Origin: Camelus ferus
Taxonomy: Eukaryota
Direction: 5' to 3'
DNA: 64,000 nt
Assembly (NCBI RefSeq): GCF_009834535.1
Contig: NC_045696.1
Span: forward strand, 68,636,001 to 68,700,000
Position 1 is the stretch's first letter, and every line of letters begins with the position of its first letter. Positions 1 through 64,000 of the stretch are shown piece after piece. The notes below the pieces were generated by a model that saw nothing but the letters and a program-made list of their open reading frames with translations, did not search any database and was not told the DNA's origin. The translations under genes and the position numbers were made by a program.

Positions 1-544
1 GGCTGATGACCAGCATTAGTGAGGGCTTGGTGTGCAAAGACCACAGGATTAAAACTGAAGTCATTTTATATCAGGAAAGGGCCAGAATCAAGGGAGAGGG
101 GGAAATCTCTTCCTTTGCAAAGAGGTAAATTTTCCTAAAAGGAAGTGGAGCAAAGGTGGAAATTTGGATAGTGACCCTTGAACCAAGAGACATTTGAAAT
201 GAGGGAGGAGGAAACTCTTGAGCTTGAAGATGGAGGATCCCGAGTGACAGTCTGAAAAGTGGCCACAGAGGATCTCTTCACAAGCCTTTACATTTCTTCA
301 TTTTTGAGATCCAAGGCAATGTTCAAGTTTGCTGCAATTATACTTTCTTCCTTTCTGTATGATAATTATCTTCCCAAATTATTGAAACCCTTTATAAAAT
401 AAATTTGTGTATAACCATCTACCCAGCAACACTGGTCTTGAGAAAATGAAGAAACAGAGTGGCAAGAGAGACGAGGAAAGCTCATGTACTCCATCTGGCC
501 TTCCTGCCTTCTGTACTGACCTTCTGTGAGTTCCCGCAGAAAGG

Positions 545-985
545 GTGCGGGTAGACTGAAGAACATGCCACAGCCTATCAAGAGATGAAGTCTGTTTTCC
601 TACCCTGAATCTGGGCTGCCTTTGTGATTTGCTTTGACCAATAGAAATGTGGCAAAAACAATGTGATAATTTCAAGATTAAGCCTTAAAAAAAGTCATGC
701 AACCTCCATTTTCACCCTCTTAGAAGACTGACTAGAGATCACCATTTAAGAACCACGGTTTATTCTAGTGAAGAAAGAGTGGCCACTTAGAGGAGAACTA
801 AGGAGTCCCGGGACACTGACAGCACCAACTGCTAGACATGAGAGTGATGCCAACTTGCCTCTTCCAGCCCAGCCATGAGAGCCCAGGAGGAGCCAGCAGG
901 ACAGTTTCCCAACCAACGCTCAGAATCATAACAAATAATGTTTTGTTCTTGTTTCAAGTCACTGAGCTTTGGGGAGACTTATTAA
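545..985 (+). mobile_element. MaLR LTR (MLT1-like)
   Basis: ccctgaatctgggctgcctttgtgatttgctttgaccaatagaaatgtggc...tgtttcaagtcactgagctttgggg are MLT1 hallmarks. Confidence 0.65.
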
Positions 986-3900
986 ACATTGGCCTATTTA
1001 TTGAAGCATGAGGTCCAGTTGATGCCCGGGGGACTGAAGGGCAACCATAGAGAAGCCATAAAGCAATAAGAGAGCCCCCCAAGTGCTAGGGAGCCCTCCA
1101 GAGAAGGCAGGGCCATGAGCAAAGATAGGGAGGAACCTCTGCTTTCCTGTACAAATGAGAGGATGCTGCTCTCTGAAAGGAGAAAGAAGGTGACTCAGCA
1201 GATGCCTCAGGTCCTAATATAAGAAGGAACTTTCTATCACAGCTGTCTAGGAATGGAATAGACTGCTTTAATGGGTGCTGAGTTCTCCAACATCAGGAGT
1301 ATTCAAGAATGGGCAAGAGGGGTGATTGAAGCGGAGAATTTGAGCACCATGTATTGACTCTGAGGTCACTTCTAAAGCCAGGCATCTTATTAGTTTCTCT
1401 AAATCCTATTCGCGAAGATGGCAGTATATGTATAATTATGTCAATAAATCTGTCACGTTATCTTGAAAAGAGGCTCTGGTTTATCAAAAGCAGCAATAAA
1501 GTGTATGAGCGAGACAATTCCTCTGTGTACATAGCTTACTGATGAATCTGGCCAGGCTGGTCAGAGCACACAGACCGTATCCACATCAGGCATCAGAGGA
1601 CTATGAGAATAGATTACTGGAAAAACATCCGGCTCAAAACTGAGGCCTCTAGGCAGAGATTACATCTGTTTTGAATCTCTTTTTGGGGCCAGGCCCTGTT
1701 GTTACCATTAAGTGAATTTGCAACATGATCATAATAATGGCAGCAGCAATAATAATAACAACTGTAATAAGCACTGCTCCAACTCCCCATTGGCCCCTTG
1801 CTGCCTGCAGTGGATCTGTTGCTGAGATGAGCTGTCTCTCCCCTCCCTTTAGAAAGTTTGTAAATTACCAAGGGGTATGTCTGGCTGTGTAGTAAAGTGC
1901 TACTTCCTTCCAGAAGCAGGTATACTCTCTTGAAACTTACTTGTAAGAAAGGCCCCAGGCTTGATGTATGCTCATTATGTGGCCTTTCCTTAACATTCTA
2001 AGGGGGTAGGGGGGTTAAACCTTGGGACATGCTTGTCAAAGGTTGTGCTGATTTTATTTTTTTAAAGAAATGCAGTGAGCCTCCCAAGACTGAGTTTACT
2101 CATTCTGAATTTCATTATCACCACCCTCATTCAGGTGAAGAAGTCTCTGAAGTAGAAAAAAACTTGGAAAAGAACAATTAGAAATTGAATCAGCAAATGC
2201 TTTAGGGTTTTGCTGCGTATATGAGAACCACATTTCAAGCAAAGAAAAAGGAACACAGCAAACATATTTCCAAAGGAAGGCAATGGGTGCCTGGTCAGAA
2301 GTGTGCACTGAGATTTCCTCAAAGGAATAAAACCTCGGGAGCATGTAAATGTAGGCTCTTCTCTTGGGAAATAAAGCCTGCCCAACCAGAGGGCAGCTAG
2401 TTCTCTCCTTTTTCAATCTGAATTTCATGTGAGAGAAAATCTCTCGACCAGACACATTGCTACCTCACCTTGGCACTTACCTGAGAAAACAGACACTATG
2501 GGAACCATTGACATAGTCTTTGTTTTAGTCCTGCCTCTAGCTCACTGGGTGACGTTCTGCAGGCCACCTTCTCTCTCAGAATTTTGGATTATGTGTCTGG
2601 TGAATGAAAAGTTTCCTTCCAGATTTATGAATTGGTGAACTCTGCACATCACATCCTCTCAACTTCACTGTCTTGCAAAGCATTGTAGGGGACACATACT
2701 AAGTGAATCCAATTTTGTGACTGGTGATGAGCCATTTAGAGGATGAGACTAGACAAGGGAAGCTGCCCCTTTCCACAGAAAACACATGAGGAGTTTAACT
2801 ATGACCTGCTATTTCCCCCTTTAATGTCACTCTTAAAGAATCTTTTCTATTTCACGCTGGAAGCTGGGACATGGAGGAGCTAATGAGAGCATGGCTAAGC
2901 TTTAGCTGTAGAGGACTGTTGGGTTACAAAGGCCCAAGCTTGGGGCATGACATATAATTTAGGGTAGGTCAGAATCAGATGAACCACTCAAGGAAACAGC
3001 TGAGTTGTGTCTAAGAAACTGTGGTTTCACATTTGTGTTCCTGACCCTGGAAGGACTAAAGTGATCGTTCAGGCTCGTCAGAGTCCCAAGCTGTAATGGA
3101 GAATTGGGAAGGCAGGAAGCTGGGAGTTGGGGTTTGGCAAGGAAGGGGGATTATCGTAGTGTCCAGGCTGTTCTAATTAAGAGACAAGCCTAGGAAGTCA
3201 GCCCACAGGGAGAGGCATGTTAGAGATCAACCCAAGTGAGGTGTACCAGCCAGTATGATGACAGTGATGATAAACTGGGTACCTTGAAGACCAGGATTTA
3301 GTTCTAGCTCTGTTGGGCAAATTCATATCTCTGAACCTACTTTCTACATCTGTAAAATTAGAAGCATCCTAATCCTGTTTGTCTTATGGGGTAACGTAAA
3401 GCTTACATGAAAACATGAGTGGGAAAGTATTTTGTCAACTAAAAAATATTATGAAATAATAGTTATGACATGACTATAAAGACTTGTGAAGAAAAGGAAA
3501 AGTGGATTCCTCCCTAGCTTCACTCCTCTAATGACATTTTGAACACAGATAAAACCATTTGCAAAAGAAATCTCAGATTTTCTGAATCCCCCCCATATGT
3601 ACACCTCAAGCACAGTAATCCCCATTCTACAAAAGTAGAATCTTCAAATAAAAACAAAGGACTCCTGATGAAATCACTTAATTAACAATCATAATCTAAA
3701 ATCCTTTACCCTTCATGGTGTATTTGGGCAGGAGGGGTAGGGAATGCATAAAAAGGCTTACTGCCCTCGACAAGGCACAGACTGGGTGAAGCAATTACAG
3801 TCCCTGATGTAGACGCATTTGCCCTAGCTTCAAACCCCTAATCTTCTGTGGAGGAGGGTAAGCAGGGAAGGGGACTGTGTTACTGAGAAGCTCCCACTAA

Positions 3901-4216
3901 AAGGCAGACTTGGGCCATAGCTTTCTAGACCCTCAGTACACCTAATCCTGAGAACCAAAAGAAAAACTCTTTGTTTAATAAGAATTCCTCAATTGTTTAA
4001 TTCATCACCAGTCTTTGAGTATGCACCCTGTTAGCTCTCCTGGGGTGAGAGGATCTTGTAGGGAGAAAGAATTTTTTTCAGCTTTATTGAGGTATAATTG
4101 ACAAAATTGTAATATACTTAAAGTGGACGATCTGATGATTATTTGTTATACATATACCTTGTGAAAGGATTTCCCCACTGAGTTAACACATCCATCACCT
4201 CACATATTTACCTGTA

Positions 4217-4257
4217 TGTGTGTGTGTGTATGTGAGAGAGAGAGAGAGAGAGAGAGA
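4217..4257. repeat. Compound (TG)n(GA)n microsatellite
   Basis: Directly visible. Confidence 0.9.
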
Positions 4258-6084
4258 ACATAGAATACTTCTATTCTCTTAGTAAATTTCAGTTATACAA
4301 TTTCTCATTTCTTGGTTGTATTCTATTTCTATGATTTTTATTTTGGTTATACATCATGTATTTATGCTCATTTACCCAGCAAGTAAATTTTATTGTGTGG
4401 TTGACATTATGAATGCTGTGTTTTTGAAGCATTTTGTCTTCATTCATAAAACAGTTTAGTGCTTTGTTCCAGCAGGCATTTAATTTGCTCATGGATCAAC
4501 ATAGTCCCTTCAAGGTTTGTATAGAAACTTTTGATCTAGTCTAGAATGACTATTACTCTAGGGTTAGGCTAATTCTGTTCCTAAGGTGTTGCCTTTCTAT
4601 GGGTTTTGTTGAATTTCTGGGATATTCAGCAAAGCTTCTCTACTGTGGCCAGTCAAAATTCAAACATCTTCCAACCCTATGCAAACTCTAATATTTAACG
4701 CAGAGTTCCCAATAGTCGTTTTCCTCTGATAGATATTTTCAGTCTAGCTTCATGCAGTTTTTCTCTGCACATACACAGGTTAGTATTCAGCCAAAAACTC
4801 AAGGGGATCCTTAAGCACTTTTAGAGTTTCTTCTGTACATAGCTTTCTTCTCCCTCTTACCCTGTCCCGGAAATTCTATCTGCCTCAGTAACCCCAAATT
4901 CTGACTTCTATCTTTTTAGCTCTGCTAAGTAGCTATGCTCTGTTTTGCCTCCCCTTCTCCGTACTACAGTCTGGAAAGGGCCTTCTAACACAAAGCCATG
5001 TAATCTTGGGGATTATCTTGTTTGTTTTCGATCTCACAGAGATCAGAGTTCTGCACTGCCTTTGATTCAACACCAGAAAACAGTTGTTTTATAAAATTTG
5101 TCTAGGTTTATAGTAATTTACTACAAGAGGGCTGGTGTGATATCTGTTCCTCCATCAGGGTAGGAAGCTGAAGTTCCAACATACAGAATATGTGACTACT
5201 TGGTACCAACTGCTGTGTTAGTCTTCGAGACTTTACAAATAAACAGCACATCCTAGGACTCATTCCCTAGTGAAAAGGATAGACACACAAGTAAATTTGA
5301 TGATGTTGGGGGGTCCTTTAGTAGGGGAATGTACTGAGTGTCATAGAAATTAAGAGGAGGGGACATTTAACTGAAGAAGTCAGGACTTCCTAGAGAAGAC
5401 AGGATGTAAGCAGAAACTCTCTATTTTGCTGGTTAGAGCATAGAAAGACACATGAAGCAAATGAACAAAGGAAAAAGAGTATGTGTATAGTAGGAAGCAT
5501 TAGATGACTGTTTTATAAGTTGTATGAATGTGAAGGAAAACTGTTACTGTGTGAAACGAGAAAAATAAGGTCCAGCTCATGAAAGTCCATGAAAGTCACA
5601 TTAAAGGGATCAACCTATCCTGTACAGGAACTCACATCATCATAATTATTAAAAGCAAGGTCTTTGTGAGACCTTGTCCATAACTTACTAGCTGGGGTTT
5701 TTGGCAGGTTTATTATAAACCTCAGCATTTTTTTCTTTTAATTTAAAACATAGGATGTCAGAACCTGCCTCATTATCCCAATGATGGTTAATTTAGTTAA
5801 GGTCTGTAAAGCACCCAGCTCGGTGTCCAGCATTTACGTGCTCAAAAACGTTAGCTGCTTATATTTTTGTTGTTATTTCTGTAGGCAAGTGGAGCCAGAG
5901 TTGGTTTGTGAGGTGGGTCACTTTATGAATAGGTATGTATTTTTAGAAAAAAAAATGCTGTTGGCTAAATGAGGTACAAGCTACACAAAAAGAATGACTG
6001 GATTAAGACCTGAATGAACAGAATATGGAGTGGGCTGGAAGGTTCATCCTCTGCGGATGGAAACATGGCATGGTCAGGGTCTCA

Positions 6085-6550
6085 AGCTGTGGCCAGCTGC
6101 TTTGACCCCATTGGAATGTGTTGACGCTGTAGCCATTAAGTCTGAGTGGGCTTATTACTAGAGCAGAAATGAGCTATGGGACTTCTGATCCCAGGTCATT
6201 AAAGGCAATACTGGTGATGCCTGATTCTCTTGGGACTCAATCACCATGCCATAAGAAAGCAAAGAGACCACTGCGAGAGGCCACATATAGGTTTTGTGGA
6301 TGACAGCCCCGGGTGAGGTCCCATAGTTACTATCAGCCTCTGGTCATGTGAGTGCCTGAGGCCACCAGTGATTCTGACCTCCCCCGCCCCCCATCTTTAA
6401 GCAGCCTCAGCTCCCCGTGCAGAGCATAGGTGAGCTGCCCTTTCCAATCCCTGCTCAAATGCCAATTTATGAGCTTAACAAACCAATATTATTCTTTTAA
6501 ACTGCTAGATTTGAGGTAGTTTGTTAAGTAGCAGTAGATAACCGCGATAC
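6085..6550 (+). mobile_element. MaLR LTR (MLT1-like)
   Basis: 3' end ttttaaactgctagatttgaggtagtttgttaagtagcagtagataac is typical of MLT1. Confidence 0.6.
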
Positions 6551-9436
6551 GTTTTCATACTTTCCCCTTTAACAGTTACTGAAGGAACAATTACTAGCAT
6601 TTTAAGGTTCTCAATTTTTTAAAAAATTGATTGAATGATGTCCTCATATTCACACAAAAAAATGTGAAGACCCACTGAACTAGGAATTTTAACTGATAAA
6701 GAGAAATTATAGCAGAAGCCATTGTACCCATGATGTTGGTTAGTTTGTTCTAATCAGACTATTTTTTCTCTACCTGTAAGAAACTGAAAAGAGTTTCCTG
6801 AAACTGGATTTTATCTCCCATAGCAATTATTTTGACAATGTATTTTCCTTTTACTCATAACATGTTTATTTTCTACTGAGGCATAATTTGTTTTTTTAAA
6901 ACTAGAAAAGTATGCCTCTCTTGATGTCGACAAAACCAGGTAAGCTTAAGTAATTGAGAAAACAGGCATCTTTGAAAATCATTTCTGCCAATTTGTCTCC
7001 TTTCCTTCCCACACCTCCCCACACACTTCCTCCACACAGCTCCTTTCATGCTCTCTCAAATGTGGTCACAACAGTTGTCAATAACAACCAAAGATTAAGC
7101 TTTGCAGTGAGAAAAACATTGAGAAATTTGGAGCTGGAAATACCTCTAGTGGTTGGTTCCATTCCCTCTGTGGTAGATCATGTGAAGAGAGCACACTGCT
7201 TATAGTTTGAGATGACACAGATCTGCCAACAGCCTGGACAGCGTTTGGTAAGGCTTTACAAATGGGAAAGGACCATGTAAGTTATTGAGAAATCACAGAT
7301 AGATACAGTAAACATCTTTTCCAGCACACAGTCCAATCAATGGTCTGATGAAGAGCAAAGCATTTGAATCAAAAACCTATGATCTGTCTGTTGCTCTGAC
7401 AAAGAAGGATGGGGGGGAATCATTTAACAATAGCTCAATTGTTCTGATCCATTTAGGGAATATCCCACCCCATTCTAACATACGGCATATATCCATCAAA
7501 TTAGCTAGAATTTTTTTTAAAAAATTCTATTCAAGCATGAATACAGTTCCCAGTGAAAACCAGGATTTTTTTTAATCCATTAGTTTTTTTTTCTTATATC
7601 AACTGAATTCTTATATTTGCCTGCCATTTATGCATACTGAATTTATATCTCAGAAATTCTTAATGACTGACCACTGCACAAAGACTTGAAATGTTCCCCT
7701 AAATGGGAGTTAAGATGCTTAATAAGTGTTTGTTGATTGATTATTAAAACTAGGAACTGATAATTTACTGTTATGTTTTAAAACAACTGATAAGACTAGA
7801 TGGCTTAGGACAAGATGGCTTAAGACTTAATCTTTTAAGGAGTCTAAAAATCAATTAAATCTAAGAGGTTCACCCCAGAAAAAGGCACAGGAGCACTGGG
7901 TGTACAATTTTTAATACAATTTCAGAGAATGCATGAACTTCGGGTTAAGAATCACTGCCTAACAATGATATATTATGTATAAGCATGAGATAACTGCTTT
8001 GGAATTGAATCAATCACCATTTATTGTAAGCCTGCCGTATGGCAGACACTGAGTTAGGGCACTCCACTTCTACTTCAGCACAGTCCTGAGAAGTGGACAG
8101 AGACTGCTGTATGTAACAGACCAGAAACTTTCTTTCTTCTCTCATCTCTTCTTGCTTGACAACTATTATTCCAAAAATTGAATGTTCTTCTAGTGAACAC
8201 ATTCTGGGAAATATTTCTGTAGTCAAAATCCTTTAATTTAAAAATAAGAAAACTGAAGCAGAGAGAGAAAGTAAAATGCCTAAAGTCGGAGGTAAGTTGG
8301 TATGGTTTGGGCTTAGACCCAGGTCTGTCTCGCAGGCCTGTGCTCTTTGACTACATCTGTCTACTACAAGATATCCTCAAGGACCCTGGACCTCTATCAG
8401 TCCACACCCTCCTTTCATCTGTCTGGTCCATCATCACATCTACCTCTGCCTCAAAGTGACCTTTCCTCATGTGGACTCCCTTACAGTCCTTCGCTGACAG
8501 CTGGTCAGGTAGGCAGGATGCAACCGTGGTGAGCTCCGAGCTCCTCCACCCCACCCCCGCCCCGCCCCCACCCCCACACTCCCCTAGACAGTGGTGCTCA
8601 CCCTCCCCCACTGCCCTCCTCCTCCAGGTGGTGGCTGTGCCTTCATGGCAGAGTTTGGATTCATCTGAAGCTTTAGGAATGAGTAGTTGAATGACTTCAT
8701 AGGTCTCATTCAGGACAAATAGAAACACTGCAAGTCAGCCTCTAGGATGGAGTCTGTGGGGTAACCCTCATGACCAGGAAGGTCATTCTAAATGACCACA
8801 TACTTTTGCTTAGGCTAGTCAAAACCCAAAGGTGACTTACAAGAGGGAAAATCTGAACTCAGCTCCCTCTGCCGTAACTCAGCTCATTTCCACCATCCAT
8901 CATCCCCTCCCTCCCTTCATTCCTTTCACCTACTGACATTCACTGAGCATCATCACGTGTCCAGCTCTGGGCCAGCCACTATAGATACAGTGGTGAACAA
9001 AGCCCTCAATCCAATCACTGTCCCCAGAAACCAGTGCTCCACGAGGCTTCATTTCCTGGCCTGGGCCTAAGGTCCTTTCACTGCAGGAGAGGGAGGGAGT
9101 GGCTGGTTGTTTCCTGGGTTGAAGCTGTGTCTGAGAGGAAAGTTCAAGGCATAGGGATGACTTGGCAAATGTGACCAAAATGTTTTCTGCAAGCACTATG
9201 TACACACAGAGGAGCACACAACTCATAAGCCTGATGAACGTTCACACTCGTCTTAACCAGCAACCAGATCAAGAAACAGAACCTGACCAGCACCCACAGG
9301 AGTCACTGTTCCAGCCACTTCCCCTCCCCTGCCAACAGTAACCATAATCCTTCCTTTGAACAACGTGAAATGTCATATAAACGGAACCACATGTATTAAA
9401 AAAAAAAAAGATATCCCTAGTGTAATAGATGACAAT

Positions 9437-9905
9437 TTGTTTCGGTCTGGGTTCCCTCGGAAGCTGACCCTCAGACAGAGATATGATAGCAAAGTAGTTT
9501 AATGGGGAGGGGAAAGAAACACCAGGAAATGAAGAAGAAAATGAGCCCAGGCCATCAATATAGGGTGTGTTATCAAGTCAGTTATAACTGTGGGTGACCG
9601 GAGCTTTTTCCTGTTGGGAAGACTCTGGGGATCAACATAGAATACACATCTTGGACCTGTTGCACAAAGGGACTACATAGCTGGGGTATTTATACACCAA
9701 CTCCAGTCAGTTATTGTTTGAAGCTGTTTACAGGGTGGGGAGACACATTCATTCCAGCACTTCCAGCCTCCTTCACTGGGCCAAGAAAGCTTCATTGGCC
9801 AAAGAAGTCTCTTAAACAAAGAAATGCAAGTGCTAACAGTTGCAGTCACTTAGCATATACAGAAGACAAAGAAATATTTTCAGGTTCCTGACAATGTCTG
9901 CTACG
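9437..9905 (-). mobile_element. ERVL LTR (LTR16/LTR33-like)
   Basis: tgtttcggtctgggttccctcggaagctgaccctcagacagag...caaagtagtttaatgggg resembles the reversed LTR16/33-type end. Confidence 0.5.
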
Positions 9906-10270
9906 TGTGTATTCGTATACATGGTCTGATCTGTAAGCTAGTACACGGCTGATTTGTTTGGGAGTTGGGAGTCTTGGCTCCTCATTTCAATATATTTAAG
10001 CTCCTTTTGGTGATCTGGAGCTGAACACCATTTGGAGACTCAGGGAAGTGCTTCTGGAGACAGTAACCAAGATAATGAAAGGTTTGTGAAGCAGGCCAAG
10101 AAGGATAATGGCTCTGAGTTTATTTAGCCTGCAGAAGGGAAAGTTGAAACAGGGCTTAATTTTAATCCACTGAACCCAATCATTTTCCAAATTCTGTTAA
10201 TTCTATGTCCACAGTGACTTTCTTTTTCCTTCAGGCCTTCGCTTAGGCTCTCAATATTTATCACCTAAAC

Positions 10271-10820
10271 CAGTCATTTTCAACACTATTAAATCTAATG
10301 CTTTCCTTCTTAAAAAATTAAAATAAAAAATATTTGTGATGACTCTTTGGTATACAGAAATGAAAATTATAGATAATATAATCTATCAAAATATATCACT
10401 CCACAAACAGCAAAATAATACTCTGAATTTAATACACAGAAATAAAGGAAAGTGGTTTATAACAAAATAGCATATTTCAGTCAACTAGTGTATATGATCA
10501 AGCAGGCAAATGCTTGCCTCTCTTCATACTTTGACTGTCATGGTTATAAATGCAGATGAGAACAGATGTGCTGTATTAGGACTTAAATATCATTAGTAGT
10601 GTGTATGTAAACAGAGTTAAATGCCAGGCTCAGACTATTATAAAAAGGAATATTCAATTTTTATGTGGAATTCACAACAATTTTTAGTTGTTTGCCCTAA
10701 AATGCCTAGTTGTCTATCATTCTTGGCTCCTGTTCTCTAAACACTAATAGCAAATCATAAGAGTCTACAAAATTTCAGAAAATGCCTTAGGATCAGTTTT
10801 ACCCCCACTGAGAACCACTG
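10271..10820. mobile_element. hAT-Charlie-like remnant
   Basis: Ends cagtcattttcaac and gagaaccactg resemble Charlie TIRs. Confidence 0.4.
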
Positions 10821-12981
10821 ACTCATTAAAATAAAATCCCAGTTGTTCCCTCAATCTTTAATGTTTATTCTGTCTCATCTGCCCTCCACACAACCACCAG
10901 AGTCAACTTCCTAGAATGTAGGGCAGACTCTTTTCCTAAACCTTCTGTGATCCCTTCAGTCCAAATTTCTTTTCCATGGTAGGAGACCTAGAGGTTAGTA
11001 TGGCTGGCGAAGGTTTCAGAGAGCTGGAGCCAGAGCAGTCACACATAGCCATGCTCAATTCCAGGGGGTGTTACTTAGACATCTTCTCATAGAGAGAACA
11101 TGTGATGTTTAAAACAAAGAAGTGTTCATAGCCTGGAGTCTGTATATAAAAACTCTCTGTATAAAGCAGGACCAGTGTTCTGTTAGCTGATCTGAAAACC
11201 CTTGATAAGCTCTGGGTTGCAAAGCAAAGAAGTATAGGAAGGCTGTCAAAGCCTTATCCCAGATCTGTTCTCTTCTGGTACTGGTGTCAGCTGGAACTTG
11301 GAAGTTCCTTGTCCATGTGTTTGTGCATATTGTGACCCTCTCTGTGGGTGGTCTCTGGGTCTGGGTCCTAGGAATACAATGGGCTGTGGGCTATTTGTGG
11401 GCCTGGTGTGGTCAGAAGTGGTGGCAGATGGACAGGATACTATGAAGGATGATAAGTGAAAGTGTCAGACCACAAGGCTGACAACTTCTTCCTCCAGCAA
11501 CAGTCCTCCAGGTTCCTTAGAGGTAGGTGGTGCCCAGAAAAGTTAGAGCTTCCAGCACTGGAAGCTATAACTCCTGATTCTTGGCACCTGTCAGCATATG
11601 CCTTTTACCAGTCTGTCAAATGTATTAATCCAAGTGTCCCTGATGGCCAAGGAGAATGAACAAAGATACTCCACACAGGAGTGAGGAATAAGTGTAGGGT
11701 GGAGGGGAGGAGTCAAAAAGGACCTAGAAATTTAGATTAAAGTAACATGCTGCAAACAAAATTTCTTTGAAATCTAATGCTTTATCTTTTAAAATCTATT
11801 ATTATAAAATCTATCTACATTACAGTGTTTATTTTTTATACATATTTAGGTGTGTATATGTGTTTCTGGGTGTGTGCATGTATATGTGTTGGGGGGTGGT
11901 GTACAACTTTAGGCCTGGCTGGGAATGTTAACTCAGGCATCAAGATACCTCTGTCCCTGGTTAGAGTATTTAATCCTGGTCATGGCAGTCGATCAGGGTG
12001 GTGACACACCAAAGTGGTGGTTTATAGCTATGTGCTTCTGCAGGCAGCATATATTCCACTGAGCAGACTTCTCTATGAGCTGCTCCCCTCTCTAGGCTTC
12101 TAGATGAAGGTATCTGCCTACAGCCCATTTCACTTCCAGAACTCCACTGAAACTGCATTCTCAAAGGTTACCATAAACCCTATACCCTAAAATGTTAGTC
12201 TTCATTTTACTTAGCTGAATTTAACACTGCTAACCGTTTCTTGGCTCCTTAGCTAGCATCCTTCAACACCATTCCTGTTTTTCCTCCTTCTTCTCTGGTT
12301 CTTTCTTCTCACTCTTTTCCACTCACCCATTCTCTTCCAGTTGACCTTTAAAACCAACATGCCCAAGATAAAATTCTAGGCATCTTTTCTTTCCCCTCTA
12401 TTTTTTCCTTAATTGCATCCACATACCTGGATTTTATTAACATATATTCACTGATGGCTACACTTTGCCATCTACTGCTAGAGCAAACACCTCTATTTAT
12501 ACAACTTCTCACTTCACATATTTGTTTTGTTTTGTTTTTTTGAAAATTGTAATTCTTTAATATATGAATAACATCCTTTATTATATGAATTTTTTTTATC
12601 ATTGAACAATTTAAATCAGATAAGAAAAGTTTATAAAATTACACAAGGTACTACTTACATTACAGATCTTATCCTTCCAGATATTTCTTTCTCTAAATAC
12701 GCAGGCTGTAAGTGATATTCATGAATATATAAAAATTTGCAACCACATTTGGTAATTGGATACAAAACCTGCTTTTATGGTTGCACAACAATATGAGTAC
12801 TCAATGCCACCAAAGTTTACATTAAAAATGGTCACAATGGTAAATTTTGTTATGTATATTTCACTACAAGAAAAATACATTTTTCTATGAACATATCTTA
12901 ATTCATCACATAACATAATTTTTCCAATTATTCATTATTAATAATGTTGGATAGTAAGTGTGTCATGCTGCCCTATTATGA

Positions 12982-13536
12982 TTTTCTTTTTCTTTTCTTT
13001 TCTTCTTTTTTAACACTTTTTTTATTGCGTTATAGTCATTTTACAATGTTGTGTCAAATTCCAGTGCAGAGCACAATTTTTCAGTTATACATGAACATAC
13101 ATATATTCATTGTCACATTTTTTTTTTTTGCTGTGAGCTACCGTATATCCAAGATCTTGCATATATTTCCCTGTGCTATACAGTATAATCTTGTTTATCT
13201 ATTCTACATATGCTTGTCAGTATCTACAAATTTTGAACTCCCAGTCTATCCCTTCTTCCCCCATTCCCCTTGTCAACCACAAGTTTGTATTCTATATCTA
13301 TAAGTCTGTTTCTCTTTTGTATTTATGTTCTTTTTTTTTTTAAGATTCCACATATGAGTGATCTCATATGGTATTTTCCTTTCTCTTTCTGGCTTACTTC
13401 ACTTAGTGACATTCTCCAGGAACATCCATGTTGCTGCAAATGGCTTTATGTTGTCCTTTTTTATGGCTGAATAGTATTCCATTGTATAAATATACCACAT
13501 TTTCTTTATCCAGTCATCTGTTGATGGATATTTAGG
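12982..13536 (-). mobile_element. Young LINE-1, 3' non-inverted part (ORF2 end, 3'UTR, poly-A tail)
   Basis: T-rich tail at about 12982-13025; minus frame encodes [27 protein letters not shown] (L1 ORF2 C-terminus). Confidence 0.9.
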
Positions 13537-15089
13537 GATCCAAATTGGAAAAGAAGTAAAAGTGTCACTATATGCAGATGACATGTTACTATATATAGAA
13601 AACCCTAAAAGGTTCACACAAAAACTGCTAGAAATAATCAGAGAATTCAGCAAGGTAGCAGGTTACAAGATTAAGGTACAAAAATCAGTTGCATTTCTTT
13701 ACACTAACGATGAATCAACAGGAAAACAAAGTAAAGAAACAATCCCCTTTAAAATAGCACCCAAAGTAATAAAATACCTAGGAATAAATTTAACCAAGGA
13801 GGTGAAAGACTTATACACAGAGAACTATAAAACATTGATTAAGGAAATTAAAGAAGACTTTAAAAAAAAATGGAAAGATATCCCATGCTCCTGGATTGGA
13901 AGAATCAATATTGTTAAAATGGTCATACTGCCCAAGGAAATCTACAGATTTAATGCAATCCCTATCAAATTATCCAGGACATATTTCACAGAACTAGAAC
14001 AAATCATGATAAAATTTATATGGAACCACAAAAGACCTAGAATTGCGAAAACATTACTGAAGAAAAAGAAAGAGGCTGTAGGAATAACTCTCCAAGACTT
14101 GAGACAATACTGTAGAGCTACAGTCATCAAGACAGCCTGGTATTGGTACAAAAACAGACATATAGGCCAATGGAACAGAATAGAGAGCCCAGAAATGAAC
14201 CCACAAACTTTTGGTCAACTAATCTTCAACAAAGGAGGCAAGAATATACAGTAGAATAAAGACAGTCTCTTCAGCAAATGGTGTTGGGAAAACTGGACAG
14301 CAGCATGTAAAGCAATGAAGCTAGAACACTCCCTTACACCATACACAAAAATAAACTCCAAATGGATCAAAGACTTAAACATAAAACAAGATACAATAAA
14401 CCTCCTAGAAGAAAATATAGGCAAAACATTATCTCACATTCATCTCAGAAATGTTCTCCTAGGGCAGTCTACCCAAGCAATAGAAATAAAAGCAAGAATA
14501 AACAAATGGGATGTAATTAAACTTACAAGCTTCTGCACAGCAAAGGAAATCATAAGTAAAACAAAATGACAACCTACGGAATGGGAGAAAATTTTTGCAA
14601 ATGGTGAAACCGACAAAGGCTTGATCTCCAGAATATATAAGCAGCTCATATGACTTAATAAGAAAGAAACAAACAACCCAATCCAAAAATGGGCAGGAGA
14701 CCTAAACAAGCAATTCTCCGAGGAAGAAATACAAATGATCAATAGGCACATGAAAAAATGCTTAATATCACTGATTATCAGAGAAATGCAAATCAAAACT
14801 ACGATGAGGTATAACCTCACACCAGCCAGAGTGGCCATCATTCAAAAGTCCACAAATGACAAATGCTGGAGAGGCTGTGGAGAAGAGGGGACCCTCCTAC
14901 ACTGCTGGTGGGAATGCAGTTTGGTGCAGCCACTGTGGAAAACAGTGTGGAGATTCCTCAAAAGACTAGGAATAGACTTACCATATGACCCAGTAATCCT
15001 GCTCCTGAGCATATATCCAGAAGTGTCAAAAAGACACTTGCACCCCAATGTTCATAGCAGCACTATTTACAATAGCCAAGACATGGAAA
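13534..15089 (+). mobile_element. Same LINE-1 insertion, inverted 5' segment (ORF2 RT to C-terminal region, disrupted)
   Basis: ORFs 13562-14254 ([17 protein letters not shown] motif), 14315-14569 and 14735-15118 (LLHCWWEC) are L1 ORF2 pieces separated by stops/frameshifts. Confidence 0.92.
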
Positions 15090-15127
15090 AAGTTAAAATG
15101 TTCACATATTTGTTTTGATGAGTCAGG

Positions 15128-15336
15128 CAGTGGCATGCCAGTGCTGGCTCTTTCTGTATCACAGGAACCTATCGTTAAATTTCCATGGTTTTTTTTAAAG
15201 CTGGTTGTTAAACCACTGGTAGTTTGAAATCAGACATGATGGAAGTATCCACATCATGAAAATCAGAAAATGTTGCAAGTCAGGGCTCTGCATCTATTCC
15301 CTCTCCCTCTGGGAAATGGTTTACAGAGCACCACTG
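15128..15336. mobile_element. MER63-like hAT-Blackjack element
   Basis: TIR-like ends cagtggcatgc...gcaccactg; internal ggttgttaaac and tgaaatcagacatgatggaagtatccacatcatgaaaatc. Confidence 0.65.
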
Positions 15337-15524
15337 CCCTTTAATTCAACATTTCAGTACTGTTCTATCAGCATCCTCCTTCTCTCAAATCTAGCTCTGT
15401 TCCAGCATTTCTTTTCGCAATAGTGAGGGGAACCACCGCCTATCAAGTTGCTCCCATTGAAACATTAGAGACGACCTTGATAACATTCTCCCTCATTTCT
15501 TCATCTCTACCCATTTCTCTGACT

Positions 15525-17150
15525 TAATTTTTTTCAGTTGAATTCTATTGAGATATAATTTTCATGTAATAAAAAACATAGCCATTTTAACTGTATGGTT
15601 TGATGAGTTTTTACAGTGGCATATACATTTGAAATATTACCCTGATTAAGAAATAGACTGTATCCACCACCAAGTAAGTTTCTTCACCCTTCTTTATCGT
15701 CAGTCACCTTCATAACTGCCCTCATGTAACCACTGATCTACTTTCTACAATATTGATTAGTTTTACATATTCTAAATTTTTATAAAAATGGGATTTACAA
15801 ATACCTTCTTTTGTGTCTGACTCCTTTTACTCGGTGTAATATTTTCTTTTTAGATTAATTGATGTTGTTGCATCCATCTTCAATTTATTTCAATTTATTT
15901 CTTTTTATTTCTGAGTAGTTTTCCACCATGTGTATATACCAGAATTTGTTTATTACTTTCTCCTGCTAATGCATATCCTGATTCTTACCAGTTTTTATTT
16001 ACTATAAACAAATATTCTTTAAATATTTGTGTACATTTTTGTGCCACATGTTTAACCATTTTTATGGATATATGTTTTTATTTCTCTTGAAATTGCAGGT
16101 ACAAGGCTCTGCGAGGCAGGCAGGATCCAAATAGTGCTGCTGGTGTTTTCTTTTAATGTCTTTGTCTAGTGGCAGGGCAGTATATTATTGCCTTCCCTAT
16201 TTTCTGCAATGTATTATGTAGAATTGTTATTCTTTCTTCCTTAGATGTTTGAAAGAATTCACCAGAGAAGTCACCTGAGCTGAGATTTTTCTTCTTGGAA
16301 TTTTTTGGTAAGAAATCCAATTGTTTCTGTAGATATGGGTCTATTTAGAATTTCTCTTTCCTCTTTAGGTCAGTTTTGGTTGTTTGTTGTTTTTCAAAGG
16401 ACTCTTCCATTTCATATCAGATGTTGAATTTGTTGACAAAAAGGTGTTCATAATAGTTCTTACTATTCTTTTTAGTAACTGTAGACTCTGTAATAATGCC
16501 CCTTCTCTCATTCTTGATAATAATTTGTGTCTTCTCCCTTGTTTCTTTGATGAGTTTAGATAGGAGTTATTAGTTTCATTGAAATGTTGGTCACAGGTGT
16601 TCGAAATGGTGACACATCAAGTGGCACCTCTGCAGCCAGTACATACTCCACTGAGCAGACCTCTTTTGTGAGTTACTCCCATCCGTGGGCTTCTACCTGT
16701 AGCCCATGGTGAGACATTTAAAAAATCAGCTTTTGGTTTATTGATTTTCTCCATTATTTGTACATTCTCTATTTGGTTGATTTTTGCTTTTATTTCTATT
16801 ATTTCACTCTTTCACTTACATTGGATTTCATTGTCTCATCTTTTTGTAGCTTTTAAATATGAAAGTTTAAATCATTGATTTGATTTGATTATTTTCTAAT
16901 ATAACCATTTAAAGTTATACATCTTCCCTTAGCATTGCTTTAACTGCATCTCATAAGTTTTGATATGTTGTGTTTCTATTTTCATTCAGTTCAAAATATT
17001 TTTTAATTCCCCTTGGGATTTCCTTTTTTACCCAAGAGTTACTTAAAATGAAGTTTTTTATTTTTCAGATTCTTTCTATTTTTAATTCTAATTTAATTCT
17101 ATACAGAGAATATACTCTTTCATCTTTAAAAACTTACTGATTTTAATCAC
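15525..17150 (-). mobile_element. Old L1M fragments
   Basis: attgagatataattttcatgtaataaaa... (reversed L1 3' end) followed by T-rich antisense ORF2-like sequence. Confidence 0.65.
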
Positions 17151-20100
17151 TTGAAGGACTCATCTGTTTATTTTCCTACTCCCAGTGATTGTGATCTCGT
17201 GATGTCTGTCGTTGAATCTATGAAAGTGGGTTTTCTTCATATATTTGTCGCAGTTTTCTCCTTGTTTACAGTGATAGTGCAAGTCCTGCATCTGTTGCTT
17301 TATCATGACCTAAAGCCTCCCTGACTTACTGAGTCAGGTTCATGATGATTAACCTGCTTTACTCTTCTCTGTTGTCCTTCAGGTCTCAACATTTCCTCTT
17401 AGAAGTCTCCCCCAACTGCTCTCCTCCACTGCAAACTTGCCTAGAACCCTCCTTTGTGTTTTTTTTTTTTTCCCAGAGTGCACAATGCTTACTCCTTATG
17501 TAGTACATATCCCACTCTATTTTATTTGCCTGTTATTTTTTTACTTACTTCCCATAAAGAACATATATTTTATATACGAGTTTGAACCATATGACATTTC
17601 TGCTATTTGCCCATTTTTTGACCCATGAAACTTGCAATTTCCCCCAGCTCAAAGTAAGATGTATTAAAAACGTTATTTATACATGCATAGAGAGGTTGTG
17701 GGGATCCAAAAAAGCCCTGGTCTCTTGTGAAATGTTATTAATTGGAGAGTCTTCATTTATAATAATCCTTTCCCAGAACTTTTGAAAGTGGCCCTCCCAC
17801 ATTCTCGAATTCTTGTTATACGGCTGATGTGGGCATCAAATGAGATAATGTATGTAGAACGATTCAAAAAGTGTCTGGCACAAGAAGAGTGCTCTGTGAA
17901 GTTTAGTCATGCTGCTATTTAGGTGGTTATTGTGTTGGTTCAGCTTTGTCTTTGCTAGATGCCAGGCAGAGCCCTCAGACCGTTGCTCACTCCGTAATGT
18001 CCCTGCCTTGTTTCTCAGCCTTTTCTCTAGCTCCCTGCTTTGAGTTAACCCCCCAGGAAAGGGAGCCCCTTTCTTCATGATAGTGATTAGGTGCCCTGGG
18101 TTTCAAGTTGATTGGGAAAATCCTTGCACTTGATCCCTTCAGCTCTCCCAGAAGCTACTCAGGTTCCTATAATCAGCTTCTTGAACTTGACCAGCTTCTC
18201 TCAGTACTGGGGTGCAGAGAGTGGGCTCCACCTCAAGCACATTCAGTAGCCCTTTCAGAGTTTTTTGTTTGTTTATCTCTTCAGCAGTGTTTGGCTTTCT
18301 TGGCGAGAATTTCTTAACTACACTCTGGTCAAGGATGTGTTAGAAATGAGATGTTACCAGTGGCAGGAAACCCTATCCCAGGGACCTGGGGTTTCTATAA
18401 CTGCCCCTGTCAGAAGCTCCCAGGAGACTGAATGTAGAAGTGGCATCATTCCTCTCCTTCACCCCCAGTTTAACCAAGGCAAAGAAGGCCCTTGTCTAGA
18501 AATCTTAAAATCTGGCTCTTGCCATCATTCACTTGCTGAGTGACGTGGCCAAGTCCTATTCCCTCTTTAGACCCCAGTTCTCCCATCTGTACAAGGCCCT
18601 CTTAGTTCTCAGGTTCTGTGACCTGCCTGTTCTTTTGAAATGAATTTCAGGCATTCTTATACAGAATAAATTGGAGGAATCCTTTATTTCTGAACTACTC
18701 TTTTCTTGGACAAGCTGGTAGTTTATTAGCTGAAGCTTTTGACCCATCTTAAGTAGAGGCTTAATTTATTATCTAGGAAAGAGCCTTGTGCTCTTAGCTT
18801 TAAGGAAGGAAATGGATCTCAATACCTGAGGGACTTACCTTTGCATCCTTTCCCAATCGTGTGAGTGAATATGTCAGCTCCCACTTTGAAGGTACCATTT
18901 CTCAAATAATAACATGGGGGATAATGATTCTTGGCCACCTACCCATATCAGAATGTTGTCACTATGCATTACTTAAAAGGCACTCCAGCACAGCACTTCT
19001 TTTGGGATAACTAAAGTGGAAAATGGCAGTAATCACAGGAGCATGCACTTCTGCGGGCTGCATTAGCCATGGTCCCTTGGAGGGAGTCAGCTGCTTAGCT
19101 GATAGGAAAATTGTAGGCGTGTGGGCTCAGGTTCTGTGAGGAGCAATTACAGCCCAGAATACAGAGCAATTGTGGGAGGAAGTTGACAGCTGTAATTGAA
19201 GAGCCTAATATGATAAGTCAATGGAATGAAAAGGAGAGAAATGAGTGAAATTCACAACAGTGGGATAGCAATGAAAGCCTTGTGTTTAATCATTTTTGTG
19301 TCCTGTTTCTCTGTCTAAAAAGAAGGACTCTATAGAAAGCAGGCCAGGATTGAATCCTGATCTTGCCATTTACTAATAGTACCATCTTGGGCAAATCGCC
19401 CTCTCTTAGGCTTAGTTCCTTCCTCTGTGGAAACTAGGATGGTAATGTTTTGCAAAATCGTTTCAAGGAGTAAATGAATTGTATATGTAAAGCTGCTGCT
19501 GATAACCCTTCAAGACAGCAAAAATATTTTCTGAGTTCTCATTGTGTGCTAGGCACTGTACTAGCCATAGAGGAGATACACATAGAAATGAGACAATTCC
19601 TGATCTTTCAGAGAATAGAAACTACTGGATGAGTTAGACACATATATACAACTACTCAAGATCAAATGGTAAATTACTGATTTACCCTAAAAGAATCCAA
19701 TTCATTTCAAAATATTTCAGGCAGTTTAAAAATCTGTCTGATTCACTTTTATTATTGAAAAAGATCATTTCCATAGTTAAGTTAAAGTGGATTTATCTGC
19801 ATATTTCTCTCCTATCAAAATCATCATAAGTGAATTGATTCTTTAATAACAACTGCCACAGCCACAAACCACTCACTGTATTTGTAATGCCTTTCAAAAT
19901 TCTGAGGATCTGCAGAAATCCCTTTTTTAAAATTTGGTAATTAAATTGAATTGTTAGGTAAAACCAATGTTTTAAATTGTATCATAACACAAACACAAGT
20001 CATCTAAAATGAAGTTTGGCTTCAAGAAAATTTAAGATCTGATTTAAACATCCAAGGAACGTGACCTTAGGGCCCCACCTGGCTGGACCTAGGTCACTTA

Positions 20101-21154
20101 AAAAACCTAAGACTTTGGGCAGAAGGTAAGCTTTTTCAAGTTAAGTGTGGCCGTTGAATTCCTAGCCAGAGATAAATTCTTTCTAAGACCCTGATGTAGT
20201 CCATGGTGGTCTCAGCCTACTCTTTGACCTCCCGGTTCCCCCAAGAGTTATTATGAAGACCAGCTTCTTCATGCCCAATTTCCCTCATCCTTACCTTTGC
20301 ATTGTGCTAGTCTCTTCTGCCTTAGGCTGCACTGATTGCCACAGCCATTCCAAGCCAAACCCAACTAGTTCAGTAGGCTCATGTCTTTGTGAAAGTAGTG
20401 GAGTATGAGGCCAAGGTAGAGATACCAAAGGAAAGTTGTCCCAGATGTGAAGAAAAAATATGTATATTACCTGTGAGGTCTTGGAAAAGAAGTCAGCTTG
20501 GAGGAGGTGGAGTTTGAGCAGACCTTTGAAGAAATGTTTTGATTTCAGAAGATGTAAATGACAAGGACGAGACAAGGTTCTCCAGTCATTTCCCTGGGCT
20601 CTCAGCCTTGGGTGCAGTGAGACCCTCTTCCCTAGTCCTTTCTAAATGGCAGTAGTTCTACTCTTGTTTTACTCTCCAAGGAATTCTATGCTTTCTACCA
20701 CCTAGGGAGAGGGCTTTGGCTCTTTCTTTGCTTTTAAAGGGGAGTAGGATGCAGAACAGGTGGCCACCATTGGATGAGGGGGACCAGTGGCTGACCCACT
20801 ACTTCAAAGTTCATATCTTTCCTGTGACACTCACTCCATATCTTTTCAGTGTCTGAAAGTTCTCTGCTAGAGAGATGTTTCTTTGCATTTAAAAGCCTTT
20901 CTGTATTCTACAGAACACATAACTGATGTTCAAAAATATTTAGAGAATAAATATATGGCTAAATACCTCATAGAAGAGTGTAACTTAAACCTTGCCAGCT
21001 ACTACTTCATTGACATTAACTTTACAAATAACTGAAAATAAGGTCAATGTGGGAATTAAAAAAAAAACAACTATGGGTAGTACATTTTTCAGAGTAGATT
21101 ATGGTTTCAAAAAACTTCCACATCCATTATTTTATTTGATTGACATGACAACCC

Positions 21155-21641
21155 TATATGTATTAGGTTTTGCTACCTAAGAAACCACCCAGAATCTTAG
21201 TGGTTTAAAAACACAATCATTTATTCTCACAGAGCAGGGCTCAGTTGGGTGGCCCTGCTCACCTAAGCTGGGCTTGCTCATCGGTCTAGAGGTTGACTGG
21301 GGGTCAGTGGACATAGAATGGCTCAGCTGGGACAGGTTGACTCTGCTCCACTTTGTGGGACCAGTGAGCCAGCTTGGGCATGATGTGCTCATGGTGTTGG
21401 GGGAAGCTCATGAAAATGAGTAGAAGCACACAAAGCCTCTTGAGAGCTGATGCTCAGAACTGACATCCTGCCACTTCTTTTTCTTATTTTTTTGACCTAA
21501 GTAAGTTATATGGCTGAACTCAGAGTCATGGGGTGGGGAAACATCCTCTTCCCCTTTTGAGGGGGAAACTACAAAACTATGACAAAGGGCATAGATAGGG
21601 GATGGATAAAAAAATCGGGGACCCTAGTGCAATCTATCACA
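21155..21641 (-). mobile_element. MaLR solo LTR (older MLT1 subfamily)
   Basis: MLT1-type ends (...cttagtggtttaaaaacacaatcatttattctcac...; gcaatctatcaca), with 5-bp TSD AACCC (21150-21154 and 21642-21646). Confidence 0.75.
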
Positions 21642-21785
21642 AACCCTACAAAGTAAAAGGGCAAGTGTTACTATCTTTATGCTCATTCTGTGTGCAGAGA
21701 ACATGTTTCAGAAGTGCAGTGATTTTTTTTTTAATGGCGTAGAACTAGGTCTTTGGACACCAAATGCCTTTCACTTCTACTGCAC

Positions 21786-22311
21786 TGTAGAATAGTTGCC
21801 TGGGAACCTACATGGAGTTAGATGGAGGGAACTCTGGGAGCAGACTGGCCCTTGAGAGACTGAATATGCAGATGGTCAGTGGGCTGACCACATGGAAAAA
21901 TAGAACTCTGACCCACAACCTCGGCAACAACCAGCCTGGGAAACCAAACCACATCCTCTGCAGCAATTGGACCCAGAGTGGTCAGGACCTGGTCAAAAAT
22001 TGCCAGTTTCCCTAATTTTCCCCACTCTCTCCCTGCTTCCAACTTAGGACCAATCAGAGAAAACCAAATATGCTCCCCTAAACAGTCACATAGAATGCCC
22101 CTCTTCTGATTAGCCCTCCTTCAGCTTCTCCATGCCAATGAACTCTAATCAGGGAATACCTGAAGCCTCCCCTTTTTTCCACTATAAAGTTTTTACATTC
22201 TCGTCTCTGTTTTTGAGTTTTTGCCGGCACATGATGATGATAGCTGACTCTTCTGCTAATGAATAAACAGCCTTCATTTGTCCTCATTTGGGTAGTATTT
22301 TTTTATTTTCA
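21786..22311 (+). mobile_element. ERV solo LTR (family uncertain)
   Basis: CCAAT box (gaccaatcag), TATA-like ctataaag at about 22182, AATAAA at about 22262 and a CA end, in LTR order; 5' boundary approximate. Confidence 0.55.
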
Positions 22312-22594
22312 AACTGCCTCCTAGAGGTTGAAGCAGGAGACTTTTGGGTCCTGTCTGTAAGGTCAGGAGGATAAAGATTCTTTGGATTCAAAATAATCAC
22401 TTTAGATTCCTTCAGCCTTTCTGGGCAAACTTCTTGACTCTGAGGAACGTCATAGGAAGTGTTTGAGGTCTATGTTGAATAATGTGGCTATGTTCTTGTA
22501 TCCTTTTCCTGCAATGAACCATCGATTTTAAGTATTGTCATTTGAGTTCCTATGAGTCTTAAGCAATCAAACATTGACTAAATGCCACCATTAA

Positions 22595-23047
22595 TGCAAT
22601 CCAAAATTGGAACCAATTCATATGTTCATCAACTGGTAAATGTATTTTTAAAAATGTGATATATCCATACAATGGAATACTTTATGGCAATTAAAAGGAA
22701 CAAACTACTGATGAATGCTAAATGAAAGAAGCCAAACACAACACACCATATATCACATACTTCCATTTATATGACACTTTTAGAATAGGCAAACTTGTAG
22801 AGACAGACTGCAGATCAGTGGTTGCTAGGGGCTAGCTGTTGGAATGGGGATTGACCACAATCTGGCATGAGGGACTTTTTTAGGAAATGTTCGTCTGGAA
22901 CATTTAAAACATTTGGAAATGTTCTAAAATGGATTATGGTGGTGGTTGCACAACTGTGTAAATTTACTAAAAATCACTTAACTGCATACTTATAATGGGT
23001 AACGTTTATGGTGTGTGTTTTATACCTCAATAAATCTGTTTAAAAAG
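22595..23047 (+). mobile_element. Old L1 (L1ME/MB-type) 3' end
   Basis: tatatccatacaatggaatac...agatcagtggttgctagggg...tatacctcaataaatctgtttaaaaa. Confidence 0.75.
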
Positions 23048-23441
23048 AAAGCAAAATGCCTTGGAAGAGAATAAAAACGTATCATGGATGAAAAAGAAAT
23101 GCTGTCAGATGAATTGCCAAGGAACCAATGTTTGGCACAAAATTAGTTTGCTCTGATTTGTGGAAGCTGGGTACTGAAAACTCCCTCTTTAATATAGTTC
23201 TTCTAGGGCTGGGACTGTGACTTTCTCAGGAGCCTCTTACTTGACTCCTGTCTCTTTGCCAGCTTTCAGCACACAGAATGTCAATTTTGGCAGACTCAGG
23301 TTTGAACTCTGGCTCTGTCATTTATCATCAGTATAACATCATGGGGCAAATAATTTGTCTTCTTTAAGCTTTAATTCTGTACACATAAATCGGGACTAAT
23401 AATTCATATCTCCTTGGTCAGTGATGAGGATTATATGAGGC

Positions 23442-24003
23442 TGTTTCAATTATCAATTGATGCATAACAAATTACCCCAAACTTAATGGATAAAAACAAC
23501 CATTATATTATGTCTAATGACCCTGTGGGTCAGAAATTCCAGAAGGTCTTATTTGGGTAGTCTGTGTCTGATCCACATGGTATCAGCAGGGCAACTGGGA
23601 CTGGAGGATCTACATTCAAGTGGCTTCTTCACTCCCAAGTCTGGTACCCCCATAATCCTTGTTTTCTCTTTCCACATGCCATCTTATCTGTAGGGACCTC
23701 TCCATGAGGTTTAAGCTTCTCACAACATAATGTTCTCAGGTAGTTGCTCTTCTTACATGTTGGCTGGCCTTCACAGGCAGGACATCAAAGCTGCCAAGCG
23801 AGTTGAGGCCCTACCTGGTATGGCACAGCATCACTCCCACTCTATGTTATTGGTCAAACAGACACGTGGCCCACCCACTCAGACACAAGTAGGCACCATC
23901 TCTCGGTGTCAGTGGAATAAGAAGGTCACATTTTTATCAGAACATGTGGGTTGGGAAACACCCACATATTTATGGACTTATTTGGAAAATACAATCTACC
24001 ACA
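23442..24003 (-). mobile_element. MaLR solo LTR (MLT1F/H-like) inserted in a MIR
   Basis: tgcataacaaattaccccaaacttaatgg...ggaaaatacaatctaccaca; flanks gaggc/gagtc. Confidence 0.72.
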
Positions 24004-24022
24004 GAGTCAGTGACCACATAGT

Positions 24023-24225
24023 GCAGACATTGGCACTTTTACTGTAGGGGCCAAATAGTAAATATTTTAGACTTTACAAACCATGTGGTCTGTCATGATT
24101 ACTCAACTCTGCTGTGCAACTCTGCTGTGCAAAGATAGTCATAGATAATACCTAAGTGAAGAGTTGTAGCTGTTTTCTAATTAACATTTATTTACAAATC
24201 AGAAGGCCATCATTTGTGACCTTGG
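24023..24225. mobile_element. MER58A-like (hAT-Charlie)
   Basis: ctgtaggggccaaatagtaaatattttagacttt...actcaactctgc...tttatttacaaa. Confidence 0.7.
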
Positions 24226-24479
24226 ATGTAATGCATGATATGCAGTAAGTGCTCAGTAATAGTATAAACTATTATTGACATTGTTATTACAAGGCTTTGG
24301 AAGTCACCCAATTTGCTTCTATTTACAAATGTAACCTGACTTAGCCAACATTCACAGTTTGGTGCTGCTGACTCCCTAGATGCTCCCTCTTTTCACTTTG
24401 CTCTGTAACTTGCACCTACACTTTAGTCAGTACCACCCATCAACCTCTCCCACTCTTACTGCTAGAGGACTGGAGGTTT

Positions 24480-25780
24480 GGTAGGGCCTGAAGCCTGTAA
24501 AATATAGTCAGGCCCTCTTTAAACAAAAGAAAACAAAATTAGGAGAGAAAGTATTTATTTAGAATGAAAAAAGAAATCATAACAAATAACAAATTTTAAA
24601 ATAACAGAAACCACAAAATCCAGAAAAATGACATAACCTGATATCTCTATAATACTTTTCCTTAAAATTTGATCAGATTTTTACTTGATTTTGTTATATC
24701 ATTTACCTTGAGAGAATTGAAAGATAATATAGTTTCCTCCTAATAACATGGTTAATCAAATTTTTCAAAAATTACTGATAGTTTATGGTGTTCCTTTCTG
24801 CTTTATAATCTTTTATTAATAACACCATGAAGAATTTTAGAATTGTTGTCAAATAAGAGAAAACTTTTATCGAGTTTCTTTCCTGTAGGAGCAGGAAGTT
24901 TTCAGGGCATTTCAGGTTTCTTTATACAGTGACTCATCTTAAATGCTCTGCGTCAAGCCACTCATTAATGAGTTTGTAGCTGATGTCCTTGTTGTAGTGT
25001 GTATCAGCAGTTTTATATTATCTTTCATTGATATTATCATTCCAGGTAAAGTCTACAGAATATTTTAAAATTTCCCAATGTGTTTATACGATTCACTTTA
25101 CTTTGTTAATTGGATTGGCAAACAATACAAGAGCCTATTCACTAGTTTGATTGGAAAGTTATCTCTTCCTCTTAATGAATTACTTCCCTTGGTAATTTTT
25201 GTTTTTGTTACAATTTGCTTCCCAATATCAGAAAATTTCTGTCAGTTTCCTTACTCGTCTTAATCACTGTTGATCTGTGTTCCATTAATTTTTTAAAGTC
25301 CCTGAATTTTTATTATGAAAACTTCCAAACAATCAAAAAAAGTTGAAAAAATAGTATGATAAACATCTACTAATTTTTATCTGAATTTTCCTTCAATTCT
25401 TCAATAAATAACTTTTTAAAGGATAAAACAAGGAATCCTTCATGTATATTCAAATGCATAGTCAGTAAATTCTCACTCAATTTACTGAAATGTTCTAATT
25501 TTTTTTTCAGATTGCAATTAAAGTAGTGTATTTAAATGTTACCAATTCTCTGCATAAAAATTCAGAGATGTGAAATACATTGATGTGGTCCATTCAATAC
25601 AGGCTAAATGTATCTCCAATTCACCTTCCTCATAGCTGGACTTCCAAAAAGCCTACAGCCTATCTGATGCCATCTGATAAACTAATAAACTCGAGATGAA
25701 GGCAGATTCAGAGTGGGGAAAGATTGTGCTCTTAACTCTGTGTAATTAAGATACTTTAATTAGAAAATTTGTTGAGAATA
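24480..25780. mobile_element. Zaphod/MER115-like hAT-Tip100 remnant
   Basis: agggcctgaagcctgtaaaat...ggccctctttaaacaaaagaaaacaaaatt terminus followed by AT-rich degenerate internal sequence. Confidence 0.55.
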
Positions 25781-28320
25781 ACTGAATACATTGCTATCTT
25801 CTATCACCATGCCCAGTTTGGGTTTTGGGTTTTTTTCTTTTTTTAAGAGAGAGAGCAGGAAAGACAGACAATGTAATACGGCAAAAATTGTGGGCTGCCG
25901 ATCAGCAATCTCTTCCACTAACTGTACTGTGAGATCCACTGTAAATCTCTTTACCTCTCTGAGCGTGGCTCTGTGTCTCCAGCTCAGTAAGAATTTACCT
26001 TAGCTCAGTTAAGAGTGTAAAGATAACAAAGATTGAAGAGGAATACAATACTCATGCCAAAATTATGAGAAACATTTGATTGAAGTGGTTTCTTTGGGTT
26101 TTCATTCTTTGGGATTATTTTTCTCAAACTTCATCTTTCTTCAAACAAAGGACCAGAATATTTTTATGAAGTCTTCGTTTTCTATATCATAAATATAATC
26201 AAAACATAGTCTTTAGCTAGAAATATATTATCCCAGAGGCAAAAAAAAAAAAAAAAAATTCAGTTTCCTACACAATGACTCCAGAGAACCTTTTGCAGAA
26301 GACAATTGATTTCCACCAGCATACTCATTAATTTTCATGACACCCTCCCTAAGTTTTAGAAACAAATGAACTTATTAATATTTGAAGACACTGGGCAGTA
26401 TTTTCTGGGCCACCTCATTAAAAAGGCTCTACTGTCAACTAAAGACAAGGAAGGGGGAGTCTAGACCCAAAGACTAACATTAGAGCAGGTCCAATGAGAA
26501 GCCAGGGGCTCTGCCACTGTGAAGGGAAATTGGAATTTAGAAACACTGAAGGCATCATACTGGTTTTCAAAATTGACGTTTCTCAATCCCTGATTGAAGG
26601 GTGGTTGGGATTTGGGCTGAGACAAGAAAGAGAATTCCAGGAGTCACAATAAGCCGATATCCAACAGATCAGTTACTCAACACACAGCACCAGAAATAAT
26701 GCCCCAGATTCTCAGGAATCTCTTTAAGTTTTGCCTTAGACTCTCAATTCCCTGCCTCCTCCTGTGTGATGCTATCTTTGTTCCTCTCCCATTGCTCATT
26801 GCTTCACAGCATATTCTGCTACCTTATCTTTTAGATAATGTTTCCATTGGACTATCTTCCTGACTCAGTCTTCATCCCTGGATTCCATGTGGCTTAAACA
26901 TATGGGAAATTTATTCACGTCTATAACAAGGCCAGCAGTAAGGTAAACCCTAGGGTTCACATAGGCCTGTGGCCCTGGCTCTGCCTTCCTCTGAGGTTTC
27001 ATCTTCAGCCTACTAGCGAGACAGCTGTGGACTTTCCAGACTTCAAACTCAGGAATGGATTGTCCAGAGAATAGAGAAGGGTCACTTTTTGGAAATTCTG
27101 CTTGGAAAGTGAGAAAGGATTTCCCAGAAGCCCTCTGCAAACTCCTCTTTATATCCCATTGACCAACTTTGTGTCAGATGGTCATTTATGAATCAATCAC
27201 TGGCAAGGGAATGTGATTTCTTTTGGATAAATCAGGCCTTTCTTTGGAGCTGGAGGTGAAACATGTGAGCTTTGTGAGAGAAAGGTAGATCCCTGAAAAA
27301 AATTGATGATTTTTAAGGGAACATGAAAAATGAACACTAAGCAGGCAACCCACAATGTCCAGGAAGTCAGATATTTAGGTCTCTCTTGGCTCTAAACTCA
27401 ATGGCTTCATTCCCTTGCCTGTCTCAGATTTTCTGATCCCAGATTGGGTCCAATGAAAATGGCCCTCACTTGTCTAGAAGTGACATTAAGTCACCAGAGA
27501 CGGAAGCAGAAAGAGGGAAGACATGATTTTGAGAAGATGGCATTGATTGTGGGATACTACAAAATTCAGTTCTGAAGAGCAGAGTTCAGGAGTAAGACTT
27601 ACAGCTCTGTTGTCACCAGCTGTGGCATCTGGGGTATTCAATCTCAGTACCCAGTGAGCCTCAGTTTCCCCATTTATTAAATGAGGATAACAGTACTGGC
27701 CTCAGTGTTGTTGTGAAGATTAACTGAGGTATTAGAAATAGAGTGCTCTGACCTTGGCACTTCTAATGGATGTTCAATAAGAATGGTCATTTTTAAAATA
27801 TGTCTGAGGAGAAGTGAGAAGACAGTCCATGGGGAAAATGTTGGGGAGTGTGGTTGGCAGGAATGATGGTAGGTCCTGGAAGCCTTGAGGGCAAAATCTT
27901 GGGAGTGAAGAGGGAAAGTTTTGATTTGAGAAGAAAAGAAATGGACTGAAATCACTCATTCCTGTCCCTGTTTGGTTTTATAGCTCAAGTTTCAGGGAAA
28001 TAAGTCTCACAAGTGGGATAGTTCAGTAGACAGAGTGCTAGCTCTCAATTATTAGAGTTTTGTTCCTCCTACATTATCTTCAATAAATCACAAAAACATG
28101 CACCTCGACAGAGTTGTGTGAACTTGGGCAAATTATGTTCCTTCTCTGAGTCTTTATTTCTCAACCTATAAAATGCAGATCTCTCATATTCCCTGGGCCC
28201 TAACATACTGTGAGTTAAACAACAAAATTAGAATTTTGGCACAGCGCTTCCAGAAGGTTTCTATTTCCTTCTCAGACTTGTGGTGTAAGCAGTATATTAT
28301 GATGGTTTTCAACTTGACTA

Positions 28321-28690
28321 GTGTTAAAAAACAAAATTGAACTGAGTAAATTTTGAAGATCTTATTGGCTTTATTCAATGAATCATTAATTGAGCAGATC
28401 CCATCTAGCAGATAGAAAGGAGCTCTGAAGACCTGTACAAAATGAAAAACTTTTAAAGACAGAAGGGAGCAGGACGTGGAAATTACACTAGCAAAGAATG
28501 GATTGGTTGTGGTAAGGTCACCTTCCTTTAGGGGACAGCAGGGGACTATCAGGCAGATTATGGCACTAGTGCTGACCAGGTAACTCCATATTGACTGATT
28601 TAAGATTCCATTCCTGGGAGAGGCTGAAACTGTAATTAAGTTAGGTATTAAGTCCTGGTTTTATGATATGGGGCTTAGCACAAGTGACTC
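28321..28690 (-). mobile_element. ERV1-type LTR fragment
   Basis: tgttaaaaaacaaaatt...aagatcttattggctttattcaatgaatc resembles the reversed 3' end of MER4-group LTRs (AATAAA on minus). Confidence 0.5.
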
Positions 28691-28703
28691 TTTTCTAGGC
28701 TCC

Positions 28704-28707
<4 letters not shown>

Positions 28708-28734
<27 letters not shown>
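28708..28734. repeat. (TC)n microsatellite
   Basis: Directly visible. Confidence 0.9.
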
Positions 28735-28739
<5 letters not shown>

Positions 28740-31380
28740 ACCCTAGCCACAAAGAAATTCCTCCTTCTTAGACATTTTCTCTTCTTTTTATCTAGAAGAT
28801 AAAAAGAATGCAAACGTAAGCCTCAGAATCAGGGCCTGGGGCTAGACGATTCATTCCCATGCTGTTATCTTTTGAAGGGTTAATAGCTACCCCTGCACTA
28901 TCCCCATTTCTTACCTACCTGAATTCTATTTCAGACAAACAAAGTGATTATGAAAAAGGCAATCTTCCAGAGACACTGGCAAGTCTGATTAACTCTGGTA
29001 ATGAAATTATTCCAAGCTCTGCCACCCACAAAGATCTGGCAAGAACAAAAGGATGGGTGTTTGTACACATGCCTTGTCATACATAGTTAGTGAGCAACTC
29101 AGTGTCACTTGTCTCAGGCTTCCAAATCTCTTGGCAAATAGTAACTCGCTTATCCTCAGAGCCCTCCCAGAAGGAAGGTCATTAGTATTCACTCTAATGA
29201 AAAGCCAAGAAATTAGAGTTTTCCTAAAGCCAAAAAATCAATGCCAGCTTTGCAAATCCAGTTGAGGCTTCCTAGGTTCTACATGAAGTTCTTACTCCCA
29301 TACTGGGGAGTAAACTATTACAGAATCCTTGAATTTAAGAAGTGGAAGAACCTTCATGGATACCTATGCCAACCAAGCACATCCAGTCTTAATCCCTTTA
29401 GTTAACATCTCCACCAAGATGTCATCTAGCCTCACTGGAACACATCTAATGAAGGTTCCTATAGAGAATATGCAGGAAAGGAGCCTAGAGACTGTCAGTA
29501 TGAGGACTGTGTGTGTGGGTAGGCGGGTGGGAGAGGGTGATTAAGGAATTCTGTAGAGCACTGGAGGGAAGGAGGAGAGAACTGAGATCATACCTGGGGT
29601 TTGGGAAATATGAAAACAAAAACCCAGTCTGGGCTTCCCCACTGGTCAGTGTTTCATAAGCAATACCTTAAGGGAGTGGATGGGCTGGGCAGACCAGAGT
29701 AGGGAATACACCACTTCCTTAAGCAGCCCTTACTTCCATTCATCATTTGGCTCTTGTACATCTTGATCTTTCTGAATTCTGTGGCAAGGACCATAATATT
29801 GGGCTGAGCATAATGAGACTTCAGTATCATCCTACATCTGCTAGCAATTACCAGTGTTATCTTGGACAAGTTTTTAAAAACTTGTCTGAAACTTAGAAAT
29901 AGGCAAGATAAATTATTGGGTGTTCTTTTAGTGTGGATTTGACTTTCTATATATTGGATGATTTTACTTCACTATAAGGCAAAGGCTTATTTGGAAAATT
30001 TTGTTCAGTAAAGATGCAGATAATTTCTTCCCAGTGGAAACAGTAGTCTGAAAGTTTATGGTTTATGATCCTGTTAAACATGAACCAGTTTTTGTATAGC
30101 TTTGAACCCAGCAAGCCTTTAAATTGCCTATACATATCTAGCTTCTCAAATGTTCTTTGGGCTGGTTTTAAATCTTAATGCTTTTCTCATTAATTAATGA
30201 GCTCAATAAAATTTTTAAAACCTATTCATTTAACATCTGTATGAGAGACATTATTTGTACCTTTTTGAAAATTATGCTTTAACAGGCAATTCACTTCTGC
30301 CTCTGAAGATTTGGTTTTCTTGTCTGTTAAAAAATGCATTAGGACTAGAGGATCTCTAAGAGCTCATTCTAAGGTATCTGAGCCCCTAAGCCACCTGGGC
30401 CCCTATTTCCCAGCTTCCCAGGGTCTCTGGAGAAAGGGCCACGTGAACTCTCCAGAGCTGAGAATTAGTGCCTGCCAGCACCATTCCCTGCCATCCAGTC
30501 CCAGAGAGAGGTGGTCATTTCACACCAGAACACTGCTTGTTTGGAAGTTCCCAGGAGCAAGACCATGTTGTTTCACCTGATTTATTTCCATTCCCCCACC
30601 TTTACCTCTCCCAACCATTCCCTACTTCCCAATATATAAACCTCAGAAATTCCTAGTTTCACACCCCAAGCTTTTAGGTTAATTCACCCCTGAGTGTTCA
30701 CCTCTTTGACATCTTTAAATGGAAATTGGTGACATTTGGCCTCCACTGAGGCAGCAGGGGTCAGTTTCTCCCCTCACTCCCACTGCTGCAAAGGGCTGGG
30801 TCAGGATTCCTCTCTAAACCTGCTTCCAGCTCTGACAGCTGATGAATCTGTCCTTCCAAATCTCCAGAGTCTTCTCTTCCTCTGATTTACTGGCCTGAGG
30901 ATGTTCAGACATCATACTTAAACTGAAAGTGCCTTGAGTTAGCCAGGGGTGAAGATGTAAAGGATAGATGGAAGCATGGAACAAGAAAGGCAGGTCAAGA
31001 AATGTCAGTGGATGCATTCAGCATTCCTTGAAATCCATAGCTTTTGGCCCTGGACTATAATTAATGACCAATATTTAGAAAAACTTTTCCATTTCTAGAG
31101 ATGACTGATTTTGTTAACAGTTTTTTGCTGAGCCTTCCCGGGTCAGATCTCTGTTTGCTGAGAATTACATCAGTGCTTACAGTGTTCATAAAATAAATAT
31201 TTTTCTGTTTCTGTTCCTGGCTTGGCTGCCTGGACTGTCTGATAGATAATACTTCCCCATGGCTTGATGAGCTGCTGCTGAATTTCTCTTCATTTCTTTC
31301 TTCCCTCCAGTAACATCCCAGTCGGTTATTCATAATTTAATTACCCAGCATGGGGATGGAGTAATGTTTGCTAGGCTGCC

Positions 31381-31928
31381 TAGGGGTCAAAAGATTTTCC
31401 CTTCCTTCCTTCTAGGTTTTTTGCCTGGCCTAATAATTAAATTATAAGACAGATTAACAGGAGAAAGTCAAACAAAATTTAATAACATGTATACCTCCTG
31501 TATACATGGGAGAAACCCAGGGAAACTGAGTAACTCCCCAAGATGATCAGAGTCATCATGTTAAATACCATCTTCAGCTAAAGACAAAAGAAGATATTGA
31601 GGGTGGGGAATCAGTTATAGGAGGTGACCAAGAAAAGCACAGGAAATAGTGTAAGGTTGTCACGCAGACTTAAGTCCTTGCCTTCTCCATTGGTAAGAGT
31701 GTAAGAGTTTCTCGAGATTTAGAGTCACTCTTCTCTTCCTGGTACAGAGAAGGAGACATCCTCACACAGAGATTTCCCTTATAAATGTAAATATTGTTTA
31801 CAAAAGGGTAACTTCTACTCAGTTCTCAGAGCTTTTCCGCTGTCTGCTGTTTCTTAAAAGTAATTGGCCTAAAATAATCCTTTTGCCAAAGAGGCATACG
31901 TTAGGATGACAGATTCTGCTCCCCTTCA
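31381..31928 (-). mobile_element. ERV1-type LTR (MER4-group, MER34/MER39-like), probably a 3' LTR
   Basis: Minus strand begins TGAAGGGGAGCAGAATC at 31928 directly after a purine-rich PPT-like tract (aaaggcaggac) and ends ...cttttgaccccta; family recognised by eye. Confidence 0.55.
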
Positions 31929-32563
31929 GTCCTGCCTTTGAAACTTCCAGCAAGAAGTTTCACAATCCAGAAGCTAAGCTGATAGATTGCTCCATATCTC
32001 ATTAAATCTGTCTCAGTCTTGAGAATAGGTCAGTTCAGTTGAATAGTTGTGTCTCATTTCAGGAGGTGGTCTTGTATGTGGGCTCCCCAAATTAGACCTA
32101 TATAATGTGAGAAATCAGGTATTTAATAAGGTTTCTGTGGAAACAAAAGAAAAACAAAGGTTAATGATTACAGCAGACTGAAAACCCAGTCTGAGTTCTG
32201 AGGACAGACTGTCGAGAAGATTTCTAGATGGGGTCAAAGCATCTTTTGTAGTTTGAATGTCTCTGATGATGTCATCACACGTTCGGGTAAACTTTCTGAG
32301 TGGCCCACACAACGACAAACACAAAAATTGTCTAAACATAAGCTGTTATGTTGATTGCTCTGAAGCTTATATCAAGTCATTCACATTTAGGTTGCAGGGT
32401 TTCAGGGAAAGGGGCAGCTTATGTTCGTAGTGATTTCAAGTCAAAAGGGTAAAAGAATTGGAAATATTAGTTTGGAGAGGTATAGCCAGATATTGGAGGA
32501 AACTAGAAGAATTCAGGATTCAGTCCAGTTTACAGGTAAATAACAAAACCTCACTATATCTGG

Positions 32564-32671
32564 TTTTGTTTTTTGTTTTTTGTTTTTCCCGTAGCAGAGG
32601 CACTGGGTATTAAACCCAGGACCTCCTGCACGCCAAGCATGCGCTCTACCACTGAGCTATACCCCTCACCC
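32564..32671 (-). mobile_element. tRNA-Ala-derived SINE (Vic-1-like, camelid)
   Basis: Minus strand GGGGTATAGCTCAGTGGTAGAGCGCATGCTTGGCGTGCAGGAGGTCCTGGGTTTAATACCCAGTGCCTC (Pol III A box, degenerate B box) followed by an A-rich tail. Confidence 0.8.
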
Positions 32672-32880
32672 TTCGCACTGGAATCTCATATACACAAAAG
32701 TGTCTTACTGAAATACAATTTTTCTCTCTAAAATCACCCTCATTTCTACCAAAGACAGTCAAATTAAGTCTAATTTCTTTGCAAAATACATCTAGTTCCA
32801 AAAAAATTTGATTATTTATTCAAGTATAGCAAGAATAGCAATTGATCAGAGAGGCTCATTTAAATCTGTTTTGCTGAAAC

Positions 32881-33017
32881 TTTGTTTTTTGTTTTTGGTG
32901 GGGAAGGTAATTAGGTTTATTTATTATTTAGTTATTCTTAGAGGACGTACTGGGGGTTGAACCCAGGACTCCATGTGTGCTAAGCATGCAGTCTACCACT
33001 TGAGCTATACCCTCCCC
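32881..33017 (-). mobile_element. tRNA-Ala-derived SINE (Vic-1-like, camelid), second copy
   Basis: Minus strand GGGGAGGGTATAGCTCAAGTGGTAGACTGCATGCTTAGCACACATGGAGTCCTGGGTTCAACCCCCAGTAC plus tail; candidate TSD ctgaaacttt (32874-32883) / ctggaacttt (33019-33028). Confidence 0.82.
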
Positions 33018-34881
33018 ACTGGAACTTTTCTTAAAAAACAAACAAACCAAAAAAACAGGTTGAACTTTAAAACCTATTGAGGCCAGGAAACCAAGTTAAG
33101 GACTTGCCATCAGATATATCCTGCAATATTAATAGATTTCGATGAATTCCTCTTTTCAAGTCCTGAGCTTCCTGTACCTGCCAGGAAGTGACTTCCCTTA
33201 TTCACTTGGTTAGGCTGCTAGGAATTCTGTAAACAAAGGCAAGCCAGTATTTCCAAGGGATTTTATTGGCTTCATAAAGTCAGCCTTAGTTCCTTAAAGC
33301 TATCTGGTCATATCTGAGTCTATACACAGTCTCAAATCTGACATCTTAGTCAAAGCCTTGATAATATAGTCAGTGTTTCCAATAGTGTCCTCTTACAAGA
33401 ACAGATTCTTATTGAACTTATGCAAATAAATATATGACTATGAAAGTAAGAATACTCATTGAGAGTTTCCAAATTCTGGGGGAACTGGGAAGGGAGAAAA
33501 AGATAAATGTGTCATCTTTGTTGGTAGCTTAAGATAAAAGGGGGAAAGTTTTCCTCAAATCTGGAAAAACTAAAACTTTTTTAAAAATTGGTGATGTTTC
33601 AAATAAAAAATCATAGCAATTGTAATCATCCTCATTGGTTTATTCTGTCCCACGTTATTAATTCTTATTCTGCTGGAATCCAGTTTGTCCCTTAGTTCTG
33701 GAAATCCCTACTCAGTTCAGTTTTATGACCTTGATATTATCAGAAATATGTGTTCTAGAGTACTTGTTTGAGTCCTTTCCATGAATCTCTCTGAAGATGA
33801 CATGTATTTGCAAAAGCATCAAAGTAAAAGAGTAACTCTGTAAATGACCAAGGCTTTAAAATGGCCATGGCTAAAGATCTCATGAAACTTCATTATAATG
33901 CAGTTGACAAGGAAATTTTCTTATTTCTGTGACACTTCAAGGCAATAACCAGAATTAAAAGTGATAACATACCAGGACATATCAGATTGCATATAATTTC
34001 TGGAACACTTATATTAATAACAGCCACATAAATATAATCTAAGGAGGTTTAGTATCATTTATTTGGCAATGCTTCCTATGTAATCCAACATATCAAACAA
34101 ACCTAATTAATTCAGCATCTCTCCTTGTAGAGGAGACATTCTTTTGAGACATTCCAGAGGCCCTCTGGGAAGTCCCAAAGTTAGTCTGAGGTCAAAAGAC
34201 TACATTTAGATTTTAATTTTGGGAAATTTGTCAAAAATATCAACAGGTTTGGACTCGACTAAATAAGATTACAGATCATTATGAAACAATACTTAAATCA
34301 TCTATTTGACAAAGTGATAAAGTATTTCAAAAGCAAATGCAGAAGGTTACATAGTTGTTAACAAAACTTTACTCTTAGCACTGAGAAGATTCAGTTATCA
34401 AAGATCTTATTGAGACTACATGAAGCACAGGAAATTATTTTGATAGAACATAGAACTTCTGTTTTTTAGCCAGATTACTTAATAGGTAAAGAAAAACTTT
34501 TCACAATCTCTTATCAGGAGCATACCAACAATCCAGTAAAACTTTGTCCTTTCAGTAGATTAAAAAAGAAATTCAAGATTTAGTTTTATTTTAAAAACCC
34601 TTTTAATAATTCAATTTTAGCCAACTTGATTAGACAAGATAAAATCCTTCTCTCTCTCTTTCTCTACTATATATATGTGTATATATACCCTTAATTTGTC
34701 CTCTGCTTCTCTATTTTCCTCATTTCATTCTAAAATAGCCAGTTTTACTTTAGGACAAATTTACTTTCTTTTCTGTTAACAAAAAAGCACCTCCATATCT
34801 CATACCTTTTCTTAGCCAAAATCACATCCTACTTTCCTTACGCACATAATTGTTCCCCTTATTATTTCTAATAGTTCATAT

Positions 34882-34980
34882 ATAGTTGACCCTTGAACAA
34901 CATGGATTTGAACTGCATGAGTCCACTAACATGCAGATTTTTTCAATACATATGTACTACAGTACTACATGATCTGAGTT
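34882..34980 (+). mobile_element. Tigger2-like (TcMar-Tigger) terminal fragment
   Basis: agttgacccttgaacaacatggatttgaactgcatgagtccact resembles the Tigger2 TIR region. Confidence 0.65.
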
Positions 34981-36579
34981 GGTAATTCCATTGGGCAGAC
35001 CCCCTTCCCCCATTTCAGTATGTGGGTTTTTTTTTTTTTTTTCTGTTGAGCTGATCAGTTTTCCCAATGAGGAACTGTCCATTATCCGTGTATTTGAGGG
35101 GACGATGGGTAGGATATAATGCTGCCTTCTAAGTTTGGTAGCGGGCTAAGGGAGTGCATCTATTCAGTATGTAAACTTTCACTGTCTTTCTGATTGCTAG
35201 GTGGTACTCCCTCCCTTAACTATGCCTGAGTCCCTGAGCCCAGAGTCCCTTTGGGTCAATGTCTTCAGAGAATAAACCTCCACTGTTCATCCTGGAGTAA
35301 GTTAAGAGTAGTTACCAGGCTGCATAGGAGTGGGGAAAAGGAAATTTATATAGAGGCTTTCAACCAATCCTCCCACTTCAGGCTTCCTAATACCCACATT
35401 CAGAGCTACTTATTGCCTACAGTTTTTTAGTTTTTCTGAAATTGTACCACATCATTTGCCTTGCACCTCAGTTTTCCCTTGCCTAACTTCTATTCCAGAT
35501 TTCTCTACTCTGCTAAGTCATTTCCCTATCACTAGTCCATCAGTTTTCTAGCTTCTAGCCATTCTCTTTGCCCTTGTGTATTGATGCCCTTTTCCCCCTT
35601 TTACATCACACAGTAGGATTGCAAGCGTGATCAGAAGGAAATGCATATGTTCAATCCACCATGTTTAATTAGAAGTTATTAACCTATTATAGAGATGGAG
35701 AAGCTGAGGCTCAGGGAAGGATGATGACTTACCCCAGGTCATATTACACAACCAAGCTAGAAATAAAATCTCTAGTCTCCAGGTGAATGTTCTTTGTGAA
35801 AGAACCAAAAAGGTATGAAAACAAGAGGAATGCACACATTTAGTAGCGTGCTTTGGGGATGTGGGAATATATAAAAGCAGAGTACTGATGAGAGTGGCCT
35901 GAGAGGAAATGAAAAGAGGTGGTTAGGAAAAAAGGAAAGGTTTTCATCCGTGGGTTTTCCTGCATCTTGTGTTTCACTGTCTTCAAATTCCTTCAAGATA
36001 TTTATTATCTATAAGAACCTTTCTATGTGTTTACCACTCTTCTTTTTCAAGCCAGACTCCTCACTGTTTCTATCCTATACTCTATTATTTCCCAGAAATA
36101 TATGGTGTTTTCAAAATATGATTCTACTCAGATTGCCCATAGTCTCAGATGTTTGCAATGACTCCCCATTACGTATGAGGTAAAATCCAAATCCCCTCAT
36201 TATTTCAATAATTCAAATTCCTGAACTGTTTGAGGAGAAGGGTTTATAGGGGAACAGTGGATAAGGAATAACTTGACAGAAGAAGGGACAATAAGCACTG
36301 GTGACAAGGAGGAGACATTAAATATGACTGAGGTAAGCTTGGATGACTAGGGCAAATTAGAACAGGAAAGTCAGAGACGTTGATGAGCGTGGTTTTGAAC
36401 GTGAGGATGTAGATACGGCGATATGAGAACCATGTGGAAATGTCTAGCAGACATATGGAAATAGGTAGTGAAAGGTGTAGCCATGTGTCACAAGATCTCA
36501 GGACTGGCAAGTTCTTACATGCTTCCCACTCCAGTGCTGGAAGGAGTGAAAGAATATGATAACTCCAAGGGTCACCAAA

Positions 36580-36685
36580 CTACTTAAGCCCACCCAAATA
36601 TCTCCATCCTAAACAGGTTTCCTTTGATTTGATGACTCTTTAGAAAATCTCTTTAGGATTGGGATATTTGGGTGGGTTTAAGTAG
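36580..36685. repeat. Long inverted repeat (44-bp arms, 18-nt spacer)
   Basis: 36580-36623 pairs with 36642-36685: 38 Watson-Crick pairs, 3 G:T and 3 mismatches on the + strand (counted by hand). Confidence 0.9.
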
Positions 36686-36812
36686 GAGAGGAAAAAGAAT
36701 AAGAGGGGATAGGTATATTAATATTTCTAATCAATAAAACACTCTTTGTTGTTGTTAAAACTGAAGCATACCTAAAACATAATTGCCTGATATCTGCAGT
36801 GATATTGATAAC

Positions 36813-37315
36813 TGTATTAGTTTCCTGTTGCTACTGTAACAAATTATCATAAATTCAGTGCCTTAAAGCAACACAAACTTACTATCTTATAGTTCTGGAG
36901 GTTAGAAATCTAAAATCAGTCTCACTGGGCTAACGTCATGTGTCAGCAGAGCTGGTTCCTTCTGAGGCTGTAGGGGAGAATCTATTTCTTTGCCTTTATG
37001 AGCTTCTAAATGCTGCCTGTATACCTTGACTCATGGCCTCTTCCTCTATCTTCAGAGCTCATCACTTCAATCTCTGATTGTATCCTTAAAATTTTTTTTC
37101 TGACTTTAACCCTCGTATAAGGACCCTTGTGATTACATTGGTCCATTTGGATAATCCAGGATAATCTCCTTGTTTCAAGATCCTTAAATTAATTACATCT
37201 GAAAAGTCCCTTTAGCCACGTAAAGTATTATATACTTTATATATTACAAACATATTACAGGTTCTGGAGATTAGGACATGGATATCTTTGGGGAACCATT
37301 ATTCAGTCTACTACA
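36813..37315 (-). mobile_element. MaLR solo LTR (MLT1C/D-like)
   Basis: Termini tgtattagtttcctgttgct...attcagtctactaca, with a perfect 5-bp TSD ATAAC (36808-36812 and 37316-37320). Confidence 0.88.
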
Positions 37316-37648
37316 ATAACTTTCTGGTAACACTCAGAACCCTTAGTTCTTGTCAGCCTATGGTCTACATATATATTGATATCAATGAATGAGTGAATGA
37401 ATGAGCCAAAACCTTCGAATGATTTAACAAATATTCATTATTGGGTCCATTATCTGATAGGTCATGTTTCGAACTATCTGCAAAGGAGGTCCAGAAACCA
37501 GTGCTTATTCTATAAACTTGATCCTGCATTGGTCTCAGAGCAAATTCTCTGTCAATATTAAAATGGCAGCCAATTCACTGATTACTATGGAATTAAGACA
37601 AGAGAAGAGAAGTCTTTTCATTTTTGGTTTCATCATAACGTTTCTTTG

Positions 37649-39296
37649 TTATAAGTATCTGGATACAAGAAAGGTAAACAGAGCAACAACACAGACATAG
37701 CCCAATCTGAACAACTGCTCTTGGCCAAGGGAATCATTTGGTAGCCTTGAGGGAGAGACTCTGCAAATGCTGTCTGAAGCAGCCCCTCTGGGTGAGCACC
37801 CCTCCTGCCTGCCCCAGGCAGCTTGGGTTCCGCTGTAGGTCCCAGGCCCACATTTGTGGCCTGCCTTCAGTGTCTGCTGTGAGTTTGACCCTGGTGTTGG
37901 GGTGCCTGCCCTCCCTGTAGCCTGAGTGCCTGATGCTGCTGTGGCCTTTGGGATTGCCCCCTGTGTGGGCTGTGAGTTTGACCCTGGTGTTGGGGTGCCT
38001 GCCCTCCCTGTAGCCTGAGTGCCTGATGCTGCTGTGGCCTTTGGGATTGCCCCCTGTGTGGGCTGTGAGTTTGACCCTGGTGTTGGGGTGCCTGCCCTCC
38101 CTGTAGCCTGACTGCCTAACCCTGCTGTGGCCTTTGGGATTGCCCCCTGTGTGGGCTGTGAGTTTGACCCTGGTGTTGGGGTGCCTGCCCTCCCTGTAAC
38201 CTGAGTGCCTGACGCTGCTGTGGCCTTTGGGATTGCCCCCTGTGTGTGCTGTGGGTTTGACCCTGGTGTTGGGGTGCCTGCCCTCCCTGTAACCTGAGTG
38301 CCTGACGCTGCTGTGGCCTTTGGGATTGCCCCCTGTGTGTGCTGTGGGTTTGACCCTGGTGTTGGGGTGCCTGCCTTCCCTGTAGCCTGAGTGTCTGATC
38401 CTGATGTGGCCCTTGGGATTGTCCCCTTCGTGGGCTGTGGGTGTGTCACCCTTGTGGCCTGAAGACCTGCCCCTTGTGTGGCTTGTTCCTCCTGTGCCGA
38501 CTGTTGGCTTTTCATCCTTACAGCCTGAGAATATGTCTTCCATGGGGCCTTTGGTCCTGTCCCCAGTGTGGACTGTGAATGTCCCCACCCTGCAGGTAGT
38601 GGGCCTCCTTCTTGTATGGGCTGTGGGTCTGTCCACTCTGAGGGAAGTAATCTTGCTACTCGAATGGACTGGGGGCCTGTTCCCCGTGTGGCTTGCCGGT
38701 CTGCCCCTGGTGTGAGCAGTTGGCCTGTGTCCCCTTTGGGCTGAGGATCTGCCCCAGGCACTTGGGTCCTTGCAGCAGCATGGCTAGGCCTTGAGCCCTT
38801 ATGAGCACAGGAATACCCACTCCCCTGAGTCTCCTTTGCCTCTGCTGACTGGTTCCTGGGTAGGTTTTGGCCACACACATCACCAATGCAATCAGAGGAA
38901 CTCCTAATCTCCATGTGGGATAGAGGGGATTTGGATGGCTCTGTCATGCAGTTTTGTAAGTTCTTCATACAGAAGCCCAGGGTGCATGCCTCACAATTGG
39001 CTGTGTCATGGGACCCATCCAAAGGCACCTCCAGTTTCACTGGTATCTCTGAAACCTTGACGCCATTTCTGTAGAATTTTTCTAGAATATGCTGTACCAG
39101 GTTGTTCAGAATCCTCTGGGTGCTATCCAGGGAGAACTCAGGCTTCTCAAATTGAGACCGGGAACACTTCCGGCACCTCTGAGCAAAAGTCCTCATAAGC
39201 ACCTGCCCCTGGGACTTCCGGGGCTCCAATTTCATGTGACATAGAATCTGCACTTGGGCAGAAGCCCACCTTCGTTGGCATGAGGAACACTGGAAC
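37649..39296 (-). CDS. RTP4: RTP4 coding exon 2: 3CxxC zinc finger, extended low-complexity/tandem-repeat region and C-terminal hydrophobic tail
   Basis: Acceptor cttcttccttctgtttgcag|G at 39297/39296 continues the frame as RFQCSSCQRRWASAQVQILCH...QRCRKC...GSHDTANCEAC (three CxxC plus His, RTP4-like). The frame stays open to TAA at 37649-37651 and ends in LGYVCVVALFTFLVSRYL. Exons 182+1648 nt = 610 codons. Confidence 0.95.
37876..38441 (-). repeat. Coding tandem repeat, 6 x 93 nt (31 aa), inside RTP4 exon 2
   Basis: Anchor tttgaccctggtgttggggtgcctgcc recurs at 37884, 37977, 38070, 38163, 38256 and 38349 (period 93). Protein unit (P/S)Q(H/P)TQGAIPKATAASGTQ(V/A)TGRAGTPTPGSN. Confidence 0.97.
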
Positions 39297-40436
39297 CTGC
39301 AAACAGAAGGAAGAAGATTATTGTTCCCTCAACTGATTGTTGACCTGAGGGAAATGGGCCAGGCTTCAGTCTCTAAGAACCCTTTCAATTTGAGAAAGTG
39401 CATGTGATAATTGACAATTGGACAAGAATGAGAGGGATTGCATTTCTAATCAAGCTTTTTCCTGTGACCCACTGAACTTCCACCCATATGTGGCCCCATG
39501 TCTACTTCTTTGCCAGTAAAACATCTCTGCATGTCTTAGAGAGAAAAACATTTCTGTCATTTTTCCAGTGAAATTTGGTCTTCACAAGGTCATAGAAAAC
39601 TCTTATAAAGTACCCATTTTGAGGCAAGCACTGCACTTGGTGCTTTACAGTGTTGCCCCATTTCATCTTTAAAGCACCCCCTGAGGTTGGCATTATTGAG
39701 CCCAATATCCACATAAGGAAACTGAGTCATAAATGATATACAACTTGCCTAAGGACACACAAAGTAAGTAGAGCCATATTTCCAATCCCAAAGCCATTTG
39801 AAACCAACCTGGTTTTATCTACCTACTATAGCACATAACCTCTATTGAAGAACATGGCTAGTTTTGCACCTGACTTGGGACCTGAAGCCATAAACCCAAG
39901 TCCATAGTTTACATCAGGAGGAACTTTGGGAAAAGCACTTCCCTTCTCTAAGCCTCAATTTTTACATCCATAAAAAGAAAAATATTCAAGTGTTATACTG
40001 TCCACATTAAATGAGATATTATAAGTGAAAACATTTTGTAAACTACAAAGTGCTTTTCAAAAGCTGGTCAATAGTTTTCTAAAACTTTGCTGGTAGGTTG
40101 CTTTTTCTTCATTTCAGAATGACTGTCAGGTCAATTTATCTGAACAAGAGAAGCACCTTCCCATTTTGGGGAGTGCATAACTGATAAAAGATATCATGAG
40201 TCCCTCAAAGAGCGCTGGCTGGTGCGGAGAGAGACTCTTACCCAGTTCACTGGGTTCCAGGCATAACAAAATGACTGCTATGCAGGCTCTGGTGAATGGC
40301 TTGAAAACTGTGTTCTGCAGGACCCCAGGAGACTTCATGTAAACAATGGGTTCCACAGCAAAAAACAATTATATATAAATATATATTTTCTATGATATGT
40401 AATATATGAATATATGTTATTTATAAATGTACTATA

Positions 40437-41339
40437 TGGAGAAAAGACAGCCTCTTCAGCAAGTGGTGTTGGGATAACTGGTCAGCTACATGTAACTCAA
40501 TGAAGTTAGATCCCTCCCTCACACCACACACAAAAATAAACTCAAAATGGCTTATAGAGTTAAATATAAGACACTAAAAACCTCCTAGAAGAAAACATAG
40601 GCAAAACATTCTCTGACAGAAATCTTAGCAATGTTCTCCTAGGACAGTCTATCAAGGCAATAGAAATAAAAGCAAAAAAACCCAAATGGGACCTAATTAA
40701 ACTTACAAGCTTTTGCACAGCAAAGCAAGCTATAAATAAAATGAAAACCAACCTACAGAATGGGAGAAAATGTTTGCAAATGAGGCAACTGACAAGGGCT
40801 TAATTTCCAGAACATACAAACAGATCATACAACTCAATAACAAGTAAGTAAATAAATAAATAACCCAATCAAAAAATGGGCAGAAGATCTAAACAAACAT
40901 TTCTCCAATGAAGACATACAAATGCCCAATAGGTATGTGAAAAAACAGTCAATATCATTAATTATCAGAGAAATGGGAATCAAAATTACCATGAGGTATC
41001 ACCTCACATCAGCCAGAGTGGCCATCATTAGAAAGTCCACAAACAATAAATGCTGGAGAGGGTGTGGAGAAAAGGGAACCCTTCTACACCGTTGGGAATG
41101 TAGTTTGGTGCAGCCATTATGGAAAATAGTATGGAGATTCCTTTAAAAACTAAAAATAGACTTACCATATGATCATCAATCCTACTCCTAGACATATATC
41201 TCGAGGAAACTCTAATTTGAAAAAATACATGCACCCCAGTGTTCATAGCAGCACTGTTTACAATAGCCAAGACTTGGAAGCAACCTAAATGTCCATTGAC
41301 AGATGACTTGATAAAGAAGTTGTGGTATATATACATGTG

Positions 41340-41375
<36 letters not shown>

Positions 41376-41768
41376 ATGGAATACTATTCAGCCATAAAAA
41401 GAATAAAATAATGCCATTTACAGCAACATGGATAGACCTTGGAGATTGTCATACTAAGTGAAGTAAGCCAGAAAGATAAAGAAAAATACCATATGATATT
41501 ACTTATATATGGAATCTAAAAAAAAATGATACAAATGAACTCGTCTACAAAACAGAAACAGACTCACAGACATAGAAGACAAACTTATGGTTACCAGAGG
41601 GGAATGGGGAGTAGAGGGATAAATTGGGTGTTTGGGATTTGCAGATACTAACTACTATATATAAAATAGATGAACAACAAGGTCCTGCTGTATAGCACAG
41701 GGAACTATATTCAATACCTTGTAATGGCCTATAGTGAAAAAGAATTGAAAATGAATATATATATATGT

Positions 41769-41802
<34 letters not shown>

Positions 41803-41876
41803 ATCACTATGCTGTGTACCAGAAATTAACACAACCTTGTAAACTGACCATACTTCAATTTAAAAAAAAGAAAAAC
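40437..41876 (+). mobile_element. 5'-truncated LINE-1 in the RTP4 intron, antisense to the gene
   Basis: Closely similar to 14260-15089 (aaagacagcctcttcagcaagtggtgttggga...), followed by L1 3'UTR and an A-rich tail at about 41862-41876; (CA)n tracts at about 41343-41371 and 41771-41800. Confidence 0.9.
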
Positions 41877-41935
41877 ATTTTTAATAGCTACTAAAAATAA
41901 ATGAACAAATGTATTATAAATAAATGACAGAGATC

Positions 41936-41939
<4 letters not shown>

Positions 41940-41986
<47 letters not shown>
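41940..41986. repeat. Compound (TA)n(GA)n microsatellite in the RTP4 intron
   Basis: Directly visible. Confidence 0.9.
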
Positions 41987-41989
<3 letters not shown>

Positions 41990-42893
41990 AATTAACTTAT
42001 GGGACTGGAGAAGGAACACTTACTCTGCCTAGGGAGATCAGGACACTTGAGTTGGTCCTTGAGGGATGCGTAGGGAGGGAGGGAGGGAGATAAGGGCCTG
42101 CTGAACAGGCAGAACTTCATGGACAAGGGTACAGAAGTCTAAAAATGTATGGCATGGCTAATAATCCATAATGAATGGAACAGAGGGAGGCAGGTAACAG
42201 GTGAAGTGGAAAGTGAAGGTCCCTTTGTGCCATATAAAAAGAGAAGACTTGATTGTCCAGATGAGCAGTTCTCACCTTCCTGATATTGGCAAGGAAGCTG
42301 GCTCCTGCAGCTGGAGGCTTACTGGAAGTTAAAGAGGAAGATAGTCAATAAGGAAGGGGCACTACTTAGGGACTCCAAGAACTAGGTTTTAATTTCTTTC
42401 TTATAGCATCATTCCCTCCTGTTATCCTCAGGTCTTTGGTAAAGTGATGTTCAAAGCCATTGCTTGGCCTTAGTCAATTCTTGAGGCTTTAAAGGAAGGT
42501 CCCAGTCCTAGGCTGGTACTGAACAGGACTAGGGCTCAGAGGGCTGTGGCAGCCTGGGGAAGCCAGCAGGACTGATGAGGGAGACAGCAGAAGTCTGTAG
42601 ATAGAGGCAGTCTGCAACAAGTGAGGTGGTGAGAGAACAGGAGAACAGATTCATGGCATTCCCTAGGATTTCCAGAAATATTTAGGGAGGAAACCTAAAA
42701 AAGAAGAAACTTCCTGCTGTTAAGAAAAATGGAAGGTTAGAATCTTACCTTTTCCATCCTAAAGAAGTGTGATTACAAAAGGATGAAGAGCCTGGTGACA
42801 CTTATTCTTTTAACAAGCTCTGAAAAGAACTGATCAATGCTCAGCTGAGCCTCTTGGCCCAGAAAGGCCCATGGCGGACAGACTCTCACCTAC

Positions 42894-43075
42894 CTGCCAA
42901 ATCCTCTCTGCCGATATTGCTTCCACCCTGGGGCGATACAGTCTGGCTTCAGGTTCCCATCCAACTTCAGGGTCCATCTGGCCCAGGGTTTCTCCTGCCA
43001 GATCAGTTCTTGAAATATCTGCTCCCACGTCCTGACATCCAAAGCCATTGTCTTGCTCTGAGGCTTGGAGTCCAT
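42894..43075 (-). CDS. RTP4: RTP4 (receptor transporter protein 4, IFN-stimulated 3CxxC zinc-finger protein), coding exon 1
   Basis: Translates MDSKPQSKTMALDVRTWEQIFQELIWQEKPWARWTLKLDGNLKPDCIAPGWKQYRQRGFG(R), matching the RTP4 N-terminus (human TWEQTFQELIQEAKPRATWTLKLDGNL...GWKQYQQRAFGW). ATGs at 43075 and 43048 both have A at -3 and G at +4. Donor CAG|GTAGGT after 42894 is phase 2, compatible with exon 2. Confidence 0.93.
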
Positions 43076-43087
43076 GTTTATTGAGTA

Positions 43088-43100
43088 ACTTTCAGTTTCC
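43088..43100. promoter_or_regulatory. Second ISRE/IRF element
   Basis: ACTTTCAGTTTCC (reverse complement GGAAACTGAAAGT), 12 nt upstream of the first ATG. Confidence 0.75.
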
Positions 43101-43116
43101 AGCAAGAGGCAAAAAC

Positions 43117-43129
43117 AGTTTCGGTTTCC
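43117..43129. promoter_or_regulatory. ISRE (consensus)
   Basis: AGTTTCGGTTTCC matches AGTTTCNNTTTCY, about 42 nt upstream of the first RTP4 ATG. Confidence 0.85.
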
Positions 43130-43157
43130 TAGCTTACACACGTTAGCTGCTGTTTTG

Positions 43158-43169
43158 ACTTTCATTTCA
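43158..43169. promoter_or_regulatory. Third IRF-E-like site
   Basis: ACTTTCATTTCA (reverse complement TGAAATGAAAGT), same orientation as the other two. Confidence 0.5.
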
Positions 43170-45999
43170 GACTGAGTACACAGAGCAAACCTTCGTTCCA
43201 AAGACAGAGGGCAGCAGGGATTTGCTAATTTGTGAGCAGGCTTTACTAAGGGACGTATGAGTACAAAACTCTGGTCTGGATTCTGGGGCACCTATAAGTT
43301 AGCTTTTATTTTATTTTTCTTATATTTTTACACTGGGCAAAGCACTATGCTTGGCACTGGGACAGGTAACATCGACTAAGTAAAGCAGTTTCTACCCTCA
43401 GAGAAGCTCATGTTCTCATATAGCCACTGGAGGGTGGATGTAGGGGAGCATGTGTCCCACACTCCTTTTATGCACCTGATGTCCTCACCACAGTCCTCTG
43501 AGGGGGATTATTCCTGGTATTTTTCAGGTGAGTGGCACAGAGAGCTGGGGTACCTTGTTCAAAGCTGATAAGCAGTATAAGTGAGACTTGAACCTAGTCC
43601 TCTGTGACTCTAAAACCTGCGACATCTCCAACCACCTCCCTCCCCGAGGAGAAGCTCAGGACGGAGTTTTGGGTTTTATGTTGGCACTCTGGAGTCCGTG
43701 GGAGGAACCATCTTGAAACCCTGACCTAGTGATTTGTTCTGGTCAGATTTCCTAAGTTGTGAGGCAGGACACTAAGCCATATGAAAGGACTATTTCACTC
43801 CACCTTTCACTGTGTAAATTATGCAGAGCAGTATACAAGCAGGTGTGGAGGCCACCTTTGGAAGGCAGGATAGAGAGAGTTCCCATTCCTGGGACGAGGA
43901 GTTGGGACGAGATGACCTTAAAAGCCACTTCTAACTCAAAGAGTCAGAGATTCTAGAAAGTAAGCTCTGTCCCTCTAGGGTTTAAATTCAAGACAAGCAG
44001 GACACTTATGTGATAAGGATTGAGGGGGTGGGACTGAAAGAGGAGGTGGAGGCCCTGTTTATGGCAATAATCCACTTGATAATTTATTTCAATAATTCCT
44101 CTAGCTTGGGAGTGGATGAGGATGGAGGGATTGGCTTAGTTAAAGGAGAGAAACAAGAAATGTGGTCCTTATGGAGCAATAATTTTACTCACATTTTAAA
44201 CATCTCTTTAACTTGTTAGCATAAACACTGTAGATATACACAGAACAGATGCAAAAAAATTTTATGGTGATTGATCTGGGGAACACTGAGGCTGGATGAT
44301 TCCTAACCTAAATCCATTTCTCCTACCTCAGAGCTTCAGAGAATGGAGAAGAGACTTCTGGACTAGGAGTCCCTGCTGTGTTGGTGATGCCATACAAATA
44401 TCACCTCCTGGACCCTGGGATGACCTGCCCAATAAGTGGCAGAGCCAGGACTCAGATTTCTCTGATGCCACACTAATTCTCATGAAAGGATGGGCATATC
44501 TAAAGAAAGAATGGGTTGCAATAGTAGAAGAACAGATAGAAGGCACGGGGAGCTGTTTTGGGGCATCTGAGTGGGGGTCTTCGTGCTGCTCCACTAAGGA
44601 CTGTGCTCACTGAGCTGAGGCCCCTGGGCATGTGCTAGTTAGGACAACTTCTCAGCAAAAGGTCAGCCCGGAGAGGGAGGGAGGTGTTGAACTCACATCA
44701 TCCTAGAATGTAATGGAAGGAGCTGGTTCTCCTCCTCATTACTGACCCCACTGCACATTACAGATAGTCACAAACACAACAGGGAACAAGTGAAGTTAAG
44801 GAAAAGCAGAATTGGACAGCCGCATTAAAAAGATTCATTAACACATTTATCAAATATGTATAACCTGCTAGTCCTTATTCTCAGGCAGGATGCAACCCAG
44901 CAGGAAGAGCCAAGTATATAAAAGAGCATCTAGTTTTCCTTCGCCATGTCTCATTTTTCTCAACTTATCGTTTTGGTTAAGAGCATAGATCTGGAGCCAG
45001 CGGGCCTGGATTGAATCCTAGTTTCACTGTTTACACCTTGGTGGCCTTGGACAAGTCCCTTTAACTTCTCTGTGCCTCAGGTTCTCCATCAAAAAAGTAA
45101 GGATAATTACATTATCTACTTTGCCAGTCTGTTGTGAGGATTCAATGAGCTTGAAAATAGTTATTGGCACTTAGTAAGCAAATAAAAGTGTTTGCTGTTT
45201 TTCTGCTGTTGCTATGTTGCATGTTTCTTTGTAAGTTTCCATACAGTCTTTCTTAAACATATTGGGGATACAACAAAATAAAATTAAATATAAGTAATTG
45301 TATATAATTTATTTTAAAAATTATGATACATATATGTGTATATAAATATTAATTTATATATATATGTAATAGTACAAGGTGAAAAAACTACAAATAAGCA
45401 CGTATATAAGGACTCCGAGAGCACAGTAGTCACTTAGGAATCCAGACGGACCGCTAAATATTCCTATCACGCCTTGTTATCTGTCCCCAAGCCACTCTGT
45501 TCTGTGCACCTCCCTGGCGAGGCCAGCGCTCCCCTAGGACTCACATCCAGCGCCTGTCTGGACAGTCCGCTCCTCTGTAGAAGGTGAAGTAAGACGTGAA
45601 AGGAGCAGGCAGTCCACAGCAGCTGCCGCTCAGGCCCAGCGCTAGGCCTCCTGAGAACACCACTCCAGACAGCAAAAATCACACTCAAAGGACAATAAAA
45701 TAAACCTTTTAGAAAGAACCAGAAGAAATATGTAAAATCAAAAGAACTAAAACAAAAACTCACAAGTTTTCAAAGGAGCAATTTTTTTCACAGTTTCTGT
45801 GAAAACCTGTTTAGTGTCAGGCCTCTCACAGTTCATCTGGGAGGCTGGGGTCTGCCATGATAGACAACCATTTGGATATTTGGGGATAGAAAGACCTTCT
45901 GTGAGCTTGAAGAAAGCTGGGCCTCAGAGAGGAAGGCGGCCAATCCCAGGCTGCCCAGTCTACAAACAGAGCCTCCACTCCCGTTCCTGACAGCCACCT

Positions 46000-46291
46000 T
46001 CTCTTTTTTACATAGGTGGTTTTAAAACCAGAGCCAGAGCTATCTGGGCTCTGATCCAAGGCTGTGGTGAAGACGTGATAAAGCAGAGTCTTTAGGCAAC
46101 CCTCTCCACCCACCGCAGGCCAAGCCAGGAAACCAGCAGGTGGAAGCTACACCTGTTCCTTGGCTTTTCTTTCGTCCCTGATTCACTTTACCCAGTTCCT
46201 CACTCCTGCCCCCAGGGATGTCCTGCATATTAACAACCTGCACCAAGTTTTTGTCTCAGGCTGTGCTTCTAGAAGAACTCCAGCCAAGACA
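46000..46291 (+). mobile_element. ERVL LTR (LTR16-like)
   Basis: Ends ...gtctcaggctgtgcttctagaagaactccagccaagaca. Confidence 0.5.
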
Positions 46292-46334
46292 AAGAGCAAC
46301 TGAATTTTTCTTCACTTCCTGCCCATGTGTAAAA

Positions 46335-46920
46335 AAGCATCTTCCTGTTTGACATGGATGGAGCCTAGAGGTCATCACTCCCTCACAACAAGAAAAAAGC
46401 CAAACAAACTCAAAATCAACAACTAGCTTAGATTCCTGGGAGAATTAGGGTCACAGGGGAAACTGCTGCCCTGACAACTGGAAGGACAGATGCGGAAGAG
46501 AGAGGATCCAGCTTACCATAGTCAAATACTCTGGTGCAGAAGCCGCTGGGGGAACCAGTACCAGCAGGAACACTTTATACTGTCATTGGCCACTTGCTGG
46601 AAGGTCAGTGGACAGCCTGAGAGTTTAAAAATCCAGGGGGTTCATTCTTGGGGGGGGGTTCCCACCCTTTCATGAAAAACTCAGGAAAAACTCACTGCGA
46701 ACATGGGGAAAAATCTTCCTGTGCTTCTGGCAGAAGGAAGAGAAAAATAACCATTTTTTAAAACACCCAGAACTCTCCGTTCTTAAAGTCTACCTTTAAG
46801 GAAACGATTTCACTGGAGCATGACACATTTGGGTTTTACAAAAGCCTAACTGACCCAGGGGAAGGGAGATAACCAAGGCTAGTCTCTTCTGGCCTTCAAC
46901 GTGGAGGATGGGAATGACCC
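46335..46920 (+). mobile_element. Old L1 5'-end fragment
   Basis: ctccctcacaacaagaaaaaagccaaacaaactcaaaatcaacaact...gagaattagggtcacagggg resembles old L1M 5' UTRs. Confidence 0.45.
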
Positions 46921-47739
46921 CACTCCTTCCCGTGTATGATTTCTTCTCTGCCCAGTAATGAGGACAAAGCCCACCAAACCTGAAGTAACGAGAGTGCAAA
47001 GTTGGGCATATGCTCAAGGGGGCAGGTCTACCCTTGTCCTGCTTTCTGGGAGAGGAACCAGGTCCCACACAGGTCAAACTAATTCTCTACTCATAACATC
47101 TGGAGGAGAAATAAAGAATTCAGCCATCAAGATTTCTAAATATACAACTAGAATCATTAAACCACCAAGCCATGGAAAACATTTGAAAGGCCCTCTAAGT
47201 CCCATTCTTTACTTGCTTGCTTTGTAATGGTTAGCATTTGAATTAGTAAAATTTGGATACTATTTCTAGAGTGACTCAGGGAGAAAAGCATTAGACTTAA
47301 AACTAGAGGACGAGGGTATCTGTTCCCCGTACCACACTGAGTTATCTAAGCTCTTTGAACCTTAATGTCCTCATCCATCGAACTGAAATAATAATATTAG
47401 ATCCCATCCCATTAGATTTAATGATATATGTACTGATATGATATAGACATGAACCATAACTACAAAATATCAGATAGGATTATTTCAAGAAAGAATATGT
47501 AGAGGCTTGAAACAGTAGCACTTGGGTGGAATAGAGCACTTAAACTGATCATTTAACTGGTAAAGTAGAGATAAAGACCCACATATGGAAAGGAGAGAGA
47601 GATTTAAGACCTAGAACCCACTGTCTGTGTCTGTATGTTGTGAAGAGGGAAAGCAGAAAGTAAAATAAATAACTAAATTTTAGGGCTCTTTATCTCTGAG
47701 TTACATTAATCCCCATATCTGTGTTGTCCCTACAATAGC

Positions 47740-47922
47740 CCAGTGGCTTATGACTCTTAAGGGATGTTTCAGAACAGATGCCTCTAAGGGAGCTTTGTAA
47801 AATACAGATGTCCAGTCTCTCCTCCAGAAATTCTGATTCCGCATGTCTAGGGTTGGGGAGGCCATGTATTTTTTGAAAGCTCCGAGAATGATACCAAAAT
47901 ACTCTCCTGCGTAAAAATCACT
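47740..47922. mobile_element. MER5-like (hAT-Charlie)
   Basis: gggagctttgtaaaatacagatgtccagtctctcctccagaaattctgattc...aaagctcc...aaaatcact. Confidence 0.6.
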
Positions 47923-50099
47923 ATAAATTAAAAATCTGAGGCTGAGGAAGCTTGAGCAAATTGCTAAGATACAACATTTGAGTGGCAGAGATAGGTTGTG
48001 AATCCAGGTTCTTTAAATCCCACTTGTGTGTTTTTCTCCGTCATGCAGTTCTGGAAGGCAAGGTCAGCCTTCATTAGTCTAGTCATTATGGCTGAGTTGA
48101 GCTGGCACCAGAAAGCAGCTTGCTCTCTGATGGATGGAGGCCAGGAGACAGCCACAGTCATAATGTACGAATTTAATTACCAGCAGTGCACACTGAAATC
48201 CATGGAGGAGAGCAATGAGAAATGAAGGCAGATTATCCAGGGCCACGACACTGCAAAGCTGGGAGACGCTGCACAGCCTGCTGCTGCTCATACCAACAAG
48301 CTGAACTTGGCTCTTTACCTCTGTAGCTTCAGTGTAGCCATAAGGGTGCAGCTCAGGCCTCGGTGAGATTGCCTGGGCCCCCTCTGACATCAATGAGAAT
48401 TTTAAACCTGTGCAAAGAGCAGCCATGACCCCAAGCCAGTAGCAGGAAACAGCCTCAAAGCCACAGGCCCACCAGGGGTGGTTTGGTGAGTGCATTAAAA
48501 GACTCCTGATCTTGACCTCAAGTAGGTGTTTTGCAAAGATTCAGGATTGCCCCCCTAAAGTATAGTTCACAATCAGACTCGAGTTTCTCACTGAAGTTAC
48601 TGATTTCTCCCAACATCACTCTGACAGGACATTGTGACAGCCTGTTTTGTGTCTCTCTGTTGGGTACTCTTCCTTCTCAGTCACAAGATTGAAAATTAGG
48701 CTTTCCATTGTTGTGGAAAGAGGTCAATTCTATCTCTCTCCCTGCCAACTCTTTAGAGATTTTTTTCCCATTTCATTTTAAAAAATCCAAATACATTATA
48801 ACCCTGATTCAATGAGAAGGAGCCTGTCTGGCCCTGGGATCACCTTTAATTACTAGGTATCAGTTTGCATGTGTCAGGTCTGCAAAGGAGAGATTGGTGA
48901 GGGCTACTGCTTCAGAACAGAACCTGCTGTGCACAGGACCTGCTCGTAAGACAGAGAGGCTGTGAGATTATAGGTGATGAATGTTGCCTGAGGCACCAGT
49001 GCTACTGCATGATTTTCTCTCCTTGTTCTTCCCTTACAGCCCCACGATTTATAATGCTCTGTCGTGTCCAATTTTGGTCACAGCCTGATGGATGTCATAA
49101 GGCTGTAAAAACCCTGAGGTTTTGCTTTTTTGTGTGTTTTCTCCCACTTTGTATTTGTTATAATCCATGTCACCCAATAACGGATTAATTTTTTGATCCA
49201 TTTTTTTGTTCTTGTTAAGCCTCTGAGGTTTGGGAAATGAATATTCAGAGTGCTAGTGTGTGGGACTGAGCTGAAAAATTATTCTGGCATAGGTATTTAG
49301 GAAGAAGAAAATGAGGTACTGTTCCAGGGAATTTGATATACATAAAGAGGGTCAGATTAGGGATGAGAGGCTCTGGATTTGAATCCAGGCTGTGCCACTA
49401 GCTGATTGCCATGATCTGGACACGTTGCCTCGCCTCCCTGCCTCAGTTTCCCTTTCTGCCTAAAAAAGCACTGGACTAGATGGTGTCTGGGTTCAGTCCC
49501 AGTTCTGGCACTCTGTGGATAGATCAGGACTCTGGTCTATGTTAGGAATGCAGAAGAGTCCTTCCACGTCCCACGTTAGTGCTCTTGATACCATCAAGTG
49601 GTCTAAGTGTTTCCAGTGCATAGTAAAGTAGTGAACTTCAGTGCTGTTCCCCAGAAAATCGTACCTCCTGATAGACTTTTCCCTCAGAGAAACTGGAGAG
49701 TATGTGAGCTAAGGAGGAGACCTAGAAAGCACCTGTTGGAAGAGGAGAAAGATGGTGCATATGTGTAAGTCTGTGTCTGAGAAGAGGGAAGAGTAGGGAA
49801 GTAAGTGGGGCTACTTACCTTGAGGAAGGGAAGATGCACTAGACAGATAGATGGCTACCTGGACCTACAGAGGTGTTTCATGTACAAGGGGAAGCAACCC
49901 TCAAGTCAATGAGCACATCATGGTCCATAATCATTTGTAGGTCTGTTTCCGTTCTTCTCTGCATGATTTCCTTAAGTGCAAGTACCAGAGAGATTTGAAG
50001 TCTAACAGGTACTATTGAGTCTAGATTTATAGATAAAACCCAAATGAGAATCAAAAGCAAAACAAGACATTACTTAGAATCTGCACTTTACCCTGAGAG

Positions 50100-51620
50100 G
50101 CCTGTCTACTTTTATTCTGTGAAGACAAGTCAGCTTCAATGAAGAAATTCCATCTTAAATTCCCGACCCCATTCATTTTCAATGACTTTCACCTCCATTT
50201 ATTTAAGTCACCCGGTCCCACGGTCACATACATGACCTTGTCATGTTCAAATCTGCTTTCTTCTCTTCCACTCTGCTATACCCATTTCAAGCTGTGTCCA
50301 CTCTCTACAGAATTCTAACCCTGCTATTTCACTAGGTCATGCTCAGGAGATGGCCATCCCGGGGAAATCTGAAATCTTTAAATGAGAATTTCCTCAATTT
50401 TCTGCCACAAAAATTGTAAATTCTTTTTTGTCTGCACCCATTCTTCTGTCCTTCACTACTGCTTTGACAGCAGAGATATCCTTCAACCTAAGTTAAACAA
50501 TGACTTCAGTCTTTCCCCAAAACCTTGACAATTTCCTCTTTTCTGTATCTCTAATCTTCTTTTTGTCCACTGGCCCCTTCCACTCAGCATTTAAATGTAT
50601 AGAAATCTTTCTTGTCTCAAAAAGCCTCCATCTGGACCCACATCCCCTTCCAGCTACCACTGATCTCTTTCCTCCCTGTCATAGACACATTCTCATGAGT
50701 CAGTCACTGCCTCCACTTTCGTACCTCCCACTTACTCCTCAACTCCCTACATCTGACTTCTGTCCCCAACACACCACTGAAACTGATCTCACCCTGTTCT
50801 CCTTCAAACTCCTTGTTGCAAAATCCATTGGGTAATTCTCAGTTTCATATTATTTGATCTCTGCAGAAATGTATACTACTGACCTCTTTGAAACAATCTT
50901 CCTTTGACTTCTAAGATACACAGTCCTGGTTTGTGTTATTTTGTTTTTGTCCTCAACTTTCTGGCTACTCTCTTAGTCTCCTTTGCAAATTCTCTTTTCT
51001 ATGCTTTTAGTGTCCCTCAGAGTAGTTATCTTCTCATCTCAAGCCACACTCTCCTTAGGTTATCCCAGGAATTCCCACATAGAGCTGTCTTATATACGAT
51101 GATGCCCATTTAGTTTCAGTCTCTCCTGAGTTTCATAATTTTATCTTCAGTTATCCCCTGAATGTCTCCACTTTGACTTCCATAGGACTTCCAATGCATC
51201 TAGAAAATAATTTATTATTTTCTTTCCCAAACCAACTCCTCTACCTTTGTTTCTTATTTCAGTCAATGGCATTACCACCATCCAGCTGCTAGCACAAGTT
51301 GGAAGTCTAGATGCCAACCTGCCCTTCGTTCTCCATCTCTTCCTGAGCTCTGAATCAAACAAATCACCATACCCTGCCAATTCTTCCTTCTAAGTTAGCA
51401 TCTCTCAAAACTCTCCATTTCTTCTCCTATCATCCTAACTGGACTATCATTATCTCTGTCTTCCCTATCTCTCCAATCCATTTTCACCAAAAGTGATCTA
51501 TTGAAAACTCAGATCTCACCATGCCAATCTCCCACCAAATACTATGTTTCCATACTACTTTTAAGAGGAGCCTTCCTCTTGATTTGACCCCATAACCCTT
51601 ATGACCTTAACACTGCTTGC
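50100..51620. mobile_element. L2 remnant
   Basis: C/T-rich, with L2 motifs (caaactccttgttgcaaaatccattgg; tcagtcaatggcattaccaccatccagctgctagcacaag). Confidence 0.6.
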
Positions 51621-51630
51621 CTCTTTAGGC

Positions 51631-51847
51631 TAGGATTTCCCAACCTCAGCACTGTTGACATTTGGAGATAAATAATTCTTTGTTGAGGGAAGTTATCCTC
51701 TGAATTCTAGAATATTTCACAGCATTCCTGGTCTCTACTCACTAGATGTTAGTCATACCACCTCCCCAGTTATGATGACCAGAAGTGCCTCCTGACAAAG
51801 CTGAATGTCCCTTAGAGGGCAAAATCAACCCTGGTGGAGAACCACTG
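51631..51847. mobile_element. MER20 (hAT-Charlie)
   Basis: cccaacctcagcactgttgacatttggagataaataattctttgttg...gagggcaaaatcaaccctggtggagaaccactg; about 217 nt; degenerate 8-bp TSD ctttaggc/cttgagac. Confidence 0.85.
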
Positions 51848-51954
51848 CTTGAGACTAATCTCTCAGTATACTTTGTGCCCTCTATGTTTGAATTTCTAGC
51901 CATATTAGCTTTTTTAAATTCCTCTAATGAACCATCTTAAATTTATTTTATATT

Positions 51955-52345
51955 TGTAGCAGCTTTATTGAGATATAATTCACATGGCACACAATTTACC
52001 CAAAGTGTACCAACTGAAAGGTTTTTAGTGTATTTACAGAGATGTGTAACTATCACCACAATCAATTTCAGGACATTTTCATCACCTAAAATAAACTTAT
52101 ATTCCTAGGTAGTCAATTCCCATTTTCTCCCAACCCACCAAGCCCTAGGCAGTCACCAGTCCACTTTCTGTCTCTATAGAGTTGCTTTTATGTACATTTC
52201 ACATTAATGGAGTCATGCAATTTTATGGTCTTTTACGACTTAGCATGATATTTTCACTTAGCATAATGTTTTCAAGGTTTATCCATGTTGTAGCTTATAT
52301 CAGTACTTCATTCCTTTTTATTGCTGAATAGTATTCTATATGATT
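51955..52345 (-). mobile_element. Old L1 (L1MB-type) 3' end
   Basis: cagctttattgagatataattcaca...agcataatgttttcaaggtttatccatgttgtagc. Confidence 0.75.
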
Positions 52346-55300
52346 ATATTTCTGAGGTTTGTTCATATTTTATGGATACTCTGCATTTTTCTGTCTCTTT
52401 CAGACACTATCCTTAACTTCATTACAAGATTCTGTCCATGCACAGTCCAACTCGTGGTCTCTACCCTAAGTTCTAGGAATTGTCATGTTATGGTGTGGAC
52501 TGACAGGCCACTCTGGACGTCATCTTGCTCTGACCTTATATTAATAATTGAGTTTCTCTTCAGTGAAGACTTTCTTAATCCTTTTTCTCTGTCCTGCCCC
52601 CTTCCTTTGCCTCTCCCCTCATCCTTACAACTGGGCTTGGTAAGGTCAGAACTTCGGTATTGTTATCATAGTGCCCTGAGCATGTTTTTTCAAAGTGCTA
52701 CATTATTTACTGTCTACTCTCTCACCATTCTCACTAATTTAAACCTTTTGAAGGCAAAGACAATATATTATTATTAATACTTCCAGCACCTGGCATGTTG
52801 TCTGGCACATGTTAAGCATTTTAATATTTGTTGTTGTTGAATGAATGAAAGAATGAATCACTACTTTGATAACCTGCCTGGCATTGTGGTTTCTCTGGAT
52901 CTGGGCCTGGCTTAGTCCTGGATGGGCTTCCCAGAGATAGAGTCTTGCCTCTGCATGGGGTCTGGAAGCATTGACAAGCACCTGCTGTCAGTCTCTCAGA
53001 CAGTCTTCCTAGATGGCTGACTGTGCTTTGCCCCATCTTCCCCTTCCCAGTACACAACCATTTCTCCTGTATCCCTTGTTGACCCTCTTCACCTTGACTT
53101 GCTGACCTAGCTGCCATCTCCTGCTTTCACTGTTCTCTTGTGATCTTGTGCTGTAACCTGATTCTTGAGTGCGCCAAGGGTTTCGTCCAGGGAAGGACTG
53201 AGCCAACAGCCTTGTTCAGGCAGTTGGACCCGCTACTGTGGAGCTTAGAGAATAAGCATGGCTCTCTTAAACAGGAGACAGCAAAAAGCAACTTCTTTCT
53301 TACTCATTGTTGCCTGATGCAGAGCGGAAAGATGTGTTTTATGGTTTGTGTAAGATTTGTGTTGTCTCTTGTGTAACAAATGAAGCACTGTTCTAAATGC
53401 TTTACAAATATTAACCTGCTCAGTCTTCATAATGTTAAGAGATAGCTCCCATTCTCAGCCATTTCACAGATGGAAACACAAAGAACTTAACCTGTCCACT
53501 GTCACATGGATGCTGAGTGGCAGAGCCCGGAATCAAAACCAGGTACTCCAGCTCTAGAACTGCTCTGCTGCATCTCTACGTCCTGCCCCTCTGGCTAGAA
53601 GGCTCCTTTATCACCTCTTCACCTGTCCAGGTGCTACCCATCTGTTAGTTTTTAGCTCAGATGGCTTTTCCCCATAATAAGTAAGCTTTGACTGCTTCTC
53701 CAAACCTGGATTTGGCACTTGCCCTGTATGCTCCCAGAGGAGCTCCCTGGTGTTTCTCCTTTTATTTCATACTTATAAACCTATTGACTTTGCTATCTTC
53801 TCTTCTATGACTTGAGCTCTTTAAGAGCAGGAATATTTCCTAGCTGGTATACCGCTGTACTCCCACATTTAAGAATGAAATACCTGGCAAGTAGTAAGTG
53901 CTCAAAAATATTTCTTACATAAATAAATGAATCCAAATGTCTCTATCTAATGTCAAAATTTAGTGTTATTTTATGAGATTCTGCTAGTCCGTCTTCCTTG
54001 CTCCTCTTCTCATTGATTTTTGGATTGACAGAGTATCAAAATGAAATGAAATGAAATAACAGCTAATAGGCTTTCCCAAACTCTCACTCTCAAAAGTGGA
54101 TTACATGATTTTAATACAGTAGGTAATTAATATAATAGGCTCACATAGCTAATAAATCTGCATTGTTTAGACCACTTCTAGAATTTGTCTCCAACTCTGA
54201 GAACACACTAAACACACTAAAAGGAATATTAACAATCTTAATATATTATGGAAGACTCCTCACCACCCATTTCACAGAGAAGGGAAGGCAAAAGAAACTC
54301 AGCCCTTGACAACATCACTGAGCTGTGGAAAGCAGAACAAAACAAAACCTTGTAGAGTTCACCTTATCTCAGTTAACTGAGCACAACGTTCCCCTTTACT
54401 ATCTGGAGCTATTTGAATTAGATTTTCTGGTCCTTGTGACATAAAGGTATCCTGGTACTTGGAGCACGTCCAAGGACCTGTTAGCCGGGTGCCATGGGGC
54501 CCCAAATGTGGGCAGATGAGGCCACTGCCCCAGCTAACTCCCAGATCACGCAAAACTAAAGAAAGGGAAGGAGCCTTCAGGAATGCAAAGATCCTGACCA
54601 TCACTGCCCCTGGAACTCTGTCTCCATTCCCCAGGCTTCAGGAATTCAGAACTACGTTCTGTGAATCTAACCTTCTCCAGTCTCTCCTTTGTTGACAGAT
54701 CCAGGCTCAACATCTGATGTTGAGTAAGCACAGACTTCTGGAACCAGAGCATCATCTTTCTATTAAATAAAATTGCTAGGGAAAGAAAGAGAGGATATTT
54801 AATTTGTATTATGAGAACATTTAACTAAATATATATTTCTTCCAACAATGTCTTACAGTTTTATAAAGGAAGGACTGACACAAAGAATAACACCAATAAA
54901 ATACAAACAACAGGGGATTGGATACCAAGGAAAACTAAAGCAGGAGAGAGAACGTTTTCAAAAATGTCTCCACAAATCCTAGGAAAGGGGAACAATTGAA
55001 GAAAAATAAAGACATAGGGAACAACTTTAAAAGATCCCATTTAGGTATATAAAACCTGGAGGAGAAAAGTGCAAATTGAGGAGAAATAATAAAAGAAATT
55101 CCTTAAGTCAAAGAAAGACTTAATGTTTTAGTTTGAAATGATTTCATAAAGAGCAATCTAATTAATTAAGAGTCCTAAATTGACATATTGTAACTGACTG
55201 TACTTCAATTAAAAAAAAGGAGTCCTACAGGACTCTTTTAATTAATTAAGAGTGGGAGGAAATGGCTTACCTACAAAGAAACAAAAATGAGGTTGGCGTC

Positions 55301-55529
55301 AGATAATTTCTCATTAACATTAAATTTCAAAAGAAAAGAAGCAACATTTGCAGAGTTTAAAGGGAAAATATTCAAGACTGAAAAATCTATCTAGTCAAGT
55401 TATTTTCACTTGCAGGGGATTGGGGGAAGATACTCTTGACAAGTAAGAACCTAGTATAGACATCTGCTCTTTCCAGATCTTATTAAAATTGTGTCCTGAA
55501 AAGTGAATAAAAATCCTAGGATGGGAATG

Positions 55530-58500
55530 TCTTTAATGCTTCAATATTTAATATAAATTTTGCTGTTAGTATCTAACAGATACTTTTTAACATATTTAGG
55601 ATAGGCTCATATTCTTACTATTTTGCATGGAGTTTTAGTAACTAATATGTAACTTCTGCAAGGCATGAAGTCATGCCCATTTTTTTTCACTCCTCTATCC
55701 AATGACTAGAAAAGTGTTTAGCACATAGTTGGTGTTTAAGAAATACTTGTTGGAGAAATGACTCAATTAACCAGAAATAGATGCTGTATCAAGTCCAGTG
55801 CCTTTCCCTCACATGGTTTTTCTTTTTTAATAATTAATGTTCTGGTTTGCATTCATGGACTTCTTAATACTGAACCATCCTTACACTCCTGGAATAAATT
55901 CTTCTTACTGACTACATACTATTCCTTTAATATACAGCTGCATTTGATTTGCTAAGATTTTTACAAGTAATCTTACATTAGATATTGTTGTTTTATATTT
56001 TTTGTTTGTTATGTATGTGTTTGTCTTTTTTTTTTTTTTTTTCCTATCCTGAATCCATTCTCCCTTCTCTTAGTGAGAGGTTCAGTTTTCCTTTGGAGAA
56101 TTACTGCTTTCTCCCTCACAGCCCATGAGGATCAGATCAGGCTAACTCTACCTCTGCTCTAGGAGTGGACACATAATCCACTTTTGGCCAGCTGGAGCAC
56201 CAGATCTCCTGGCCACAATGGACAGTTTGGTGATGGGCACTGGAGCCAAGCCAGACCAATGATACCTCTTCTCAGGACTTGTACTGTAATTGTCAGTAGA
56301 GATGCTCTTATCCTGCTGGAGTTCCAAGCTGGTAGAATGTCAGCTTGTACCTGCTGGTAAATACCTTGCCGCAGCCAGGTGGAAGTATGCTTGGAGAGTG
56401 AAACCAGCACAAAGGGAAACTTTAAGTACTTGTTCCAGCATGCCAAAGAACATACTTCCATATTTTTGGGTAACATGAACATAAACATAAGCTCCTCTTT
56501 CCTCTTAAGTCAGTTGACAAAATTAATATAACATTCATAAGTTAGAATTGTCTATATTTTTATTTTTTATGCTCTCTTTATGTTTTGGTATCAGGTCTAT
56601 GTTGGCCTCATAAAAAGATATGGGAAAATTTTATTTCATTTACACTCTAAAATATCTTGGAAAGCTAATTATTATACCTCCTTCTATTCATATTCAGAAT
56701 GAAAAATAAACACTGGGCTTTAGAGAGGATGAAATACAGTATACCCTGTATTACTGGGAAGGCTGGACTGAAGAACATAGTGAGCTGTGTCGTCCAGATA
56801 AGGTCCCCCTGGACTGAACTTCCCAGTCAGTTCCCAGTACTGGAAGGTACTAGGGAGCAAAGGCCTCTTCCGCTGATGTCCCTGTGCCCACATGTACAAG
56901 GTGGGGAGGGCCAGAGTGCCCTGTTGGAAGTCAATTTTAATTATTTCAACTTTCTTAAAGAATTCTGTGTTTCACTGTGCTTCTTTATGTGGTTATACTT
57001 TTCTCATTCCTAATGCTTTATATTTTTTCTTTCTTCATTTCTTTAAAGCCCACATTCCTAGGGACTTACTTTCTTTTATTTGTCTTGAAGGGAAAGCTTG
57101 GTTGTTATTTTTGGCCTTTTTTGATTAATAGTAAAAGCACTTAAATCTATGAGTAGTCCTGTAAGTACTGGTTAGCACCGGCCCACAGTTTTTCTATGTA
57201 CCATTCATTTTTGTTGATTTTTAGCTGATCTCAGAGTATAGTTTTGATTTCTTTTACAGTTTCTTAAAGAAAATTGTGGGATATTTTCTGTTTGGTTTCT
57301 GGCTTTGTTTTGATCTGCCTTTCATGTGGATCTAGTTCAATTGTGTGATAATCCCAGGTTGTAGTCAGTAAGATTTTTACATTTTGAAGTGTATTATTCA
57401 AGATTTTCTTTGTGACTAAATACATCATGAATTTCTTCAACTCTGGATGCATGTAAGAATATATATTCTCTATAAGGTATCAAGCAAGTACCAGATTATC
57501 TAGTAAGTTTATCCTACTAATTATGTGATTAAAGTCATTTATATCCTTTTCATATTTTTTGCCTATTTGGTCAATCAAATGCTAAGACAGATATGTTTAA
57601 AAAACTCTTTAATTATGTTTTTATTAAATTTTATTTTCTGAAAGTTGTGCTTTGTATATTTTGCTATGTATTGTTTAGGGTACATGAAAGTTTGTGACAT
57701 ATGTATAGTCTTGATGTTTTTAATCAAGTGGAAAATATTCTCTTTTCTCCAGTTTTACTCTTGGTCTCAGATATTACTTTATCTGATATTAACACTGCCA
57801 GTTTTGGGTGGTCTTTTTTTGCATTTTAAGGATATACATTAAATTTTCATTATGAAATATACAGAAAAAGATGCAGAGAACATAAATTATGACAAAGAAT
57901 CACTCATCTGACCACTACCCAGTTCAAGTATCCAAATGTAGAATATTGACAGAAACCTAAAAGCCAACATTTCTGCCCAATCGTCCCCTTGAATGTTACC
58001 ATTATCCTGATTTGTAGGAATTGCCTCCTTTCTCTTCATATTTTAACCACTGAAGTGTATATTCAGTACTCTATCACTTGGATTTGCCTATTTCTGAAAT
58101 GTACATAAATAAAATTATTCATACACTCTTATGTCTTACTTCTTTTGCTCAATATTATATTTTAAAGATTCATTCACCTTGTTCTATGTAGTTACAGCTT
58201 TTGGTTGCTGTTGATGATGCTGTATAGTATTTCATTGTATAAATACAGAGCGATTTATTTTTCTCTTCCACTGTTGTCTGACATTTGGGTTATTTCTAGT
58301 TTGGGCTGTTTTATAATGCTTCTATGAACATTCTTGAGCAAGTTTCTTGCACACACATTTCTATTGGCTATATAACAATAAGTAGAATCGTTGGGTCATG
58401 GTGAGTTCAAATTTAGTAGGGATTGCCGAACTTATACAAAGGGATTGTGCCTATTTATAACTCCCACACATATGAGTTTCTATTGCTTCATATTCTCACT

Positions 58501-60650
58501 GTTAAAAGATATAATTAGTCTTTTTAATTATAATCATTCTGGTGAATGTATAGTGATATCTTCCAGTGGTTTTAATTTTGGAACTCTGAGGTTACTATTG
58601 AAAGTGGGTGCTTTTTCATATGTTAATTTTCTACAGGCTTTCATCTTTTGTGACTGCCTGTTCAAGACTCTTGCTAATTCTTGGATTATCTGCCATTTTC
58701 TTATTGATTTGTTTTTTAGTTTTATTTTGGATATGAACCCCTTGAAAAAATATTCTTCCACTCTATAGCTTGCATTTTTACTCTCTCAACGGTGTCTTTT
58801 GATGAATGTAATTCCTTCATTTTAATATCAGATTTTTCATGTTTTTTTTATAATTTGTACTTCATATCTTTTTAAAAAAGAAAAAGATAAAGAAATTGTT
58901 GTATAAAGAAATTTGTTGTATAAAGAAATTTGTATAATTTGTATAAAGAAATTTGCCTATTTTATCTTGTAAAATATTTGTCTTTCAAATTTAGATCTCA
59001 GATCTTCTTGGAATTAATTTTTGCATATTTTGTGAGATATGGGTCAAGCTAATACCATTTACTGAAAAAACTGTTCTTTCTCTACTGCTCTTCATTATCA
59101 CCTATATCACATATCAAGCATCCGTGTATGTTGGAGTCTGCCTCTGGACTCTGTTCTAGTCCATTGGGCCATATGCTTGTGCTAACATTACACTGTTTTA
59201 ATTACTGTAACCTTATAATAAGTCTTTACATTTTGTATAGCATGTCTTCCTACCTTGGTTTCTTTTTCAAAAGAAGTACCTTGGCTATGCTTGACTTCAT
59301 ATTTCCATATATATTTTATAATCAGCATATCAAGACAAGCATTAAGATTATCATAATCAGAAACACAATCTTAATCCTTTAAGATTTTGACTGGAACTGT
59401 ATTGAATATTTAGATCAACTTAGAAAAAATGTCATATTTACAAAATGCCTTCTAGTCCATGAGTATATTATAACTCTCTGTTTAGTTTGGTCTTCCTAAA
59501 TGTCTCAACAATTCTACACTTGCCTTAAACATCTGTTGCTAAATTCTATCCTAGATATTTCATATTGTTATGCCCTTATAAATGATATACTTTGAGAATT
59601 TTATGTTTTAATGGCTTATTGCAGGTATATATGAATACTTTTGATTTTTGTACGTTGTATATGCTTATAGTTCCTGAAGAAGAGACTCTTAGAATGCTTT
59701 CCCTCACTCTATCCTCTTTCTGCCTGTTAAAATAACCAGGATTTTTACTTTGAGTTTTTAAAATATTTATTCAGTATTCTATTTTAAGAAACTTGATTTA
59801 TACTTGAAGATGAGATTTACTGGAGTCATTGAAAAATCAGTATTTTTCTTATATATTTTATCTTCCCCAATCTGATTTTTTTCCTAATTACATTTTAATG
59901 TTGAAGGCATATTTCTTCAAGTCTTTTGTAAGAAGTCCATAGCCACATACTTTTTGAGTCCTTGCAGTTTTTGGTTGGAAAACCAAGGAATCACATCCTT
60001 TTCCATTGATATTCTTTGAATATTTCTCAACATCTTCTAGCTTCCAGTGTTGCAAATAAGAACTCTAATGTTAAAATAATTCTCTTGTCCTTGTAAGTAA
60101 CCTGTTGTCTCTTCTTAAAAACTTGTAATATGTGCTTGTTCCTGGAAGTTAACATTTTTCACCAGAAAATGTCTATTTGTATTATTTTTGTTAATTGTGT
60201 GTATAATTCTGTGACTTTTAACCTGAAAATGTAGGTCTTTTTTTTCAACTTCAGATAGTTTTTATTTTCTATTTTTTATTATTGTTTCTTCATTCTTTCC
60301 TTTTTTCCTCCAGAGCCGCTTGTCTTTGTCAATTATATATCCTGCATTTCTGCACCATTTTTCTCTTATTTTCACTAGTAATTTTCATTGATTTGTCTTT
60401 TTTGCTCTATATTCTGGAGTGTATTTTTAAGTCTGTTTTTTGGAGCATTAATTCAGTTTTCAGTCCCTCCATATATTTTCACTCCTATGTATATAGTCTT
60501 TTAATTTCAGAAATTGTTTTTAAAATTGTTTTTCCTGACTTTTGAGTTTTCTTATTATCAGCTTTCTCGTTTGTAAAATCTTCTTGAATCTCATTGAAAA
60601 TTTGTATCAGAGTGTTCTCCTTCTTGCTCTCTTGCCTCTATTCTATTTAA
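55530..60650 (-). mobile_element. Cluster of old, nested L1M/HAL1-like fragments (with an MLT-like LTR at about 56040-56520)
   Basis: Very T-rich + strand with recognisable antisense L1 motifs (e.g. gattcattcaccttgttctatgtag, ggactctgttctagtccattgg); no intact ORFs. Confidence 0.6.
58888..58955. repeat. Short imperfect tandem repeat (ataaagaaatttgttgt-like, about 4 units)
   Basis: ataaagaaatt recurs four times with variable spacers. Confidence 0.8.
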
Positions 60651-63446
60651 ACAGGCTCTATTTTGATTTGTCAATGTTATAGCTCTCCCTTTAGGCTTCT
60701 GATTCTCTCAAATTTCCAGTATTTATTTCTTCTCCTCCTTTTCCTCCTCTTTCTCCTCCTTCTTCTTCTTTTGTTATGTGTGTATTTTTATTTCTTACAA
60801 AGACAGGCCTAGACCTACCAGCACTATCAGCGAGTGTAGATTCTTTCAACACTGTTAAATCAGGCTGTTGAGGACTTGAAGGCATTGACTGGAACCTTTC
60901 CAGATAGATCAACAGCAAAGGGTAGATAGGTTAGGAGTCCTGAATTCAAGAAGGAGAAAGGCCATCAGGTTCATGAACTTGATCAGGTTCATGAGAAGAA
61001 AAAGGGGGCACTGAAAAAGAGAGTGACCCTCAGCAGGACTAGCCCACCCAGGAAAGCTGGTGCCTACAGGGCCTACTCCCCCTGGGGCTGTGAAGAGCAT
61101 ACTAATTGGAAAGCTGGCTGTTCCTGGGCTTTGCTCCATGCCCTCTGAGGTGAAAGCCATCGCTCACTGCAAGCGAAACCCGGGAGGTTGCCTGAATCAC
61201 CTCCTTGGAAACGGAGGCTGCAGTCAGGCAGGTGAGACCTCCACCAGGCTTCTTTGCTTCCCCAAACTTTGGCCACAGGGTGACACCATCTCAAAGGAGT
61301 ACTGAGACAGGGAGGAAGTTCAAAACACAGTTAGAGTGTTTCTTTTTCCCTCTACACTTTCAGAAAATATACTCCATTGTTTAAAAGTTGAAGGTAAAAA
61401 TAACTGTTATGTTATTAAAAGGGAACTCATGGCACAGTGGAATCACCTCATGTGTGGAGTCAGAGGCCCTGCACAAGACCCAGGGCCAGGCTCTCTTCCT
61501 CATCAGTGAAGGAAGGGCAAGGGAACGAACGCACTCAAGCCTCTTCTCAACAACTTCGTGGAAATCAAACATTATGAATGTAAAGATACTTTCTTGGAAG
61601 TTGGTTACCACGAAAATGCAAGCTGATGTTACTATTAACATCAGTAAGAATTTGAGTTATAATAAACAAGAAATGGGCTGTCTCATACAGCAGTAAAACT
61701 CCCTGTCACTGGAGGCATTCACAGGAAGTTGCACAGCTCTCACATAGAGACATTTGGGGAGATGGATGCATTGGACATTAGAATCGTTAATCTACAAGAC
61801 CCTTTTCAATTTTCTAAAAGTCCGTGATTCATCCAGCACTTGGAAATATCATAGGCCTGGGAACCACAATTTCCCTGAAGTTAAACTTAACTTTATAAAT
61901 ATGAAATCAAGTAAAATCAAATACGCATTCCAAATTGGGATAAAGTATGGCCTCGATATGTGGCTAATGCACACAGACTTCTCTCTCACTTATAATAACA
62001 GAAAAAAATTACAATGGGAATTCTCTGGTAAAATGACTAGCTGCAGTCCATTGTCATCATCCTGGCAGGCTGAGGGAGAGATGGATCCCAGGCTTAATTA
62101 ACAAAACTTGACAAATTCTCTCTTGAGCCCTAGGCTCCAAGCCCACCTGCTCCTGCTGCCTCCTAGGCATAGAACTTCAAGTCTCCAGTCTGTGCCTCTA
62201 TGTGGTATAAATGGATGAGTTCGTAGGATGCAAGCCATCAAGAAAAACCATCCACTTATACTCAAATGAAACCTGACCAAGTCGCATCTCTGTCAGTTAT
62301 CCTATCTAGTGTATTCTGGAAGCTAATGAGCCTTGTTCAGCTTCCACTGGAAAGTGACAGCAGAGCCCCATCCCCATGAAACCGAGTATCACAATGAAAA
62401 GTGAAAGGGAAAATCAAACCTGGCTGTTGAGGCTCTTCTTGATTTACTGAATTCGGTAATTCAACCAACACTCACCAAGATTCCTTTATGCGCTGAGACA
62501 CTTGTCTCAGCATCATGGAGGGAATCCAGAAAAGAACTGGTGACATGTTCTGTCCCTAAAATATTTGTAATATTAGATGCCAACAAACTATGACAAAGTA
62601 GGAAATAACCCTGATAAGCAGAAGTAGAGAAAAGTTAAAGGGTGAGTGGGACATAGAAGGTTATTTCTTACCAAGAGGCTCAGGGAATTCTTCCTGGACA
62701 ATCAGTATTTGAACCCAATCATGAGGAACAGGAAGAATACAAATGGACAAGGATGAAGTGAGCCAAGGCCCAGAGGCAGGAAGTATGAGGAATGTTCATG
62801 GGCAAGGAACTAATAATGGGATTTATCAAGTGTGTACTGTATGCCAGGTGCTACACAAAACTCTTTAAAACACATTATTTCATTAGATGGAGAAGACTGA
62901 GCCACAGAGAGGTTGAGTAGCTTCTTTAAAGTCACACAGCTTAAAAATGATAGAATTGATACAATGTCTGATGGTGGTTATTGAGGATATGTAAAAGCCA
63001 CTGATGCTAGATCAAGAGAATGCTGGATGCCAAGCTTAGGAGACCAATGTGTCCAGCTCTTGATATATTCTTCTCAGATGTTGTTATTGAATACATTCAA
63101 CACATCTGTTATTGACTTAATTTTCCACTCATTGTAATGATTTGGGAAATCTCAAAAAACCTAGACTTCTTTGACAGAGTGAAAATGGTCAACTCCTATT
63201 ACCTCCTTCGCCATATGGTTCTTAGCCCTGAGTTCAGCAGAACTCTGAGATACTCTAAGGACAGGCTTACAGTGAGTTGGAACCACTTGTCTCTGGCTGA
63301 GGAGGAGTTAGGAGCGTTGGGAAAGTCTCTTCATGAGATAGGCAACTGAGTAGTATAGAATGGAGTCCCATCACTCCCTTCAGACTGAATTAAAAAGTCC
63401 TATTATGTGGAGAATAGACAGAATAGACTGAAACAAGAGTCCACAA

Positions 63447-63641
63447 CCTGGGATCAGCAAACCAAACTCAGCTTGCCACCTGTTCTTGTAAATAAGGTCT
63501 TACTGAAACAAAGCTGCTCGTTCATTCAAGTATTGCTACTGTCATGCAACAGTAGCAGTGCCGAGTAGCTGCAACAGAGACTGTGTGCTGTGCAGGCCCC
63601 AAAATATCTTACCTTTTACATAAAAAGTTTGCTGACCTCTA
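63447..63641. mobile_element. MER58A-like (hAT-Charlie)
   Basis: ccacctgttcttgtaaataaggtcttactgaaaca...gagtagctgcaacagagac...aaaaagtttgctgacctct. Confidence 0.7.
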
Positions 63642-64000
63642 AAATAGAAATTCTATCACATTCATGTTGGAAGGAAGAATAGAGATCATTTAATCCATTC
63701 TCTTCTCCCCTGCCCACTGTTCCCCACACTCCTCCCCAAACACACAGATAAAGATGCTAAGCCCCACAGAGATAAAGAGATTTACCTAAAATCACAGAAG
63801 TGGTAAGGGACCATAGTTGGGTCACTAACCATTAGACTCATGTTTCTTCTACCACACCAATCCTGAAAGACTAAAGTAACTTGTTTTCTAGACAGCCACT
63901 CAATAACTAGGTGCCCAGCACCATGCTTTCTTGGAGTTCTCTGGGGGATGAGAGTGGGAGAAGGTCTGGGGCCTTTCCATCCTGTGGTCCTCACTAGCAG

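Follow-up and report, generated by a model that had tools for sequence, protein, structure and literature searches.

A 93-nucleotide coding repeat array in camel RTP4 is shared across hoofed mammals

Introduction

RTP4 orthologs restrict different viruses, according to the passages of a review that deal with Boys et al. 2020 (PMC12503246), and human RTP4, a protein of 247 amino acids (PMC10470548), is described in the available parts of these two sources as antiviral with only a short disordered variable region (DVR). The nearest precedent for length variation in this gene comes from cattle: in the excerpts of the HiFi pangenome of Dai et al. 2023, RTP4 is named among the genes with a highly polymorphic variable number tandem repeat (VNTR), with a 93 bp coding bubble at chr1:79912495-79912588 (PMC10547261). 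The same excerpts cite Boys et al. 2020 for the RTP4 VNTR, and cattle and pig orthologs were part of the Boys panel as summarized in PMC12503246, so the 31-residue unit analyzed below may already be described there.

The coding VNTRs of MUC1, BDP1, ALMS1 and QRICH2, named beside RTP4 in the available text of PMC10547261, likewise consist of in-frame units whose number changes length in whole-unit steps, and they share with RTP4 a low-complexity sequence rich in S, T, P and G. RTP4 differs from these genes in its small copy numbers, which range from 1 to 9. In addition, with the topology of a tail-anchored protein the RTP4 array should face the cytosol and would thus not form a mucin-type glycosylated domain.

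A preliminary description of the camel locus had proposed that RTP4 contains a coding VNTR. Head-to-tail, in-frame units whose number differs between genomes bear this out, but the idea is already in print for cattle (PMC10547261, as excerpted). The bovine system involves the same gene, and five cattle units homologous to the camel unit lie at the same place; in contrast, the inner camel units form a branch of their own, the polymorphism demonstrated by HiFi assemblies in cattle is only hinted at in camels, and the parts of PMC10547261 that we cite treat the cattle case in a single line and a table row, giving neither the unit sequence nor a map across species nor a function. Titles and abstracts yielded no paper on the camel array, the ungulate-wide series or the 24-nt substructure, although subscription journals and supplements may contain one; RTP4 repeat units are not mentioned in the available passages of PMC12431671, PMC8172065 and PMC10470548, and one supplement of the goat pangenome has no entry for RTP4. 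What is new here is a series of 1 to 9 units in ungulates, the 24-nt scaffold that preceded the unit, and a faint indication of alleles within camels.

Results and discussion

The RTP4 gene

In the 64,000-nucleotide stretch of Camelus ferus DNA analyzed here (the window), RTP4 comprises two coding exons on the minus strand, organized as follows:

43090..43128, minus strand: two ISRE-like GAAANNGAAA motifs shortly before the first RTP4 ATG (motif match)
42894..43075, minus strand: exon 1, coding part, aa 1-61 (97% identity to dromedary RTP4)
39297..42893, minus strand: intron, GT..AG, with a pyrimidine-rich acceptor
37649..39296, minus strand: exon 2, coding part through the stop codon, aa 61-609
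38978..39296, minus strand: 3CxxC zinc-finger domain, exon-2 part (Pfam PF13695)
37661..37717, minus strand: C-terminal membrane anchor, aa 588-606 (hydropathy and predicted helix)

The spliced protein has 609 residues and is identical to the RefSeq RTP4 record P0007, which is XP_006188933.2 in C. ferus and XP_010957530.2 in C. bactrianus, confirming the earlier naming of the gene. Orthology with RTP4 as opposed to its paralogue RTP3 is further indicated by the protein search, which is headed by named RTP4 records (693 bits, versus 207 for the first RTP3). The zinc finger, DVR, anchor, two coding exons and ISRE-like motifs all agree with the ZFD-DVR-TM organization of mammalian RTP4. The length does not: set against the 247 residues given for the human protein in PMC10470548 (seen in part), the camel protein is 2.47 times as long, matching the roughly 2.5-fold excess first noted.

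PF13695 covers aa 58-167 (E 2.9e-27; 95.6 bits against a cut-off of 23), with CxxC motifs at aa 64, 102 and 162. Only the hydropathy windows beginning at aa 587-589 exceed 1.6, marking a single hydrophobic segment, and the AlphaFold model places a helix at aa 586-608 (pLDDT about 75). In the same model the fold is confident at the zinc finger and the anchor only, while pLDDT falls below 50 in 422 of the 609 residues, including almost all of aa 171-584; this suggests that the middle region is disordered, a low pLDDT being no proof of it. Within the array AlphaFold also draws short beta strands; their pLDDT is about 35-50, and they were not accepted as a fold.

A second in-frame ATG lies at 43048 in exon 1. 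The two upstream matches to the ISRE consensus begin at positions 43128 and 43099 (minus strand) and are positioned relative to the ATG only. RTP4 sequence was found in contigs of RNA libraries. The window holds 22 stop-to-stop frames of at least 110 aa; RTP4 and one piece similar to LINE-1 ORF2 were the sole ones recognizable by eye. Fragments resembling LINE-1 ORF2 lie at 13490-15118 (plus strand) and at about 40500-41600; the latter falls within the RTP4 intron and is accompanied there by CA/TG and CT microsatellites.

Six in-frame units of 93 nucleotides

Tandem Repeats Finder reports a repeat at 37876-38439 with a period of 93, 6.1 copies, 95% matches, 0% indels and a score of 988, the highest among its 17 rows in the window. 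When cut in register, the array resolves in gene order into six units, A-B-B-C-D-D, all in frame within exon 2 and spanning aa 347-532 (186 residues):

38441..38812, minus strand: pre-array part of the predicted disordered variable region, aa 223-346 (a decayed 24-nt, 8-aa minisatellite, common to other laurasiatherians and the elephant)
38348..38440, minus strand: unit A, aa 347-377, a diverged first unit near the first units of other ungulates
38162..38347, minus strand: units B1 and B2, aa 378-439, identical; doubled in Bactrian and wild camel records only
38069..38161, minus strand: unit C, aa 440-470, which carries AGLGS and is unchanged in dromedary
37883..38068, minus strand: units D1 and D2, aa 471-532, identical; the dromedary also has two D-type units

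The arrangement and the lack of indels are thus as first described. B1 and B2 differ at 0 of 93 nt, as do D1 and D2; the remaining comparisons give 6 differences per 93 nt between B and C, 4 between B and D, 4 between C and D, and 9-11 between A and the others. Since 93 is a multiple of three, the reading frame and the tail anchor survive each change in unit number. The excess over human RTP4, put at about 350 residues in the preliminary description, comes to about 360; the array supplies 186 of them, about half, and the remainder is common to other laurasiatherians and the elephant in our alignments.

A second open frame of 349 codons (37734-38783, minus strand) runs across both the array and the variable region; from its ATG at 38543, 269 aa extend to the stop. 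The RTP4 models of a beaked whale, the narwhal and one yak run partly in this second frame, and the beaked whale model lacks the anchor; these models are frameshifted alleles or annotation errors.

The array is common to hoofed mammals

We scored 67 hand-picked RTP4 records against camel units A and D. RTP3 proteins, most fragments, unnamed records, several near-duplicates and the apparently frameshifted models were left out, five camelid records were compared separately, and a search of 50%-identity representatives, which returned RTP-family proteins, did not enter the counts. The 31-residue unit was present in all 51 ungulate and whale records, in at least two copies in 49 of them, and the spacing between units was exactly 31 aa in 164 of 165 cases. 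For 21 of 29 ruminant records, protein length minus 31 times the number of units equals 410.

Unit counts, which were taken from annotated proteins, range from one in the pygmy sperm whale and two in rhinos and the peccary, through three in hippo, goat, donkey and zebra, mostly four in pig, horse and sheep, five in cattle and dromedary, and six in the Bactrian camel, reindeer and the newer yak record, to seven in red deer, eight in buffalo and the newer white-tailed deer record, and nine in wapiti. Older and newer records disagree for white-tailed deer (4 versus 8) and yak (5 versus 6), and some of the low counts are probably assembly collapses. Six other ungulate records have at least 609 aa, and the buffalo and deer proteins exceed that of the camel.

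Among the 16 non-ungulate records, 13 gave no match and three (dog, jaguarundi and elephant) gave a borderline single unit scoring 58-59, against a cut-off of 55 and a shuffled maximum of 50; the dog and jaguarundi matches align at the place of the unit. The RTP4 array is therefore a common feature of hoofed mammals and is not camel-specific. Its portrayal as young and as peculiar to the camel lineage does not stand, because every group of hoofed mammals that we examined shows expansion of the unit and other ungulate proteins are as long. The array is shared with distant artiodactyls, but at a copy number that is not fixed.

Two alignments bear on the history of the whole region. Elephant RTP4 aligns with the camel protein from end to end, pre-array region and anchor included (44% over 625 columns), whereas mouse lemur RTP4 (255 aa) aligns to about AEAKETQGSGY, where the preliminary description let the similarity to human RTP4 end, and then almost directly to the anchor. 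Since the region is present in the elephant but almost wholly missing from the mouse lemur, the placental tree makes the long form probably ancestral and the primate form shortened, as far as these alignments can tell.

Unit number and the age of the identical pairs in camelids

Unit number shifts by whole units among camelids, as had been expected. Both dromedary X1 records contain five units, A-B-C-D-D, with small changes, and the older Bactrian record has the same order; the Bactrian and wild camel proteins contain six, and alpaca RTP4 has four plus a part, with the B-type histidine present in its units. The 'isoform X2' records of camelids lack one further unit, which makes the wild camel X2 A-B-B-C-D.

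The identical pairs had been taken to imply recent unequal crossover. They do not require a very recent one: the dromedary too has two D-type units, so D-D is probably as old as the Camelus split. Before the array the Bactrian and dromedary proteins differ at only 3 of 346 residues (26 for Bactrian versus alpaca), so that identical 31-residue neighbors can date to that split. Of the two pairs, the doubling of B alone is confined to Bactrian and wild camel records. Upstream of the array, in exon 1 (window 43075-42894), residue 31 is W in Bactrian and wild camel, next to invariant residues of the N-terminal domain, and R in dromedary, alpaca and 18 of 21 other alignment rows.

Support for six units and a hint of camel alleles

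The sequencing runs, 24 in all, consist of contigs, so that no read spans the array; 20 of them contain this stretch, and four of these were analyzed. Two 31-mers only are diagnostic for the B-B junction, and zero separate one D from two. The B-B junction contig (38253-38284) is present in run X17, which is recorded as RNA, and in run X1 it can be reconstructed from the depth bins with a residual of 0.04; the B-B pair is therefore real outside the assembly. We also fitted alternative arrangements to the contig depths, assuming 150-nt reads, even coverage and no duplicates, a procedure in which contig depth is not a copy number. X3 and X17 are compatible with A-B-B-C-D-D (p 0.12 and 0.11, respectively), whereas A-B-B-C-D was rejected for both. 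For X1, which may be RNA or DNA, the relation was reversed (p 0.003 for A-B-B-C-D-D, 0.71 for A-B-B-C-D), in agreement with the wild camel X2 model, while X11, represented by two contigs only, matched neither (p 0.002 and 0.009). The six-unit arrangement thus fits two of the four camel runs by depth and fails in the other two. C-specific and some B-specific contigs are absent in X3, X11 and X17; the best fits without C that result for these runs were set aside, since graph cleaning and filters can explain the missing contigs.

These depths bear on the suggestion that six units are an assembly error and that the true allele has five, as the older Bactrian model and the dromedary do. The D-D pair lies beyond confirmation by junction 31-mers, which leaves this explanation some room there. 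For B-B it is largely refuted by the 31-mers specific to that junction in X17 and X1; moreover, the identical 609-residue protein is recorded from two contigs, one of C. ferus and one of C. bactrianus, the X3 and X17 depths fit the full arrangement, and the two D-type units of the dromedary differ in sequence. Taken together, we regard an assembly error as highly improbable. We lean somewhat towards unit number being polymorphic within camels, for which the disagreement between contig depths offers a weak hint.

Shorter camel proteins might alternatively arise by splicing, with an intron inside the exon removing one or two whole units from a single fixed allele. RefSeq 'isoforms' exactly 31 or 62 residues shorter are recorded for wild camel, Bactrian camel, dromedary, pig and red deer (P0008, P0011, P0012, P0103, P0124), and the X2 models of wild camel, of the older Bactrian and dromedary records and of pig are exactly 31 aa shorter. 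The array also contains 34 formal GT/GC..AG pairs spaced 93 or 186 nt apart, and X1, guessed to be RNA, fits A-B-B-C-D. Such pairs, however, are expected in any tandem repeat holding AG|GC; 30 of the 34 use GC donors, and by eye none has a pyrimidine tract. X17, an RNA run according to its record, agrees with the six-unit arrangement and rejects the shorter one, and the cattle 93-bp variant sits in DNA (PMC10547261, as excerpted). We consider splicing very unlikely. Reads from a shorter allele, or misplaced reads, yield the same short models, and the RefSeq 'isoforms' look like read-alignment artefacts or shorter alleles and not like the products of real introns.

Units that group by lineage on an older 24-nucleotide scaffold

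A protein-level tree of 103 units from 22 proteins was built on 31 columns. The difference between inner units is 3.6 aa within a protein and 11.8 between lineages, and for 75 of the 81 non-first units the nearest neighbors all belong to the same lineage. All 12 camelid units other than first units fall on a single branch (97/98, a rough support in a bootstrap that had not settled), while first units, and the last units of ruminants, group by position. Lineage labels change 15 times on the tree, compared with a mean of 64.7 after shuffling, and none of 200 shuffles was as low. Likeness within lineages combined with distinct edge units is the pattern that concerted evolution by unequal exchange or slippage with protected edges would leave, and repeated fresh expansion would look just like an old homogenized array.

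The 372 nt preceding the array show autocorrelation at lags 24, 48, 72 and 96 (z 5.1, 6.8, 5.7 and 3.9 against 1000 codon shuffles), with none of the others among the 33 lags above 1.0. As the 24-nt period recurs inside the 93-nt unit (z 4.1), the unit is a higher-order slice of an older 8-residue minisatellite.

Five columns of the unit (8, 9, 12, 19 and 30) are nearly invariant, being conserved in 97-102 of the 103 units. Net charge is not conserved: it is +2 per unit in the camel, whose units are basic and S/T-rich, -1 to 0 in the horse and 0 in three of four sheep units. The variable sites among B, C and D comprise six that change the amino acid and one that is silent; with 70% changing expected (binomial p about 0.33), these few sites seem compatible with neutrality and give no clear excess of amino-acid changes.

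A probable tolerated spacer versus a possible tuner of antiviral activity

The probable reading, in our judgment, is that the camel array is a copy of a coding minisatellite found in the DVR of each hoofed mammal examined, a mutable, tolerated and flexible spacer. On this reading the DVR began long ago as a 24-nt repeat that has since decayed, and the unit is a 93-nt piece of it (about 24+24+24+21 nt). Misaligned recombination or slippage would then gain or lose whole units and homogenize the inner ones in each lineage, with the first unit, and in ruminants also the last, staying distinct. The units would act as a flexible cytosolic tether linking the RNA-binding zinc finger to the ER anchor, and widely differing lengths of it would be tolerated, activity being altered modestly at most.

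If copy number is close to neutral, the array would provide a useful length marker and a warning that collapsed units and questionable 'isoforms' distort the RTP4 models of ungulates; the human protein would be an unusually short form. If copy number alters activity, ungulates would offer a natural 1-to-9 series for testing the role of the variable region; the series apparently segregates in cattle and perhaps in camels, and would then matter for livestock disease genetics.

The second possibility corresponds to an adaptive accordion, in which unit number sets the reach of the zinc finger from the ER membrane towards the sites of viral replication, or the number of weak contacts between the tail and RNA or partners, and so tunes antiviral strength under selection. 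Several observations are in keeping with it, among them the different viruses restricted by different orthologs (PMC12503246, in the passages cited above), the 93-bp coding variant of cattle (excerpts of PMC10547261), the basic, S/T-rich camel units and the five nearly invariant unit columns. RNA binding and specificity reside in the zinc finger according to published work, and swaps between mouse and human RTP4 cut both ways: in the available part of PMC12431671, HCV restriction maps to the zinc finger and the DVR has an auxiliary effect. In the same passages mouse RTP4 carrying the human DVR falls short of full wild-type activity, and the DVR is therefore not inert. Human RTP4 without its anchor is still active against coronaviruses in the accessible text of PMC10470548, which undercuts an effect of tether length; human RTP4 is antiviral despite its short DVR, unit charge varies across ungulates, and the B, C and D sites show no excess of amino-acid changes. 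The literature passages searched describe no experiment that varies the unit number of an ungulate RTP4. On balance we judge such tuning by unit number under selection unlikely; the tuning of antiviral activity suggested in the preliminary description finds no support here, and the published swaps assign the DVR an auxiliary role only.

Repeats with other periods in other lineages are a further point in favor of an accordion. RTP4 has a period of 16 aa in Rhinolophus sinicus, 23 in Saccopteryx, 24/48 in the elephant and 8 in cricetid rodents, and independent expansion with different periods may reflect selection for length beyond mutability. In the broadest version, an ancient 8-residue minisatellite would have been re-amplified as 31 aa in ungulates, 16 in horseshoe bats, 23 in sac-winged bats and 24/48 in elephants, would have been mostly lost in primates, and would segregate in camels as in cattle, setting zinc-finger reach or valency and thereby restriction strength. 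We find this version quite unlikely; if true, it would supply a tunable series of antiviral alleles in livestock.

Expansions of other kinds were seen in passing. The array of cricetid rodents (P0061, P0065, P0067, P0069) is a tandem repeat of 8 aa, rich in S, P, H and K and unlike the ungulate unit. In RTP4 of Phyllostomus discolor (P0016, 518 aa) the beginning of the variable region seems to occur twice, an internal duplication that starts at about the SAGAKEAQGSG motif and is larger than a short-unit array. Rodent RTP3 proteins can be long as well (486-699 aa in P0070, P0073, P0085 and P0086), and expansion may, to judge from these lengths alone, extend to this paralogue.
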